Assembly (NCBI GenBank): GCA_041937175.2
Contig: CP166615.1
Coordinates: forward strand, 2,848,001-2,912,000
Direction of reading: 5' to 3'
Length of the DNA: 64,000 nucleotides
From: Limnothrix sp. BL-A-16
GTDB taxonomy: Bacteria > Cyanobacteriota > Cyanobacteriia > CACIAM-69d
Under the pieces are notes generated by a model. The model worked only from the letters and a program-made list of their open reading frames with translations. It searched no databases and was not told the DNA's origin. Below are positions 1-64,000 of this stretch, piece after piece (position 1 is the first letter of the stretch; the number at the start of each line of letters is the position of its first letter). The position numbers and the translations under genes are program-made.

Positions 1-72
1 GCCCGTGCGCTGGCCTAACTCAATCAGGTGCAGGAGGCTGCGGATATCAATCTCGCTGAGCTGTCCTTGCAT
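1..72 (-). CDS. 5' end of PatA-family (DUF4388/PATAN + REC) chemotaxis-like response regulator, PilG/Slr1041-like; runs off the window edge
   Basis: Reverse complement from ATG at 72 reads MQGQLSEIDIRSLLHLIELGQRTG, the typical N-terminus of cyanobacterial PatA/PilG regulators; divergent from hmpF as in hmp/pil loci. Confidence 0.8.
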   Translation of the reverse strand, partial: MQGQLSEIDIRSLLHLIELGQRTG

Positions 73-910
73 AGGGCTGTCCTGGCACGGGGATAGGGGG
101 GAGTGGGGTTGCCCAGTCCTGGCTCCATGCTATCGCGATCGATCAATCCCGAATGGCTCGATCGCAACTTTTTCAAGCTCGATTTTTAAATACATTTTGT
201 CTAATACATTTTGTATAGTAGGGCGGTTGCCCAAGCAACCCGGCGCATCTACTCCAGCAGCGATTCAATCCAGCAGCGATTCAACCCCGGGCTAGTTTTG
301 AATCTCAACAACGCCAGCCAACCCACCCTAAGCAACCGCAGGGAGCTGGCAGAACTTCACCCCCAGCGGGCTGCTGGCCGGAAAATAGAAGATTGTCCCT
401 CTCAGATGGCTTCTGGCTGCGTTTGATAAAATCAGCATGGTTTAACCTCTCTGCTCATCTTGCAGCGATCTCTCAGCCCTAGCGCTGTGAAACCGAGTCT
501 GAAGGCCAAGAGCGGGAAAAATCAGCAATCAATGGGCAGTCTGACCGAAAAACAGGCCCCTTTTGCAGCACCGGAGAGTAAAACGCCCGGCTCGCGATCG
601 CGAATCGGTGATTTGAAATCCAATGGGTCAAGCTGACGTGCCGATCACCCCAGTTTCTTGGCCGGTCACGGTCAATGGCTGGTTACGGTCAACGCAGCAT
701 CAACCCGTGGTCTAATCGAGCAAATAGGGTTGCTCGGCTGGGGCCAAAATCCCCTTGCCCCTGGGCAGGGAAAAGTGTCAATCTCACAGTGGCAACCAAG
801 TCACGTCTTCATAAGTTGCGTCCTTAAAAAAGCTGCATCTTGAAAGACGGTGGCCAACGCCATCATCCGTAGCGCGAAGATCTCACTGAACGAACGAGGG
901 GAAGGGCAGC

Positions 911-2641
911 GTGCTGTATCTTGCAGAAGTCGTCCAAAAACGCGGCTTGATGGGATCAAAGTCAGAATTGAAGCTGCTGGCCTGTCAAAAGGGAGAGCAG
1001 TGGAGCGCAATTACCAATGAGGATCCCATCGCTTCAGACGATGCCAGCAATTACAAAGACGGGGCATTAGTGCTGGTGGATGCGATCGGGTCAGGGGCCG
1101 ATCGCAAAGTCAAGAATATTCAAGAAGGGGCCCGGCAGATTGTCAGCCTGCTGCAAAGCTATTCCCGTCAACAGGAAAAGAACAAGAGCCAGGAAGAAGA
1201 AATTCAGCAATGGATGGAGTCCCTGACTTACCAAAGCCAGGAGCTGAACCGGCGGGAACAGGAACTCGATGAGCGGCGCGAAAAACTGGAGCAACTGGAA
1301 CAGGAGTTGCGGCAGCTCGATCGCCAGCGCCAAGAGGTGCAACAGGCCCGGGAATCGGCCGATCGGCTCAATCAGGAAGTGCAACACAAGCGCCAGGAAA
1401 TTGAGCAGGCTCAACATGCCCTGCGGGCCCAGCAGGAGCAACTGAACCAAGAGCGCCTGACGATGCAGCAGCAGTTAGCGCAGTCGGCGGGTCTCGATGC
1501 CCAACAGGCGGCGCAATTGCAACATTTGCTGCAACAGGCGGCTTCTTCGGTGGTGGCCATGGACTATTTGCAGTCGGCGGTGGAAACTTGCCTGCAAATT
1601 ACGGCGGCCCAGGAGAGCCTGCTCAGCCACGCCCCAACGACGGAACCAACCCTTTCCCCGGAGGTGCGGGATTGGATTACGTCGGAAACCCAGACCCTGG
1701 CGGCGGCTTGGCAGGATTGGTATGCCCAGCGGGATGATCTGGATCGGGCCCGGGCCGAGTGGCGGGCCCAACAAACGGCGCTCGAACTTCATCAACAGCA
1801 GCTTTCGGCCGTTGAAGGGCAACTGGCCACCCAACGCAGCTTGCAGACCCTGTTGGAGCAAGCGGCCAATGGGGATGGCCACAGCGATGCAGCCCAACGG
1901 GTCGATCGGGCAGCCTTGGAAGCCATGCCGATCGGGGAGTTGCAAGAGCTGACGGCCCAGTTGCAGCGGGACTTGGAAAAGCTATCGCGGCTGGTGAGTG
2001 ACGAGGAAGAGGAGCTGAGTGCCAAGCGCCAGGCGATCGAGGAACTGCAAGGCCAAATCAACAGCGCCAATGAGTACGATCGCATTCAGCTAGAAGCCAA
2101 CCTGGCCGATGAGCGCGACGGTTGCCAGATGCTGGAAGAAACCCTGGTGGGCCAACGGCGCAACCTGCAAGAGCGGGAAGAGGTGCTCCATGCCCACAAA
2201 ACGGTGCTGAACAAGCGCCAAGGGTTGGCAACGCCCCGCACGGATGGCAGCGTGGATCTGTCGCCGCTGCTCGATCGGGTAACGCAAGACATTCAAGCCC
2301 TGGAAGGATTGCAGTCCCAATTGCGCGATCGGGTTTCCACGTTGGAATCCACGGTGCAAGAGGCGGAAATGACGGTGAACCAGCGCCAAGGAGATGTGCA
2401 AGCTCAATTGCAAGTCCTGCAAGATCGGGAACGCGAATTGCAAAGCAAGCAAATTGAGGCCATCACCCAGGGCAGCCAAGGGGGCGATACCCTGACTCAG
2501 CCCATGTCTGAGCAGGTTTCTGGACTGCGGCAACACCTGGAAGCCCTATTGACCAACCTCACCCAGGCGACGGACACCACCCAAGCCCAACAGGCGACGA
2601 TCGGGCAGATGCAGCAAATCGTTGCTTCCCTCAGCAAGTAG
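911..2641 (+). CDS. hmpF: Pilus motility taxis protein HmpF (coiled-coil)
   Basis: N-terminus MLYLAEV..K..L....ELKLLACQ followed by a long Q/E-rich coiled coil; divergent from a PatA/PilG-type gene. Confidence 0.85.
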   Translation: MLYLAEVVQKRGLMGSKSELKLLACQKGEQWSAITNEDPIASDDASNYKDGALVLVDAIGSGADRKVKNIQEGARQIVSLLQSYSRQQEKNKSQEEEIQQWMESLTYQSQELNRREQELDERREKLEQLEQELRQLDRQRQEVQQARESADRLNQEVQHKRQEIEQAQHALRAQQEQLNQERLTMQQQLAQSAGLDAQQAAQLQHLLQQAASSVVAMDYLQSAVETCLQITAAQESLLSHAPTTEPTLSPEVRDWITSETQTLAAAWQDWYAQRDDLDRARAEWRAQQTALELHQQQLSAVEGQLATQRSLQTLLEQAANGDGHSDAAQRVDRAALEAMPIGELQELTAQLQRDLEKLSRLVSDEEEELSAKRQAIEELQGQINSANEYDRIQLEANLADERDGCQMLEETLVGQRRNLQEREEVLHAHKTVLNKRQGLATPRTDGSVDLSPLLDRVTQDIQALEGLQSQLRDRVSTLESTVQEAEMTVNQRQGDVQAQLQVLQDRERELQSKQIEAITQGSQGGDTLTQPMSEQVSGLRQHLEALLTNLTQATDTTQAQQATIGQMQQIVASLSK

Positions 2642-2659
2642 CTGTCAGCAAACGGCGCT

Positions 2660-3982
2660 TTAGGCAAACGGCATGGTTGCTCCGTCCTGGGCCGCTTGGG
2701 CGATCGCCTGCCATTCCTGAAGACCTTGGCGGGCGGTGACGGTTGCCTGCTGAGCAGCCACCTGATCAATCCAGGCTGCGAGCCGATCGACTCCCTGTTG
2801 GGGATCGATTTGCCGCAGCGCCGCCAGCACTTGCAAGGCTAGGGTCGGGGACTGGTTCGGCCGATCGCACAGCCGAGGCAGCAAGCGATCGAACGCGGCC
2901 GCCACTCGCAAATTACCCAGGGCTTCAATTAAGGCCCCCTGAACTGCCCAGTCGGTGAAGGGAGCCAGGGGCCGATCGAGCCAATCGAGCAGCAGATTAG
3001 CCACCCGGCGTTGATAGGTTTGATCGGAACTGTGATGCTGGGCGATCGCCACAATCCCCCCCAACAACAGATCTGTTTCACCTTGGGGCAACCGCTCTCC
3101 CAAGGCCGCCAAGGCCGAGGGCAACCCCATCTGAGCCAACAGCCGCACCACCAACTCCGGTGGCAACTGTCGCCGCTCCCAGGCCGCCACCAAGGCCGCC
3201 CGCGCCGGTTCATGGCCCCAGTGGCTGAGGGCCAAGGCGGCCGCCTCCGCCACCGAGTCCACCGGATCGCTCAACAGTTGGGTGAGGGTTTGGGCGATGG
3301 TGTCTTGGGCCACCTGATTGTGGCCCCAACGCTTGGCCCCCAAAGCCGTCACCGCCACCAATCGCACGTCGGCTTCCGAGTCTTGAGTGCCTTTCAGCAG
3401 GTGGGGTAACAAGGCGGGATGGGGCAAGCTGCCCAGGGCTTCCAGGGCCGCCCGGCGCAGGGATGGTTGAGGGGCCGATATCCCAATCAGAAGACCTTTG
3501 ATCGCCTCGGGGTGGTCAATTTGGGCGATCGCCTTGATCACCAAGGGCCCCCAATTCGGATCCATGAGGTAAGGGTTCAGACAATCCAGGGCCACCGTTC
3601 GCAATGGGGGCGATCGCTCTGCCAATTTGCCCAAGGCCTCGATCGCCGCTGCCTGCACGGAGGGATCCGACGCGATCGACAGCAGATTCACCAGCGATTG
3701 CACCGCCGCTGGGTCGTCAAACTCTCCCAAGGCCCTGGCCACAAACCAGCATTGCTCTAAGTCCAGCGCTTCATCGGTCAGCAACGCCACCAGGACCGGA
3801 ATCGCAGGCTTGCCAATGGCTTTGAGCTGCCCGATCGCCTGCCAGCGTTCATAAAAATCCCCATCCGCCAAAGTCGCCAGCGCCTGATTTAACGCTGGAT
3901 CGCTCACTGGCTCCAGCACCTGATCGAGCGGTTGACCGGGCAGTTGCCCCAACTCCTGCGCTTGATGGTGATTCAATGGCAT
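2660..3982 (-). CDS. HEAT-repeat (PBS lyase-like) protein
   Basis: Repeated helical units such as VQAAAIEALGKL, LRRAALEALGSL, VRLVAVTALG. Confidence 0.8.
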   Translation of the reverse strand: MPLNHHQAQELGQLPGQPLDQVLEPVSDPALNQALATLADGDFYERWQAIGQLKAIGKPAIPVLVALLTDEALDLEQCWFVARALGEFDDPAAVQSLVNLLSIASDPSVQAAAIEALGKLAERSPPLRTVALDCLNPYLMDPNWGPLVIKAIAQIDHPEAIKGLLIGISAPQPSLRRAALEALGSLPHPALLPHLLKGTQDSEADVRLVAVTALGAKRWGHNQVAQDTIAQTLTQLLSDPVDSVAEAAALALSHWGHEPARAALVAAWERRQLPPELVVRLLAQMGLPSALAALGERLPQGETDLLLGGIVAIAQHHSSDQTYQRRVANLLLDWLDRPLAPFTDWAVQGALIEALGNLRVAAAFDRLLPRLCDRPNQSPTLALQVLAALRQIDPQQGVDRLAAWIDQVAAQQATVTARQGLQEWQAIAQAAQDGATMPFA

Positions 3983-4371
3983 AGCCAACCGTTTCTGAAT
4001 TGAAGTATCTAGATTGAAATATTTGGATTGAGTCTTGAGCAGCGAACTGACTCTCAGCTTAACTGTCTCTATCTAACTGTCTTTCAAATGGAATCGCTGG
4101 AGGCCATGATTTGAAACGGTTGGCAATCGATCGACTCTTGGATCATCGCCTGGTCAAGGTTTCAGCGATTCCGACCATGACCAGTACGGTGGAGCATTGA
4201 CGCGGGTTAGCGGCTTTGCGTTAGGGTTTGGAGCGGCGCGATCGGACACTCCAAGGCAAATCTCCCGATGCAGGCCTGGCCCAAACCAGGCACACTGAAC
4301 AGGGAATGTATCCATTGCACAAAAACCGTTGGGCAATCCTAGTTGAGCAGTAGCAAGAGCAGTTCTGAACG

Positions 4372-5451
4372 ATGGTAACCCTGCAAGACGCACAACAGCA
4401 GATGGGAGCAGTATGGGATCCCGCCGTGGCCGAGGGGCAAGTGCCCGCCCATTTCGGCAACGATTCAGCGGCGATCGCGGCGGTCACTGCGGAAGTGGCC
4501 CTGGTGGATCGATCGCACTGGGCCCTGTTGCAATTAACGGGGGACGATCGATCCTTGTTTTTGCACAACCAAAGCACCGCCAATATCAAAACTCTGCAAC
4601 CGGGTCAGGGTTGCCAAACCGTCTTGGTGACCTCCACCGCCCGCACCCTGGATTTGGCCACAGTGGCCGTGACGGCGGAAGCACTGGATTTATTAGTGTC
4701 GCCGGGGATGGGGCCGACCCTGTTTCGCTGGCTCGATCGCTACATCTTTCCCGCCGATCGGGTCGCCCTCGCGGATATCAGCGGTCAATTCGCGATTTTC
4801 AGCCTTGTGGGGCCCCAAAGCGCCCTTTGTTTGCAACAGTTGGGGGCAGTCCTTGAAGAAATTTCAGCCCTGGAACCCTTTGCCCACCAGACCATGATCC
4901 TGGCTCAGGATGTGACTGTGCGGGTGCAACGGGGCAGCGGTCTGGCCACCGATGGCTACACCCTTTGGGTAACCAACGATCGAGCCGGTGACCTGTGGCA
5001 GGCGATCGCCCAAGCGGGAGCCGTTCCCCTGGGCGAACAGGCCTGGGAACAGTTGCGGATCGCAGAAGGACGACCGGCGGTGGGCCATGAGTTGACGGAA
5101 GATTACAACCCCCTGGAAGCAGGGCTATGGACAGCCATATCCTTTAACAAAGGCTGCTACATCGGCCAGGAAACGATCGCCCGCCTGAACACCTACAACG
5201 GCGTGAAGTTGAACCTTTGGGGGTTTCGATTGCCTCGGGTGATCGAAACCCCCTGTCCGATTTTGCAAGCGGATCAAAAAGTGGGAACCCTCACCAGTTG
5301 TGTGGCCACCGAAAACGGGGCGATCGGGCTGGGCTATTTGCGCACCAAAGTGGGCGGCGCGGGCTTAAGCGTCATGATTGACCATTGCCCCACCGACGCG
5401 ATCGACCTGCCCTTCATTACGCGCGAGCTGGCCAACACCATCGACCATTAG
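4372..5451 (+). CDS. ygfZ: Folate-binding protein YgfZ (GcvT family)
   Basis: Signature KGCYIGQETIAR; GcvT-like N-terminus. Confidence 0.9.
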   Translation: MVTLQDAQQQMGAVWDPAVAEGQVPAHFGNDSAAIAAVTAEVALVDRSHWALLQLTGDDRSLFLHNQSTANIKTLQPGQGCQTVLVTSTARTLDLATVAVTAEALDLLVSPGMGPTLFRWLDRYIFPADRVALADISGQFAIFSLVGPQSALCLQQLGAVLEEISALEPFAHQTMILAQDVTVRVQRGSGLATDGYTLWVTNDRAGDLWQAIAQAGAVPLGEQAWEQLRIAEGRPAVGHELTEDYNPLEAGLWTAISFNKGCYIGQETIARLNTYNGVKLNLWGFRLPRVIETPCPILQADQKVGTLTSCVATENGAIGLGYLRTKVGGAGLSVMIDHCPTDAIDLPFITRELANTIDH

Positions 5452-5477
5452 CGATCGTTAAACTGCAATCATTGCCA

Positions 5478-6134
5478 CTACTGGCGGGCGATCGGCCCCA
5501 AGTAGCGCTGGAGATAAGGGGAAAAGACCTCAAAAATCAGCGTGAGGGGCTGATTTCGATGCCAAAACAGGTAATGTCGCCCCCAAAGCGGCCCCGACTC
5601 TCCAAATGCGGCCTCTAGGGCCGCCGATCGCCCATAACAAATTCCCCGCACATCGCGGTACAGCTCCGTGCGCAACCGAGCCAGACTGGCCCAAATGGGC
5701 AGCGATCGGTTTTGCAAATACTCATCCACATGGCTGGCTTCCCACCAAGACGTGGCATAGGCCAACCGCTGGCCGGAAGCCGTCCGTAACCAAACCTGGC
5801 GACGCAACCGCGGCCCCGGAACCATTTCGATCGCCTCCGGGGCCCCATCCCCCGCCGGCCCCACCACCGACATATCAATCACATCCACCTCGGTTGGTTC
5901 TCCCGTCAGCAATTGCAGGTGGCGAGTGGGTGACCCATCTCCCAACAACAACATTTGCCAAGGGGGAGCCAAAAAATGGTGAGGTAAGCCCTGCTGCACA
6001 ACGGTTTCATCCCCTTGCCAGGTGGGTTTCAGCCGATGCCAATCCCCATGGGATCCCAGCTCGATCGAGGGGCGATCGACGGGGGGTTGAGGTGCAGATA
6101 AATCCGCTTGTCGATCAGTAACGCTAGCAGTCAA
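5478..6134 (-). CDS. ubiC: Chorismate pyruvate-lyase (cyanobacterial UbiC, DUF98-type)
   Basis: LLLGDGSPTRHLQLLTG, RRQVWLRTASGQRLAYATSWW, PLTLIFEVFSP motifs. Confidence 0.8.
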   Translation of the reverse strand: MTASVTDRQADLSAPQPPVDRPSIELGSHGDWHRLKPTWQGDETVVQQGLPHHFLAPPWQMLLLGDGSPTRHLQLLTGEPTEVDVIDMSVVGPAGDGAPEAIEMVPGPRLRRQVWLRTASGQRLAYATSWWEASHVDEYLQNRSLPIWASLARLRTELYRDVRGICYGRSAALEAAFGESGPLWGRHYLFWHRNQPLTLIFEVFSPYLQRYLGPIARQ

Positions 6135-6349
6135 GGTCTTTGCATTTCTTAACTTTTCTCGATCCTAACACTCACCCCAAGAAAAGGGACTGGAGCATCA
6201 CCCTCGTGATGCGGCTTTCAGCATTCCCCCTGGAATTTAAGAACGCGGCGGATCTCGATCAATTTGAGAGTCCCGTTCATTCTGTCGAGAGCCTGAGTCG
6301 TAATCCTTGAGTCGCAATCTTGAGTCACCACTCTGACCCTAGGACTATG

Positions 6350-6382
6350 AAAAACCGGATCACTGAAAATCAATGATCCGGT
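6350..6382 (-). terminator. Probable intrinsic terminator downstream of tRNA-Leu
   Basis: Stem ACCGGATCA/TGATCCGGT followed by a T-run on the minus strand. Confidence 0.55.
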
Positions 6383-6454
6383 CACAGGTTATGAGCTGAG
6401 GACGCTCAAGCCAGGTTTCAAAATGCTCTGGATGAAGTCCAATCTGGAATTCAA

Positions 6455-6535
6455 TGCGGATGGCGGGACTCGAACCCGCAAGGCAAAGCCACACGCCCCT
6501 CAAACGTGCGCGTATACCAATTCCGCCACATCCGC
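6455..6535 (-). tRNA. trnL: tRNA-Leu(GAG)
   Basis: GCGGATG acceptor stem, D-loop GGAATTGGTA, anticodon arm CACGT-TTGAGGG-GCGTG, variable arm, GGTTCGAGTCC T-arm; no encoded CCA. Confidence 0.95.
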
Positions 6536-6893
6536 AGGTGATTCACTGATGATGCTGGTGTGAGTTTTTGGGGGTATTGCTGAACCCAACCGAGGATGTT
6601 GGGGGCAAATAATCGTTACCCGTCAAACCAGCCGTAGCAGTATAGCATTCTTCGATCGTTTTGTTGAGCCTTGTTTCAGGATTAATGCACATCGGAAATG
6701 CACGTTGGGATGCGACTTGAGAGGGTGCGCTAGCCAGGATCGAAGATTCAGCCAAGGCCTGAGCAGGTATTAAACGAGATTTAAGAGGATCACCGCGATC
6801 GGCCCGATTTCCCCAGACTCCGCCGCCCGATCGCCCGCAGGCCACCCACGATGATAGGATTGGCTACCGCGCCCCACCTGCGATCGTACGACA

Positions 6894-8252
6894 ATGCGCT
6901 TTTCAAAAGTCCTGATTGCCAACCGTGGAGAAATCGCCGTTCGGGTAATCCGAGCCTGCGAAGAACTGGGAATTTCCACCGTGGCTGTTCACTCCACTGC
7001 CGATCGACAAGCCCTGCACGTGCAGCTTGCCGATGAAGCCGTTTGCATCGGCGACGCAGCCAGCAGCAAAAGCTATCTGAACATTCCCAACATCATCGCC
7101 GCCGCTCTGACCCACAACGCCACGGCCATTCACCCGGGCTACGGTTTTTTGGCAGAAAACGCAAAATTTGTCGAGATTTGTAACGATCACCAAATTGCCT
7201 TCATTGGCCCCTCGCCGGCCGCCATCCGGGCCATGGGCGACAAGTCCACCGCCAAGGAAACCATGCAACGGGCCGGCGTGCCCACGGTTCCCGGCAGCGA
7301 AGGACTGGTGCAAAACGAAGAAGCGGCCCTGGAGTTGGCCAATGAGATTGGCTATCCCGTAATGATTAAGGCCACGGCGGGCGGTGGCGGTCGCGGAATG
7401 CGTTTGGTGCGCAGCGCCGAAGAGTTGCCCAAGCTGTTCCAAGCGGCCCAAGGGGAAGCGGAAGCGGCCTTTGGCAATCCGGGCCTCTACATTGAGAAAT
7501 TCATTGAACGGCCGCGGCATATTGAGTTCCAAATTTTGGCCGACAGCCATGGCAACGTGATCCACCTGGGTGAGCGGGATTGTTCAATTCAGCGCCGCCA
7601 CCAAAAGCTCCTGGAAGAAGCGCCTAGCCCTGTGTTGAATCCGGAATTACGGGAAAAAATGGGCAGCGCGGCCGTGGCGGCGGCCAAGTCGATCGACTAT
7701 GTGGGCGCAGGAACGGTGGAGTTTCTGGTGGATCGATCGGGCAATTTCTATTTTATGGAAATGAACACCCGCATTCAGGTTGAACATCCAGTCACAGAAA
7801 TGGTTTGCGGCCTGGATTTGATCGCTGAACAATTGCGGATTGCCCAAGGGGAAAAGCTACGCCTCACCCAAGATCAAGTGCAGTTGCGCGGCCATGCGAT
7901 CGAATGTCGAATTAATGCGGAAGATCCCGATCAAAATTTCCGCCCTTGTCCCGGTCGCATTGGAGCCTATTTACCACCGGGTGGCCCGGGGGTGCGGATC
8001 GATTCCCACGTTTATCCCGATTATGAAATTCCGGCCTACTACGATTCTTTGATTGGCAAATTGATTGTTTGGGGCCCCGATCGCTCCAGTGCGATCGCCC
8101 GAATGAAGCGGGCCCTGCGCGAATGTGCCATCACCGGGGTGAACACCACGATCGGTTTTCACCAAAAAATTATGGAATCGCCAGAATTTATTGGCGGCGA
8201 AGTTTATACCAATTTTGTTGAAGAGTGGATGAGCAAAAATAAAAAGCGCTAA
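6894..8252 (+). CDS. accC: Acetyl-CoA carboxylase biotin carboxylase subunit
   Basis: [47 protein letters not shown]. Confidence 0.97.
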
Positions 8253-8260
8253 TCAAGCGC

Positions 8261-8406
8261 TAGGGCCTGTCGTCATTTCCTGAGATCAGACAACAACGGT
8301 TGATTTTCCATGCCCCAATCGTCGTAACAAGGGGCTTGAGCATCTTGTCCCCCACGATCTGCCAACATTGGAATTAGGGTTTCAGGCGATTTGACGACAC
8401 GCCCTA
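8261..8406. mobile_element. MITE-like element, family A copy 1 (146 bp)
   Basis: Terminal inverted repeats TAGGGCCTGTCGTCA / TGACGACACGCCCTA; central imperfect palindrome at 8328-8347; homologous to 13440-13585 and 47645-47790. Confidence 0.75.
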
Positions 8407-8637
8407 ATCCTAACCACTGAATTGCTGACCACCTTCCTAACCTGTTTCGGAGTCAACCATGGGCGACCATTGGATGGATTGGGCCACGGTGATTGGCTAT
8501 GTGGGATTCACGCTATTCATCATGTGGCAAATTTTTAGCCGATCGAAATAGACCTGCTAAATAGACCTGCTAATTGCGGGGTTGGGACAGGAAAGTGAGC
8601 ACAGGAGAGATTGCTGGCTCCGTTGGGCAAATTTTTC

Positions 8638-10290
8638 CTAGCGATCGGGCAAGGACGAACTGGCGTGCCGCAATCCCCAGCTCACCGCCAGGGCCAAGGG
8701 AATAGAAAGGGGTGTGAGCCAGTCGCCCCAACGGACGTAGGGCGTTTGCCGGGTGCGGCGATAGATTTCGGTGGTGTGCAGTTCGTAGGTGTTGGGGCGC
8801 GATCGCCAGTGGGTGACTCCGTGGGGATCGATGAAGGCGGAATAACCGGTGTTGGCGGCGCGGGCCACCCATCGATCGGTTTCGATCGCCCGCATCACAT
8901 CTTGGGCGTGGTGTTGGGCAAACATCGTGGGCCGGTAATGGGCGTTGTTGGCTGCCGAAAGGATGAATTGCCCACCGCTGGCCGCCTGCGATCGCGCCAA
9001 CTCCGCATGGGCTGAGTCATAGCAAATCAGGGCGATCGCCTGGCCAAAGGGAGTGTTGAGGCGCTGGTTGGGCTGGCCGAGGGCCAACTTGGTGTCCAAC
9101 GGCGATAGGCGATCGATGAAGCCGCCGACCACAGACTCGAAGGGAATATATTCCCCCAGGGGCACGAGGCGCACTTTGTCATAGCGACCCACGGCTTTTC
9201 CGGCGCGATCGAGGGAAATGAGGCTGTTGGTGAGGCGATCAGGTTGTTGGCGATCGGGCGCAAATAAACCCAGCCACACGGGCACAGCCCGATCGAGCAC
9301 TGCCGACAGGAATTCATTGCGCCGATCGCGGGTGGCTTCCGCCGTCCAGACCATTGGCAAGGCCGTTTCGGGAATTAGCACGCCGTCAACGCCCGCCGCC
9401 GCCAGAGTTTCATAGCCCCGTTGATAGCCCGTGAGGGCCCTGCGCCAACCTTCGGAGCCAAATTTCAGATCGTTGGGAATGTTGCCTTGGATCACCCCGA
9501 TCGTCAGGGCCGCAGCGGGGCGATCGGCCAAGGGCTGGGCAGCCAAAGCGGCCCCCAAGCCATGGCCCAACAGCAATAGTGCGATCGCTCCGGCCCACCA
9601 ACGCCGCCGATGGGTCAACCAACCTTCTGCCCAAGCTCCATTCACCCCCACAACCACCGCCGTTACCAAGGCGGGGCCCGACAGTTGGCCCAAGTGCAAA
9701 ATCGCTAAGTTGTGAGGCGCTTGGGTCAGGCCCAATCCCGTCCAAGCCAAGGGAGATTGGTTCCAGAGCCATTCCGTCACCAACCACAGGGCCAGGCCCA
9801 GCGCCCAGCGTCCGCCAGCCGATCGCCCCGCCAGTTTGCGGTGTAGCAGCCCAAACCCCACTGCCCAGCAGGCGACCTGCGATCCGGCCCAACCGGCCGC
9901 CACCAACCAGCACACCAGGGCAATGGTGAGGCTGGTGGCCCAAGACACTCCCAACCACATCATGGGATGTAGGCCCGTGAGCCAAAACACCGCCACGAGG
10001 TTGTAGCCCAAACCCCAAAGCCAGCCCAAACCAAGTCGATCGCGCCAATTGAGCGTTGGGTTAGCCAGCAACCACCACAGCGGAGCGATCGCCACCCAAG
10101 GGAGCGGCCACCAGCCCACCGGCTCCGGCCCCAGCCCCATCGCTACCCCAGCTCCCAAGGCCAGGGCCGATCGCTGCCAACGACTCCATAGCGATCGCCT
10201 TGGCCCTGGCTCGCCGGCAGTGGGTGCAACGCCGCTGACCCAACGACTCAAAAAATCCGTTCCTTGCCCCCCGGTTTTGCGACCAAACAC
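8638..10290 (-). CDS. lnt: Apolipoprotein N-acyltransferase
   Basis: Multiple TM segments plus nitrilase-fold motifs IQGNI, PETA, YDKVRLVPLGEYIPF, ICYDS, RAANTGYSAFIDP. Confidence 0.92.
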   Translation of the reverse strand: MFGRKTGGQGTDFLSRWVSGVAPTAGEPGPRRSLWSRWQRSALALGAGVAMGLGPEPVGWWPLPWVAIAPLWWLLANPTLNWRDRLGLGWLWGLGYNLVAVFWLTGLHPMMWLGVSWATSLTIALVCWLVAAGWAGSQVACWAVGFGLLHRKLAGRSAGGRWALGLALWLVTEWLWNQSPLAWTGLGLTQAPHNLAILHLGQLSGPALVTAVVVGVNGAWAEGWLTHRRRWWAGAIALLLLGHGLGAALAAQPLADRPAAALTIGVIQGNIPNDLKFGSEGWRRALTGYQRGYETLAAAGVDGVLIPETALPMVWTAEATRDRRNEFLSAVLDRAVPVWLGLFAPDRQQPDRLTNSLISLDRAGKAVGRYDKVRLVPLGEYIPFESVVGGFIDRLSPLDTKLALGQPNQRLNTPFGQAIALICYDSAHAELARSQAASGGQFILSAANNAHYRPTMFAQHHAQDVMRAIETDRWVARAANTGYSAFIDPHGVTHWRSRPNTYELHTTEIYRRTRQTPYVRWGDWLTPLSIPLALAVSWGLRHASSSLPDR

Positions 10291-10293
10291 GCC

Positions 10294-10479
10294 CTAACGC
10301 CCCTGCTCGATCGCCGGTTTAGGGGGTTCGGGGGCGGGTTCAGCGCTGGGGCTGAAGGCTGGGCCCACCCAAGCCAGGGCGATCGCCCCCAGCACCACCC
10401 ACTGGGTCGCTTGCAGGAGCCGATCGGGCGATCGGGGGGCCGTTGAAGGGGGGGAGTTGGGGGGCAAATCCGGTTGCAT
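10294..10479 (-). CDS. Small single-TM hypothetical protein
   Basis: 61-aa ATG ORF with one hydrophobic helix (WVVLGAIALAWVG); stop lies 3 nt before the lnt start. Confidence 0.45.
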   Translation of the reverse strand: MQPDLPPNSPPSTAPRSPDRLLQATQWVVLGAIALAWVGPAFSPSAEPAPEPPKPAIEQGR

Positions 10480-10514
10480 AGTCCGTCTTGAGATTACTTT
10501 TGGAATTATTTTTC

Positions 10515-10594
10515 AGGTTCAATCAACCACAGGTTCAATCAACCACGGGTTTAATCAACCACGGGTTTAATCAACCAGGGGTTTAATCAACCAA
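10515..10594. repeat. Tandem repeat, 5 x 16 bp (RGGTTYAATCAACCAN)
   Basis: Units start at 10515, 10531, 10547, 10563, 10579; the last overlaps the PP2C stop codon. Confidence 0.9.
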
Positions 10595-11338
10595 ACGTTG
10601 AACCAGAATCAGTGTGACATCATCATCGGTGCGCTGGGCAATTCGATCGGACTCCAAAAACGCCCGCAGCCGATCGATCACGACGGCCAGGTCTTCGCTT
10701 TGGGCTAAAAACCGAAACAGAGGCTGAAAAAACGGCTGAAAAGGCGATTGATCGGGTTCCTGTAAGGCCAGACGCTGCAAACCATCGGAAAATAGCGCGA
10801 GAGACTGCCAATCACCAAGCCAAGTGACCAACTGGGGCGATCGGGCGGCCCCTGGTTCCTGCAAAAATCGAGTTTCGTTGGCAAATTCTCCCTGTTCCGG
10901 CTGCGTGAGCGTTTGCCAATTGCCCTGGGCATCTTGAATCACCACTGCCCCATCGCCAATTTGGGCGATCGCCAATCCCGTGGGTAGGGCCACCGCCACC
11001 ACCAACGTACAAGCTAGCTCTCGCAGGGCTAAATCCCGATCGCGCGCTGCCCGATCGACCGCCCACTGCGCCGCCCGCACCACCGCCCGCAACAAGGGCA
11101 ACCAATCCGCCACCGATCGGGGCGATCGCCGCCGCTGCCAACGGGGCAACAGCGTTAAAACCGTTTCTACCGCCACCTGGGCCCCCAAATCGGAGGCACT
11201 GGCCGATCCGGCCCCATCAGCCACCACCGCAAATCCTGCCCGATCGCCCAAGGCCCAACCGCTGGCATCTTGGCAAGGTTCCGCCGCCCGCCGATGCCGA
11301 CTACCCGCCACCGACAGGGCGATCGATGCCATCCGCAT
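10583..11338 (-). CDS. PP2C-family phosphatase (TerY-P-like, PP2C_2)
   Basis: SV.GSRH......CQDA, VADGAGSA, IGDG, GEFANETRF, FSDGL, RTDDDVTL motifs; start chosen at first ATG. Confidence 0.85.
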   Translation of the reverse strand: MRMASIALSVAGSRHRRAAEPCQDASGWALGDRAGFAVVADGAGSASASDLGAQVAVETVLTLLPRWQRRRSPRSVADWLPLLRAVVRAAQWAVDRAARDRDLALRELACTLVVAVALPTGLAIAQIGDGAVVIQDAQGNWQTLTQPEQGEFANETRFLQEPGAARSPQLVTWLGDWQSLALFSDGLQRLALQEPDQSPFQPFFQPLFRFLAQSEDLAVVIDRLRAFLESDRIAQRTDDDVTLILVQRLVD

Positions 11339-11397
11339 CGATTCCAGTTGCACTTCCAGTTGCAGCGCTGCAACTTCCTGACCAGTGACGCTCAATC

Positions 11398-12711
11398 CTA
11401 ACTCCTGTCTACACAAACCAGCGGCAACTCAATCATAAAGGTTGTGCCCACCCCCAACTGGGACTCCAACCACAATCGACCGCCATGCTTTTCTTCAATC
11501 ACTTGTCGAGCCAGGGTTAAGCCCAAGCCGGTTCCTTTGCCCACCAATTTGGTCGTAAATAAATGCTCAAAAATCTGGCTTTGTAGCTCCTCAGCAATGC
11601 CGCGTCCATTGTCTTGAATGGCTAGACGAACCGATTTTTGATCCGCCGAGAGGGCAGTGGTGATGGTAATTTGGGGCGGATGTTCGCTGAGTTCTTGAAA
11701 GTTATGATCTTGACAAGCTTCATCTAGCTCATCGATCGCATTCGCCAGCAAATTCATAAATACCTGATTCAATTGACCGGCAAAACATTCTACTTCAGGC
11801 ACATCGCCATAATTTTTAACCACCTGAATGGCCGGCCGATGATCATGGGATTTCAAGCGATGTTTGAGCAATAAAATAGTGCTGTCCAGTCCATCTTGCA
11901 AATCAAAACCAACGGGATATTCACTATCCAATCGCGAGAAAGTTCTTAAGCTATCACTAATCGTTTTAATGCGATCGATTCCCTGATTCATCGACTCCAA
12001 AAGCTTGGGCAAGTCCTGGCGAATAAATTCTAAATCCACCTCTTCAATGAGTTGTTGCACCTGCTGATGGGGATCGGGGTGATATTCCGCATAGGCATTC
12101 AACAGGGCAAACAGATCCTCCAGATGCTCCAATGCAGGGCGAATATTGCCCTTTAAAAACCCCAAAGGATTATTAATTTCATGGGCCACCCCGGCGACCA
12201 AATTCCCCAGGGCCGACATTTTTTCACTTTGCACCAGTTGAATTTGGGCCTGCTGAAGCTGTTCTACCACCTGTTCGAGGGTCGTGGACTTTTCTAAAAG
12301 CTGAGCTTCGGATTCTTGCAAGCGTCGTTCGGCCATCACTCGATCGGTCACATCTTGGGCGATCGAATAAATGGATAGCATCCGGCCTTCATCATCAAAA
12401 ACCGGTGTGTTAATCCATTCACAGATAATGACACTGCCGTTTTTGCAAATATTTTCGTTCTGACAAACGATCGTTTTTCGTTCCTGTAAAAGGGCCTCCA
12501 TCAGCGGTTTAATTTCTATTTGTACGGCTGGCGACACGATACGGCTAACCGGTTGCAGGTAAATTTCTTCCGCAGCGTAGCCAAAAATTTCTTCAGCAGC
12601 CGGGTTCCAACTGAGCACACAGAAATCTTGGTTCCATTCAATCAGCGCTAAAGGAGTTTGCTGAATCAGGAAACTGAGTTTTTCAGTGATTCCAAGAAAC
12701 TGGTTTGACAT
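11398..12711 (-). CDS. PAS-domain sensor histidine kinase
   Basis: PAS (IEWN..WNPAAEEIFGY, ICEWINTP), H-box VAHEINNP, N-box QVFMNLLANA, DNGRG, GKGTGLGL; upstream alternative starts (12774, 12798) fall inside a MITE. Confidence 0.9.
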   Translation of the reverse strand: MSNQFLGITEKLSFLIQQTPLALIEWNQDFCVLSWNPAAEEIFGYAAEEIYLQPVSRIVSPAVQIEIKPLMEALLQERKTIVCQNENICKNGSVIICEWINTPVFDDEGRMLSIYSIAQDVTDRVMAERRLQESEAQLLEKSTTLEQVVEQLQQAQIQLVQSEKMSALGNLVAGVAHEINNPLGFLKGNIRPALEHLEDLFALLNAYAEYHPDPHQQVQQLIEEVDLEFIRQDLPKLLESMNQGIDRIKTISDSLRTFSRLDSEYPVGFDLQDGLDSTILLLKHRLKSHDHRPAIQVVKNYGDVPEVECFAGQLNQVFMNLLANAIDELDEACQDHNFQELSEHPPQITITTALSADQKSVRLAIQDNGRGIAEELQSQIFEHLFTTKLVGKGTGLGLTLARQVIEEKHGGRLWLESQLGVGTTFMIELPLVCVDRS

Positions 12712-12755
12712 GACAGTCAGTTGTTGAATGGAAAGACAATTAGCAATCTTGCTTA

Positions 12756-12878
12756 GTGGATGTCTGAAAAGCATCTTGGATTCTTTGCCAAGCACCAATC
12801 ATCACGAAGGCAAGGGGCTTAAGCCCCTTGTTTGCGATGACACCTGAAAGGAGTAGCTATGGCTTTTCAGACATCTAC
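12756..12878. mobile_element. MITE-like element, family B copy 1
   Basis: TIRs GTGGATGTCTGAAAAG / CTTTTCAGACATCTAC flanked by TTA on both sides; perfect core palindrome at 12811-12830. Confidence 0.75.
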
Positions 12879-12894
12879 TTAGGGATAACTCTTA

Positions 12895-13025
12895 GAGGAT
12901 GTTTGAAAAGTATCTTTTGGCCTGTGCCAAACACCAATGGTTGTGGGAGCAAGGGGCTTAAGCCCCTTGTCTACGTCGATCACTGGAGCGGACAGAGTAG
13001 CAATTTTGGCTTTTCAGACATCCTC
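12895..13025. mobile_element. MITE-like element, family B copy 2
   Basis: TIRs GAGGATGTTTGAAAAG / CTTTTCAGACATCCTC flanked by TTA; perfect core palindrome at 12950-12969. Confidence 0.78.
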
Positions 13026-13439
13026 TTAGCAAGCTACCCAAACACTAAACATCAAACAATCAGCCTAGGGCAGACCACAATTATGAATATCTGCATCGGA
13101 TTGGATATTTATGAGGAGCGCCAAAAGATTAGAAATTTAAATTTGAGCTGCAAAATGTGCAAATAGCGCCAAGTCTTCTTCAATGTTAACGGATGATCTG
13201 AATGGCCGCCGTAAATTTGTGATGTTTGTAGTTAAAGTTTCGATAATGCATCATCACAAATTAATCCCCTGCCTTAGCTGCCGATCAGTGTTGCGTTAAA
13301 GTTCTGAATTAATTTTTCTCAATTTTGCGCCAAAAATCAGCAGGGATGCGATTAGCACGCAATCTCGACTTCATTCGGGTCAAGGCGCATTCATTCGCCT
13401 TGAAGATTCATCTAAGGCGATCGCCCGTTCCAGCGGTTC

Positions 13440-13585
13440 TAGGGCCTGTCGTCATTTCCTGGAACCTAGTAAAAACGGTTGATCTTGCATACCCTAACCG
13501 CCCTAAACAAGGGGCTTAAGACCCTTGCTCCCCACGATCGGTTAACGGCAGATCGTGGGTTTCGTGCTCAACGACGACCCCCCTA
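13440..13585. mobile_element. MITE-like element, family A copy 2 (146 bp)
   Basis: TAGGGCCTGTCGTCATTTCCTG left end, CGACGACCCCCCTA right end, core palindrome at 13508-13527. Confidence 0.72.
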
Positions 13586-13597
13586 AACCGATTTTGC

Positions 13598-15529
13598 CTA
13601 GACCAATCGCGATTGGCGATAGAACTGCACCCGATCGCGCAGGGTATTGGCCGGGGTTTCTTGGCTCCAATGTTCCACCAAGGCATGGCCCAAGGCCCAG
13701 GCTTCCTGCTCCGGCGGTTGTTTGTTGTCGGTCACTAACGGCCACAGGGACAGCCAATCTAAATTGCGCGATCGCGCTTCGCCGTCCAAGCGGGCTGTTG
13801 GTTGCAGTAGGCTAAACAGGTCGTAGGCCAGTTGCAGTTTGCCAACCACCAAGGGTAATTGCTCGATCGGGATGCGCTCGGCCAGCAGATAGGCCAAGGT
13901 TGGAGAGCCGGTCATCACCCGCGAAATCAGTTGCAGAACAGGGCTTTTGAGAAACAGGGCCAGCCCTTGGGCGGTGGACATTTGGAACACATATTTATCA
14001 ATGATGCAAGCGGCGGCCGTGGCGCGGGCTTCCCGATCGCGCAGAAAGCGGGCCAGGCGCAGTTCCTGGGCTGGGCCGATCGCCTCTAGCAAAGCGAGGG
14101 AGAGGGTTTCCAGGCCCCAGGGCCCCCGTTCCCCCAACACCACGGGCAAGAATTGATCGCAATGGGCCCCCAGTAACTCAGCGCGATATTGCACAGCTTC
14201 TCGAATCGACTGCTCCTTGGGTCGATCGCCTCCCAGCCAGTCGTAGGGCGGTTGCCACTCTCGCAGGGGCCGCAAGCGATCCACCTGGGAAATGACCCCA
14301 ATCACCGGGGCTGTTACCCCAGCGGCCTGCAAATCCCGCAAACAGTCCAAATCCATCTGTAATGCCGGATCCAGCGCTGGAGTCACCAACAGGATCAAAT
14401 CTGCGGCCCGAGCGGCCGCCCGGGCTTGCTCTCCGGCCGTTGGGTTGCCCGCCTGTTCGTAGCCCGGTGAGTCCCATAGCCGCAACTGATCGCCCGTAGC
14501 GGCCACCCACTCATAGCTCACCACCCGATCCGTGTTGGGTAGCACATCCGTTTCCGCCAACTCCGCCGCAAACAGCCCATTCACCAAACTACTTTTGCCA
14601 GCTCCCGTTCGCCCCAACAGCAACACATTCACCACGGCGGTGGCGATCGCCTCTTCCGGTTCCGCTTGGGCAATCAAGGCTTGCAGAGTTTCGGTTTGGG
14701 CCTGGGGAATGGGTGAGGCGATCGGGGCGAAATTCTCCGGCGGCAACCCGGCCCCGCCGTACAGGGCGATCGCCTGGCGCGCCAAATTCCGCAAAGCCGC
14801 TTCCCGCAACACTTGCCCCAAATTCGCCAACAGGGCGCGATCGGCCCGATTGCTGGAGCCTTGGGTGATCGTTCGAGCCACCGCCGCCACCGGATTCAAA
14901 AACCACTGGGCCCACTGCCAAGCCCGAAACGCCTTGCGCATGGAAGGCTCCAGCTTTTGATACAGCGTATAGGTCTCATAGGCTTGGCCCACGGTCACCT
15001 GGCCCAAAACCGGCTCCAGTTGCTGCATCCAGCGATCCAAATCATCCACCGTCCCCCGCATTAACCGATAGGCTTGGGGCACATAGATACTGAGCAAGGG
15101 ATAGCTGGACTCCGGGTAATAGGCCCGAGCCACCGCCGTTGTTAAGCTCAAACAGCGCTGCCAAAACTGATCCCAATTTTCCCAAGGGGCCGGGTCGTTT
15201 TGGGAAGCTTGCAACAGTTCCGTCAAGGCCACTTCCGCCCGCGCCAACGCGCCTTCATTCACCGGCACAGCAGCCCCGCCCCGTTTTTCCCAATCCGCCA
15301 ACCCCGCCGAGGCGATCGCCGCTTCCACTTGTCCCACCATGGATTTTGTCCAGTGCACCAGCAACCAGCGCCAGCCCACCAGCACCAGCGTAAACAGCCC
15401 CCAAATCCAACTTAAGCCCCAAGCGTGCAACTGGGAGCCGGCCGCCCACAGCACCACTCCCACCATCACCACCAACGGCAGCGCCAACACCACCCACTGC
15501 CACCGCGCCAGTCGCACCATTGCCGCCAA
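13598..15529 (-). CDS. Membrane-anchored GTPase family protein (MMR_HSR1-type)
   Basis: Two N-terminal TM helices; G1 GRTGAGKSS, G3 DSPG, G4-like SQVD. Confidence 0.82.
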   Translation of the reverse strand: MAAMVRLARWQWVVLALPLVVMVGVVLWAAGSQLHAWGLSWIWGLFTLVLVGWRWLLVHWTKSMVGQVEAAIASAGLADWEKRGGAAVPVNEGALARAEVALTELLQASQNDPAPWENWDQFWQRCLSLTTAVARAYYPESSYPLLSIYVPQAYRLMRGTVDDLDRWMQQLEPVLGQVTVGQAYETYTLYQKLEPSMRKAFRAWQWAQWFLNPVAAVARTITQGSSNRADRALLANLGQVLREAALRNLARQAIALYGGAGLPPENFAPIASPIPQAQTETLQALIAQAEPEEAIATAVVNVLLLGRTGAGKSSLVNGLFAAELAETDVLPNTDRVVSYEWVAATGDQLRLWDSPGYEQAGNPTAGEQARAAARAADLILLVTPALDPALQMDLDCLRDLQAAGVTAPVIGVISQVDRLRPLREWQPPYDWLGGDRPKEQSIREAVQYRAELLGAHCDQFLPVVLGERGPWGLETLSLALLEAIGPAQELRLARFLRDREARATAAACIIDKYVFQMSTAQGLALFLKSPVLQLISRVMTGSPTLAYLLAERIPIEQLPLVVGKLQLAYDLFSLLQPTARLDGEARSRNLDWLSLWPLVTDNKQPPEQEAWALGHALVEHWSQETPANTLRDRVQFYRQSRLV

Positions 15530-15834
15530 CTCCCAAGGCTACGGCTCCCATTCTAGAAACCGAAAGTGGCGATCGACCAAGCTTTTTTATCATTAGTGAG
15601 AAAGGGCTGCGAAATTATCGCCCCACGGCAGTCGTTAATTGTTCGATCGGGAAAAGCGATCGGGGCGATCGGTTGACCAAACAGCAAGATCAGGAGATCG
15701 TCATAGCCCTAAAAATATTGAGATTGGCATCTCACAGAGAGAAATTGCTAAGCTAGATACCTTGATTGCTTGACGATTCAATCAATTAGGAACCCAAAAA
15801 CGCCTAATTACGGCTAAATAACGGATCAACTCAT

Positions 15835-18800
15835 ATGCCCGCACTGAAAACCTCTTCAACGAATTCTTCTCCTGAAATTCCTGGATATGGAATCATTGAG
15901 CAGATTCATCATGGGTCACGCACATCCGTTTATCGCGCCGTGCAGCACAGCAATCAGCAAATCGTTATCTTAAAAGTCCTACATTCAAACTATCCCACCT
16001 TTGGTGAATTAATTCAGTTTCAAAATCAATACACAATCACTCAAAATCTTGACGTTTCAGGAATTGTGAAACCCCTGGGACTAAAGCCCATTGGCAATAG
16101 CTATACCCTGGTCATGGAAGACTGTGGTAGCATCTCTCTTCAGCAATATTGTCGGCAACAACAACTCAAGCTGATTGATGTGCTAACAATTGCTCTGAAA
16201 ATGACTACCATTCTTCAAGAGCTACACCAACAACGAGTTATTCATAAAGATGTTAAACCTGCCAATATTCTTATTCATCCCCAATCGAAAGAAATCAAAT
16301 TAATTGACTTTAGCATCGCCTCTTTACTACCCAAAGAGACACAAGAAATCCAGAATCCAAACGTCCTCGAAGGAACCCTTGCTTATCTGGCACCAGAGCA
16401 AACTGGGCGGATGAATCGAGGCATCGACTACCGCGCCGACTTCTACGCCTTGGGCGTGACGTTGTATCAACTCCTCAGTGGCCAACTACCATTTGAATCC
16501 GATGATCCAATGGAGTTGGTGCATTGCCACATCGCTAAAGTACCTGTGCCCGTTGAACAAATCAATCCAGCGATTCCAAAGACCGTAGGGGCGATTGTTG
16601 CTAAGTTAATGGCCAAAAATGCGGAAGATCGCTATCAAAGTGCCCTAGGACTAAAACATGATTTGCAACAATGTTTAACCCAATGGCAGGAAACAGGTGC
16701 TGTCACTGATTTTGAATTGGGTCAGCGGGATTTGAGCGATCGCTTTCTGATTCCCGAAAAACTCTATGGCCGCGAAACCGAGGTTCAAGCATTGCTGAAT
16801 GCCTTCGATCGCGTTTCTCAGGGCACCTCAGAACTCATGCTGGTGGCTGGATTTTCTGGAATTGGTAAAACTGCTGTAGTGAACGAAGTTCACAAGCCAA
16901 TTACCCAGCAAAAGGGCTATTTCATTAAGGGAAAATTTGACCAATTCAATCGTAATATTCCCCTGCTGGCATTTGTACAAGCCTTACGCGACTTGATGGG
17001 GCAGCTTTTATCAGAATCCGATGCGCAATTAGCCCAATGGAAGATCAAGATTCTCGAAGCAGTCGGTAACAATGGTCAAGTTCTGATTGATTTAATTCCT
17101 GAGCTGGAACAGATCATTGGATTGCAACCCCCTGCCCCCGAGCTTTCTGGCGAAGCCGCCCAAAATCGCTTTAACCGTCTATTTCAAAACTTCATTCGAG
17201 TTTTTGCTAAGCCCGAGCATCCCCTTGTCATTTTTATCGATGACCTGCAATGGGCTGACTCCACTTCTTTGAGTGTGATGCAAAACTTGTTGACGGAAGC
17301 TTGCTCCCATGCTCAGTGTCTTTTGGTTTTGGGAGCCTATCGAGATAATGAAGTGCTTCCTGGTCATCCCTTTTTAATCACTGTTAAGGCCTTAGAAAGT
17401 GCCCATATTCCCCTGGAAACCCTCATTCTCGGCCCCTTGAGTGAGGAGAGCCTAAACCAGTTAATTGCTGATACTTTCCGAGCCACCAGCAGCAAAGTAC
17501 AGCCCTTAACCCATCTGGTTATGCAAAAGACCCAGGGCAATCCATTCTTTGCGACCCAATTCCTCAAAGCGCTACACCAAGATCATCTCATTACCTTCGA
17601 TCGGGAAGCGGGTCACTGGCAATGCGACTTAGTGCAGGTACAAGATGCGGCCCTAACCGATGACGTGGTGGAGTTCATGGCCTTGCAATTGCAGAAATTA
17701 CCCATAGCTACACAAGAGCAGCTTAAATTTGCAGCCTGTGTCGGGGCCAGATTTGACCTCAAAACCTTGGCAATTGTGTCAGAACAGAGCGAAATTCAAG
17801 CGGCTTCAGCCCTATGGTCAGCGCTGCAAGAGGGGTTGATTTTGCCGGAGGGCAAAATTTATAAGTTCTACGCGGATCGCGATTCATCCCAGGTCGATCA
17901 ATCTTGGGGTGAAGAGATTTCTGGGCAAATTCAGTACCGCTTTTTTCATGATCGGGTGCAACAGGCCGCCTACTCACTGATTCCTGAAGATCAAAAACAG
18001 GTCACTCACCTGAAGATGGGTCAGTTACTCCAAAGCCGTTTGTCGGCAGCCGAGCGCGAGGAAAAACTGTTTGATATTGTCGGCCATTTGAACCTAGGGC
18101 ATCGATTATTAAGTCAGCAACATGAGCGGGAGTCTTTGATTCGCCTCAATCTTGCCGCAATCGAAAAGGCTAAAAAGGCAACCGCTTACGGTGTGGCTCA
18201 GGATCTCGTAACGATCGGGCTGGAATTACTTTCAGAAGAACCGTGGCAAAACCAGTATGAGTTGAGCTTAAAGCTCCATCAAATGGCTGCTGATGTGGCC
18301 TGTTTAAAGACCGATTTTGAGGAAGCAATCACCCAAGTTCAACAGGTTTTAGATCAGGCCCAGACGGTCTTGGATAAAGTGCCCGTTTACATGGTGAAAA
18401 TCAGGGTTTTGACGGCTCAGGATCGGTTAGCAGAGACGCTCGCCGTTGCGGCCCAAGCCATCACTCAATTAGGGGTCGAGTTTCCCTCAGAGATCACATC
18501 AAACATCAGCGCCCAAGCTGTGCAAAGGGCAGAGATCGAGTTAGAAGGGAAAGTGATTGAGAATTTGATCAACTTGCCCGTCATGGATGACCCAACCATC
18601 ATTGCTGCCATGGAATTGTTGGGAATGATCATGCCAGCGGTATTTCTTGCCAACCCCACATTGCTGCCCTTTGTTTGCGCCAAAATTGTGAGTCTGTCGC
18701 TCCAGTTTGGCAATGCGCCTGTTTCAAGTGTTGGCTATGCCACCTACGGCTTGGTTTTAGCCACGGGATTGGGTCAGGTCGATCGGGGCTATCGCCTGGG

Positions 18801-21258
18801 GAAAATGGCCTTAGCTTTAATCGATCGGCTCAATACAAAAGCATATAAGTGCCTGGCCATTCTTTTCTTTTCTGCCTGTGTCCAGCATCAGAAAGAGTCA
18901 ATGACTGCCATGGCTGATCTGCTCAAGCAGGGATATTTAGCCGGAGTGGAAGCGGGTGATTTTTTGTATGTAGGCTATTGTCTAGCCCACTATTTTTACG
19001 CTCATTTCTATGCGGGGAAAGAACTAACTGCCCTCCAAACAGAAGTTAATCAATTTCGTTCTGCTATTGCTTCCCTCAAGCAAGATAGTGCCCTGGCATA
19101 CTTGCAAATGACGAATGAATTCTTTGATCGCTTGCTCGTAACACACCACCAACCCACTCTCTTGATTGGCGATAGTTACGACGAGACGAAGGTTTTTCCA
19201 CGGCATCTTCAAAATCAGCAATTGACAGATCTTGGAATTGCTTACGCCTACAAGCTGATCTTGGCCTACTTGTTTGGTGACCATAGCCTTGCTTTTGAAT
19301 ACCTCAATGAAGTTAAGAAATATTTAGATAACATCGTCGGGATGCTGCATATTCCCGCCATTCATTTCTATGGGGGATTAACGTATCTCGCGGTGGCTGC
19401 CGGTAAGCCTGAAGATGAGCAATTAGAACTACTTGCTTTGGCGGAACAGCACTACGCTAGCCTATCTGCTTGGGCAGACAATGCTCCAATGAATTACCAG
19501 CATAAGCTGGATCTCCTGGCAGCAGAAAAACATCGGTTTTTGGGCAATGTCTTGGAGGCTATTAACAGCTATGAGCAGGCCATTGCGGGTGCTAAAGCCA
19601 ATGGCTTCATGCAAGAAGAAGCTTTAGCCAACGAATTGGCAGCTAAATTCTATCTCGATTGGGGTAAGGAAAAAATCGCCGCCAGTTATATGCAGGAAGC
19701 CTACTATGGCTATGCTCGCTGGGGGGCAAAGGCCAAAGTTATTGATTTAGAGCAGCGCTACGCCCAATTACTGCAACCGATTCTGCAAGCGGCTAATCAA
19801 CCCTTCGCCCTTTTAGAAACCCTAGCGACGATCGCAAATCCTGCTGATTCACCACGCGCCACTCCGCATGGAAGTTCTAGCGGCAGCATTAACCAAATGC
19901 TTGATTTTACTGCCCTGCTACAGGTCTCTCAAAATCTGGTCAGCACGATCGCCCTGGATGAATTGCTACAAACCCTAGCTCAGACGATGTTGAAAAACTC
20001 GGGAGCCGATCGATGTGCCTTAATCCTTTGGGAGGACGATCGATGGCAAGTGAGAGTGATGGCCAATCCAGAGCAGGTGACACTTCAATCAACACCCTTA
20101 GACGATAATCCCAACATTCCGATCAGGCTCATTCAATATGTGAAGAACTTGGCGATGACGGTTGTGATCAATGACCTTGATACCGATTTGCCTGTAATTG
20201 GTGATTATCTAAACTGCTATCAGCCCAAGAGTGCCTTGTGTTTGCCGATTCTCAATCAGGGTAATCTGCGGGCTATTTTATACCTGGAAAATCGATCAAC
20301 TAGTGGTGTATTTACCAATGATCGCATCACTATTCTGAAGTTTCTTTGCAGCCAAGCCGCCATTTCCCTGGAAAATGCTCGGCTTTATCAACAAGCTCAA
20401 ACCTATGCTCAACAGTTGGAACAGTCCCAATTGCAAATGGTGCAGAGCGAGAAAATGGCTTCTCTCGGAAACCTAGTGGCGGGGGTGGCCCATGAAGTTA
20501 ACAACCCGATCGGCTTCCTCAATGGCAGCATTAACAATGGCAAGGATCACGTCAAAGACCTACTAGAACATTTGTCCCTGTATCAGCAGCATTATCCCAA
20601 TCCCGCTGTTCCAATTCAGGATCATGCTGAAGATATCGACTTGGAATATATTTGCGAAGATCTACCTCAGTTGCTCAAGTCAATGCAAGGGGCAACCGAT
20701 CGAATTAAATCGATTAGCACCAGTCTCCGCATTTTCTCTCGCGCCGATACGGAATATAAGGTGAGTGCAAATTTGCATGAGGGGATTGACAGCACGGTGC
20801 TGATTTTGAAATACCGACTCAAGGCAAATCCGTTTCGTCCGGCGATCGAGATCAAGACGCATTATGGACACATCCCGGAAGTGGAGTGTTTTCCCGGACA
20901 GATTAACCAGGTGTTTATGAATATCCTGGCCAATGCGATCGATGTGTTTGATGAAATGGTGCAAGGTCGATCGTTTAAGGAATTGGAAGCGCATCCCCAA
21001 ACTATTACGATCAGCACAACGGTTGTTGATGATCAAGTGCGGATTTCCATTCGGGATAATGGCAAGGGCATCAGCGAGGAGGTGCAAGCCAAAATTTTTG
21101 ACCATTTGTTCACCACGAAAGGTGTGGGTAAAGGTACGGGGTTAGGGCTAACGATCGCCCGCCAAATTGTCGAGAAAAAACATGGCGGCAGTTTGACAGT
21201 TCAGTCAGAATTGGGACAAGGAACTGAATTTTTGATTCAACTGCCGATTAAAGGCTAG
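15835..21258 (+). CDS. Multidomain Ser/Thr kinase - AAA ATPase - GAF - histidine kinase (HstK/Pkn-type)
   Basis: IHKDVKPANI and DFS kinase motifs; Walker A GFSGIGKT, Walker B IFIDDLQWAD; GAF (ILYLEN..F); VAHEVNNP and GKGTGLGL. Confidence 0.92.
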   Translation: MPALKTSSTNSSPEIPGYGIIEQIHHGSRTSVYRAVQHSNQQIVILKVLHSNYPTFGELIQFQNQYTITQNLDVSGIVKPLGLKPIGNSYTLVMEDCGSISLQQYCRQQQLKLIDVLTIALKMTTILQELHQQRVIHKDVKPANILIHPQSKEIKLIDFSIASLLPKETQEIQNPNVLEGTLAYLAPEQTGRMNRGIDYRADFYALGVTLYQLLSGQLPFESDDPMELVHCHIAKVPVPVEQINPAIPKTVGAIVAKLMAKNAEDRYQSALGLKHDLQQCLTQWQETGAVTDFELGQRDLSDRFLIPEKLYGRETEVQALLNAFDRVSQGTSELMLVAGFSGIGKTAVVNEVHKPITQQKGYFIKGKFDQFNRNIPLLAFVQALRDLMGQLLSESDAQLAQWKIKILEAVGNNGQVLIDLIPELEQIIGLQPPAPELSGEAAQNRFNRLFQNFIRVFAKPEHPLVIFIDDLQWADSTSLSVMQNLLTEACSHAQCLLVLGAYRDNEVLPGHPFLITVKALESAHIPLETLILGPLSEESLNQLIADTFRATSSKVQPLTHLVMQKTQGNPFFATQFLKALHQDHLITFDREAGHWQCDLVQVQDAALTDDVVEFMALQLQKLPIATQEQLKFAACVGARFDLKTLAIVSEQSEIQAASALWSALQEGLILPEGKIYKFYADRDSSQVDQSWGEEISGQIQYRFFHDRVQQAAYSLIPEDQKQVTHLKMGQLLQSRLSAAEREEKLFDIVGHLNLGHRLLSQQHERESLIRLNLAAIEKAKKATAYGVAQDLVTIGLELLSEEPWQNQYELSLKLHQMAADVACLKTDFEEAITQVQQVLDQAQTVLDKVPVYMVKIRVLTAQDRLAETLAVAAQAITQLGVEFPSEITSNISAQAVQRAEIELEGKVIENLINLPVMDDPTIIAAMELLGMIMPAVFLANPTLLPFVCAKIVSLSLQFGNAPVSSVGYATYGLVLATGLGQVDRGYRLGKMALALIDRLNTKAYKCLAILFFSACVQHQKESMTAMADLLKQGYLAGVEAGDFLYVGYCLAHYFYAHFYAGKELTALQTEVNQFRSAIASLKQDSALAYLQMTNEFFDRLLVTHHQPTLLIGDSYDETKVFPRHLQNQQLTDLGIAYAYKLILAYLFGDHSLAFEYLNEVKKYLDNIVGMLHIPAIHFYGGLTYLAVAAGKPEDEQLELLALAEQHYASLSAWADNAPMNYQHKLDLLAAEKHRFLGNVLEAINSYEQAIAGAKANGFMQEEALANELAAKFYLDWGKEKIAASYMQEAYYGYARWGAKAKVIDLEQRYAQLLQPILQAANQPFALLETLATIANPADSPRATPHGSSSGSINQMLDFTALLQVSQNLVSTIALDELLQTLAQTMLKNSGADRCALILWEDDRWQVRVMANPEQVTLQSTPLDDNPNIPIRLIQYVKNLAMTVVINDLDTDLPVIGDYLNCYQPKSALCLPILNQGNLRAILYLENRSTSGVFTNDRITILKFLCSQAAISLENARLYQQAQTYAQQLEQSQLQMVQSEKMASLGNLVAGVAHEVNNPIGFLNGSINNGKDHVKDLLEHLSLYQQHYPNPAVPIQDHAEDIDLEYICEDLPQLLKSMQGATDRIKSISTSLRIFSRADTEYKVSANLHEGIDSTVLILKYRLKANPFRPAIEIKTHYGHIPEVECFPGQINQVFMNILANAIDVFDEMVQGRSFKELEAHPQTITISTTVVDDQVRISIRDNGKGISEEVQAKIFDHLFTTKGVGKGTGLGLTIARQIVEKKHGGSLTVQSELGQGTEFLIQLPIKG

Positions 21259-21259
21259 A

Positions 21260-21500
21260 TCAGGCTGCGAAACATTGCTCAACGGCAATCATTCGATCGG
21301 GAAAGGCGATCGGGGCGATCGTTTTGCCAGGTTGCAGGATCAGCTGATCGCCATAACCGTCTGCACTAGGCGATCGATAAATTTCCAAATGACGTTGCTC
21401 CAAGTCCACTAACCAATAGTCGGCGATTGCCTCGCGGGCATAGAGTGCGCCTTTGACCTGGCGATCGTAGCGAAACGTCTTGTTTGGTACTTCGATCAAC
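21260..21500 (-). pseudogene. Uma2-family endonuclease, C-terminal fragment only
   Basis: LIEV....RYDR..K..LYA...I.DYWLVDL....LEIYR.P...GY motifs; the N-terminal half is absent. Confidence 0.75.
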
Positions 21501-21588
21501 AAATTTTATCGTTCCCACATTCAACATCAGAATGATGGAAAGTACTATCATTCATGATAATGTAAACAATCAATAATTATCCACGACC

Positions 21589-22716
21589 ATGTTTCAGTTC
21601 GGTATTGAGCATGAGGTCGCGTTGATTAATCCCGAAGGTCAACTGGCGGATTTCTCGCGAGCAAAATTTTCTGAACTAGCTCAAATTATTGAACGCCTGC
21701 CCTCATATGAAAATGATAGTAATCAGCTTCATATTGGAGATGCTGGAATCCGACAGAAGCGATGGTATCTTGAAGGAATGGAGAGATTTTCCAATACAGG
21801 AAAATTGATCGACTTTGTTCCAAAGGGAATCGAAATTAGAACAACAATCCATTCTGACATTCCAAGTGTAATTTCTGAATTAAAAACAAGCTTTCATTTA
21901 TTGCGTAAAGTATCCTTGGAGTTGGGTTTTTCTCCAGTTCTGGTGACATTTAATCCGAATTTGACTATTTTTGATCCCGAGCCTCCTTTTAATGAATATG
22001 AAACAAAATGGCTAGAAGCATTTCCTGAAGAACAAACAGATCATATTGCAATGCTCTCATATGGGCCAGATCTGAACCTGTCGTTAATAGGAATGTCGCC
22101 TGAGGAAATTATTGATACTGGTCAAAAACTGATTTACTACAGTCCTTATATTATCCCCTTTAGCTATAGCTCTCCTTTTTTTAGCGGTTCTCTATGGGAT
22201 GGTTTGTCAATTCGGACATTTATACGAACGGGATTAAGGTCAACGGTTAGGGTTTTTCTAGAGAAGCCTGAACAACAGATTTCTAGTCAGCCAATTTTGA
22301 CAAAGGTAGCGCGTTTGCCAGCGGAAGTGGGTCGCATTGAATTTAAGGCGTTTGATAGTTGTGATGACTTTGCGATATACGCGAGTTTATTAGCCCTGTT
22401 AAAGGGGATTGTGCTGGATAAGTCGTTACTGGGCCGATCGATCCTGCCTGATGTGGCGCTACACCAAACTTCTGCGCGATTTGGATTTGACCATGCGGTG
22501 ATTTTTGACAATGCCAATCAGGTATTGCAAGCGGCTCAATCTGCGTTGAATGACAATGCGGATCCGGATTCGGAGCTTTTGACACCACTGTTCACAAGCC
22601 TGGAGCAGCGAAAAACACGATCACACGAGCTGATTGAATCATTTCATCGGCTCGGCTCGATCGAGAAAGTCCTACAAGATACTTACCAATTGCCGGGGCT
22701 GGACTTCATGGCTTAG
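21589..22716 (+). CDS. Glutamate-cysteine ligase family 2 (GCS2) / carboxylate-amine ligase-like protein
   Basis: FGIEHE, GIEIRT, SSPF, GRIEFKAFD motifs; AT-rich codon usage. Confidence 0.7.
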   Translation: MFQFGIEHEVALINPEGQLADFSRAKFSELAQIIERLPSYENDSNQLHIGDAGIRQKRWYLEGMERFSNTGKLIDFVPKGIEIRTTIHSDIPSVISELKTSFHLLRKVSLELGFSPVLVTFNPNLTIFDPEPPFNEYETKWLEAFPEEQTDHIAMLSYGPDLNLSLIGMSPEEIIDTGQKLIYYSPYIIPFSYSSPFFSGSLWDGLSIRTFIRTGLRSTVRVFLEKPEQQISSQPILTKVARLPAEVGRIEFKAFDSCDDFAIYASLLALLKGIVLDKSLLGRSILPDVALHQTSARFGFDHAVIFDNANQVLQAAQSALNDNADPDSELLTPLFTSLEQRKTRSHELIESFHRLGSIEKVLQDTYQLPGLDFMA

Positions 22717-22800
22717 GAATGTGTAGCGACTGTCGCTTGCTTGGAGAACCGGAGCCTAGGGATGCCTGTGATGCAATCCTTTTTAAGGATAAATTTTATT

Positions 22801-22926
22801 GTTCCCACGTTTATTGTTCCTACGTTCAATGTGGGAATGGATTCCTAGATGCTCTGCGTCGTGCCCCCGCGATTTAGAAGGACGCAGAGCTTCAAAAAAA
22901 CATTCCCATGATCTGCGTGGGAATGA
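22801..22926. repeat. Degenerate REP-doublet (REPIN-like) hairpin
   Basis: GTTCCTACG...GTGGGAATG and CATTCCCA...GCGTGGGAAT outer palindromes with inner GCTCTGCGTC / GACGCAGAGC inverted repeat. Confidence 0.6.
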
Positions 22927-23069
22927 TGAGATGAATTATCCAGCTTTTGATGTGATTGATTTATGGAATTTGGGTAGTGCCGTAATTCAGTAATGATGAG
23001 CTAGTGAAAGCCTTGCAGTGTAAGCGATCAGTGACTGAAAATCATCACCTCACAGGCACTACCGGCTTG

Positions 23070-24581
23070 TTAATTACTCTCAGGCAAGTTTTCACACTGA
23101 TCATCGCGCCATTTTAGCCAAAACCTTAATATATCGACGTAACTAATAACACCACGTAGTTTCAACTTGCTATCTTTTTTGTCACAAACCAAGAAAGAAG
23201 ATGCTGGAGAGTTTCCGTAAAATGGCTTCCAGAAGCTGTCTAAAATATCGGCAACTTTATCGTCTGGCTTTGGGATACAGGGCAGATGTTCAACTTTTGT
23301 CATCATTTCACTGACACTAATTTCACCCAGTTCAGGAAACTCAGGGTGAACGTATTTTTTGATTTTAATGTCTTCTAGAAAGCCAACAACATCACTTTTT
23401 TCAATATCAGTTTCACCACTTTCTAGTACTGGAAAGGAGCGACGCTTAGTCACATCTGAAGCCATCTTGGCAAGACTTAAATCCATTGCATTATTAAGAC
23501 AATCGATTTTTGCAGATCCCATGAGAGCAACTTGATGGACTTTTAAGTCATGCAAGAAATCTTCTTGTCCTTTAATAAACTTCCTTAGAATATCAGTGTA
23601 GGAGACAAAACCCTTTAGCTGTTTATTTTTATCGAGCACAAGCACACCACTAACATATGTCAATCGTCCTGCGCCAATTCTTTGTTTTTCACACAATATA
23701 CCAATAGCCTCCTCGATCATTGATTCTGGGCTGAGATAAACCAACGTACCTGTTCCAAGATGAGGGAAGACACTAGAAATTTTCTCCATGCCTTTACTCA
23801 GTAAGATACGGTTAAGCTTGGTTCGATCAAGATTGATTAGTGAATTTTGGAGCTGATCTAGATCGTCATTACTGGGAGGTAGCTGATCAGCAATGTCGCG
23901 ACGACTTGCAATTCCTAAACATTCATCACCCTCAGGTGCAAGGATTGGAATGTGACGAACGCCTTTAACCATCATTCTGTAGTAGAGATCACTGAAATTC
24001 TGATTGCTGCGGACAGTGACAAGATCCTTGGCAGAAGTCATCAGATCTTTGATTGTATCCTTGGCGCTTGTACAGACCATATCCACTGACTCCTTGAGGA
24101 AACTAGTAATTGTGATGAGACTTTCTTCACTGAAAATGGATATGTCTATCATATTAACGGACACATCTGCTCTTGCCAACTCAATTGACTGAACAAGGGC
24201 ATTTAAAACTTCATCACTATTTCGCTCGACATCATAAATCAGAAGAAGCGAGCTCATTTTTGAAAAAGATAGTGCCTTTAAAATTTCCTCATCAAAGGAC
24301 TTATCTAGAGAAAGGCAGCCATAATCATTTGGTAAGAAAGATACATATGCTTTGGGTTGAGTTAAAAATTCAGTATTTAAAAAAACAGATTTGCTGGTAA
24401 GCAAAACTTGTTGTTCTAGGTCACAGAAAGATTTTTCAATAATCTTTGCCCAAAAACTTTCATTTTCTCCATAACTGATGCATACGTCTATTGGAGAAGA
24501 TTGTATATTTAAACTCAAGTCGGAATCTAAGCTTGAAAGTTCTGATGCTGAGTTGGTCAACTTCTTGAAGATTTCAAACAT
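23070..24581 (-). CDS. TIR-like domain + four CBS domains (two Bateman modules)
   Basis: N-terminal DVCISY...WAKII and DY...S.DEEILKAL resemble TIR; CBS motifs GVRHIPIL/LGIASRRDI, VLVLD/GFVSYTDI, RRSFPVL/VVGFL, GVISYVDI; ATG 5 nt after the protease stop, preceded by AGGA. Confidence 0.75.
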   Translation of the reverse strand: MFEIFKKLTNSASELSSLDSDLSLNIQSSPIDVCISYGENESFWAKIIEKSFCDLEQQVLLTSKSVFLNTEFLTQPKAYVSFLPNDYGCLSLDKSFDEEILKALSFSKMSSLLLIYDVERNSDEVLNALVQSIELARADVSVNMIDISIFSEESLITITSFLKESVDMVCTSAKDTIKDLMTSAKDLVTVRSNQNFSDLYYRMMVKGVRHIPILAPEGDECLGIASRRDIADQLPPSNDDLDQLQNSLINLDRTKLNRILLSKGMEKISSVFPHLGTGTLVYLSPESMIEEAIGILCEKQRIGAGRLTYVSGVLVLDKNKQLKGFVSYTDILRKFIKGQEDFLHDLKVHQVALMGSAKIDCLNNAMDLSLAKMASDVTKRRSFPVLESGETDIEKSDVVGFLEDIKIKKYVHPEFPELGEISVSEMMTKVEHLPCIPKPDDKVADILDSFWKPFYGNSPASSFLVCDKKDSKLKLRGVISYVDILRFWLKWRDDQCENLPESN

Positions 24582-24586
24582 AAATA

Positions 24587-25687
24587 TCAATCCTGTCCTT
24601 GAATTTCATAAATCTCTCGAAGGCAATCCGAAGTAAACTTGTATGTGAACTTCTCAAAATCTTGCTTGAGCTGTGTAGGGAGAGCATTTGAAAAACACTC
24701 ATTTTGCGTCTCAAGTCCCAGGAGCATTAAAACGAAATGCTCAGGGGTAAGACGATCACTGTAATCATACTCTTCTTTGCAAAAAAACTTAAGCATTCGA
24801 GCTTTCATTTCACACTTTACAAATAATTTGCGAAATTCATGCTCTTCAATGTATGGAGAGTCTGGGGAGATTTTCTTGACTTTCCGGATAATTTCCTCAG
24901 TCTTTGACTCATCAATTTTAAACTGAAGTCTGTGCTTAATCGATTTCAAAAAACTTCGCAATATTTCATAAGTTGATTGCTCGCCGTCATTCGATCTCTC
25001 TGGCTTTTTGAGAACATCTGATTGGACACTTTCGTAGAATTTGCCTAAGTCTTCTAGTGATCGTGAAGCCAGAATTGTTTTCGCAATATCCACGTTTTTT
25101 GAAATCGAATCTTTCAAAAAGCCAAAAATATACTCAGCCGGAATTCCTGATGCACCCTCTGACTGTTTACGATCATAGGTTTCATTAACGATTCCGCAAA
25201 CCTTGCCGGTCTTTGGATTCCAAAGTGGGCTACCGCTCCAGCCAGGCTTTATGGGTATATCAGTATTGAGCGATAGCCTCCTAGTACCATCGTCACGCTT
25301 GGTCTCTCCCGTAAATTTAAAGTTTGTTGGACGTTGTTCTTCTTCAAACCCTTCTGGCCATCCCCATCCTGTTAGATCATCATTCTTTGCAATAGATGTA
25401 GAAAGATATATGGAAGGATGTGAACCAATGTCAGTTATACCTAACAATGCCACGTCTAATTCATTGTCTATGTCGTAGAGAATTGCACTTTTTTTATCTT
25501 TCTCGAATGAAACCTGAATATCATTACATCCAATGAAATCACTGTCGTCCTGAGCATCCGAGTCAACTACTACGTGAGCGCAAGTCAACATAAGAGTCGG
25601 GGCAATGAAAAAAGCAACTCCGCGCTTTGGTGAGTCAACTCTTACGATGCAGCTATCGACATCTTCCTGTGTTAAATGCTTTCCCAT
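24587..25687 (-). CDS. Trypsin-like serine protease (Trypsin_2) with uncharacterised C-terminal domain
   Basis: Catalytic triad TCAH(38)VV, LD(78)VALL, GWS(151)GSP; no signal peptide. Confidence 0.88.
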   Translation of the reverse strand: MGKHLTQEDVDSCIVRVDSPKRGVAFFIAPTLMLTCAHVVVDSDAQDDSDFIGCNDIQVSFEKDKKSAILYDIDNELDVALLGITDIGSHPSIYLSTSIAKNDDLTGWGWPEGFEEEQRPTNFKFTGETKRDDGTRRLSLNTDIPIKPGWSGSPLWNPKTGKVCGIVNETYDRKQSEGASGIPAEYIFGFLKDSISKNVDIAKTILASRSLEDLGKFYESVQSDVLKKPERSNDGEQSTYEILRSFLKSIKHRLQFKIDESKTEEIIRKVKKISPDSPYIEEHEFRKLFVKCEMKARMLKFFCKEEYDYSDRLTPEHFVLMLLGLETQNECFSNALPTQLKQDFEKFTYKFTSDCLREIYEIQGQD

Positions 25688-25700
25688 AGTTTTGATAGGC

Positions 25701-26021
25701 TCAATCTTGCTTTGGCTTGGCTGATTCCCATTCCAAGTTTACTTTTATATTTGCTTTGGCCGCACCCTTTACTAAGACAGCAGTCAACTTGCCGGATTCA
25801 ACTGCCAGCTCAAAGCCAAACTCCAGAGAGGCTTTAGATGCTTGTGCCTTACGAACCACATCTCGCAGGGCCACTAGCGTTTGTTCAATCGTGGCAGAAG
25901 CGTCTTTGAAATCAAAAGTAGAAGATGAAACTTTTTGCCGGCCACGCTTAAAAGTTGTTTCAACTTTCAAAGTGGAGTCATCAGGAAGACGAACTGTAAT
26001 GATTTCTGTATCTTCGCTCAT
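25701..26021 (-). CDS. Trypsin-co-occurring domain protein (Trypco1 / CU044_2847-like)
   Basis: 106 aa with LEFGFELAVESGKL...KG...ANIKVNLEW C-terminal motif, 13 nt upstream of the trypsin gene. Confidence 0.8.
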   Translation of the reverse strand: MSEDTEIITVRLPDDSTLKVETTFKRGRQKVSSSTFDFKDASATIEQTLVALRDVVRKAQASKASLEFGFELAVESGKLTAVLVKGAAKANIKVNLEWESAKPKQD

Positions 26022-26109
26022 TGAATTGAACAGCTTACTTCAGTTCAAGCTAGCACTTGAACAAGTGAACGTCAATAAGTCTTGAACTTAACCATTTAAG
26101 GCTGGTGAC

Positions 26110-26125
26110 TGTGATCTGAATCACA
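26110..26125. promoter_or_regulatory. CRP (SyCRP1-type) binding site
   Basis: TGTGATCTGAATCACA = perfect TGTGA-N6-TCACA between the divergent Trypco1 and rimI starts. Confidence 0.6.
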
Positions 26126-26179
26126 AAGAATCTGAGTTTGTGATTAAATTTGCACTGCAACGTAGCTGGATTTATTTCG

Positions 26180-26767
26180 ATGCGATCGCTCTGTTTACAA
26201 CTGCTGAATCATGACCATCTCGATCAATTGGTAGCGATCGACCAGCTCGCCCTGGGCGGCCTGTGGAGCGCCGATACCTATGCCCGCGAACTCGACAGCC
26301 CCAATAGTGATTTGCTCGGGGCGATCGATCCGCAAGGACAACTGATCGGATTTGGTTGTGCTTGGGCCATTGTTGACGAGTGCCACATCACGGCGATCGC
26401 CCTGCGACCGGAATTTCAGCGTCAGGGCTTGGGCCAAACCCTGTTGTGGGGCCTGTTGAGCCTGGCGCGGCAACGGGAAATGAAGCGGGCCACCCTGGAA
26501 GTGCGGCCGAGCAACCAAGCGGCCCTGTCGCTCTACGAAAAATTTGGCTTCCAAGAGGCCGGCCGTCGCAAACGCTACTACGCCGATGGCGAAGATGCGG
26601 CGATCCTGTGGTTAGGCAAGTTGGATTGGCCCCAGTTTGCTCAACAGCTCGATCGCACCGCTGCTGACCTGAGCGATCGACTGGCGCAACATCAATGGCA
26701 GTGGTGGGGAGAGATTGTGCCCCCAGCCGCCGGGGTCGGCAGCCCCCCAAGCCATGCGCTAGATTAA
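26180..26767 (+). CDS. rimI: Ribosomal-protein-alanine N-acetyltransferase
   Basis: DECHITAIA..P..QRQGLG, ATLEVR.SN..A..LY.KFGF...GRRK.YY. Confidence 0.9.
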   Translation: MRSLCLQLLNHDHLDQLVAIDQLALGGLWSADTYARELDSPNSDLLGAIDPQGQLIGFGCAWAIVDECHITAIALRPEFQRQGLGQTLLWGLLSLARQREMKRATLEVRPSNQAALSLYEKFGFQEAGRRKRYYADGEDAAILWLGKLDWPQFAQQLDRTAADLSDRLAQHQWQWWGEIVPPAAGVGSPPSHALD

Positions 26768-27222
26768 AAACCTATCTTTCAATCCTGCCCACCAGGTTCA
26801 CCCAATTTTTGGGATTCACCCCAGTCCGCTGGCTCAATGGGGGTCTGCCAAATTCTGGCTAGCGCTTGAGCTGACCCATGTTTCACGCCCGATCGGGCCG
26901 TTTTGCCGCTGGCCCTTGCCATCAGCAATCCCAAGACCCGATTTTCAACCCAAACGTTCTTTAAAAATCCTCAAAGCATTCATCCATCCATCCCCCAGGA
27001 TCGCCCAAAAGGCTTGATCCCCCCTTACCCCATCAGGGGACAAAATCCCCCGAAAGCTAATGGCAATTTCTCGAGTTCTTGAGCTTGCCAAGGTGAAGGC
27101 GATCGAGTTGGGGAAACCGCCCGATCGCCCCCCAATTGCCGGCCAGGTCAGCCCCAAACTGCCCAAACCGCGCGTGTTAAAATCAGATTTGCCAGCACTT
27201 CGCAGGTGATAGGGAACCGCCA

Positions 27223-29712
27223 ATGTTTGAACGCTTCACTGAGAAAGCCATTAAGGTGATCATGCTCGCCCAAGAAGAGGCCCGCCGCCTGGGTCATAAC
27301 TTCGTGGGCACCGAGCAAATCCTTCTCGGACTCATTGGCGAAGGCACTGGTGTAGCCGCCAAAGTCCTGAAATCCATGGGTGTCAACCTCAAGGACGCTC
27401 GGATTGAGGTCGAAAAAATTATCGGTCGCGGCTCCGGTTTCGTGGCTGTGGAAATTCCCTTCACGCCCCGTGCCAAGCGGGTTCTGGAACTGTCGCTCGA
27501 AGAGGCCCGCCAACTGGGCCACAACTACATCGGCACAGAGCACCTGCTGCTGGGCCTGATCCGCGAAGGAGAGGGGGTCGCGGCCCGAGTGCTGGAAAAT
27601 CTGGGCGTTGACCTGTCGAAGGTGCGCACCCAAGTGATTCGGATGTTGGGCGAAACGGCGGAAGTGACCGCTGGCGGCTCCCAAGGCCGCACCAAGACCC
27701 CGACGCTGGATGAGTTTGGGGCCAACCTGACCCAACAGGCCGCTGAAGGCAAGTTGGATCCGGTGGTGGGTCGCCAGAAGGAAATTGAGCGGGTGATTCA
27801 GATTTTGGGTCGCCGCACCAAAAACAACCCGGTGTTGATCGGGGAGCCGGGCGTGGGTAAAACCGCGATCGCCGAAGGATTGGCCCAACGGATTGCCAAT
27901 GGCGATGTGCCCGACATCCTGGAAGACAAACGGGTCGTGACGCTGGATATCGGTCTGTTGGTGGCCGGTACCAAGTATCGCGGGGAGTTTGAAGAGCGCC
28001 TGAAGAAGATCATGGATGAGATTCGCCAGGCCGGTAACGTGATCCTGGTGATCGATGAAGTCCATACCCTGATTGGGGCCGGCGCGGCCGAAGGGGCGAT
28101 CGATGCCGCCAACATACTGAAGCCAGCCCTCGCACGGGGCGAATTGCAGTGCATTGGCGCAACGACCTTGGATGAATATCGCAAGCACATCGAGCGGGAT
28201 GCAGCCCTAGAGCGGCGCTTCCAGCCGGTGATGGTGGGCGAGCCGACCGTGGACGAAACGATCGAGATCCTGCGCGGCTTGCGGGAACGCTATGAGCAAC
28301 ACCACAAGCTGAAGATCTCCGATGCGGCCCTGGATGCGGCGGCTAAGCTGTCCGATCGCTATATCAGTGATCGTTACTTGCCCGACAAGGCGATCGACTT
28401 GATCGACGAAGCCGGATCGCGAGTGCGGCTGCTGAATTCCCAACTGCCCCCGGCCGCCAAGGAATTGGATAAGGAGCTGCGGGAAGTCCTCAAGCAAAAG
28501 GACGAAGCCGTGCGATCGCAGGACTTTGACAAGGCCGGCGAGCTGCGCGACAAGGAAATGGAAATCAAGCAGCAAATCCGCAACATCGCCCAAACCAAGA
28601 AGTCGGAAGAGCGCACCGACGACCCCTTGCAGCCGATCGTTGACGAGGAAGACATCGCCCACATCGTCGCCTCTTGGACGGGTGTGCCGGTGAACAAGCT
28701 CACCGAGTCCGAATCCGAAAAGCTGCTGCACATGGAAGACGTGTTGCACCAGCGGCTGATCGGCCAAGACGAAGCGGTGAAGGCCGTGTCCCGTGCCATT
28801 CGTCGGGCCCGCGTCGGTCTGAAGAACCCCAACCGCCCGATCGCCAGCTTCATCTTCTCTGGCCCCACCGGGGTTGGGAAAACCGAGCTGACCAAGGCTT
28901 TGGCGGCCTATTTCTTCGGCTCCGAAGAAGCGATGATCCGCCTCGACATGTCGGAATACATGGAGCGGCACACGGTCTCGAAGCTGATCGGTTCGCCTCC
29001 GGGCTACGTGGGCTACAACGAAGGCGGCCAACTGACGGAAGCCGTGCGTCGTCGCCCTTACACCGTGGTGCTGTTCGATGAAATCGAAAAGGCCCACCCC
29101 GATGTGTTCAACATGCTGCTGCAAATCTTGGAAGATGGTCGCTTGACCGATGCCAAGGGCCGCACGGTGGACTTCAAGAACACCCTGATCATCCTCACCT
29201 CGAACATCGGTTCTAAGGTGATCGAAAAGGGTGGCGGCGGTCTGGGCTTCGAGTTTGGCGAAGACCAAGCCGAGTCTCAGTACAACCGGATCAAGTCCTT
29301 GGTGAATGAGGAGCTGAAGAACTACTTCCGCCCCGAGTTCCTGAACCGCCTGGACGAGATCATCGTCTTCCGCCAACTGAGCAAGGACGAGGTGAAGGAA
29401 ATCGCCGAAATCCTGCTCAAGGAAGTGTTTGCTCGCTTGACCGAGCGCGGCATCACCCTGGCGGTAACCGACAAGTTCCGCGAACGCCTAATCGAAGAGG
29501 GCTTCAACCCCAGCTACGGGGCACGGCCACTGCGTCGGGCAATTATGCGCCTCCTGGAAGATGTGCTGGCGGAGGAAATCCTCTCCGGCCGGATCAAGGA
29601 TGGCGATACGGCAACGATCGACCTGGACGAAGACCGCAACGTGAAGGTGGACGTGACGGCCGGTGCGCCGCCCGCTGAAACCCGCGAGCTGGTGGGTCAA
29701 GGGGCCGAGTAA
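27223..29712 (+). CDS. clpC: ATP-dependent Clp protease ATP-binding subunit ClpC
   Basis: [25 protein letters not shown]; two AAA modules GEPGVGKT and GPTGVGKT. Confidence 0.98.
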
Positions 29713-29821
29713 CTCTGAACCGAGCGGAACCAAAACACGAAACACGATCGGCTCGATCGCGATCAGGTTTAGTTCAGCTCAGTTCCAGCCCTTGATGGGG
29801 ATGCACTAGTGCTTATTTGTG

Positions 29822-29850
29822 AAAGGGTGGCCTCAACGGGTCGCCCTTTT
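29822..29850 (+). terminator. Intrinsic terminator after clpC
   Basis: AAAGGGTGGCC-loop-GGTCGCCCTTTT hairpin with T-tail. Confidence 0.65.
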
Positions 29851-29914
29851 ACGGTTTTTGCTGGCATTGGCTGGGGCCAGTTCTGGATGCTGATTGGCTG
29901 AATACACTCAGGGA

Positions 29915-31363
29915 TCACCGCTTACCAATGTGGCGGCATCGATCGCACTGACCACAGCGCCAGTTAGCCGACTTGGGCGGTAACCCCAACGCTTGCAACA
30001 AAAAGCGCCACCGACAACCCCGATCGCTCCCGTAGCGCCGCATAGGCAGGTCAACCGATCGCCCCGTGCGGGCTTGGTGGGCGATCGCCGCTGACCATTG
30101 CCCCGACCATTGGTAGTGGAACGGATCGCGCCAGTCCAGTTGACCGAGGGCATGGAGCCAACTGAGGGCGATCGCCCCTTCAGCAAATCGATCGGCAACT
30201 TCAGCAATCGCCCCTTCCTGAGGTAAATGCCGGGCCACAAGACTCAAATTTTGGATTTGTTGGCGGGTTTGCTGCTGAAAGTAGCGATCGAGCCGCCGAT
30301 CGGTGCTGTCCAGCCAGCCGGTGGGTTCACTAATCAATAGCAAAATATCGGCCGGCTGCCCGTCTCGGCCGGCGCGACCAATTTCCTGCACATATTCCGC
30401 CGGAATCAGCGGCCGATGCCAATGAACAATCCAGCGCACATCGGGGCGATCGATCCCCATCCCAAAGGCGCTGGTGCAGGCCAAAAAGGGCAACTCACCC
30501 TTGACCCACTGGGCTTCCAGGCGGCGGCGATCGGGCGGTGGCAACCCGGCATGATAGGCGGCTGTCTGGTGGCCCCGATCGCGCAACTGTCGGGCCAGGT
30601 CTTCGCAAGCTTGGCGGCTGCGGGCAAAAATCAAACCCCCTTGGCCGGGGCGATCGCGCAACCAACGCTGCAAGTGCCACTGACGCTGGGCAGGAACCCA
30701 ACAGCGCTGCACCTGTAATCGCAGGTTGGTTCGATAGGGGGATTGCTCAAACCGAGCTGGATTCCGCAACCCCAAGACTTGGGCAATGATGGCGCGATCG
30801 GTGGGGGTGGCGGTGGCCGTGAACGCGGCGATCGGGATTGGCTTTTGGGCCGCTGCTTCCAGGGTCTGGCGGGCGATCCCTAACCGGCGGTAGGCGGGCC
30901 GAAAGGTTTCGCCCCACTGGGCCAAGCAATGGGCCTCATCGATCGCCAGGCCCTGAATTTGGGGAGCCAACCGCAACAACCGTGGCCAAACTCGTTGGCT
31001 GAAAAGGGTTTCGGGCGACAGATACAGCAATCGCAACTGGCCCTGCTCTAGGCGATCGAGCACCGCTTTTTGTTCCGATCGAGGCACTTCGCTATGCAGG
31101 GTGGCGGCCGGCAATCCCTTAGCCCGCAGGTCTGCCACTTGTCGATCCATCAGCGACACCAGGGGCGACACCACCACAGTCAAACCCGATCGCAACAGGG
31201 CCGGCAATTGAAAGCACAAAGATTTACCAGTTCCCGTTGGCAACAGGGCCCACAGATCCCGCCCTTGCAAAATGGTTTGAATAATGTCGCCCTGGGGGCC
31301 GCGAAATCCGTCGTAGCCCCACAGGGTTTGAAAGAGCGATCGCGCCCGTTGCCACTCATCCAT
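29915..31363 (-). CDS. recQ: RecQ-family ATP-dependent DNA helicase (short form)
   Basis: PTGTGKSLCFQLP, DEAH, TATA, AFGMGID, QEIGRAGRDG, C-terminal Zn motif CR..CGQCDRC. Confidence 0.88.
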   Translation of the reverse strand: MDEWQRARSLFQTLWGYDGFRGPQGDIIQTILQGRDLWALLPTGTGKSLCFQLPALLRSGLTVVVSPLVSLMDRQVADLRAKGLPAATLHSEVPRSEQKAVLDRLEQGQLRLLYLSPETLFSQRVWPRLLRLAPQIQGLAIDEAHCLAQWGETFRPAYRRLGIARQTLEAAAQKPIPIAAFTATATPTDRAIIAQVLGLRNPARFEQSPYRTNLRLQVQRCWVPAQRQWHLQRWLRDRPGQGGLIFARSRQACEDLARQLRDRGHQTAAYHAGLPPPDRRRLEAQWVKGELPFLACTSAFGMGIDRPDVRWIVHWHRPLIPAEYVQEIGRAGRDGQPADILLLISEPTGWLDSTDRRLDRYFQQQTRQQIQNLSLVARHLPQEGAIAEVADRFAEGAIALSWLHALGQLDWRDPFHYQWSGQWSAAIAHQARTGRSVDLPMRRYGSDRGCRWRFLLQALGLPPKSANWRCGQCDRCRHIGKR

Positions 31364-31408
31364 CCCGATCGCGCCTAGGTCTCGGATGCCGCGCCGCCCG
31401 TCAATGGC

Positions 31409-31756
31409 CTAAACCGAAGCCAAGGGGCGCTCGGCCGGTTTGGGATCAATTTTGCTGCACACCTCATAGAAATTTGTGACCGGCGGTTTCAGGAAAAGGT
31501 GAGCCATTTTGGCAAAAATTGCCTCGCAAACTTCATTGCGATTGGCATCCATATCATCAATGTTGTCCCAAAAGATCACCGCAATGCCGCGATCGCTGTT
31601 GGTCTCTTGCAGCAAATAAGCCCCTTCAAAACCCTGTTTGTAGGTGGAAACTGCCGCTTCAAACAGTTGTTGGGCTTCGGTAAATTTGCCCGGCCGAAAT
31701 TCCCCGATCGCCACGTAGGCATATTGATGCTTCAGGAAGTCTAGAAATTCGCTCAT
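31409..31756 (-). CDS. Antibiotic biosynthesis monooxygenase-like (dimeric alpha-beta barrel) protein
   Basis: MSEFLDFLKH.YAYVAIGEF.PGKF.EA..GF.GAYLL..GIAVIFW conserved cyanobacterial pattern. Confidence 0.65.
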   Translation of the reverse strand: MSEFLDFLKHQYAYVAIGEFRPGKFTEAQQLFEAAVSTYKQGFEGAYLLQETNSDRGIAVIFWDNIDDMDANRNEVCEAIFAKMAHLFLKPPVTNFYEVCSKIDPKPAERPLASV

Positions 31757-32007
31757 AATGTTCGTCGAGTCCTCACGGTGCTTGCTTAAGGCCAGCCTAA
31801 CTCGATCCCCTGGCGTAACTTGAAAAAGCCGATCAAACATCACTGACTTGTAGCGAATTGCAATGCTTTGCAACCTCTCAGCTTGCTAACTTTACGAAGC
31901 AATAATCAAAGCGATACTAAAGGTCATAATCAGCCAGTTAAACCAATCAACTTTCGACCAGATTTTTTTTGTTAACTCAGTTAATTCGGCTAACTGGGTT
32001 AACTCGG

Positions 32008-32631
32008 TTAACGGCGCGATCGGGTGACTGCCCAAAGTCCCAAAAATCCCAGACCCACGCCGCCCACACCCAACCAAACCAGTTCCCCAGAATGCCATGG
32101 GGTCTCGGTGGTCGTTTCAGCAGCGGCCACTGGTGAGGCGATCGCAGCGGCCACGGGCGAGGGAGTCGAACTAGCGGCGGGGGCCGCGCCGGCCAGCACG
32201 GTGGTTTCGTATCGAAACTCAAAGGGTTGAAAGTCGCCCGGTTGTTTCGGCTGGCCTTTCAACACCAAATCATAGGCCCCCGCTGCCGGAAACACGGTGG
32301 TTGCACCGGGCATGTTTTGAAACCCTTCGGCGGCCTTGGGTGTGAGGGGCGGTTGCCAGGGTTGGGGGGCTGTCGGACTCTGCAAGCGGGGGCTGATGGT
32401 CAGTTGGCAGTTGCAGCGATCGAGGGGGATCGTTGCGCCGCCTTTGCGCGTGAGGCTAAACCAAATGGTGGCCGGTTCGCCCGATCGGGGATTGTGGTCG
32501 GGTTCCAAGTGAAACAGGGCCGCCACATCGGCTCCCACCTTCACCTGGTGGGCCCCCGAAGGCCAGGCCAGGCCAAACCCCAGCCCGATCGCCCCCAAGC
32601 CAACGCTCATCCAGCCTGTTGCTCGGTTCAT
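32008..32631 (-). CDS. Exported hypothetical protein with C-terminal membrane anchor
   Basis: Signal peptide ending AH, HLEPDHNPRSGEP motif, C-x-C, C-terminal TM plus basic tail; ATGA overlap with the upstream ABC gene. Confidence 0.7.
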   Translation of the reverse strand: MNRATGWMSVGLGAIGLGFGLAWPSGAHQVKVGADVAALFHLEPDHNPRSGEPATIWFSLTRKGGATIPLDRCNCQLTISPRLQSPTAPQPWQPPLTPKAAEGFQNMPGATTVFPAAGAYDLVLKGQPKQPGDFQPFEFRYETTVLAGAAPAASSTPSPVAAAIASPVAAAETTTETPWHSGELVWLGVGGVGLGFLGLWAVTRSRR

Positions 32632-33440
32632 GCGGCTTGCCCCAGATAGGCTTCCAAAACCCTTGGATCCGCTTGGATCATGTCCGGGGAGCCATCCGCT
32701 AAATTTTGACCATCCGCCAAAACCCACACCCGATCGCACAGGGACATAATCACATCCATGTTGTGTTCCACAATCAGGAAGGTCAGTCCTTCCCGATTCC
32801 AGGTTTGGATTCGATCGCAGATTTGCTCAATCAGAGCTGGGTTCACACCGGCCGCTGGCTCATCGAGCAACACCAACTTGGGTTGCACCATCAGGGCCCG
32901 CCCCATTTCCAGCAATTTTCGCTGCCCACCGGACAAAGAACCGGCATATTCCCGCGCCATGTGGGCCAGGCCGATCGCCTCCAGCAGCTCCATGGCTCGC
33001 AATTCCAATTCCCGCTGCTGGCGACGGATGCGGCTGCTTTGGGTCCAAACTTCCCAAAATTTTTCGCCCCGCTGATCTTGGGCTGCCAAAATCATGTTCT
33101 CCAGCACCGACAGCCGGGAGAGCACCCGCGCCACCTGAAAGGTTCGCACCATCCCCCGGCGGGCAATTTGGTGGGGCGACAGGTTGTGAATGGGTTGCCC
33201 ATCCAAAAACACTTCACCGCTATCGGAGGGAATGAAGTTAGAAAGCAGGTTAAAGAGGGTGGTTTTGCCTGCTCCGTTCGGGCCAATCAGGCCGGTAATA
33301 CTGCCCGATCGCACCTCAATGTTGGCTCCCTTCACGGCTTTCAGGCCCCCAAAGCTTTTGCAAAGTTGCTTGGCTTGCAGCAGGGGCCGAGCAGGCAGGG
33401 TTTCGGTCATTTGGGGCCGATCGCTGGTGGAAGGGGTCAT
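32628..33440 (-). CDS. Branched-chain/neutral amino acid ABC transporter ATP-binding protein (LivG/NatA-like)
   Basis: GPNGAGKTT, RTFQ, LSGGQ, LDEPAAG, VLEAYLG. Confidence 0.9.
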   Translation of the reverse strand: MTPSTSDRPQMTETLPARPLLQAKQLCKSFGGLKAVKGANIEVRSGSITGLIGPNGAGKTTLFNLLSNFIPSDSGEVFLDGQPIHNLSPHQIARRGMVRTFQVARVLSRLSVLENMILAAQDQRGEKFWEVWTQSSRIRRQQRELELRAMELLEAIGLAHMAREYAGSLSGGQRKLLEMGRALMVQPKLVLLDEPAAGVNPALIEQICDRIQTWNREGLTFLIVEHNMDVIMSLCDRVWVLADGQNLADGSPDMIQADPRVLEAYLGQAA

Positions 33441-33489
33441 GGCAACGGGCGACTCAAGGGGCAACGGGCCCCACGGGGCCCCACAAACA

Positions 33490-33563
33490 CGGGACTGGCG
33501 GGATTCGAACCCGCGACCTAGCGCTTAGGAGGCGCTTGCTCTATCCATCTGAGCCACAGCCCC
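33490..33563 (-). tRNA. trnR: tRNA-Arg(CCT)
   Basis: GGGGCTG/CAGTCCC acceptor stem; anticodon arm AGCGC-CTCCTAA-GCGCT; GGTTCGAATCC. Confidence 0.95.
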
Positions 33564-33627
33564 AAATCCAAATTTCAGACCGATTATAGGCGAATTTTTT
33601 GCGTTGCTTCGGTTAAGACGGCAACGG

Positions 33628-34485
33628 TTACGGTGGTGGATTGGCCTCAGGGGCGATCACCTGGAGGGTCAAGCGGTAATGGTAGAGGGCCACGGGGCGG
33701 TTGCGGGTCACGGAGGCATAGCGATCGCGCGGGGCCAGATAAATGGCTGTGAACTGATCGGCTTCAATTGCGTCCGGGGCCATGCGGCGATAATCCGTGG
33801 TGGTTTCCACCGCGTTGGCATAGACCGATCGCCCCTGTTGAGTCCCCTCGTTTTGAAAGGACTGCACGATCACTTCCGTGGCCAAAAAACGCCGATCACT
33901 CGGGGTTTCGCTCGCTCGATCGGTCACGGTGGAGACCAAGGCCCGCTGATTGGCCAACTTCAAAATCTGCTCGTTGGGATTGCCCGGATCCGCCACCACC
34001 CCAGCAATGGCCCTTCGTCCCAGGTAGGCAGCGGCAATGTTCAACCCGTTAAAGGCGCGATCGGCCACAATTGGGGCCCGATCGGGCGGTTGATATTTCC
34101 GCAGGGGAAAAGCACTCAGGGCCGGGGCAATGGTTTGGGGGCCAAATCGCACCGCAAAGCTCACGGGCTGGCCCAGGAGCGATCGATTGCTCTCAAAACC
34201 GGGGGTAACAATTTCCGGCGCAAACGGAGCCGACAACTCCAGCAACGTGCTGTTGACCTGCCAGTCACCCGCCATCCACGGGGGATAGATCAAGTCTCCG
34301 GCGGCGGGTTTGGTGGGGGGCTTGGTGACCCAATAGGGAAAGGCGTTGACCCGATCGAGCAGGGGGCCCGCTTGGGCCACAGCGGGCCAACCCAGCCAAG
34401 CGATTACCCCCCAGCAGAGGGCGACTCCCAGGGCTAACCAGCGGTTGAACGTCGGGATCTCCGACCGCTTCGATCGCCGCGTCAC
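33628..34485 (-). CDS. Conserved cyanobacterial/plastid exported protein (DUF6816-like)
   Basis: Signal peptide; GDLIYP.WM.G.W.V.S.L, VADRAFN, PVALY.YRL motifs. Confidence 0.65.
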   Translation of the reverse strand: MTRRSKRSEIPTFNRWLALGVALCWGVIAWLGWPAVAQAGPLLDRVNAFPYWVTKPPTKPAAGDLIYPPWMAGDWQVNSTLLELSAPFAPEIVTPGFESNRSLLGQPVSFAVRFGPQTIAPALSAFPLRKYQPPDRAPIVADRAFNGLNIAAAYLGRRAIAGVVADPGNPNEQILKLANQRALVSTVTDRASETPSDRRFLATEVIVQSFQNEGTQQGRSVYANAVETTTDYRRMAPDAIEADQFTAIYLAPRDRYASVTRNRPVALYHYRLTLQVIAPEANPPP

Positions 34486-34489
34486 CCCA

Positions 34490-35530
34490 CTACCACCCTG
34501 TTTGGAAATTCATAAACAGCCCCACAAAAAATGCCAACTGGGCCGCCAGCAAAAACATATACAGCACCGCCCGGGGCCGGAAAATCGACAGCAGCAGCCC
34601 GATCGCCTTCAGGTCAATGATGGGGCCAAACACCAAAAAGGACAGCAGAGAACCGCTGGTGAACGCGCCCGAAAAGGACAGGGCAAAGAAGGAATCCACG
34701 GTGGAACAAATGGAAATCACCGCCGCCAACACCATCATGGCGATGATTGAGGTGACGGGCCCTTGTCCCAAACTGAGCACCACCTCGCGCGGCACGGCCA
34801 CCTGCACCACCGCCGCGATCGCGCTGCCCAAAATCAACACGCCGCCCAGTTCCCGCAGCTCTCGCACCACGTTTTCCAAAAACAATCGCCAGCGTTCGGC
34901 TCCGCTCATGCGCTCGCGCGATCGATCCACCGCCAAGGACTGCATCGTGGCCAACGAAGACTCCAGCGGTTTGCCCGTGGTCACCCCTGGCCAGTAGGTT
35001 CCCGAGGTGAGCAAGCCCCGCTCTTGGGCCACTCGCTCAATGCCCGTTAGTTCGCGCGATCGCAGCATGGAACGGGCCAAACCCGGATTCAGAAAAGGCC
35101 GTAAATCCTTTTGGGCCCCAAATACACAGCCCACAATCACCGCAATCAGCAAGGCTGCCAAAACCCGAAACACCACCAATTCGGGGCGATCGCGAAAGGC
35201 GGTCCAGGTGGCCCAAATGGCCACCGGATTGGCCGTGGGCGCAGCCAGCAAGAACCCCACCGCCACCGGGGCCGGAATTCCCTGCAACAACAGCCGCCGC
35301 GCCACGGGCACATTGCCACATTCACAGACCGGAAAGCAGAACCCCATCACGCTGCCTGCCAAAGCCCCCAAAACGGGATGGCGCGGCAGCAGGGAAATTA
35401 AGCGTCCTTCGTCAATGAACAATAACAGCGCGCTCGAAAACACCACTCCCATGAGCAGGAAGGGCAGTGCCTCCACAATTAGGCTCAGGAACAGCGTAAA
35501 ACCAGCGTTGAAAGCGCGATCGAGCGGCAT
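34490..35530 (-). CDS. Predicted permease (DUF318/ArsP_1 family)
   Basis: EALPFLL.G, FPVCECGNVPVARRL, SICSTVD, FLVFGP.IDLK. Confidence 0.85.
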   Translation of the reverse strand: MPLDRAFNAGFTLFLSLIVEALPFLLMGVVFSSALLLFIDEGRLISLLPRHPVLGALAGSVMGFCFPVCECGNVPVARRLLLQGIPAPVAVGFLLAAPTANPVAIWATWTAFRDRPELVVFRVLAALLIAVIVGCVFGAQKDLRPFLNPGLARSMLRSRELTGIERVAQERGLLTSGTYWPGVTTGKPLESSLATMQSLAVDRSRERMSGAERWRLFLENVVRELRELGGVLILGSAIAAVVQVAVPREVVLSLGQGPVTSIIAMMVLAAVISICSTVDSFFALSFSGAFTSGSLLSFLVFGPIIDLKAIGLLLSIFRPRAVLYMFLLAAQLAFFVGLFMNFQTGW

Positions 35531-35714
35531 TCAAATCTCCAAGCTCACTGTCGGAAACCAACGAGGCTCAGGGCCTCATCGACCGGCGATGCTACGGGGC
35601 GATTGTACCGTATCGATGTTAACGAACTGACCTGGAATCAACCGCCAATTAGCCGCTAGTTAGCCACGAATTAATCGCTGATTAGCGGCCCATCAACCCT
35701 AAATCAGCCGTCCA

Positions 35715-36371
35715 TCAACCCAGTTGAGCTGCCGCTGCCTCGGATACTTGGGCGATCGAATCTTGGCTGAGGATCTCCAGCGCGGCCCGGGCCTCGGGTG
35801 CGTTGAATTGCCCCAAGGTGAGGGCCAACCGGTGGCGCACCTGCCAATCGCTGCTGTCCATAAACGGTAACAGATGGGGCAAAGCGCGATCGTCCGCCAA
35901 CTCGCCCAGGGCCCCAATCGCCCCCAGTCGCTCCAATTCATTATCGGAAGCCAAGGCCGACAACAGCACATCCACCGCCCGGAGGTCGCCCAATTCCCCC
36001 AGGGCCGAAAGGATGCTGAAGCGCACCAACCATTCCCCGCTGGATTGATACAAGGCCACCAAGTCTTCGTAGGCCGCCGTCAGCTTCAAGCCACCGAGGC
36101 AGTCGGCCGCCGCCGCCTGCACGTCCGGTTCCGGATCCGACAGCAACCCCCGCAACAGTTCCAGCGATCGATCGGGATCTTGCCCGCCCAGGCTGTCAAA
36201 CTGGCTCACCGCCGCATAGCGGACTCGGGTGTTGGCATCCCCGATCGCCAGTTGAATCAGCGCAAATCCTTGATCCGGCGGTAGAGCACGAATGTCATTC
36301 ACCGCCCGCAGGCGATCGCTCAAATTCTCAGAATGCAGCAGCTCACGAATTTGGTCAGGGGTGGCAGTCAT
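35715..36371 (-). CDS. nblB: Phycobilisome degradation HEAT-repeat protein NblB
   Basis: LL.SE...DRLRAVN.IR, RVRYAAVSQ, DVQAAAAD.LG.L, EWLVRFSI..ALGELGD. Confidence 0.78.
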   Translation of the reverse strand: MTATPDQIRELLHSENLSDRLRAVNDIRALPPDQGFALIQLAIGDANTRVRYAAVSQFDSLGGQDPDRSLELLRGLLSDPEPDVQAAAADCLGGLKLTAAYEDLVALYQSSGEWLVRFSILSALGELGDLRAVDVLLSALASDNELERLGAIGALGELADDRALPHLLPFMDSSDWQVRHRLALTLGQFNAPEARAALEILSQDSIAQVSEAAAAQLG

Positions 36372-37113
36372 AACAGCGTCATTAAATAAAGCGTAGTCAA
36401 ACGGAGATGAATTCAATCAACCATTAACAAGCCATCAACCCGACCCCAATTCTGGCCAGGCAATGGGCGAAACAGGCGATCGCCCTTGGGCCCAAAGGTG
36501 GGGTGGCGCTTCCAGCAACTATACGGAAAAACCGGAGGCGCTTCACGGCCCCGCGATCCCCATCCAAGGATTGTGCAGGACTTTCAGCGTTGGGATCGCT
36601 GTTGGGATCGCCATTTCTCAAACATACTGACAGATCCCCGGGCAAGTGGTTGCATAAATTTAAAACATAAATTCAAGAGCCGTTACCTGAAATAGCAGCT
36701 CGCCGCATTTCTAATACAAGGCTGTTATATTCAACGGTCATTACTCAACGAATGAGTAAACATTGATTGCAACAGAGACTATCCTCAAAAACTCGATGGT
36801 AGATTAACAACATGAAGCAAGAGAGCTTCAGCTCCGAAACAGCCTCCTAAAGACTCCTGTTGAAGAGTCAATTGCAAATAGTTTGATTGCAAAACGCTGT
36901 TTTTTGTTCAAGATCGAGCAATAGCACCCTGCTGAGACGCTCATTTCTCCCCAACTTAATTATCCAGGGAATTTCGGTTTAAGTTGCTAGGAAGCAATTT
37001 TCAACCTTCATGAGTTCTGTATGAATCATGACAGTGTTGAGACCGAATCCGCTAAGGATCAACGTATGAGAGGAGAACAGAAGCAGTCTATCGCCTGGGT
37101 GCTATTCTCGTTT

Positions 37114-38046
37114 TCAAATTTGGGATTGAATCCAATTGCGCAAATAATCATCCACCAGATCCGGTACTTCATCATGGGGACAGTGGCCCGCATTTAAAAA
37201 GTGCTCCGTGATTCGATCAAAGTGTTGATGAAACTGAGCCGATCGCGCCCTGGTTTGCATCCAAGGATCTCCTTCGCCCCACAGCAACAGCAAGGGAGAT
37301 TGCAACTTGCCCAGAAGTTGATCGACGTTTTCGCCCCGAGGGGATTTAAACACCGAAGCGAACACTTTCACGGCTCCCGGATCGCAAGAAGGGCGATAAA
37401 TTTCTTCCACCAGGCGATCGGTCACGGCGGTTTGATCTAAATACACCTTTTGCAGTGTTTTGCGAATGGTGGATTTGCGTCTAGCATTTTGAAACAGTAA
37501 ATAGCTGGGCAACGGCTGCAACAGCACATTTTGAACTAGCGATCGAACCAGTTTTTGGAACCCATTGGGCTGGGTTTGGGTTGTGGTTTCCGTGAAAGGG
37601 CCCGCACTGTTGAGCAGGGCAACCCCACAAACCGATTCGGGATGATTGGCAGCCACACAAAGGGACGCATAGCCCCCCAAGGAATTTCCGGCGATCACCA
37701 CCGGTTTACCAATCACCTGCTGAATAAATTCCTGGAGCTGTTCTTGCCACAGTTGACCGCTGTAGACCCAATCGGGCTTGGCCGATCGCCCAAAGCCCAA
37801 CAGGTCGATCGCCCAGACTTCAAAGTCTTGCTGAAGATCCGCGAGGTTTTTGCGCCAATGATCCGTCGAAGCTCCAAACCCATGCACCAACAGAATGGGC
37901 GGTTGCTGGGGATGGGCCGTTCCCGATCGCACGTAGTGAATCGCTTGATCGCGCCACTGCCAAAACTGACTGGGGGGCGCATCGGCCGCCGCCAATTGAG
38001 CACGGCGATCGAGATTGGCGGCGATCGGGAGATTCACAGCGGTCAT
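37114..38046 (-). CDS. Alpha/beta-fold hydrolase
   Basis: LVHGFGAS, DLLGFGRS, GNSLGG nucleophile elbow, GHCPHDE. Confidence 0.9.
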   Translation of the reverse strand: MTAVNLPIAANLDRRAQLAAADAPPSQFWQWRDQAIHYVRSGTAHPQQPPILLVHGFGASTDHWRKNLADLQQDFEVWAIDLLGFGRSAKPDWVYSGQLWQEQLQEFIQQVIGKPVVIAGNSLGGYASLCVAANHPESVCGVALLNSAGPFTETTTQTQPNGFQKLVRSLVQNVLLQPLPSYLLFQNARRKSTIRKTLQKVYLDQTAVTDRLVEEIYRPSCDPGAVKVFASVFKSPRGENVDQLLGKLQSPLLLLWGEGDPWMQTRARSAQFHQHFDRITEHFLNAGHCPHDEVPDLVDDYLRNWIQSQI

Positions 38047-38530
38047 GGGGCGAATGGAGGGGGAATTATAAATTTATGTAAACATTCTAGCGCCAAGCTC
38101 AAATCTTGTCGCGATCATGGAACTTCTACAACCCCCATTCCAGTCAGGGAGTGATGAATTCAATCACAATGTTTACCGAATCAAAATAAATTAAGAGATT
38201 CGGTCAAAACAAGGATTGACTCTATGGCAGATGCTAGAAAAGAGTTCCTTTGGACATCTGAATAGAGAAACTTTTTGGGGCAAAATCTTTCTAAATGAAA
38301 GATCGAACCACGAATTTCTAGCCATTGTTCACAACCGGTTTTTATTTACATACAGCATCTCTCGATCTTGTTTGTAAATAAAAACTCGTGGACTTTATTT
38401 TGCATATTCAAGAGATTGCGTCATTCACCAGCGCAGTCCATTGGTTCGTTTTCTGAGACTTGAGACTGCTCCCCCAATTGGCTCGGAGCGAATTTTGCTT
38501 GCCCTTGAACCCTAGTCAGGACTCAACCCT

Positions 38531-39577
38531 ATGACAGCTTTGAATAGCCTGTTTGATGAATCCTTTTATTTAGCAGCCTATCCCGATGTGGCAGCGGCCG
38601 TTCGCAATCGCCAACAGGCCAGCGGTTTGCAACATTTCCTAAATTCAGGGATGCGGGAAGGACGCACAGCCATTAGCCGGTTCTATAGCCAACCCGATCG
38701 GGAGCTAGCCTATCGCCAAGCCTATCCCGACGTGGATGCTGCCATTCGATCGGGCGGTTTAGCCTCCGGTTTGCAGCACTATTTCCAGTCAGGAGAATCG
38801 GAAGGCCGCAGCCTGTTTCCCCGCGCGTTTGATGAGCAGTGGTATCGCAAACGGTTCTCGGATGTGAACAATGCGATCGCCCAAAAAACCTTTACTTCTG
38901 GATTAGAGCATTACGTGCGATTTGGGCGTAGCGAACAGCGTGCCCCCTCAACCTTCTTTGACTTCGACTATTTCCAAGCCTATCCCGATATAAAAGCGGC
39001 CAGGGACAACGGTGCAGCGTTTTTATCGGGTTGGGATCACTTCAATCAATCGGGCCGCATTGAAGGGCGAGTGGCGACGTTTTCGGGAACTAAGGGCAAT
39101 GATTTGGTGGTGGGAAATGGGGCCCTCGATACGCTCACAGGGGTGGAAATGGATGCGGGACGATGTTTTGTGGGCGGCACGTTAACCGGCGGACAATGCC
39201 GAGAATATCTCTCCTTGGGAGCCAATGAACTGGACACATTGACGGGCGGGCCCGGCGTGGATTCCTTTGAAGTGGGCCGCCAACTCACCACCCGACTGGG
39301 CATCAACTACAGCCCCTTTTACACCGCTGCTGGAAATTCAGATTTTGTGCGCATTCAGAATTTTGAACCGGGCAAGGATCGCTTGATTTTGGGAACTAAG
39401 CAGGGAGATCCTGGCTTTAATGCGTCAGGCACTGAATTTGTCAGCGCCCCGGATGGTGTTTATGTTTATGCCCGGTCTCCGTTTCTGACGGGTGGGGCTG
39501 ACCTGATGGCGATCGTGGAGGGGGCTAATCTGGATGCCAGTGATGTGTTGGTCAGCACAACTTTCTTGGGTAGCTAG
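38531..39577 (+). CDS. Secreted/surface repeat protein (Y..AYPDV..A..SG..H...G..EGR repeats with RTX-like C-terminus)
   Basis: Four ~45-aa repeats; GTKGND and GGPGVD nonapeptide-like units; I.NF..G.D.L.L C-terminal motif; no Sec signal peptide. Confidence 0.7.
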   Translation: MTALNSLFDESFYLAAYPDVAAAVRNRQQASGLQHFLNSGMREGRTAISRFYSQPDRELAYRQAYPDVDAAIRSGGLASGLQHYFQSGESEGRSLFPRAFDEQWYRKRFSDVNNAIAQKTFTSGLEHYVRFGRSEQRAPSTFFDFDYFQAYPDIKAARDNGAAFLSGWDHFNQSGRIEGRVATFSGTKGNDLVVGNGALDTLTGVEMDAGRCFVGGTLTGGQCREYLSLGANELDTLTGGPGVDSFEVGRQLTTRLGINYSPFYTAAGNSDFVRIQNFEPGKDRLILGTKQGDPGFNASGTEFVSAPDGVYVYARSPFLTGGADLMAIVEGANLDASDVLVSTTFLGS

Positions 39578-39646
39578 TTTGGAGAGTGGCTGGCTTGGGC
39601 CACCGCTCTCCTTGCAATTTCCTCGTTTCTTTTGGTCGGTGGTTCC

Positions 39647-40882
39647 TCAACGCCGATCGAGATTGAGATCGGCCAGGCGATCGAGCAGGGGTTTGGCCAT
39701 CCAATTCAAGCCCACCTTAATTTGATGTTCCAGGGTGGGCATTCGGTACAGATACACCAGTCGCCGCAGGGCATAGGCCAGGGGCCCATCCAATTGCACC
39801 CCCAGGCCGGTGAGGGTGGCGCTGGTGTTACCGAGGGCTAACATTTCGCCCAAATGCTGATATCGGAACGGCAGCAGGGGCCGATCGCACAAGGAAGCCC
39901 AAAGATTCCAGCCCACATAGTCCCCCGCTTGCAAGGCCGCTTGGCCGGTGCTGGGGACAGGACTGCCTTGGAGGTCATTGGCATCGCGCATTTCGGCAAT
40001 GTCCCCGAGGGCAAAAACCTCGGGATGGTCGATCGCCTGGAGGGTGGGTTCCACCAACAGTTGATCGCGACCATTTTTGGGCAGGGGCAAACCTCGAACC
40101 AGCTCAGGCACTCGGTTCCCCACCGTCCAAATGGTCAGTTCCACGGGAATATCTTCTAGGCGGCCGCGATAGTCGAGCATGATGCGATCGGGGCCAATGT
40201 CGCGCACGCTGGTTTCCCAATCAATCCAAATACCACGCTGTTCTAAGGCCTTATCAGCCGCTTGGCGATTAAAGTTGGGCGAATTGCGCAGAATTTGATC
40301 ACTTTGTTCAATTAGCCGCAACCGCCCGCGATCCTGAAGTCGATCGGCAAGTTTGCAAGCCAGTTCCACACCGCTGTAGCCGCCACCCACGACCGCCACT
40401 CGGATTTTGTCGCGATCGGTCGCCTCCAGGGCCCGCAGCCGATCTTCCAACCGATAGGCATCGGCGATCGACCGGAAGGGTAGGGCATGTTCCGCCGCGC
40501 CGGGAATCCAGTCCATCGGCGTTTCGCAGCCCAGGGCCAACACCAACCGATCGTAGGTCAAGGTTTGCGGTTGGCCGGTGACGGGGCTAAGACTCACCTG
40601 CCGTTGCTGGAGGTCGATCGCCTCCACGGTTCCTTGCACAAACCGCACTTGGGTTCCGGCCAGCAACTCCGCAAAGGGCGGGGCCACCTCCCAGGATTGC
40701 AGCTCACCGGTCATCAACTCATACAGCAAGGGCAAAAACACGAAGCGATCGCCCCGATCAACCAACAGAATTTCCGGGCGATGATCTCCCCAATCCAAGC
40801 GATCAAGGCGGAGGGCCGCATACAAACCCCCAAAGCCCCCTCCCAAAATCACAATCCGTGGGCTAGTGCTGTGAGCGGTCAT
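39647..40882 (-). CDS. ndbB: Type II NAD(P)H dehydrogenase, NdbB/NDC1-like (demethylphylloquinone reductase)
   Basis: ILGGGFGGLY.ALRL, F.F.PLLYEL..GE...WE.AP.F, VVGGGYSGVELA, FALGD. Confidence 0.75.
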   Translation of the reverse strand: MTAHSTSPRIVILGGGFGGLYAALRLDRLDWGDHRPEILLVDRGDRFVFLPLLYELMTGELQSWEVAPPFAELLAGTQVRFVQGTVEAIDLQQRQVSLSPVTGQPQTLTYDRLVLALGCETPMDWIPGAAEHALPFRSIADAYRLEDRLRALEATDRDKIRVAVVGGGYSGVELACKLADRLQDRGRLRLIEQSDQILRNSPNFNRQAADKALEQRGIWIDWETSVRDIGPDRIMLDYRGRLEDIPVELTIWTVGNRVPELVRGLPLPKNGRDQLLVEPTLQAIDHPEVFALGDIAEMRDANDLQGSPVPSTGQAALQAGDYVGWNLWASLCDRPLLPFRYQHLGEMLALGNTSATLTGLGVQLDGPLAYALRRLVYLYRMPTLEHQIKVGLNWMAKPLLDRLADLNLDRR

Positions 40883-41156
40883 AGGCTGGCGAGAAATAGA
40901 ACTTGAAAGCAAATAATCGATCGGCCCAAGGGCGCGATCGAGCCGGGCCATCCACAGCCCCCAACCCCTTCAGTGTAGAAAAGCTGTGGTCTTTTTGGGC
41001 GGTTCGCGGATCATTCGCCCTGCATTCGCCCTGCATTCGTAGCTGTTGATTAACCCATTCGCCAAGCCAACGCCAGCCGATCGCCACAGCATTGTCAAAC
41101 GGAGTTGCCATCCTAAAGGAGTTCAGCGCCTCAACACCCCTCAGCGCTTCAACACC

Positions 41157-41684
41157 ATGCAGAAACTCCCTTCTCTCCAGTTTTCGGGTCAACTGTTTTC
41201 GGCGGAAACCCTGTTTCAGTGGGTCGATCGCCTGTCCGATCGTCTCGGGTTGAGCCAGCCGCCCGTGGTCACCCGCGAACAGTTGCAAGCCTGCCCGCCC
41301 CAGAGCCTCGGCCGGGAATGGATTGAGTTAGTCACCCGCAATGGCTATCCCTTGCTCACCAGCGGCCCCCGTCGCAAGCAATTGCATGATGCGATCCATG
41401 TGCTGACCGGTTATGGCACCGATGATTGGGGAGAGTTGGAAGTGCAAGTTTTTCTGTTGGGCTGCAAATTTCGCCATCTCCATTTGCCGATTGTGGCCGG
41501 CCTGTTACGGCGATTGGGGCGATCGGGACAACTCACCGGCCCATGGCGCGATCGAGTCCAGGCCGCCTATCGTCGCGGCCAAGCCGCCGCCGACACCTTC
41601 GATCCTGACAACTGGCCCGCTGAATACCTGCTGGATATGCCCGTGGCCACCGTTCGCGAATGCTTGGGAATTCCTACCCAATAG
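41157..41684 (+). CDS. Coq4-family protein
   Basis: P..SLGR and HD..HVLTGY.TD..GE.E metal-binding motif. Confidence 0.7.
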   Translation: MQKLPSLQFSGQLFSAETLFQWVDRLSDRLGLSQPPVVTREQLQACPPQSLGREWIELVTRNGYPLLTSGPRRKQLHDAIHVLTGYGTDDWGELEVQVFLLGCKFRHLHLPIVAGLLRRLGRSGQLTGPWRDRVQAAYRRGQAAADTFDPDNWPAEYLLDMPVATVRECLGIPTQ

Positions 41685-41767
41685 CCTGGGCGGTCTCGCT
41701 TTGATTGCCAATCGTCACAGTCGATCGCGATCAATCGCCGTCGATTTGCCTCTCAGCACTGAGTAGC

Positions 41768-42988
41768 TCAGTTTCTCAATGGAGACGGGGACTTCGCAGT
41801 TCCCGCTCCACCGCGATCGCCCAAATATTTTTCCAACAGCGCCACAATCTTTTCCTTGCGAGGCGGCTTGGGCAAAAAGTCCGTAGAACCAACCAGCTTG
41901 GCCCGCACGCGATCGACTAACCCATCTTGCCCCGTCAAAATCGTGACCGGCGTATCGCGAAATCCTTCCAAGCGGCGAATCTGAGTACAAATCTCATACC
42001 CATTCACCACCGGCATATTCAAATCCAAAAAGATGAAATCCGGTCGGTGTTTGCGCAACAACGGAATCGCCTGCACCGGATCCTGAGTTGACACAAACCG
42101 ATAACCCGCATGGGTCACAATATTCTCTAAAGACCGACAAATTACCATACTGTCATCAATGCAGGCCACCAGCGCCCCCGCCGTTGGTTCCAGCAAGCCC
42201 GAAAGGGGATTGGGTAAATCTGGCAAGCTCCGAAATTCCACCGCATTTTGTTGCAAGAAATAGCGCAAAATGCGAATGGCCACCATCGAAGATTGTTGCA
42301 GCTTAACGTCAATATCCCAAAAGGTTCGCTGACCATTAAACAGCGGCTGCAAACTATAAAAAGATGTGCTTTCCGTTTGTTCTTGAATTTTGGTATTCAA
42401 AGCCGATGAATCTTTCAACATTGGTGCGCGATTGCTGTAGTCCAAATCCAGACCCAGCAATTGCCAGCGCTGCCAAAGCTGTTCCGCCACCTGCATCAAA
42501 GACTGGACTTCGCATTGCTCCAAAGTCACCTGGGATCCGGTGTCATGATCCAACAGGGGAAAGGGCTGCCAATTAAATTGCGGCTCCATCATGCTGGCCG
42601 CCGTAAAGAGCATTTCCTTGGCCGCCGTGCAGACAATATCGCGAGCCTGCTCTGGGTTAATTTCTTCGGCTTTCAGTCCACGGGCCAGGGTGAGCTGTTC
42701 CCAAAAACGCAATTCTGAAGGGCTGGCAAATTCAATCCGAATTCGGCTGGGGCGAAATTGCGGGCAACTACGTTTGATGGCGCGGCTCCAGCGACGCACG
42801 CGGTGAATTTCGCAGGTGGGATAACCGAGTTTGCCACGGTAAAACGGGAGCAACCAGGTGTGCTTGGTGTCGGTAAGCGACAGAACACCCGAGAGCTGCT
42901 TGGCATTGATCGTTGTCAGCAACGCCCTCAGTCTAGAAATCCCTGATGTTTGCCTCAACATCAACTCTGCGTATCCTCGTACCCTCAA
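41768..42988 (-). CDS. PatA-family response regulator (PATAN + REC)
   Basis: N-terminal SG.L.L...W...FY.G.L, H..RRW.R; REC VACIDDS, FLDLNMP..NGYEIC, D.VRAK.VG.TDFL.KP. Confidence 0.85.
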   Translation of the reverse strand: MRVRGYAELMLRQTSGISRLRALLTTINAKQLSGVLSLTDTKHTWLLPFYRGKLGYPTCEIHRVRRWSRAIKRSCPQFRPSRIRIEFASPSELRFWEQLTLARGLKAEEINPEQARDIVCTAAKEMLFTAASMMEPQFNWQPFPLLDHDTGSQVTLEQCEVQSLMQVAEQLWQRWQLLGLDLDYSNRAPMLKDSSALNTKIQEQTESTSFYSLQPLFNGQRTFWDIDVKLQQSSMVAIRILRYFLQQNAVEFRSLPDLPNPLSGLLEPTAGALVACIDDSMVICRSLENIVTHAGYRFVSTQDPVQAIPLLRKHRPDFIFLDLNMPVVNGYEICTQIRRLEGFRDTPVTILTGQDGLVDRVRAKLVGSTDFLPKPPRKEKIVALLEKYLGDRGGAGTAKSPSPLRN

Positions 42989-43643
42989 TAATTGTCAGTG
43001 GCTGATTCAGATGGGTGACGATCGCCCTCGGTCTTTGACTTACCCCAAGCATAAATCGATCACTGCGGGCGATCGGTTGTCTGTGATCAGTTGTTAGCGA
43101 TTGTCAGCGATCACTGGCGCTTGCTCGGTGGGCCTGCGACCAGTTGTTAGCGATCGGTGGTCGGTTACTGGTGAATCGGTTACTGGTGAATTGGTATCCG
43201 TGATCGTAGGCTTAATTGGCCGACCCGATCCGAGGGGTCACGGGCTGAATAATTGCTTTTTCGCTCAAAATCCGCAAAAGCCGGACTTTAAGCCACCAAT
43301 TTTGCGCCTAGGCGGAAACAGCCTCAGTAATGCCGAGTTGGCGAGCTTTGGAGGGGTTTGAAACCCGGTTGACTCGCAGCACAGCAGATGGGTCACGAAG
43401 TTTGGCCAACTTTGACCATAGAAGATGGTTCAGACGATGGTTGGGTGATAGTTGCATCAAACCAACTTGGGTGCAACGATCGAGATCATCGATTCCACTG
43501 ATCGAAGCGACTGGCAATCGGAGTGACTGGCTGGCGAGGGTATATAACGGCTGGGTGAACCGATCAGGCTCGTGCCAATCAGGCTCATGGAGATCGGGCT
43601 AGTTCGGATCGAGCTAAGTCAGGGCAGGCTAGTTTGGATCGAG

Positions 43644-44423
43644 CTAGGCAGATCGGGGCGTGGAAACAAGCCGTCCATCTTCAACGGAAACGAGGCGATC
43701 GGCAATATCAAGAATGCGATTGTCATGGGTCACCATCAAAATTGTGCAACCCTGCTGCTTGGCGAGGCCTTGCATGAGGTTAACCACTTCCCGGCCAGAT
43801 TGACTGTCGAGGGCGGCGGTTGGCTCGTCGGCCAACACGATTTTGGGATGGCTGGCAAGGGCGCGGGCGATCGCCACCCGTTGCTTTTGCCCACCGGATA
43901 AATCGTCGGGATAGTAATCCGTGCGATGACCCAAACCCACAAGTTCTAGCATCTCGATCGCGCGCGATCGCATCTCCTGAACAGTCCAACCCACATGCAG
44001 GGACAGACTCATTTGCACGTTTTGGGCAGCGGTTAGACTGCGATGCAAGTTGTGTGCTTGGAAGATATAGCCATTGTATCGTCGCGCCAAGACCAATTCC
44101 TCGGGGCTGGCCCCGTGGAGTTCTCGCCCCAACACACTCAGGTGTCCTTCCTGGACGGAGCGCAAACCGCCAATCAGCGTCAGCAGCGTGGTTTTGCCGG
44201 AACCGGAAGGGCCCGTCACCAACACAATTTCCCCGCGCCGAATTTGCAAATTAATCTCAAAGAGAACTTGTTTTTTCAGGTCTCCGTGACCAAACCAGTG
44301 ATTGAGATTGGCAATTTCAATGGCCCAGGCGGATTCAGGCGTGCTATCGATCGCTGTGTTAATCGCGTCGATCGCCCCGTTTGGCTGTCCCGTGGCGGCT
44401 TGGTTGAGGATGGGGTGAGTCAT
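43644..44423 (-). CDS. devA: DevA-family ABC exporter ATP-binding protein
   Basis: GPSGSGKTTLLTLIGGLRS, GYIFQAHNL, LSGGQKQRVAIARAL, DEPTAALD. Confidence 0.9.
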   Translation of the reverse strand: MTHPILNQAATGQPNGAIDAINTAIDSTPESAWAIEIANLNHWFGHGDLKKQVLFEINLQIRRGEIVLVTGPSGSGKTTLLTLIGGLRSVQEGHLSVLGRELHGASPEELVLARRYNGYIFQAHNLHRSLTAAQNVQMSLSLHVGWTVQEMRSRAIEMLELVGLGHRTDYYPDDLSGGQKQRVAIARALASHPKIVLADEPTAALDSQSGREVVNLMQGLAKQQGCTILMVTHDNRILDIADRLVSVEDGRLVSTPRSA

Positions 44424-44492
44424 GGTGGTTGGTCTGCCTATCTGAAATTGCCACACGGGTTGCCGCACTAGTTGCCGCACTAGTTGCTGCAC

Positions 44493-45788
44493 TTAGAACA
44501 TGTCTGCCGGATCCGCCGATTGCAAACGCCGCGAAGCGATCGCCCCCGAAAAACAGCACATTACGAAGGTGACCATCAACACCAACAGCGCCCGCCCCAA
44601 GGTCATAAACATGGGCAAGTTGGTGGCATTACGGGTCAGGGCATATAAGCCAGCGGACACGGCCAAGCTGGGCACAAACCCAACAATGGCCAAGATCAGC
44701 GCTTCTTCCAAAATCACGCCAATGAAATAGCGGTGGCGATAGCCCATGGCCTTGAGGGTGGCATATTCCCGAATGTGGTCGTTGACATCGGTGGAAAGCA
44801 CTTGGTAGACGATGATTACGCCAATGCCAAACCCCAGGGCCACACCAAAGCTGAAGATGAACCCAATGGCGGTGTTTTTAGCCCAGTAGTCTTTTTCAAA
44901 TTGCACAAATTCCGCCTTGGTTAGCACGTTCACATCGCTCGGCAAGGCGGCTTGCAGTTGGGTGCGCACGGTGGCGGGATCGGCTCCCGGTTTCAGGTAA
45001 ATCAGGCCGATGCTGACGCTGCCAGGGTCTCGCCGGGGAAAAGCCCGCAGAAAGTTGCGATCGCTCGTAAGAATGCTGCCATCAGCGGCGAAGGACGCGC
45101 CCACTTTGTAAGTGCCAATGACCTCAATTCGTTTGCGATCGAGGTCGGTTTGCACGGGTTTGCCCCGATCGAGCTGGGCAATGGTTTTTTGATATTCCCC
45201 CCGGGCTGCTCGATCGAAAAGATAGCGATCTTGCAGCTTCAGCTCATTTTGATGCTGTTGGATTTCAGGGAAGTCAAAGGCCGGGCGATCGGGATTGGTT
45301 CCCAAAATCAGGATTTGTTTTTCCTTGCGGGTTTCGGGATTTTTCCAGTTGCTAATCGTGGCATAGAGGGGATCCGCATTGGCCACGCCGGGGATCGCTT
45401 CCGCTTGAAACAGCCGACGACGGGCAAAGCTGGATAGGCCAATCAAATTTCGAGCCTGGGCGCTGATCAACACCACGTCGGCGGTAATTGCTCGGTTCAG
45501 TCGGGTGTTGCTGTCGTAAAGGGCATTTTGGAACCCCAGTTGCATGAAAATAGCCAAGTCCGCAAAGGCAATGCCCGCCAAGGCCGTCAGTAGCCGTCCC
45601 CGATCGTGCCGAAGCTGTAACCAGCCCAGGGGAATGCGACGTTGCAGGGCCGCAACCCAAGGGGGTGTCGTTTGGGGTTCGGGCGTTGGGAGGGATTTTG
45701 GCGCGGCTTCCAAATCAGCCGGGCCGGGAGCTAGGGATTCGGGGGCTGAGGTGGCAGGGCGAGTGAGGCGATCGAGCATGATGGGCAT
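44493..45788 (-). CDS. devC: DevC-family ABC exporter permease
   Basis: IPLGWLQL, AGIAFAD..IFMQLGF, IIVYQVL.TDV.DH..EYATLKAMGY, L.SADPADMF. Confidence 0.9.
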   Translation of the reverse strand: MPIMLDRLTRPATSAPESLAPGPADLEAAPKSLPTPEPQTTPPWVAALQRRIPLGWLQLRHDRGRLLTALAGIAFADLAIFMQLGFQNALYDSNTRLNRAITADVVLISAQARNLIGLSSFARRRLFQAEAIPGVANADPLYATISNWKNPETRKEKQILILGTNPDRPAFDFPEIQQHQNELKLQDRYLFDRAARGEYQKTIAQLDRGKPVQTDLDRKRIEVIGTYKVGASFAADGSILTSDRNFLRAFPRRDPGSVSIGLIYLKPGADPATVRTQLQAALPSDVNVLTKAEFVQFEKDYWAKNTAIGFIFSFGVALGFGIGVIIVYQVLSTDVNDHIREYATLKAMGYRHRYFIGVILEEALILAIVGFVPSLAVSAGLYALTRNATNLPMFMTLGRALLVLMVTFVMCCFSGAIASRRLQSADPADMF

Positions 45789-45917
45789 CCATCCCGAAGG
45801 GTTCTCAGGCAGCACGGACAGTGATGGGGGAAATCCGGCTGCCACCGGTGAGCAGAAATTGAGAATCAGGGCGTGCTAGACAGCCCGATCGATCAAGGTT
45901 GAGGCCAAAACTGGGGC

Positions 45918-46063
45918 TAGTATCGCGACAGGCTTAATACATTGGGTCAACGTTGCGGAGCCAGTCGTGGTAACAAGGGGCTTAAGCCCCTTGCTGCCTA
46001 ACGATTTTGTAGCGATAACAGCCATGTAATTTAACCCAGCGAATTAAGACAGCCACGCTACTA
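45918..46063. mobile_element. MITE-like element, family C, between devB and devC
   Basis: Imperfect TIRs TAGTATCGCGACAGGCTTAAT / ATTAAGACAGCCACGCTACTA; perfect core palindrome at 45974-45993. Confidence 0.6.
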
Positions 46064-47371
46064 GGGCTGGGGCAGAGATTTCAGGTCGATGGTGGCTTTT
46101 ACTTGCAAATTGGTCAGATTGGCCACCCGCTGGCCATCGGTTGGCTCCAGCCGAATTCGCACTTCCACCACGCGCTCATCCAAGTTGGCAGAAGGATCGA
46201 TATCGCGGGTGGTTTGTTTGCGCACCTGCAACCCCGATCGCACCACCGCTCCTCGCAGTTCACCGGAGAATGCATCGCTCGTGATGGTGGCCGTTTGCCC
46301 CACGCGAACCTTGGGGGCATCGGTGTCATACACTTCCGCCACCACTTCCATGAATTGGGTCTGACCCAAATCGGCAATGCCTTGGCTACCGACCAATTCG
46401 CCGGGCCGAGCGTAAATTTTCAGTACCTGACTATCTCGGGGGGCGCGAATAATGGCGCGGTTGAGATCCGCCCGAGCCTGCTTGGCGGCAGCGATCGCGG
46501 CGGCCAGATCGGCTTCGGCCACTCGTAAATCCGTGGGGCGCACCTCTGCAAGTTGATCGAGGGTGGCCCGAGCGGCGGTGAGCTGAGCCACACCCGTGGT
46601 CCGGATGCGATCGAGGCTGGCCTGGGCTTCCACCACTTTTTCTCGATAGGAAGCGTCGATTTGGGCCAAATTAGCCCGCGCTTCTACCAACCGAGCACGG
46701 GCCGTATCCAGGGTGGTGGTTTTGCTGTCCCGTTGCGAGGCGGAAATCGCCCCCGTGCCATAGAGGCTGGCGTAGCGATCGGCTTCCACCTGGGCGTTGG
46801 CTAGCTCCGCTTCCAAACGGGCGATCGTGGCCCGTTGGGCGGCCAGTTGAGTATTCCGTTCCGCCATCAGTCGATCGAGCGTGGCCCGTTGGGAACGCCA
46901 ATCGCCATCCCGCTGGGCCCGTACCCGATTGATCTCTGCCGACTGGGCATTCAGTTCGCCTCGTTTGGCCCCGGCTCGCACCCGATCGAGCGCCGCTTGG
47001 GCCGAATCCACCTGGCGATCGGCCCGTTCCACCGCCGCCGCCAACCGTTCCGCCTCATCCAAAATCGCCACCACCTGGCCCGCCCGCACCCGATCGCCCT
47101 CCTCCACCAACAGACGGGCAATTCGCGAATCAGTGCTCGAGGGCGGAGCCGCCAGCGTAATCACCTCCCCCGCTGGCTCCAGTTGCCCCAGAGCCGTCAC
47201 CACCGTGGGCGACGGCAAGGGCGTAACCACTGGAGCCGGAGTTTCCGCCGCTCGGCTGCGCAACAGCACCGTGCCCCCACCCACCAAGACCACCGCTCCC
47301 AAAGCGATCGGAATCGTCGCTTGAGTCCATTGACGGGGATTGAGCAATTTCCAAGGAACCGGACTGGTCAC
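46061..47371 (-). CDS. devB: DevB-family membrane fusion protein (HlyD-like)
   Basis: VTALG.LEP.GEVI, LLV.EGD.V..GQ..A.LD, coiled coil, V.AEVY..D...V..GQ, RVVEVRIRL; GTG start with GGAGG upstream. Confidence 0.88.
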   Translation of the reverse strand: MTSPVPWKLLNPRQWTQATIPIALGAVVLVGGGTVLLRSRAAETPAPVVTPLPSPTVVTALGQLEPAGEVITLAAPPSSTDSRIARLLVEEGDRVRAGQVVAILDEAERLAAAVERADRQVDSAQAALDRVRAGAKRGELNAQSAEINRVRAQRDGDWRSQRATLDRLMAERNTQLAAQRATIARLEAELANAQVEADRYASLYGTGAISASQRDSKTTTLDTARARLVEARANLAQIDASYREKVVEAQASLDRIRTTGVAQLTAARATLDQLAEVRPTDLRVAEADLAAAIAAAKQARADLNRAIIRAPRDSQVLKIYARPGELVGSQGIADLGQTQFMEVVAEVYDTDAPKVRVGQTATITSDAFSGELRGAVVRSGLQVRKQTTRDIDPSANLDERVVEVRIRLEPTDGQRVANLTNLQVKATIDLKSLPQP

Positions 47372-47434
47372 GATGTCGCCCTCCGAATCTTGTGCAGCGA
47401 GCTGTGGAGTGAGAGAGGTATAGCAGGTAATCAA

Positions 47435-47488
47435 ACTAAACTGTCTAGTTCAATTTTGAGTATAGCTAGACTAAACCGTTTAGTACAA
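47435..47488. promoter_or_regulatory. Paired TetR-type operators around the devBCA promoter
   Basis: ACTAAAC-T-GTCTAGT (47435-47449) and perfect ACTAAAC-C-GTTTAGT (47470-47484) flanking a minus-strand TATACT -10 (47459-47464). Confidence 0.7.
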
Positions 47489-47644
47489 TAGGAATTAATG
47501 AGAAATTCATCCCCAGGTGAAATTTTCTGACTCAAACCCTCCAAACCCTTAACCACAGAGGTCTTTTGCTGCTCAAGGTCACCTGATGCAATCCAAGGCG
47601 ATCGCCCATTAATCTTTAATGACTGCCCAGGAGAACGTTAAGGT

Positions 47645-47790
47645 TAGGGCTTATCGCCAAACTGCCTGCAACCCTGATTCCACTGTTAGCAGATCGGGGG
47701 GGACAAGGGGCTTAAGCCCCTTGTTACGACGATTGGGACATGGAAAGTCAATCATTTCCGTCTGATCCGAGGAAATGGCGGCAGGCCCTA
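47645..47790. mobile_element. MITE-like element, family A copy 3 (146 bp, inverted orientation)
   Basis: Reverse complement aligns end to end with 8261-8406; perfect core palindrome at 47704-47723. Confidence 0.75.
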
Positions 47791-47975
47791 AAACCTTGTA
47801 GAAATGTCATGGTTTGGAATCAACCAGAGGTCAGCGCGCATCAACTGTGAATCAACCGTTACACCGCATCCACGCTATCAATCACTAATCCTGTCAATTT
47901 TGGGCAGGAAGATCCTGGGCAGAGATCAGGGCAGCCCAGCCCCCCTGGCTCAACTCCGTTGCTATTTTGTAGGTA

Positions 47976-48587
47976 ATGACCATGTTCGTTCCGGCTGCGC
48001 ACCCGATCGCCCCCCTCAGCAAAAAACGCCAGATCCTGGACGGAGCCATGAAAACCTTCCTGGCCAAAGGTTATGCAGGCACGAGCATGGATCGCGTGGC
48101 GGCCACCGCAGGCGTTTCCAAAGCAACGGTTTACAGCCACTTCCAAAGCAAGGAAAGTCTTTTTGGGGCGCTGGTGGAAGAGCTGGCCCGCAGCAAGTTT
48201 CCGGAAATGTTTGATGAAACCCTGATGAGGGCTGACCCACACCACTTTTTGCGGCATTTGGCCAATCTCTTCATCTTCAAGGTGGGCCAGGACGAGGGAC
48301 ATGTGGCCTTCATTCGCCTGATCATGGCGGAGTCGGAGCGGTTTCCGGAGTTATCCGAACTGTTCATTCGGAATTTTTGCCAGCGCGGGTGCGAAGCCCT
48401 CACCAGCTACTTGGCAGCCCATCCGGAACTAAATATTGACGATCCAGAAGCCACCGCCCGCATTTTCATTGGTGCTCTAGCTCACTTCAACATTACGCAA
48501 GAAATGTTGGGCGGTAAGCACTTGATTCCCATGGATCCCCAGCGCGTGATCGATACATTGCTGGCCATGATTTTGCGCAACCCCTAG
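47976..48587 (+). CDS. TetR/AcrR-family transcriptional regulator
   Basis: KR.QIL.GA...FL..GY..TSMD.VA..AGVSKATVYSHF.SKE.LF HTH; divergent from devBCA. Confidence 0.92.
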   Translation: MTMFVPAAHPIAPLSKKRQILDGAMKTFLAKGYAGTSMDRVAATAGVSKATVYSHFQSKESLFGALVEELARSKFPEMFDETLMRADPHHFLRHLANLFIFKVGQDEGHVAFIRLIMAESERFPELSELFIRNFCQRGCEALTSYLAAHPELNIDDPEATARIFIGALAHFNITQEMLGGKHLIPMDPQRVIDTLLAMILRNP

Positions 48588-48857
48588 CCGGTGGCTCCCC
48601 ATTCCCCACTCTGGATCCATCGACAGGATTGATAGATTTTTTTATAGATTTCATCAGGCCCCACTGATCCAGAGATCCATCAAGACGATCGCCCCACTCG
48701 TGCAGATCGATCGTCTTGAGCTATCCAAATGCCGGGGATCGTCAATCGGCCAGGTTTTGCCGCCAGCCGCCAAAAAGTATTACCATTTTTTAACAGAGAC
48801 TCAGTGTTTGGAGCACTGCACGTTCTTCTTGGAAGGATTTCCCTCATTATTTCAATC

Positions 48858-49574
48858 ATGACTATCGCCGCCTCTAATGCGATCTCAAATGGGATGGTTA
48901 ATCCCAGTAGTTCAGCCACGGAAGACGAGGGCAAAGGGCTTTTAACCCGTCCCGATCGCAACACCCATGACGGACAACCTGCGCAAGTGCACCAGCCTCC
49001 AGCAGTCAGCAAGGATGACATGATGGACGCGGTACGGACGATTCTGTTAGGGGTTGGTGAAGATCCCGAGCGCGAAGGGCTGCTGAAAACCCCGCACCGG
49101 GTGGCGGAGGCTATGCGTTTCCTCACCAGCGGCTATGACATGTCGTTGGAAACATTGGTCAATGGGGCCATTTTTGATGAGGGCCACAATGAAATGGTTC
49201 TCGTTCGCGACATCAACTTCTTCAGCCTTTGTGAACACCATATGCTGCCCTTCATGGGCCGGGCCCATGTGGCATACATTCCCAACCAAAAGGTGGTGGG
49301 CTTGAGCAAGTTGGCTCGGATCGTGGAAATGTATGCCCGTCGTTTGCAGGTGCAAGAACGCCTAACCCGTCAAGTGGCGGAAGCGATCCAAGAAGTCCTG
49401 GAGCCTCGGGGGGTGGCTGTGGTGATGGAGGGAACCCACATGTGCATGTCGATGCGTGGGGTACAAAAGCCGGGTTCCTGGACGGTGACCAGTGCCATGG
49501 TGGGTGTGTTCCAAGAAGATCAAAAAACCCGCGAAGAGTTTTTGAACCTGATTCGGCATCAGCCGTCGTTCTAG
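48858..49574 (+). CDS. folE: GTP cyclohydrolase I
   Basis: [47 protein letters not shown]. Confidence 0.96.
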
Positions 49575-49648
49575 GTTTTAAGGCAGGGCACTGAAGAGCT
49601 GTGATCAGATCCTCAATCGCCTGATCCTGCTGTTGCGAGATTGTGATG

Positions 49649-49672
49649 GACAAGGGGCTTAAGCCCCTTGTC
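49649..49672. repeat. Stand-alone core palindrome (REP-like) between convergent genes
   Basis: GACAAGGGGCTTAAGCCCCTTGTC perfect 24-bp palindrome without recognisable TIRs. Confidence 0.8.
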
Positions 49673-49685
49673 TGTCAGAGGCCTA

Positions 49686-51413
49686 TTACTCTGGCGGGGC
49701 GACTTCTGGGGCTGTGGGGGGGAGCGTTTGGGTCAAGCAGTTGGCATCTAAGAGCAAGAGTCCCTCTTGGGATTGAGCTGCCAAGCAGCGATCGACCCGT
49801 TGAGACAGCGCCGATCGCCGGCCACTGGCTAGCCAACGCCGGGCTTCTCCGTAGGCGGGTTGGTATTGCCGTAACCAGTCATTATTTTCCAAATAGTCGC
49901 GATCGAACGCGCCCGGATCCAGTAACCAGTGAGTGGGTTGATATTGGGCGATCGCGGCTCGCAACAGGCTGAGATCAGGGCTGTATTGGGCCCGCAGCAA
50001 GGTTTCCACGCGCGATCGAAACTCCCGGTAATAGCCCCAGTGGTAGGGAATTGCAAATTCAGCTCCCACCAAAACGGATTTACCGGCGAAGGTGGGGATG
50101 TTGCTGGCTTCGCCGGAAAGGGTGGCAATGCGCGTGTTGTTTGGATAGTCGGCCAAGATTTCATAGAGATCCGGTGCCTGACCGATCACGTAATTCGCTT
50201 TCGGGAACCCGCGCACGGCCAACGGATAGGCAACTAACAGCCCGATCGCCCCGAGCGTGAGACCCCAAGCCAAAAGTCGCCGCTGGCCTTGGGCCCAAGT
50301 CCAAAGCCGATCGAGCAGTAATACCACCACAATTCCTGTGCTGATCGCCAGGACTGCCCGCAGACCGTGCTGGGTGTAGCGACTGGGCAAGTGCAACCGA
50401 AACAGCAACAGATGGGCTAACCCAAAGCAACCGAAACTGGCCAGGGTCAACAATGGCAGAACTTCAATGCCCGATCGCACTTGAGACCAAAGGGGAAACC
50501 GATCGCGCCAGCGCCAAATCAGGAGCAAGCCCAATCCTAAGACCAGTAAGGGCGGCTCCAGAGGCGGTTGAATGCCGCTACGACCCGCCGACAGCCAAAA
50601 ACGCCCAAAATCTTCATAGAAAAAGCGCGATCGCCCATTGGGTAAAAATTCCGGTAACTGGCGCGCCTGGTCAACGGTAATAGTGGGGCCAAAGGCAGAT
50701 GCATTGGCCGCAAAGGGCAGCAACACCGCCACACAAACCCCCAGCCCGATCGCCCAAATACGCCAATGGGCCTCCCGCCGCCAAACCCCGATCGCTAGAC
50801 GCAGGGTCAACATGGCCGCCGTCACCAAAACATAGTGGGGATAAAAACCGCCCAACAGCCCGATCGCCAAACACAGCCCCCAGGGCGATCGCTTCACCCA
50901 AGCCCACAACACCATCAAAAACAGCGGATTCAAAAAAGCCCGCGCCGTGCCCGAAGCCAAATCGTCTTTCAGCCAAAGGTTTTGGAGGAACAGCAGCGCC
51001 GCCACAAAACCAGCAAAGGGAACCGGCAAAATGGCTCGCGTCACGGCCCAAGCCAACCCCCCGATCGCGCCACTGAGAATGAATGGCCACCCCTTGGCCG
51101 CCGTCACCGCCCCCCAATCCATCACTTCCGGGAACCAGTAGATGGCTCGAAATCCCCAGGGGGCAACGGATTCAAAATAATTCGCAATCCAATCGCCCGG
51201 AAACGCATCCGGGTGACTTAACCGCAACATCCAGAACAAATGTTGCCGACCGTCATCGGCCACCACATAGGGATCCGCAAAGGCTTCCGGCAAGATGGCC
51301 AAGCCATAGCCCAAGCCGAACAGAATACTGGCAATCCACCAGAGCCGATCGACCCAACGGGCTGGCTCGGGGTCAATCAAAAGCTGTCGAAGCCGGGCGA
51401 TCGCAGACATCAT
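49686..51413 (-). CDS. Polytopic membrane protein, possibly GT-C-fold glycosyltransferase
   Basis: About 11-13 hydrophobic segments; acidic DD motif (DDGRQH.FWM) after the first TM; soluble C-terminal domain; start uncertain (ORF open to 51644). Confidence 0.6.
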   Translation of the reverse strand: MMSAIARLRQLLIDPEPARWVDRLWWIASILFGLGYGLAILPEAFADPYVVADDGRQHLFWMLRLSHPDAFPGDWIANYFESVAPWGFRAIYWFPEVMDWGAVTAAKGWPFILSGAIGGLAWAVTRAILPVPFAGFVAALLFLQNLWLKDDLASGTARAFLNPLFLMVLWAWVKRSPWGLCLAIGLLGGFYPHYVLVTAAMLTLRLAIGVWRREAHWRIWAIGLGVCVAVLLPFAANASAFGPTITVDQARQLPEFLPNGRSRFFYEDFGRFWLSAGRSGIQPPLEPPLLVLGLGLLLIWRWRDRFPLWSQVRSGIEVLPLLTLASFGCFGLAHLLLFRLHLPSRYTQHGLRAVLAISTGIVVVLLLDRLWTWAQGQRRLLAWGLTLGAIGLLVAYPLAVRGFPKANYVIGQAPDLYEILADYPNNTRIATLSGEASNIPTFAGKSVLVGAEFAIPYHWGYYREFRSRVETLLRAQYSPDLSLLRAAIAQYQPTHWLLDPGAFDRDYLENNDWLRQYQPAYGEARRWLASGRRSALSQRVDRCLAAQSQEGLLLLDANCLTQTLPPTAPEVAPPE

Positions 51414-51704
51414 GGGGGTTTGGAAAAAGGGGCCAGGGTGTTGAACCGAATGTCGATCGCCATCAGTCATGGGTTCATCAACCATGGGTTCATCAACAAC
51501 AACCGAGAGCAACCCTAGCGCCAACTTCAGTGCAACGAAACAAAGGGTTTTGTGCTGATGGCTCTGTTGATTAGCCCATCTTGCCAGGCGATCGCCCCCT
51601 CGGGATCCTTCGTTTCCCCCTAGCACCACTGCCCCAACGGCCATTCAGATCCCAGACATCTGGTTTAGGCTGGTAATGAGCGATCGCAAAACACCTTGTG
51701 AACC

Positions 51705-52655
51705 ATGGGCTTCATTGACCCAAAAACGGATTTTGGCTTTAAGCGAATCTTCGCTTCTCCTAACAGCAGACCCATCTTGAAAAGCCTACTCAACGCCCTA
51801 ATTTATGATGGGCAACTGCGGATTCAAGATCTGGAAATTTTAGATCCCTACCAGCAGCCGGAAATTCCCGATTTTAAGTTGAGCATTTTGGATGTGAAAG
51901 CTCAGCTTGATGATGGCTCCACCGTGATTATTGAAATGCAGGTGGCCAAGGTGGAAGCCTTTATCCAGCGAATTTTGTATAACACCACCAAAGCCTATGC
52001 CAGCCAACTGGGACGGGGTAAGTATTATTGGGACTTGAGGCCCGTGATTGCCGTCACCATCACGGACTTTATCTTATTTGATGATCCAGAGGTGGATCAG
52101 GCCTTGCCCATTTCCCGGTTCAGCATTCTGAATGAAGAAACCCACGCCCTTTGCACCTCGCAATTGCGCTGGATTTTTGTAGAATTACCGAAATTTGGTA
52201 AGGATTTGGCGGACTTAGAAGGACTGGTCGATCGCTGGTTATTTTTCTTGCAACGGGCCGGGGAGTTGCAACAAGCTCCTCCGGAATTGACCAGCGATCA
52301 TGATTTACAGTCAGCCCTAGACATTGCCAACGAAAGTCAACTGTCTCCGGCAGAGTTGCGCTTTTTTGAGGCGGAACTCGATCGACTGCGCGTCATGCAA
52401 GGGCAAATTTTCAGCGCTCGGGACGAGGGTCTTGCGGAAGGACTAGCCGAAGGACTAGCTGAAGGGCTGGCTGAGGGGCGAGCTGAAGGGCTGGCAGCAG
52501 GGCGTGCGGAGGGGATGACCTTAGGGGCGAAGCAGCGAGAACTGGAAATTGCCCGCGAGCTGCTGAAAACACTGGATCCGGAAACGGTCAGCCGGGTGAC
52601 GGGGTTGTCGATCGAACAAGTGCAGGATCTGGCCCAAGCCACCGATGATCCTTAA
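51705..52655 (+). CDS. Rpn family recombination-promoting nuclease (PD-(D/E)XK, PDDEXK_2)
   Basis: FIDPKTDFGFKRIF, LDV.A......IIEMQ, FVELPKF, W..FL, C-terminal (EG.A)n repeats and TGLS.E.V tail. Confidence 0.9.
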   Translation: MGFIDPKTDFGFKRIFASPNSRPILKSLLNALIYDGQLRIQDLEILDPYQQPEIPDFKLSILDVKAQLDDGSTVIIEMQVAKVEAFIQRILYNTTKAYASQLGRGKYYWDLRPVIAVTITDFILFDDPEVDQALPISRFSILNEETHALCTSQLRWIFVELPKFGKDLADLEGLVDRWLFFLQRAGELQQAPPELTSDHDLQSALDIANESQLSPAELRFFEAELDRLRVMQGQIFSARDEGLAEGLAEGLAEGLAEGRAEGLAAGRAEGMTLGAKQRELEIARELLKTLDPETVSRVTGLSIEQVQDLAQATDDP

Positions 52656-52865
52656 AGTTGCACCAAAAATTGCACCCAAATTGCGCCGGGTTCATTAAGG
52701 CCAAAACACCAAACTCAACGGGTCATTTCGCCCACTGCAAACCAAGGACAAATCCCCAAAGGGCGAAACCCTTGCCTTATACTGCGATCAAACGCTCCCT
52801 GATCGCCCAAGAGCTAACGGGAGCAACGATTCGATCGGCTCTTTGAACCCACGCCGCAAACTACC

Positions 52866-53669
52866 ATGCTGGAACTGTACCAATTTGAGTTGTCGGCTTA
52901 CTGCGAGAAGGTGCGCCTTGCGCTGGATTACAAGAGCCTGGACTACCGCAAAGTTGAAGTGACTCCCGGAGTCGGGCAAATTGATGTTTTTCGGTTGTCG
53001 GGCCAGCGCCAAGTGCCCCTGCTGAAGGATGGCAACGAGGTGATTGCCGACTCAACCGCGATTTTGAACTATCTCGATCGCGCCTATCCCGATCGCCCGC
53101 TTTTGCCCACCAATCCTGCCGAGCGGGCCTTGGCGACGGTGCTGGAAGCTTGGGCCGATGATTCGTTCTATGCCGATGCCCGCAAGGTTTTTCTGGCCAC
53201 CCTGGGGCAAGATCCGGGCTACCGCACGGCCCTGTTGCCGGATGAAACGCCGGATCCGTTGAAAACCCTGGTGGGCTTCATTCCCGGCGAGGTTTTTGGA
53301 GTGATGGGAGCTGGTGTGGGTCTCACGCCGGAGGTGCTGAAAAAGGCTAAGGACAACCTTAGCCGTGCGATCGAAAGTCTATGCAGCCTTTTGGAAGCAA
53401 ATCCCTACCTAACTGGCAGTCAACCCACCCTGGCCGATGTGGCGGTGGCAGCGGTGAGTGTGTTGGTGAAAATTCCCAGCACGCCCTACTTTGATGTGCC
53501 GATCGGGCTGCGCGGGCGCGGCATTCCGGGCATTGCTGACAATCCGGCCTATGCTCGCTTCTTTGACTGGCGCGATCAGTTCTACCGTGACTTTCGCACG
53601 CCCTTGACCGGTGTGGCCAGTGCCAACCCCAGCAGCAATGCCGGGCCCACGACTATCTCGATCGACTAG
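52866..53669 (+). CDS. Glutathione S-transferase family protein
   Basis: LYQFELSAYCEKVR, GQRQVP.L.DG..VIADST.I, PTLADVAV. Confidence 0.9.
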   Translation: MLELYQFELSAYCEKVRLALDYKSLDYRKVEVTPGVGQIDVFRLSGQRQVPLLKDGNEVIADSTAILNYLDRAYPDRPLLPTNPAERALATVLEAWADDSFYADARKVFLATLGQDPGYRTALLPDETPDPLKTLVGFIPGEVFGVMGAGVGLTPEVLKKAKDNLSRAIESLCSLLEANPYLTGSQPTLADVAVAAVSVLVKIPSTPYFDVPIGLRGRGIPGIADNPAYARFFDWRDQFYRDFRTPLTGVASANPSSNAGPTTISID

Positions 53670-53772
53670 GGTTTAAGAGCGTGGTTCGATCGAGCTGTTG
53701 AAGGCTGAGTCACGCTCGATCGAACCCACAACGAACCCCCGATCGAACCCGATCAACCCCATCCCCACCCCT

Positions 53773-54300
53773 ATGCCGACTGCTCGCCGGGCCCGCCCCG
53801 ATCGCTCCGCTCGATCGCCTCGATCCTCTCGATCGCGGGTGACCCTGCTGTCGTTGTGGCAATCGCGGCGGGCCGCCCGCAGTCGCAAGGTCTCTCCTCT
53901 ACCTCCCAAGCCGCCACTACCGCGGCCCATTCAGCGCCTGAAGCGAATTCAGCGTTGGTCGGCCATTGCGGCAATGGTTTCAATCGCCCTGGCCGTGCTG
54001 GTGTATGCCCAAACGGTGCAGTTGCAACAGGCTTGGACAATGGACTATCGCAAGCTCCAAAGTCTTCAGCGCCAAGAACGAGACTTGCGCGTGGCCCTGG
54101 AGGTGTTGAAAGACAAGGTGGCCCGCCAAGCAGCGGCGGCCGACTCCACCTTGCAACCACCCCCACCGAAGCAACTGATTTTTCTGAAGCCGGCCAACGC
54201 GACGGAAGCCAACGGCCGATCGCCCAATATGCCCGCAGCGCTGCCCCCGGCCACAGGTGAAGGGCAACAACCCACCGAACCCAGACCGATCGGCTACTGA
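53773..54300 (+). CDS. Hypothetical single-TM coiled-coil protein (FtsL-like architecture)
   Basis: Basic N-tail, one TM, W...Y.KL..LQ..ER coiled coil, C-terminal P.GY; start uncertain. Confidence 0.55.
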   Translation: MPTARRARPDRSARSPRSSRSRVTLLSLWQSRRAARSRKVSPLPPKPPLPRPIQRLKRIQRWSAIAAMVSIALAVLVYAQTVQLQQAWTMDYRKLQSLQRQERDLRVALEVLKDKVARQAAAADSTLQPPPPKQLIFLKPANATEANGRSPNMPAALPPATGEGQQPTEPRPIGY

Positions 54301-54383
54301 TTTCCAGTTTCGATTCCCCATCCTGCGATGGTTACGGATCGCCCCTTGAGCCGCCCCTTGAGCCACTGAACCGCCACTCGGAT

Positions 54384-55619
54384 TTAGGCTCGGCGGTAGC
54401 GCATTCCCGGCAAGTTTTCCACCAGTCCCAATAATTCCAACTCCGTGAGGGCTGCCATCACATTCCCGGGACTGAGGCCACTGGCCGCCACGATCGCATC
54501 AAAGGCCGTGGGGGTTGGATCGATCGCCCGCAAAACGGCAGCCGGAGCCGGAGCCAAGTTTGGTGGTGGCGGCGTTGGGGCGACGGCCGGCTTGGCCGTT
54601 GGGATTGGCCCAGGGGCAGCGGGCCCCGGAACGGGCGATCGGGCGGTTTCAATGACGGTGGCAGATTCCGCTCGATCGAGCTGGGGCAGGGCCCCCAAGC
54701 AATCCAACAGATGGTTTTCACTCAAAATGACCTGCGCCCCGCTGTTAATCAGCTTCAGGCAACCGGCCGAAAGGGGCATGTCCAATGACCCGGGCAACAC
54801 ATAAACATCCCGGCCATAGTCGGCCGCTTGGTTAGCGGTGATCAACGCTCCCGATCGCTCGCCGCCTTCAATCACGATGGTTGCCCGCGCCAGCCCCGCC
54901 ACAATTCGGTTACGACGCGGAAAGTGCGCGCGATCGGGCCCCGTGCCGCTGGGATATTCACTGAGGGCAAACCCGGAGCCGGGATAGTCAAACGCGCCCA
55001 CAATTCGACCATAGAGATCGCGGTTGCCCGAGGGATAGACCCGATCGACCCCGGTTCCCAGGACGGCAATGGTACGCCCACCCGCCGCTAAACAAGCACG
55101 ATGGCTTTCCGCATCCACCCCCTCCGCCAAGCCAGAAACAATGCCAAACCCCGCTTGGGTGAGACAGGTGGTGAGCCGATTAGTCCATCGTTGGCCATAG
55201 TCCGATGGTTGGCGCGTGCCCACGATCGCCACCAGGGGTTGCGTTCCCTGGAGTTCCGCCGGGTGGGGCTGGCCTCGGTAATACAACAGAGCTGGGAAAT
55301 CCGGCAACTCTCGCAAAAGTTGGGGATAGTCTGGATCGGCGGGAGTCCAAAACTGGGGATTTTTTTGAGTCCAATCGGCCAAGAGGCGCTCAGGATCGAT
55401 CGCCGATCGCCCGTCCAGGATTTTTGCCAGCCGCTGGGGGCCGATACCTTCGATGGGGGCTAAGTCCGCCGGATCCGCTTGCCAAGCGGTGGCCAAGGAA
55501 CCAAAGGCCCGCTGGAGCCGCTGCAAGAGCACGGGGCCCACATCCGAAATCTGCGACCAGGCCAACCAGGCGGCTCGCTCCGTGGGGGGTGCAGTGGGGT
55601 GCGATCGGGACAGATTCAA
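54384..55619 (-). CDS. dprA: DNA-processing protein DprA
   Basis: VAIVGTR, IVSGLAEGVD, F..RNRIVAG, SGALITA, C-terminal winged helix LTELEL.GLV..LPG.RY. Confidence 0.93.
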   Translation of the reverse strand: MNLSRSHPTAPPTERAAWLAWSQISDVGPVLLQRLQRAFGSLATAWQADPADLAPIEGIGPQRLAKILDGRSAIDPERLLADWTQKNPQFWTPADPDYPQLLRELPDFPALLYYRGQPHPAELQGTQPLVAIVGTRQPSDYGQRWTNRLTTCLTQAGFGIVSGLAEGVDAESHRACLAAGGRTIAVLGTGVDRVYPSGNRDLYGRIVGAFDYPGSGFALSEYPSGTGPDRAHFPRRNRIVAGLARATIVIEGGERSGALITANQAADYGRDVYVLPGSLDMPLSAGCLKLINSGAQVILSENHLLDCLGALPQLDRAESATVIETARSPVPGPAAPGPIPTAKPAVAPTPPPPNLAPAPAAVLRAIDPTPTAFDAIVAASGLSPGNVMAALTELELLGLVENLPGMRYRRA

Positions 55620-56067
55620 AACCGAAAATCCCTGAAACTCATCTGAAAATTCTGGATAGCCAGTCCGCGTTCCAATCGGTGATTGTGATTGCCTCCACGA
55701 TCCATTCCGCGATCGCGAGATCAGGCCAGATCAACACACCAGATCAACACAATCGTGCGAATCATGATCCACCGAATCATCTACCGATCAGCCACATGAT
55801 CGGCCACAATCGTCCACAGCGCTAATTACTAGGGCTAATTAACAGTGAACGGATTTGGTATCAACCGATTGGTATCATAGGGGGGCTATCGCGTCGTGTT
55901 CGATCGAGACTGCCTTAGCCAGTCGTTCGATCGCGATTCGACAGTGCCCTTGTGGGCCCCGCCAGAACTAAGCCACCGTTGCAACTTTTGCTGCCGCGTT
56001 GGCCCTGGCCCAGGCTCGCCCCACAACTTGGCTGCCCAAGCCTCTTTCCTCGTTCGGAGCAATACAA

Positions 56068-56184
56068 ATGCTGGCGCTTAAAATCACTGTATACGTTGTT
56101 GTCTCGTTCTTCATTGGCCTGTTTGTGTTTGGTTTTCTGTCCAACGACCCGGCCCGGAACCCCAACCGTCGCGATTTTGAATAA
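56068..56184 (+). CDS. psbI: Photosystem II reaction centre protein I
   Basis: [45 protein letters not shown] upstream. Confidence 0.97.
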
Positions 56185-56515
56185 ACCTGGGCTGGATTTT
56201 GGAATGCCATCGCGGGCCATCGATGGGTTGCCCATCAGCGCGATCGCAATTCCAAACTCAATCCGGTTCCTTGTGTTGATGATGAAACTCAGCGATAGCG
56301 ACCAGTTTGCTACGCTGAGTTTTTGTGTGTGGCAGCAAGGATCCGAATGGCGGCATCTCCTGCCATATCCCCAGTACAATGACCACGCAAGCACGCTCAC
56401 CCAGCGGATCGCTTAGGGCTGAGTGGTGGCCGGCTGGATGGTTTACTTGCGATCGAGATCCGGCTCGATGGTGTGGTTGATTGTCGTGATTTTTTGCTCA
56501 TTGGACGACTGATTT

Positions 56516-59260
56516 ATGCCCTATCCGGTGCTACCGCCCGAGATGCCGCCGCTAGTCCAGGACGTGGCTGTAACGCGGGAAACTGAGCCGACGGCCGCCG
56601 AGGGCGATCGCCCCCCTGAGCCAAATTCAACTGCCCCTGCATTGGTTCCATTGCGCCGGTTGGGATCTCTGCCACCTCGGCCGGTTCGCAGCTTGCGGCC
56701 CGGCTCCTTGCGAGATTTTCGGCAACAGTACCGCCAAGACCGGCGGGCCGCCGACCAATTGGGGCCGGATCGGGCCTTGATTCACATCGATCGGCAAATT
56801 GATCCGCCCAGCCGACAAAACCCGCCCCGCCCGCAGACTGACGAGCGGCCAACTGCCACCAGCAACGGGAAAAACCCGCCGGCTGGATTGCCGCCACTGC
56901 GTCGCTGGGCAAGACCCACTCGCGATCAAACAACGCCCCCCCAGTTAACCCAGTCCACCGATCGACCGTCAGCCACCAACCCTGGCCAACTCGGGGGATC
57001 CACAGCAGCCGGATCCACAGCAGCCGGATCCACGGTCTACGCCGCCCAGGATTCAACGAATCCACCCAATGCTCAAGGCGCTGGGCAACGGCTCCGGGCA
57101 GATAGTTTTGATGAGGATCCCCTGCGGAATGTGCCGCCTCTGTTTCCTCGGGAGGGCCCGGGGCCGGTGACCGAACCGCCCAACGGAACCGAGGGGCAAG
57201 AAGCACCCCCTCCAACCCCCACAACGGGCGATCCACCATTCCCGCCGCGATCGAGCGATCAACCGCCATCCCCCACGGATCCGCAACCGACGGAGCGACC
57301 GATCGACCCCGATCGACCGCCCCAACCGGTGAATGCGGGCGACCCCAATAATTCACCAAGCCGCACCGATCGACCCGGGGGCGGCCGGCCCCCGCGGCCG
57401 GAATTGCCTAACTTGCCGCCCGGCGCGATCGGGGCGATTGAGGTGACAGCCGATCAACAGGAATTCGACTCGGTTCGGCAAATTTTCATCGCGATCGGCA
57501 ACGTCACCATGCGTTACCAAGGAGCCGTGATCAATGCCGATCGGCTCCAGGTCAGCCTTGATAATCGGATTGCCCTCGCAGAAGGCAACGTAGCCCTCAC
57601 CCGTGGCCAGCAGGTGATTCGGGGCGCAAGGATGGAATACAACCTGGTGCAGGGGGATGGTTCCCTGTTTGAGAGCTACGGCGAAATTTTCCAGCCCACC
57701 ACTGGCGAAGACTTTGCCCCGGCCGAGGTGATCACCGCTGGGCCCTATAATCCCGCCCTCGATCGGCCCTTGAGCGATCGCATTTCCGCCAATGAACCGC
57801 TGCGGGAGGTGCGCCAAACGGGGCAATTTGGGCTGCAAGTGGGCACGGGCAATTTTGGGCTATTGGATCCGCCGCCGGGCCAGGTGGGCGAGGTGCAAAA
57901 CTTCCGCTTCCAGGCCGATCGGGTGGATTTTGACCCCAATGGCTGGGTCGCCCAAAACGTGCGGATTACCAACGATCCCTTCTCGCCCCCGGAAACGGAA
58001 ATTCGGGCCGATCGGGCCCGGCTGCGGCGCTTGTCGCCCTTGCGGGATGAGCTAATCGCCGATCGGCCCCGGGTGGTGTTTGACAATCGCTTTACCCTGC
58101 CCCTGTTGGTGCGTCGAACGGTGATTGATCGCCGGGAACAGCCGCCCCAGCCCTTTGAAATTCGCTACGACGGTGAAGATCGAGGCGGGCTATACATTCA
58201 ACGGCAGTTCGACGTAATTCGCACACCCCGAGTTCGTCTGCGGGTCACGCCTCAATACCTGATCCAGCGGGCCCTATTTGACGAAGAAGCCAATGGGCCG
58301 ATCGGGCTAGATGTGTTGGGTTTGCAAGCCCGACTAACGGCGCAATTGTCCCCCACCACCTCTTTGCTGGGCGTGGTGCGGGCCGTGACCCTCGATCCTG
58401 ATCGCTTTGAAGATGACTTCCGGGGCAGCGTTCGGCTCAATCAAATCATCCCCACCGGTTGGGGCCCCCATTCCCTCACCCTGGAATATAGCTATCGCGA
58501 TCGGCTGTTTAACGGCTCCTTTGGGTTCCGCACCGTGCAGCGCAGCATCGGGGCCGTCTTTGCCTCGCCCCAAATTCGCATCGGCAACACCGGCTTCATT
58601 GCCAACTACCAATTGGGCTACCAAAACATCAATGCCCAATCGGACTTTGGTGATCTGATTGATGAACCCAGCCGCAACACGGACGATCGAATCACCCTCG
58701 ATCGCACCCAAATGGCGATTGCAGTGGCCCGCCCGATCGTCCTGTGGCGTGGCGAAGCCTTACCGGCCACACCCGAAGCCGGCCTGCGCTACAGTCCCGT
58801 GGCCCTGCGGCCGAGCATTGTGCTGGTTCCCCGCTTGCAGATGGTTTGGCAAAACTACAGCAGCGGCGACTATCAAAACGTGCTCACCGGCTCGATCGTC
58901 CTCCAGGGACAGTTGGGCCATTTTTCCCGTCCTTGGCTAGACTACACAGCCTTCACCTTGGGCTACATCGAAAACTGGCGACATGGTTCCTCGCCCTTCC
59001 TGTTCGATCGCGTCGGTGATGCGCGGGTGGTGGTCGTTGGCCTCACTCAGCAAATTTATGGCCCCTTCCGGGTTGGCTTCCAACAGGTCTACAACGTCGA
59101 TACGGGCGAACGGATCGACAGTAACTACACCTTGGAATATAGCCGCCGCACCTACGGTCTGCTGTTGCGCGTTGATCCAGAGCGCCAATCCGGCTCCCTG
59201 CAACTGCGCATCACGGATTTCAACTGGACGGGCAGCGGCCAGGAATTTGGTGATATCTAG
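56516..59260 (+). CDS. DUF3769 / LptD(OstA)-like outer-membrane protein with long Pro-rich N-terminus
   Basis: MPYPV.PP start, IEVTADQQEFD OstA-like region, R.TNDPFSPPE, SPFLFDR, LEYSRRTYG, RI.DFNW.G; follows psbI. Confidence 0.8.
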   Translation: MPYPVLPPEMPPLVQDVAVTRETEPTAAEGDRPPEPNSTAPALVPLRRLGSLPPRPVRSLRPGSLRDFRQQYRQDRRAADQLGPDRALIHIDRQIDPPSRQNPPRPQTDERPTATSNGKNPPAGLPPLRRWARPTRDQTTPPQLTQSTDRPSATNPGQLGGSTAAGSTAAGSTVYAAQDSTNPPNAQGAGQRLRADSFDEDPLRNVPPLFPREGPGPVTEPPNGTEGQEAPPPTPTTGDPPFPPRSSDQPPSPTDPQPTERPIDPDRPPQPVNAGDPNNSPSRTDRPGGGRPPRPELPNLPPGAIGAIEVTADQQEFDSVRQIFIAIGNVTMRYQGAVINADRLQVSLDNRIALAEGNVALTRGQQVIRGARMEYNLVQGDGSLFESYGEIFQPTTGEDFAPAEVITAGPYNPALDRPLSDRISANEPLREVRQTGQFGLQVGTGNFGLLDPPPGQVGEVQNFRFQADRVDFDPNGWVAQNVRITNDPFSPPETEIRADRARLRRLSPLRDELIADRPRVVFDNRFTLPLLVRRTVIDRREQPPQPFEIRYDGEDRGGLYIQRQFDVIRTPRVRLRVTPQYLIQRALFDEEANGPIGLDVLGLQARLTAQLSPTTSLLGVVRAVTLDPDRFEDDFRGSVRLNQIIPTGWGPHSLTLEYSYRDRLFNGSFGFRTVQRSIGAVFASPQIRIGNTGFIANYQLGYQNINAQSDFGDLIDEPSRNTDDRITLDRTQMAIAVARPIVLWRGEALPATPEAGLRYSPVALRPSIVLVPRLQMVWQNYSSGDYQNVLTGSIVLQGQLGHFSRPWLDYTAFTLGYIENWRHGSSPFLFDRVGDARVVVVGLTQQIYGPFRVGFQQVYNVDTGERIDSNYTLEYSRRTYGLLLRVDPERQSGSLQLRITDFNWTGSGQEFGDI

Positions 59261-59395
59261 GCCAAACTCTCGATATGGCCTGATCACCTTGACCTCAAGC
59301 CTTGATCTAAAACGATCGGCACGTCATGAAACAGATGCCATGAAGCGATTAACAGGTGGGCAATGCCCATCCCACAGGCCGCTCAAACCTTGCTC

Positions 59396-60364
59396 TTAAA
59401 TGGGCAGGTTGGCCCTGGGGTCGAACGACTCGATCGCCCGTAATTGCTCATACAACGCCAACTCATCGGTACTTAACTGGGTTGGCGTAGCAATTTGAAT
59501 TTCCACAATCTGATCGCCCCGGCGATCGCGGTTGATCGGATAGCCCTTATTCGACAGACGCAGCCGCTGGCCATGGCGCACCCCGCGCGGCAGGTTCATC
59601 TTCACCATCCCATCCAAGGTCGGTACCTCGATCGCGCTGCCCAACACCGCCTCGCTGGGAGTGACGGGCACTTCGCAATAGAGATCGACCCCCTCCAACC
59701 GGAAAAAGTCGTGGGGAGCAACGGTGATTTTCAGGAACAAATCACCCCCATTAATCCCCTGATTTTTGAGGCGGATTCGTTGGCCCGTCACCAACCCTGG
59801 CGGCATGTTCACCTCCAGCGATCGGCCGTCTTCTAGCCGAATTCGTTCCCGACCACCGCTAAAGGCCTTTTCTAGGGGAATGGTTAACCGTGCTTCCGCG
59901 TCCCGGGCAACCGGTGGTTTCACGGTATAGGCCGTGCGGGTTGTGCCAGGCCGGTAGTAATCTCGATTGCCCGGTTGGGGTGGGGCCGTCGGTTCGCCGC
60001 GTCGATTCAACAGCCGATCGACAAAGCTATTGAAGTCAATAAACTCGCTGTAGTCCAGGTTGTCCGCCACCCGGGACTCGGAGCGATCGCCCCAGGTGCG
60101 TCCTGCCGCCGCCCGGCGGGCATTTTGGAATCCTTTCTGTTTCCAAAATTTGCTGTATTCGTCGTACTGGGCCCGCTTGGTTGTGTCCGACAGCACCTCG
60201 TAGGCTTCGCCAATGTCCTTGAATCGCTCTTCGGCTTCCTTGTTTCCGGGGTTCAGGTCGGGGTGATATTGCCGAGCCAGTCGCCGGAAGGCCCGTTTAA
60301 TTTCGTCGCCGCTGGCCTCTTTGGCAACACCGAGAATTGCGTAGTAGTTGCGGAAGTTTTGCAT
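59396..60364 (-). CDS. DnaJ-class chaperone without zinc finger (CbpA-like)
   Basis: J domain with HPD, AYEVLSD; DnaJ C-terminal domain. Confidence 0.9.
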
Positions 60365-60753
60365 TCGGGGAGGTCAAGTTCAAACGGCTGCGATCGCGAT
60401 CGGCGCTTCGGCTTTCCAGCTTACCGCGATGGGCCCTTAGGCGTTCGATCGGCTAACCGATCCGGTCAATTGGCAGCGCGATCGGCCATCTTCGGCCATC
60501 TAATGACTTGGCCGCAGGTTGCGATCGCCCAACCCTTCCAAGCGCGATCGGCAGCAGGTGACCGGAGCCTAATCGGGAGCCTAATCGGGAGCGTCATGGA
60601 TCAACCCGCATGTCTTGATCCATGTCTTGATCGGAGATGTCCCCTGACCCCGGGCGATCGCCCCTCAGCTATAGTGAGGGAATGGAGCCAATCACGGCGC
60701 GATCGCCCGTCCGGCTCGGATTTTTGACTTGTTATTTGTTGATTAAACCCATC

Positions 60754-61920
60754 ATGGCCGCAAAACCCGCTGCTCCCTCCTTTTCCATGGAGGACTTCAT
60801 GGCTGCCCTCGACGAAAAAACCGTCTCTTTTGAGGCGGGGCAACGGGTCAAGGGCAAACCTTTTGAGTACGCCAACGACGGGGTTTATGTAGACATTGGC
60901 GGCAAATCCGCTGCGTTTTTGCCGGTGCGCGAAGCCGCCATGCGCGAACCCTCGGGCGCTGAGGAACTGCAAAACCTGTTGCCGCCCAATGTGGAGCGCG
61001 AGTTCATTGTGCTCAAGGAAGCCAACGCCGATGGTCAGGTGACCATTTCGATTCGACAGATGGTGTTGGATCAGGCCTGGAAGGAGTTGGCCAAGGCCCA
61101 AGAGGAAAAACAGGCGATCGCCGCCCGTGTGAATGGGGTCAACAAAGGCGGCGTGACGGCGGCCGTGATGGGCTTGCGGGGGTTCATTCCCCGATCGCAC
61201 CTGGTGGAACGGGAGGATTTGGACTCGTTGGTGGGCCAAACCTTGACCGTCGTGCCGATCGAGGTGAACCGCAATGCTAAAAAATTGGTGCTCTCGAACC
61301 GGGAAGCGGCCAAGGTGGGCCTGATGGCACGTCTGAAGGTCAACCAACTGATTGAAGGTAAAATCACCGGGATTCGCCCCTTTGGTGTGTTTGTGAGCTT
61401 TGAGGGCAACACCGGGCTGCTGCATGTCAAGCAAATGAGCCAAGCCCATGTGGCCTCGATCGAGGATCTGTTCAGCCAGGGCGAAAGGATCCGCGCCGTG
61501 ATTATGGAAATTGATGAGTGGAAGGGACGGATCGCCCTTTCGACAGCGGTGCTGGAAAATCATCGGGGCGAAATGCTGGAAAACAAGACCACGGTGATGA
61601 CCGAGGCGATCGCCCGTCATGCCCAGCTTTATCCCCACTGGGACGCAGAACCGGAGCCGATCGCGGAGTCCAACCCGGAGCCGACCAAGCAGCCCACTGC
61701 CCCGGAAGCCACAGACTCGATCGCACCGACTGACTCAACCGACTCAACCGAATCGACCGCAGCCCAGGCCAACCCCGAGGCGATCGCCCCGGAAACACCA
61801 GACAACCCGGCAGCACCGGAACCCGCCACCAAGCCAGAACCGGCCCCTGCGCCCAAGGCTCCGATCCGGCTGGTGGACTTGAAACCGAAACCTAGCCGCG
61901 CTCCTGAGTCGGACGCATAG
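60754..61920 (+). CDS. S1 RNA-binding domain protein (ribosomal protein S1 homologue B-like)
   Basis: Three S1 repeats (VDIGGKS.AFLP, NKGG....GLRGFIPRSHL, FGVFV..GLLH); P/E/A-rich tail. Confidence 0.85.
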   Translation: MAAKPAAPSFSMEDFMAALDEKTVSFEAGQRVKGKPFEYANDGVYVDIGGKSAAFLPVREAAMREPSGAEELQNLLPPNVEREFIVLKEANADGQVTISIRQMVLDQAWKELAKAQEEKQAIAARVNGVNKGGVTAAVMGLRGFIPRSHLVEREDLDSLVGQTLTVVPIEVNRNAKKLVLSNREAAKVGLMARLKVNQLIEGKITGIRPFGVFVSFEGNTGLLHVKQMSQAHVASIEDLFSQGERIRAVIMEIDEWKGRIALSTAVLENHRGEMLENKTTVMTEAIARHAQLYPHWDAEPEPIAESNPEPTKQPTAPEATDSIAPTDSTDSTESTAAQANPEAIAPETPDNPAAPEPATKPEPAPAPKAPIRLVDLKPKPSRAPESDA

Positions 61921-61925
61921 CACCT

Positions 61926-62426
61926 ATGATCCCGATCGCCCTGGTCTTGGCCCTTTGCCTAGAGTGGGCGATCGCCCCGGCGGCGATCGCGGGTTTGCCT
62001 CCTAGCCCACTCACCCAAGCCACCCCGCAGCAACCGGCAGAAATCCGGAGCGATCGGCTGGGGTTCAATGGCCTGCGCTTGGGCGACAATCCCCAGCGGG
62101 TGCGCGCTCGGCTCGGCCGGCCCCAACGCACCCAAAACCAGCCCCCTGGCAACTATGGCCGCTACGAATCTTGGTATTACCCCAACCTGATTTTGGGCTT
62201 TGGTGATGGAGCGTTGGCCATGATCACCACGACGCGACCCAACTGGGGAACGGCTGAAGGGGTACGGGTGGGCGATCGCTCCAGCCGCATCCTGGCCATT
62301 TACGGAGAACCCAATTGGCGCGATTCCGATCGCTGGGGCTACCTGACCGATGACGGGGCTTTTTTGACCTTGCGCCTACGGGGCGATCGAGTCGTGGAAA
62401 TCCTCTGCGGTTGGTTACCCGATTGA
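61926..62426 (+). CDS. Exported hypothetical protein
   Basis: Signal peptide; two G.R.GD....V...YG.P half-repeats. Confidence 0.6.
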   Translation: MIPIALVLALCLEWAIAPAAIAGLPPSPLTQATPQQPAEIRSDRLGFNGLRLGDNPQRVRARLGRPQRTQNQPPGNYGRYESWYYPNLILGFGDGALAMITTTRPNWGTAEGVRVGDRSSRILAIYGEPNWRDSDRWGYLTDDGAFLTLRLRGDRVVEILCGWLPD

Positions 62427-62467
62427 GTTGGTTGCCCAATTGAATGATTCAGCACCCATGAGCAACC

Positions 62468-62770
62468 ATGGCTAAAAAGCAAAAATTTCCGCATCTCTTG
62501 GGTTCCAAGTGGACAGCCCGCCAGCGCACCTTTGGCTGGCGACATTTCCAGGTGAACAATCGCAAAAACGAGGGCGATCGGGTCTATGCGGAACTGGTGG
62601 CCTCCTGCGATCCCAACGCGCGGTTTTGGATTGATGCGCGCAATCTCAAAAACCGTGATCTGTGGGCAGCGGGCTGGCAAACCCTCGAAGAAATTGAGAT
62701 TCTGGCAGCGGTCGATCGGGGCGATGACCTGAGCGAAGAGGTGGAAGTGCTGTACCCAGACGCACTGTGA
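62468..62770 (+). CDS. TIGR02450-family tryptophan-rich protein
   Basis: KFP.L.GSKWTA....GWRHF.V, FW.....LK....W..GW. Confidence 0.8.
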   Translation: MAKKQKFPHLLGSKWTARQRTFGWRHFQVNNRKNEGDRVYAELVASCDPNARFWIDARNLKNRDLWAAGWQTLEEIEILAAVDRGDDLSEEVEVLYPDAL

Positions 62771-62809
62771 TGCCCGGCCCCCAGCCGCCACTTGGAAGGG
62801 CCATGGGGC

Positions 62810-62925
62810 TAGGGCCTGTCGTCATCTCCTAGAATCAGTTGATTTTTCCATGCACAACCGTCGTAACAATGCTCAAGCCCCCTCCCACCCGATCGATCAA
62901 CGGGGAAATTGGGGTTGCGAACACA
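62810..62925. mobile_element. Degenerate family A MITE remnant next to the tRNA-Ser 3' end
   Basis: Left TIR TAGGGCCTGTCGTCA, internal GTTGATTTTTCCATGC..CGTCGTAACAA; damaged core; no right TIR. Confidence 0.55.
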
Positions 62926-62936
62926 ATGGAAATCAA

Positions 62937-63021
62937 CGGAGAGGGTGGGATTCGAACCCACGGAACCTTGCGGCTCACTCGATTTCAAGTCGAGCGCATT
63001 CGACCACTCTGCCACCTCTCC
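62937..63021 (-). tRNA. trnS: tRNA-Ser(TGA)
   Basis: GGAGAGG acceptor stem; anticodon arm CTCGA-CTTGAAA-TCGAG; long variable arm; GGTTCGAATCC. Confidence 0.95.
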
Positions 63022-63033
63022 CGGTAAGCCCTG

Positions 63034-63882
63034 TTATTTTACCGCTGTCGGCGCAAAATCGACCCCTGATTCTGAGATTTCCCACCCGGTCAGCGGAATT
63101 TGAAACTGCTGCGGGGCTGCGATCGCGGCCAAATCTGCCCGGAACTGCACCACGGGGCCGATGATGGCGATCGCCGGGGCAGAAAATCCCGTTTCGGTCA
63201 CTCGATCGCACACCGTTTCCAGGGTGGCCACCAATTCCGCCTGTTCAGGACGGGTTCCCCACCGAATCAGCGCCACGGGATCGGTGGGCGATCGCCCCGC
63301 TGAAATCAAAGCGGGCACAATCTGGTTGAGGTTATGCACACCCATATAAATCACAATCGTCTCAGCGCTTTGGGCGATCGCTGACCAGTTCACCTGGGGA
63401 CGATATTTCCCCGCCGACTCGTGCCCCGTCACAAACACCACCGATGAGCTGTAGTCGCGATGGGTTAAGGGAATGCCCGCATAGGCCGGCGCAGCGATGC
63501 CCGCCGTCACGCCCGGCACCACCTCCACCGGCACACCCGATCGCAACAGATCTTGCATTTCCTCGCCCCCTCGGCCAAACACAAAGGGATCGCCCCCTTT
63601 CAGCCGCACCACAATCGCCGCTGTCTGGGCTTTTTCAATCAGTAATTGGGTGGTTTCTGCTTGCAACTTTGAGTGACGGCCCCGGCGTTTTCCCGCGTCA
63701 ATTCGTTCCGCCTGGGGATTAATCATGGCCAGAATCGGGGCACTCACCAACGCATCGTAAACCACCACATCGGCCAATTCGAGCAATGTCTTTCCCTTCA
63801 GGGTCAGCAAGCCCGGATCGCCAGGGCCCGCCCCCACCAAATAAACCTTCCCGATCGGCTGGGGAGTCGCAAAGTCGGTCAT
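63034..63882 (-). CDS. cobA: Uroporphyrinogen-III C-methyltransferase
   Basis: VYLVGAGPGDP.LLT, VRLKGGDPFVFGRGGEE, VPGVTA, IPLTHR, VIYMG. Confidence 0.95.
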   Translation of the reverse strand: MTDFATPQPIGKVYLVGAGPGDPGLLTLKGKTLLELADVVVYDALVSAPILAMINPQAERIDAGKRRGRHSKLQAETTQLLIEKAQTAAIVVRLKGGDPFVFGRGGEEMQDLLRSGVPVEVVPGVTAGIAAPAYAGIPLTHRDYSSSVVFVTGHESAGKYRPQVNWSAIAQSAETIVIYMGVHNLNQIVPALISAGRSPTDPVALIRWGTRPEQAELVATLETVCDRVTETGFSAPAIAIIGPVVQFRADLAAIAAPQQFQIPLTGWEISESGVDFAPTAVK

Positions 63883-63919
63883 GAATGAGAACTACCGAAA
63901 CGTTCGAGAAATGATCTTA

Positions 63920-64000
63920 GAGGATGCCTGAGAAATATTTGGGGGAGCAATTTTTGGGCCATGAACCACCCAAGTTGCCCAATCGTGCCTATTGGGGTTT
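63920..64000. mobile_element. Possible left end of another family B-like element, cut by the window edge
   Basis: TTA followed by GAGGATGCCTGAGAA, resembling the family B left TIR. Confidence 0.35.

Follow-up and report, generated by a model that had tools for sequence, protein, structure and literature searches.

Pepco proteins, which comprise the Trypco1 and Trypco2 families, are described in a 2025 preprint (PMC12642450) as beta-barrel pore toxins. In that account, Pepco is activated by C-terminal cleavage by an adjacent trypsin-like protease, its toxicity is abolished by mutation of the catalytic serine of the protease, and Pepco modules protect against phage. These proteins have a charged, proline-containing C-terminal tail located beyond a conserved isoleucine cleavage site, and form a stable beta-barrel oligomer with toxicity on cleavage. 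The mechanism is known from this one preprint and from one Streptomyces system, SsPepco. Pepco proteases described so far are fused to, or work with, STAND ATPases, FGE, peptidoglycan-binding domains or MoxR–vWA (PMC7159879, PMC12642450). CBS domains enter defence from a different direction. DS-11, which combines CBS and HEPN domains, is a validated defence protein requiring an adenine-contact residue of its CBS part, and its CBS module is thought to gate the death effector via some adenine derivative; its authors regard it as the sole characterized defence system with CBS domains (DefensePredictor, PMC13092281).

A 64,000-nucleotide stretch of the Limnothrix sp. BL-A-16 genome (the window) contains a three-gene locus, here called the trio, which brings a Trypco1 protein, a trypsin and a protein with four CBS units together (Table 1). 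In common with Pepco modules, the trio has a small Trypco1-family gene that directly precedes, in the same orientation, the gene for a trypsin-like protease of the cytoplasm whose triad is intact, and both are found in cyanobacteria in a defence-island setting. By contrast, the trio protease carries an unmatched C-terminal domain of about 175 residues, has a free-standing four-CBS neighbour, and is without any of the described Pepco sensor links (STAND, FGE, peptidoglycan-binding or MoxR–vWA). Neither Kaur et al. 2020 (PMC7159879) nor Evans et al. 2025 (PMC12642450) uses the term 'CBS' in the main text (0 occurrences). The new element relative to known Pepco modules is the likely control part, namely the private C-terminal domain together with the four-CBS protein.

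Table 1. Window coordinates of the trio, its domains and the elements inserted with or lying beside it.
Feature	Coordinates	Strand	Remarks
Strain-specific insertion (ORF375 and trio)	21474..26178		40.3% GC
ORF375	21589..22716	+	convergent with trio, co-inserted
Dispersed repeat	22967..23063		about 95 nt, directly 3' of gene 3
Gene 3, four-CBS protein ORF	23070..24590	-	ATG at 24581, giving 503 aa
Gene 3, CBS part (residues 172-497)	23091..24068	-	two Bateman modules made up of four tandem CBS units, AMPK-gamma type
Gene 3, N-domain (residues 30-167)	24081..24494	-	flavodoxin-like (beta-alpha)x5, possibly TIR-derived
Gene 2, trypsin-like protease ORF	24587..25687	-	366 aa
Gene 2, C-terminal domain (residues 195-366)	24590..25105	-	private to trio proteases
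Gene 2, protease domain (residues 1-189)	25121..25687	-	cytoplasmic trypsin-like serine protease; H38, D78, S151
Gene 1, Trypco1/Pepco-family small protein	25701..26021	-	106 aa

Organisation, mobility and distribution of the trio

The three genes are co-oriented, as first read, and the list of open reading frames and the sequence coordinates place gaps of 13 nt between genes 1 and 2 (25688-25700) and 5 nt between genes 2 and 3 (24582-24586). The assigned start of gene 3 agrees with that of its orthologue on a metagenome contig, L003. The impression of an AT-rich segment (about 40% GC against the high 50s) was accurate, the trio having 39.4% GC where the window, leaving out 15500-26178, has 57.1%. 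The reported lack of HIP1 sites (GCGATCGC) in the trio, with HIP1-rich flanks, is likewise correct: the window holds 74 sites where shuffled sequences average 1.85, and none falls between 16744 and 26181. At the density of 1.37 per kb seen outside, the 2,952-nt trio would be expected to hold 4.0 sites (Poisson P of zero = 0.018) and the 9,437-nt gap 12.9 (P = 2e-6), although these P values are generous since low GC itself reduces the expected number of sites.

The insertion is absent from both same-genus genomes compared, G401 and G402. Homology to G402 in blastn stops at 21473 and restarts at 26179, while homology to G401 restarts at 26177. The same slot is occupied by GmrSD_N/GmrSD_C in G402 and by a NucS_C-like protein in G401, in both cases beside the same Uma2 remnant. 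The slot is a defence hotspot, in which the congeners hold other defence-type genes. ORF375 has no Pfam, PADLOC or PDB sequence match and shows a faint similarity to glutamate-cysteine/carboxylate-amine ligases (NCBIfam E 0.012-0.042, well short of the cut-offs). The flanks of the trios elsewhere (L003, L014, L016 and L017) do not contain it, and it is not part of the trio at those loci. The core of the dispersed repeat has eight further matches in the genome besides the window copy (75-94% identity), a 291-nt query gives 11 genome matches in all, and dozens more copies are present in G401 and G402.

The trio was checked in five loci representing at least three genomic contexts: the window, L003 and three Microcoleus genomes (L014, L016 and L017). 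In every one Trypco1 comes first, then a trypsin about 366 aa long that includes the C-terminal domain, then a four-CBS protein. Trichocoleus sp. FACHB-262 presumably has a sixth trio, as the accessions of its protease and its N-domain/four-CBS protein follow one another on a single 32.2-kb contig. CBS homologues thus co-occur with Trypco1–trypsin pairs beyond Limnothrix, the original prediction having named their failure to do so as grounds for its rejection. The L003 trio forms a low-GC island (0.39-0.47 against flanks of 0.60-0.65) and its neighbours differ from those in the window; neighbours of the Microcoleus trios include the toxin–antitoxin-type PemK and Phd/YefM. The gene for the CBS family is absent from both same-genus genomes and from all seven other genomes of the order. 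In a phylum sample of 400 other genomes 4 have it, in a class sample of 400 genomes 2 have it, and among 144 Microcoleaceae there are 17 with the gene, the trio being present in three of those 17. Since the family is so rare, its functional generality is uncertain.

The trio has moved horizontally, and its low-GC islands, its differing neighbours, its absence from relatives and the GmrSD or NucS-like nuclease in the corresponding slot place it in a defence context. Together this evidence supports the view that it is a real, conserved and horizontally moving unit.

Trypco–trypsin pairing, and a range made up largely of cyanobacteria and other multicellular bacteria, are shared with the vWA–MoxR–VMAP/iSTAND ternary systems of the Aravind group (PMC7159879). 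The defining NTPase of those systems is by contrast absent from all five verified trios. No P-loop NTPase lies within the trio in the window, as originally noted, or in the other four verified loci, and MoxR, vWA, STAND and GTPase genes were found neither in the trio nor directly beside it, whether in the window or in L003, L014, L016 or L017. Without the NTPase and vWA parts the trio is not a member of the ternary systems, and the initial placing of the pair among NTP-dependent ternary conflict systems is abandoned. The trio was also thought to lack a name, and PADLOC indeed gives none to genes 1 and 3, which implies neither novelty nor function.

The Trypco1 protein and its protease

Gene 1 had been recognised by a Trypco1/CU044_2847-like motif and matches both Pfam Trypco1 PF19493 (3.8e-15, 56.7 bits; cut-off 24.6) and NCBIfam CU044_2847 (5.6e-16, 59 bits; cut-off 23). 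Its C-terminal end reads ...KANIKVNLEWESAKPKQD. In an alignment of gene 1 with its trio orthologues, the tail ESAKPKQD comes after a strand with alternating I92, V94 and L96. These three residues are the candidate cleavage positions, with 10-14 residues beyond them compared with about 20 in SsPepco. By homology to SsPepco, as presented in the preprint (PMC12642450), gene 1 is predicted to encode a latent beta-barrel pore effector. Because Trypco1 is Pepco, a pore toxin freed by a neighbouring protease in that account, the killing effector of the trio is probably gene 1 and not the CBS protein. The same genome has a second, classic-looking Trypco1 locus near genes with an FGE-sulfatase-type motif; it adjoins a putative fusion joining a protease of caspase-like type to a P-loop NTPase, read by eye from the sequence.

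Gene 2 is a cytoplasmic trypsin with its H38/D78/S151 triad intact, as had been proposed. Residues 24-166 match Pfam Trypsin_2 (2.8e-13, 51.2 bits; cut-off 27.6), the three catalytic residues are invariant in an alignment of the five trio proteases, and the translation shows no hydrophobic stretch at its N-terminus. The trio proteases are just 23-26% identical overall between lineages, and the C-terminal domain is nonetheless retained, to its last residues, in all five. A profile search with the protease recovered 16 full-length proteins (E<=2.6e-90), followed by a gap down to protease-only matches at 8.8e-43. The C-terminal domain itself has no match in Pfam, PADLOC or NCBIfam, none to PDB sequences under E 0.6, and no fold match, with Atlas structures at TM<=0.40. 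It is proposed to serve in docking of, or regulation by, the CBS protein. An adaptor domain common to genes 2 and 3 was not detected by hhalign (P 0.11-0.34).

The four-CBS protein and its N-terminal domain

Four CBS motifs were originally read in gene 3. Pfam CBS matches the protein at 3.8e-17, with just two stretches passing, while an alignment-based AlphaFold2 model contains all four units (pLDDT 89.8). The fold is AMPK-gamma-like. In Foldseek the CBS model matches MJ1225 at E 3.5e-16, with AMPK gamma and Sso3205-AMP close (to 1e-15), and in VIA it gives Z 24.1 to MJ1225 (3lfz; rmsd 3.8, 261 of 280 residues aligned), 23.0 to Sso3205-AMP and 20.1-20.2 to AMPK gamma (4zhx_E). The motif h-h-[ST]-x-x-D is the ribose/phosphate-binding motif of CBS domains. 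It is present in CBS1 (GIASRRD), CBS2 (GFVSYTD) and CBS4 (GVISYVD), where the S/T column is kept in 45-47 of 48 sequences and the D column in 38-47 of 48; CBS3 is without the canonical motif and has an acidic pair instead. Gene 3 therefore resembles AMPK gamma, MJ1225 and Sso3205 in having four tandem CBS units per chain with ribose-binding motifs in three of the four. It differs from them in its sequence (13-20% identity), in its own signatures and conflict-system partners, and in being a predicted sensor.

The four-CBS module is predicted to be a sensor of an adenosyl ligand, on the grounds of its structural matches to adenylate sensors, its kept ribose motifs and the conflict-protein fusions of its family. 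The original prediction allowed the CBS protein to be sensor or effector. Nucleotide sensing fits the AMPK-gamma-like fold, whereas the effector option is less likely, since in the preprint it is Pepco itself that the protease releases to act as the pore-forming effector. The CBS protein is thus more likely to be a sensor or regulator than an effector. DS-11 is a single protein with a HEPN nuclease, while the trio combines four CBS units with a protease and a predicted pore. Against the NCBIfam DS11 model gene 3 scores 20.8 bits (cut-off 260) with no stretch passing, and no HEPN domain was found in the trio with Pfam.

The CBS protein might instead act like an antitoxin, blocking the protease stoichiometrically until its loss, titration or ligand-induced release (on host synthesis shut-off, for example) frees the protease and leads to the pore, so that the trio would be a three-part addiction or abortive-infection module. 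The tight coupling of the genes is as in toxin–antitoxin operons, the private protease domain always travels with the CBS gene, and the PemK and Phd/YefM neighbours in Microcoleus would suit such a module. Conservation of the nucleotide-binding motifs and an architecture resembling that of AMPK gamma nevertheless favour ligand sensing over a passive plug, and family fusions in cis to CHAT, STAND and TIR make a labile antitoxin role less natural. This explanation seems improbable.

The sensor reading leaves the N-terminal domain of gene 3 to be accounted for. Its conserved elements are an I35-S36-Y37 motif, P84 and E99, and the AlphaFold2 model gives it the secondary structure of a flavodoxin-like alpha/beta fold. 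The domain had been called TIR-like, of which a weak profile similarity survives. In hhalign it aligns weakly with two TIR profiles (probability 29%, P 5.8e-4 over 74 columns, and 5.5%, P 7e-3 over 25 columns), above the noise of unrelated controls (P 0.11-0.61) and far from a TIR-versus-TIR control (94%, P 1.2e-7). Gene 3 has no Pfam TIR or TIR_2 match at E<=0.1, and the fold is generically flavodoxin-like: among the VIA matches listed the best are a receiver domain (Z 10.3) and a flavodoxin (Z 10.1), with no TIR among the best 50 listed, and Atlas gives TM 0.66-0.70 to flavodoxins as against 0.58-0.65 to TIR_2 clusters. TIR homology is therefore weakly supported by sequence profiles. E99, retained in 10 of 12 N-domain sequences, lies in the helix after strand 3, which we take to be where the catalytic Glu residues of TIR domains lie.

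On these grounds the TIR-like/CBS protein, in place of the NTPase, could act as the effector or as sensor and effector in one; the protease, aided by Trypco1, would then cleave or activate it, giving an adenine-nucleotide-gated switch with a TIR-type NAD-consuming or signal-making output. Besides E99 and the profile similarity, this idea draws on a true TIR_2 domain at the same N-terminal position in distant four-CBS relatives (5 of 26 scanned) and on the existence of TIR-plus-protease defence in type IV Thoeris. The latter is described as joining a protease to a TIR protein in cell-death defence, as may be the case in the trio; it differs in that the trio has a trypsin in place of its caspase-like protease, a Pepco substrate is present, and the TIR is putative and dispensable in Microcoleus. 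The third genes of all three Microcoleus trios encode CBS-only proteins of 330-347 aa, so the core mechanism must be able to do without the N-domain. With a flavodoxin-like fold, no Pfam TIR match and an effector already provided by Trypco1/Pepco, as that family is described, an effector role for the TIR-like/CBS protein is unlikely.

Proposed mechanism and the wider four-CBS family

The reading preferred here, which we consider evenly balanced between right and wrong, is that the trio is a mobile, proteolysis-gated death module of the abortive-infection type, with gene 1 as pore, gene 2 as clipper and gene 3 as adenosyl-ligand switch. Gene 1 would be latent, forming a beta-barrel pore after its C-terminal tail had been clipped by the cytoplasmic trypsin encoded by gene 2. 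Gene 3 would stand in for the STAND/MoxR NTPase or fused sensor of other Pepco–protease systems, binding an adenosyl ligand (AMP, ADP, ATP or a related nucleotide signal) and setting in trans whether the protease is active or not, probably via the private C-terminal domain. The flavodoxin-like, possibly TIR-derived N-domain would be an optional add-on. Pepco cleavage and pore formation would be expected in the trio by homology to the one system tested in the preprint, and we infer ligand binding, contact between CBS protein and protease, and an anti-phage role.

The four-CBS family, whose signatures are RHxPV, SRRD, IPP and the acidic pair in CBS3, extends beyond the trio. Among the 26 of its 65 matches that were scanned, fusions to STAND and TPR (one), CHAT and TRADD-N (two) and LexA and S24 (one) were found in addition to the TIR_2 proteins, and at eight loci a KAP NTPase gene and an adenylate kinase gene precede a family gene. 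A broader and tentative reading, somewhat doubtful as it stands, is that the AMPK-gamma-like four-CBS module is a portable, so far undescribed small-molecule receptor of cyanobacterial conflict systems, read in the trio as an NTPase-free, metabolite-gated, pyroptosis-like pathway. It would act in cis on CHAT/TRADD-N, STAND, TIR and LexA/S24 proteins and in trans with trypsin–Pepco or with a KAP NTPase and adenylate kinase. Within the trio the protease, and so the Pepco pore, would be licensed by adenylate energy charge or by a nucleotide signal from the protein's own TIR-derived N-domain.

The same fold is seen in AMPK gamma and in archaeal four-CBS ribosome dormancy factors, which together with the adenylate kinase in sister operons could point away from immunity, to a regulated-proteolysis or cell-death device for energy stress or development that reads adenylate charge (for instance in the dark or during starvation) and has its effect on the physiology of the host. 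The sporadic, strain-specific occurrence and foreign composition of the trio, the GmrSD or NucS-like nuclease in the congeners' slot, the fusions of the family to CHAT/TRADD-N, STAND and TIR, and the phage protection reported for Pepco modules in the preprint (PMC12642450) all argue for a defence role, and a function outside immunity appears very unlikely.

Gating of effectors by proteases is coming to be recognised as a main principle of bacterial immunity, and protease triggering is known for few sensors. The trio suggests a sensor class with one validated defence relative, DS-11 as presented by its authors, in which four CBS units act in trans and free of an NTPase. With three small genes (106, 366 and 503 aa) that are self-contained and readily expressed, the idea is directly testable. 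The four-CBS family also provides a handle for unannotated cyanobacterial conflict systems, both those with CHAT/TRADD-N, STAND, TIR or LexA and those with adenylate kinase and KAP NTPase. If gene 3 reads adenine nucleotides, the energy or nucleotide state of the cell would be tied directly to a membrane-pore death decision, and this would, if true, be a bacterial parallel to AMPK energy sensing and to the protease-licensed pore of pyroptosis.

Gene organisation and genomic slot of the trio

The trio consists of three co-oriented genes on the minus strand, encoding a Trypco1 protein (gene 1), a trypsin (gene 2) and a four-CBS protein (gene 3), with stop-to-start gaps of 13 nt and then 5 nt. 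Its GC content is 39.4%, as against 57.1% in the window outside 15500-26178. The host organism is a HIP1-rich cyanobacterium: 74 HIP1 (GCGATCGC) sites are present in the window, compared with a shuffle mean of 1.85, and a scan of the window identified a long stretch lacking them which includes the trio. The density outside predicts 4.0 sites for the trio and 12.9 for the whole gap, expectations which low GC lowers somewhat. The ORFs, the base composition and the HIP1 scan thus bear out the original prediction of a tightly spaced, AT-rich and HIP1-free operon. Rfam gave no match within 21000-26500, and a scan for promoters and terminators was uninformative: 7.7 promoter-like sites were expected and 2 found, with no terminator.

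Homology between the window and G402, a genome of the same genus, stops at 21473 and restarts at 26179; in a second such genome, G401, the restart is at 26177. The inserted 4.7 kb comprises ORF375 and the trio. The slot lies between a Uma2 remnant and rimI-clpC, and its cargo differs across three genomes of one genus. Beside the same Uma2 remnant, G402 (locus L036) carries a GmrSD type IV restriction enzyme and G401 (locus L035) a NucS_C-like nuclease, and the slot looks like a variable defence hotspot. For ORF375, Pfam, PADLOC and PDB sequences give no match, and NCBIfam only a faint similarity (E 0.012-0.042) to glutamate-cysteine/carboxylate-amine ligases. It was rejected as a fourth component because it is absent beside the four other verified trios.

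Two further features of this region were observed. An 1807-aa protein has a Ser/Thr-kinase N-terminus, with strong PADLOC matches to kinase models, and a C-terminal end which, by reading, may be a histidine-kinase module. Its gene is lower in GC (46.7%), but a genome of the same genus has it at ~85-86% identity, which places it outside the insertion. The dispersed repeat directly 3' of gene 3 has 8 further core-overlapping matches in its own genome besides the window copy (75-94% identity), with dozens more copies in two same-genus genomes, and may be a miniature mobile element.

Coordinates of the trio, its surroundings and related loci (window positions unless a locus or contig is named)
Feature	Position	Strand	Description
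Gene 1	25701-26021	-	106 aa ORF, Trypco1
Gene 2	24587-25687	-	366 aa ORF, trypsin
Gene 3	23070-24581	-	503 aa from ATG; TTG nine bases upstream gives 506 aa
Dispersed repeat	22967-23063		~95 nt, directly 3' of gene 3
ORF375	21589-22716	+	375 aa, inserted together with the trio
Inserted segment	21474-26178		ORF375 and trio
HIP1-free stretch	16744-26181		no HIP1 site
1807-aa protein	15835-21258	+	Ser/Thr-kinase N-terminus
Second Trypco1 locus, L002	G000:C1:228693-231977		in the window's own genome
Sister cluster	e.g. L012:7775-11828		loci L012, L013, L055, L058, L059, L061, L062, L063
Imm30 genes	L058:8636-9217; L060:3038-3619		directly downstream of tandem four-CBS pair

The Pepco-protease pair and conservation of the trio

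Gene 1 was assigned to Trypco1 by Pfam (3.8e-15) and to CU044_2847 by NCBIfam (5.6e-16). Trypco1/2 were defined, in the main text of Kaur et al. 2020 (PMC7159879), as trypsin-domain partners in MoxR-vWA ternary systems, and have since been renamed Pepco (Evans et al. 2025 preprint, PMC12642450). According to the main text of the preprint, the Streptomyces Pepco (SsPepco) forms SDS-resistant 9-10-mer beta-barrels and is cleaved after Ile97 by the adjacent Avs4 trypsin domain, which removes a ~2 kDa tail, whereupon the cell is killed; deletion of Pepco or mutation of the catalytic serine abolishes toxicity (PMC12642450). Candidate cleavage residues in gene 1 are I92, V94 and L96, and the tail beyond them is shorter than that of SsPepco. 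The window's genome holds a second Trypco1 gene. It is oriented divergently from a large gene which, read from sequence, appears to encode a fusion of a caspase-like protease with a P-loop NTPase, and it adjoins two genes with a putative FGE-sulfatase-type motif. This looks like a classic conflict-system context, unlike that of the trio.

Residues 24-166 of gene 2 match Trypsin_2, whilst residues 190-366 have no match in Pfam, PADLOC, NCBIfam or PDB sequences, and no protein-atlas fold reaches a TM above 0.40 against this C-domain. In PDB sequence searches, neither ORF375 nor the C-domain of the protease nor the profile of Trypco1 gave a match below E 0.04. PADLOC found only protease pieces in gene 2, of RT-Protease XI, Avs1b and others. 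Among the matches listed in a first search, P0004 (55% identity) was the only full-length relative; the others had mainly the protease domain in common with gene 2, fused to NACHT/STAND, TIR, TPR, FGE, GUN4 or other domains. Five trio proteases align end to end, with 23-25% identity between lineages and conserved positions throughout the C-domain. A profile of these five retrieved 16 full-length proteins (357-368 aa, E<=2.6e-90, coverage at least 92%), followed by protease-only matches from 8.8e-43. This sharp drop indicates that the proteins sharing the C-domain make up a family which is small and discrete. An adaptor domain shared between genes 2 and 3 was considered and rejected (hhalign P 0.11-0.34).

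Gene 3 has extremely few close relatives. A word-indexed search yielded 2 proteins in 5.8 billion, one being gene 3 itself, and an exhaustive HMMER search gave 65 matches at E<=1e-3 and 18 at <=1e-30. The four-CBS family was present in none of 7 further genomes searched within the order, in 4 of 400 other genomes in a phylum sample and 2 of 400 in a class sample, and in 17 of 144 Microcoleaceae, 3 of these with the trio. A search of viral contigs found no four-CBS relative, and its protease-domain matches were all weak. The original prediction had named a failure of CBS homologues ever to co-occur with Trypco-trypsin pairs as evidence against it; they do co-occur, in a metagenome and in three Microcoleus genomes. 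The metagenome locus, L003, on a 657-kb cyanobacterial contig, has the three genes in the same order as the window, confirmed by Pfam, within a 3-kb low-GC island (0.39-0.47 versus 0.60-0.65) flanked by valS and a DUF362 gene. In the Microcoleus trios (L014=L018, L016=L065, L017=L064), Trypco1 has 111-112 aa and the trypsin 368-370 aa; the four-CBS protein, at 330-347 aa, has no N-domain. These three loci were recovered by a genome-contig search with a narrower alignment; the trypsin pair alignment had found no relative in such a search. In Trichocoleus sp. FACHB-262, P0198, which is one of the 16 full-length proteases, and P0131, a four-CBS protein with the N-domain, are encoded on the same 32.2-kb contig and are taken to be adjacent, since their GenBank protein accessions are consecutive. 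The trio is real and more than a chance arrangement.

The four-CBS protein

The only Pfam matches of gene 3 are to CBS. An AlphaFold2 model built on a 48-sequence alignment reached a pLDDT of 89.8 and a pTM of 0.75; a single-sequence model (pLDDT 34.6) was discarded. The original prediction described this protein as TIR-like with four CBS motifs, and the model supports the second part, with four CBS units at residues 172-497. The structures closest to this predicted module are four-CBS adenylate sensors: Foldseek E values were 3.5e-16 for MJ1225 and between 1e-15 and 2.5e-15 for AMPK gamma and Sso3205-AMP; VIA-align scored 3lfz at Z 24.1 (rmsd 3.8, 261 aligned), 3ddj at 23.0, yeast SNF4 at 20.2 and human AMPK gamma at 20.1, and its matches also included archaeal four-CBS ribosome dormancy factors. 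Across the 48 sequences, CBS1, CBS2 and CBS4 retain the h-h-[ST]-x-x-D motif for ribose binding, with an acidic pair in its place in CBS3.

In the model, residues 30-167 fold into a (beta-alpha)x5 flavodoxin-like domain, for which VIA scored a receiver domain at Z 10.3 and flavodoxin at 10.1. Of the 50 VIA matches listed, none is a TIR chain; the list is taken up by CBS matches and is hence not evidence of absence. In the protein atlas, flavodoxins reach TM 0.66-0.70 and TIR_2 clusters 0.58-0.65, and feature matches to TIR_2/ThsB, at 0.84-0.86, are rated as leads only. In hhalign, a 12-sequence N-domain profile aligned with the TIR of distant TIR/four-CBS relatives over 74 columns (probability 29%, P 5.8e-4), pairing the ISY motif and a conserved Glu, and with an independent profile of trypsin-fused TIR_2 over 25 columns (5.5%, P 7e-3); controls gave 94% (P 1.2e-7) for TIR against TIR and P 0.11-0.63 for unrelated profiles. 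Given the flavodoxin-like fold and the weak TIR profile similarity, the domain is named flavodoxin-like, possibly TIR-derived, and is not an established TIR.

A Pfam scan covered 26 of the 65 family matches. CBS alone was found in 16, ten with the window-type N-domain and four CBS-only; the fusions were STAND+TPR-CBS (1), CHAT+TRADD-N-CBS (2), CBS-LexA+S24 (1) and TIR_2-CBS (5), and one match was a low-complexity false match. Among non-trio Microcoleaceae, 11 of 14 genomes were examined (all but G445, G450 and G470), and all 11 encode two tandem four-CBS paralogues. The pair is preceded by a KAP-family NTPase and an adenylate kinase in 8 loci, the other three being cut by contig ends. The resulting conserved four-gene cluster (adenylate kinase of ~195 aa, KAP-family P-loop NTPase of ~450-480 aa, paralogues of 310-377 aa) resembles a sister system of the trio, and no published description of it was found in the conflict- and defence-system literature searched. 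An Imm30 (immunity protein 30) gene adjoins the pair at two loci. To judge from its fusions and sister-locus partners, the four-CBS module resembles a regulatory part that is portable between conflict-type proteins, and the adenylate kinase link would fit adenine-nucleotide sensing by it.

Relation to known systems and a proposed mechanism

The trio does not belong to the ternary NTP-dependent conflict systems; it differs from these in having no NTPase, an absence which the original prediction had recognised. The original prediction knew no name for the combination. PADLOC has no model for gene 1 or gene 3, and among the papers listed in literature searches on CBS with Trypco1, TIR/protease anti-phage or defence systems, none describes a Trypco1-trypsin-four-CBS combination; those listed for Trypco1 contain 'CBS' only. 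'CBS' occurs 0 times in the main texts of PMC7159879 and PMC12642450, although domain tables outside them may list CBS associations, 0 times in Kaur et al. 2021 (PMC8195603), and 0 times in two preprints, on TIR systems and on STAND receptors. The sensors named for Pepco systems in the main text of PMC12642450 are FGE, transmembrane STAND and peptidoglycan-binding domains. DS-11 (CBS+HEPN) was validated by DefensePredictor, and no characterized defence system had CBS domains, as stated in the main text of PMC13092281. The trio is a Pepco-protease module with an AMPK-gamma-like four-CBS protein in the predicted sensor position and no NTPase, a combination that appears to be new.

In the proposed mechanism, gene 1 would be a latent pore and gene 2 the protease that activates it, whilst gene 3 would act in trans as a four-CBS ligand sensor controlling gene 2, probably through a predicted contact with its private C-domain. 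The N-domain of gene 3 would be an optional module. The trio is a compact example on which metabolite-type sensing in protease-gated immunity can be tested.
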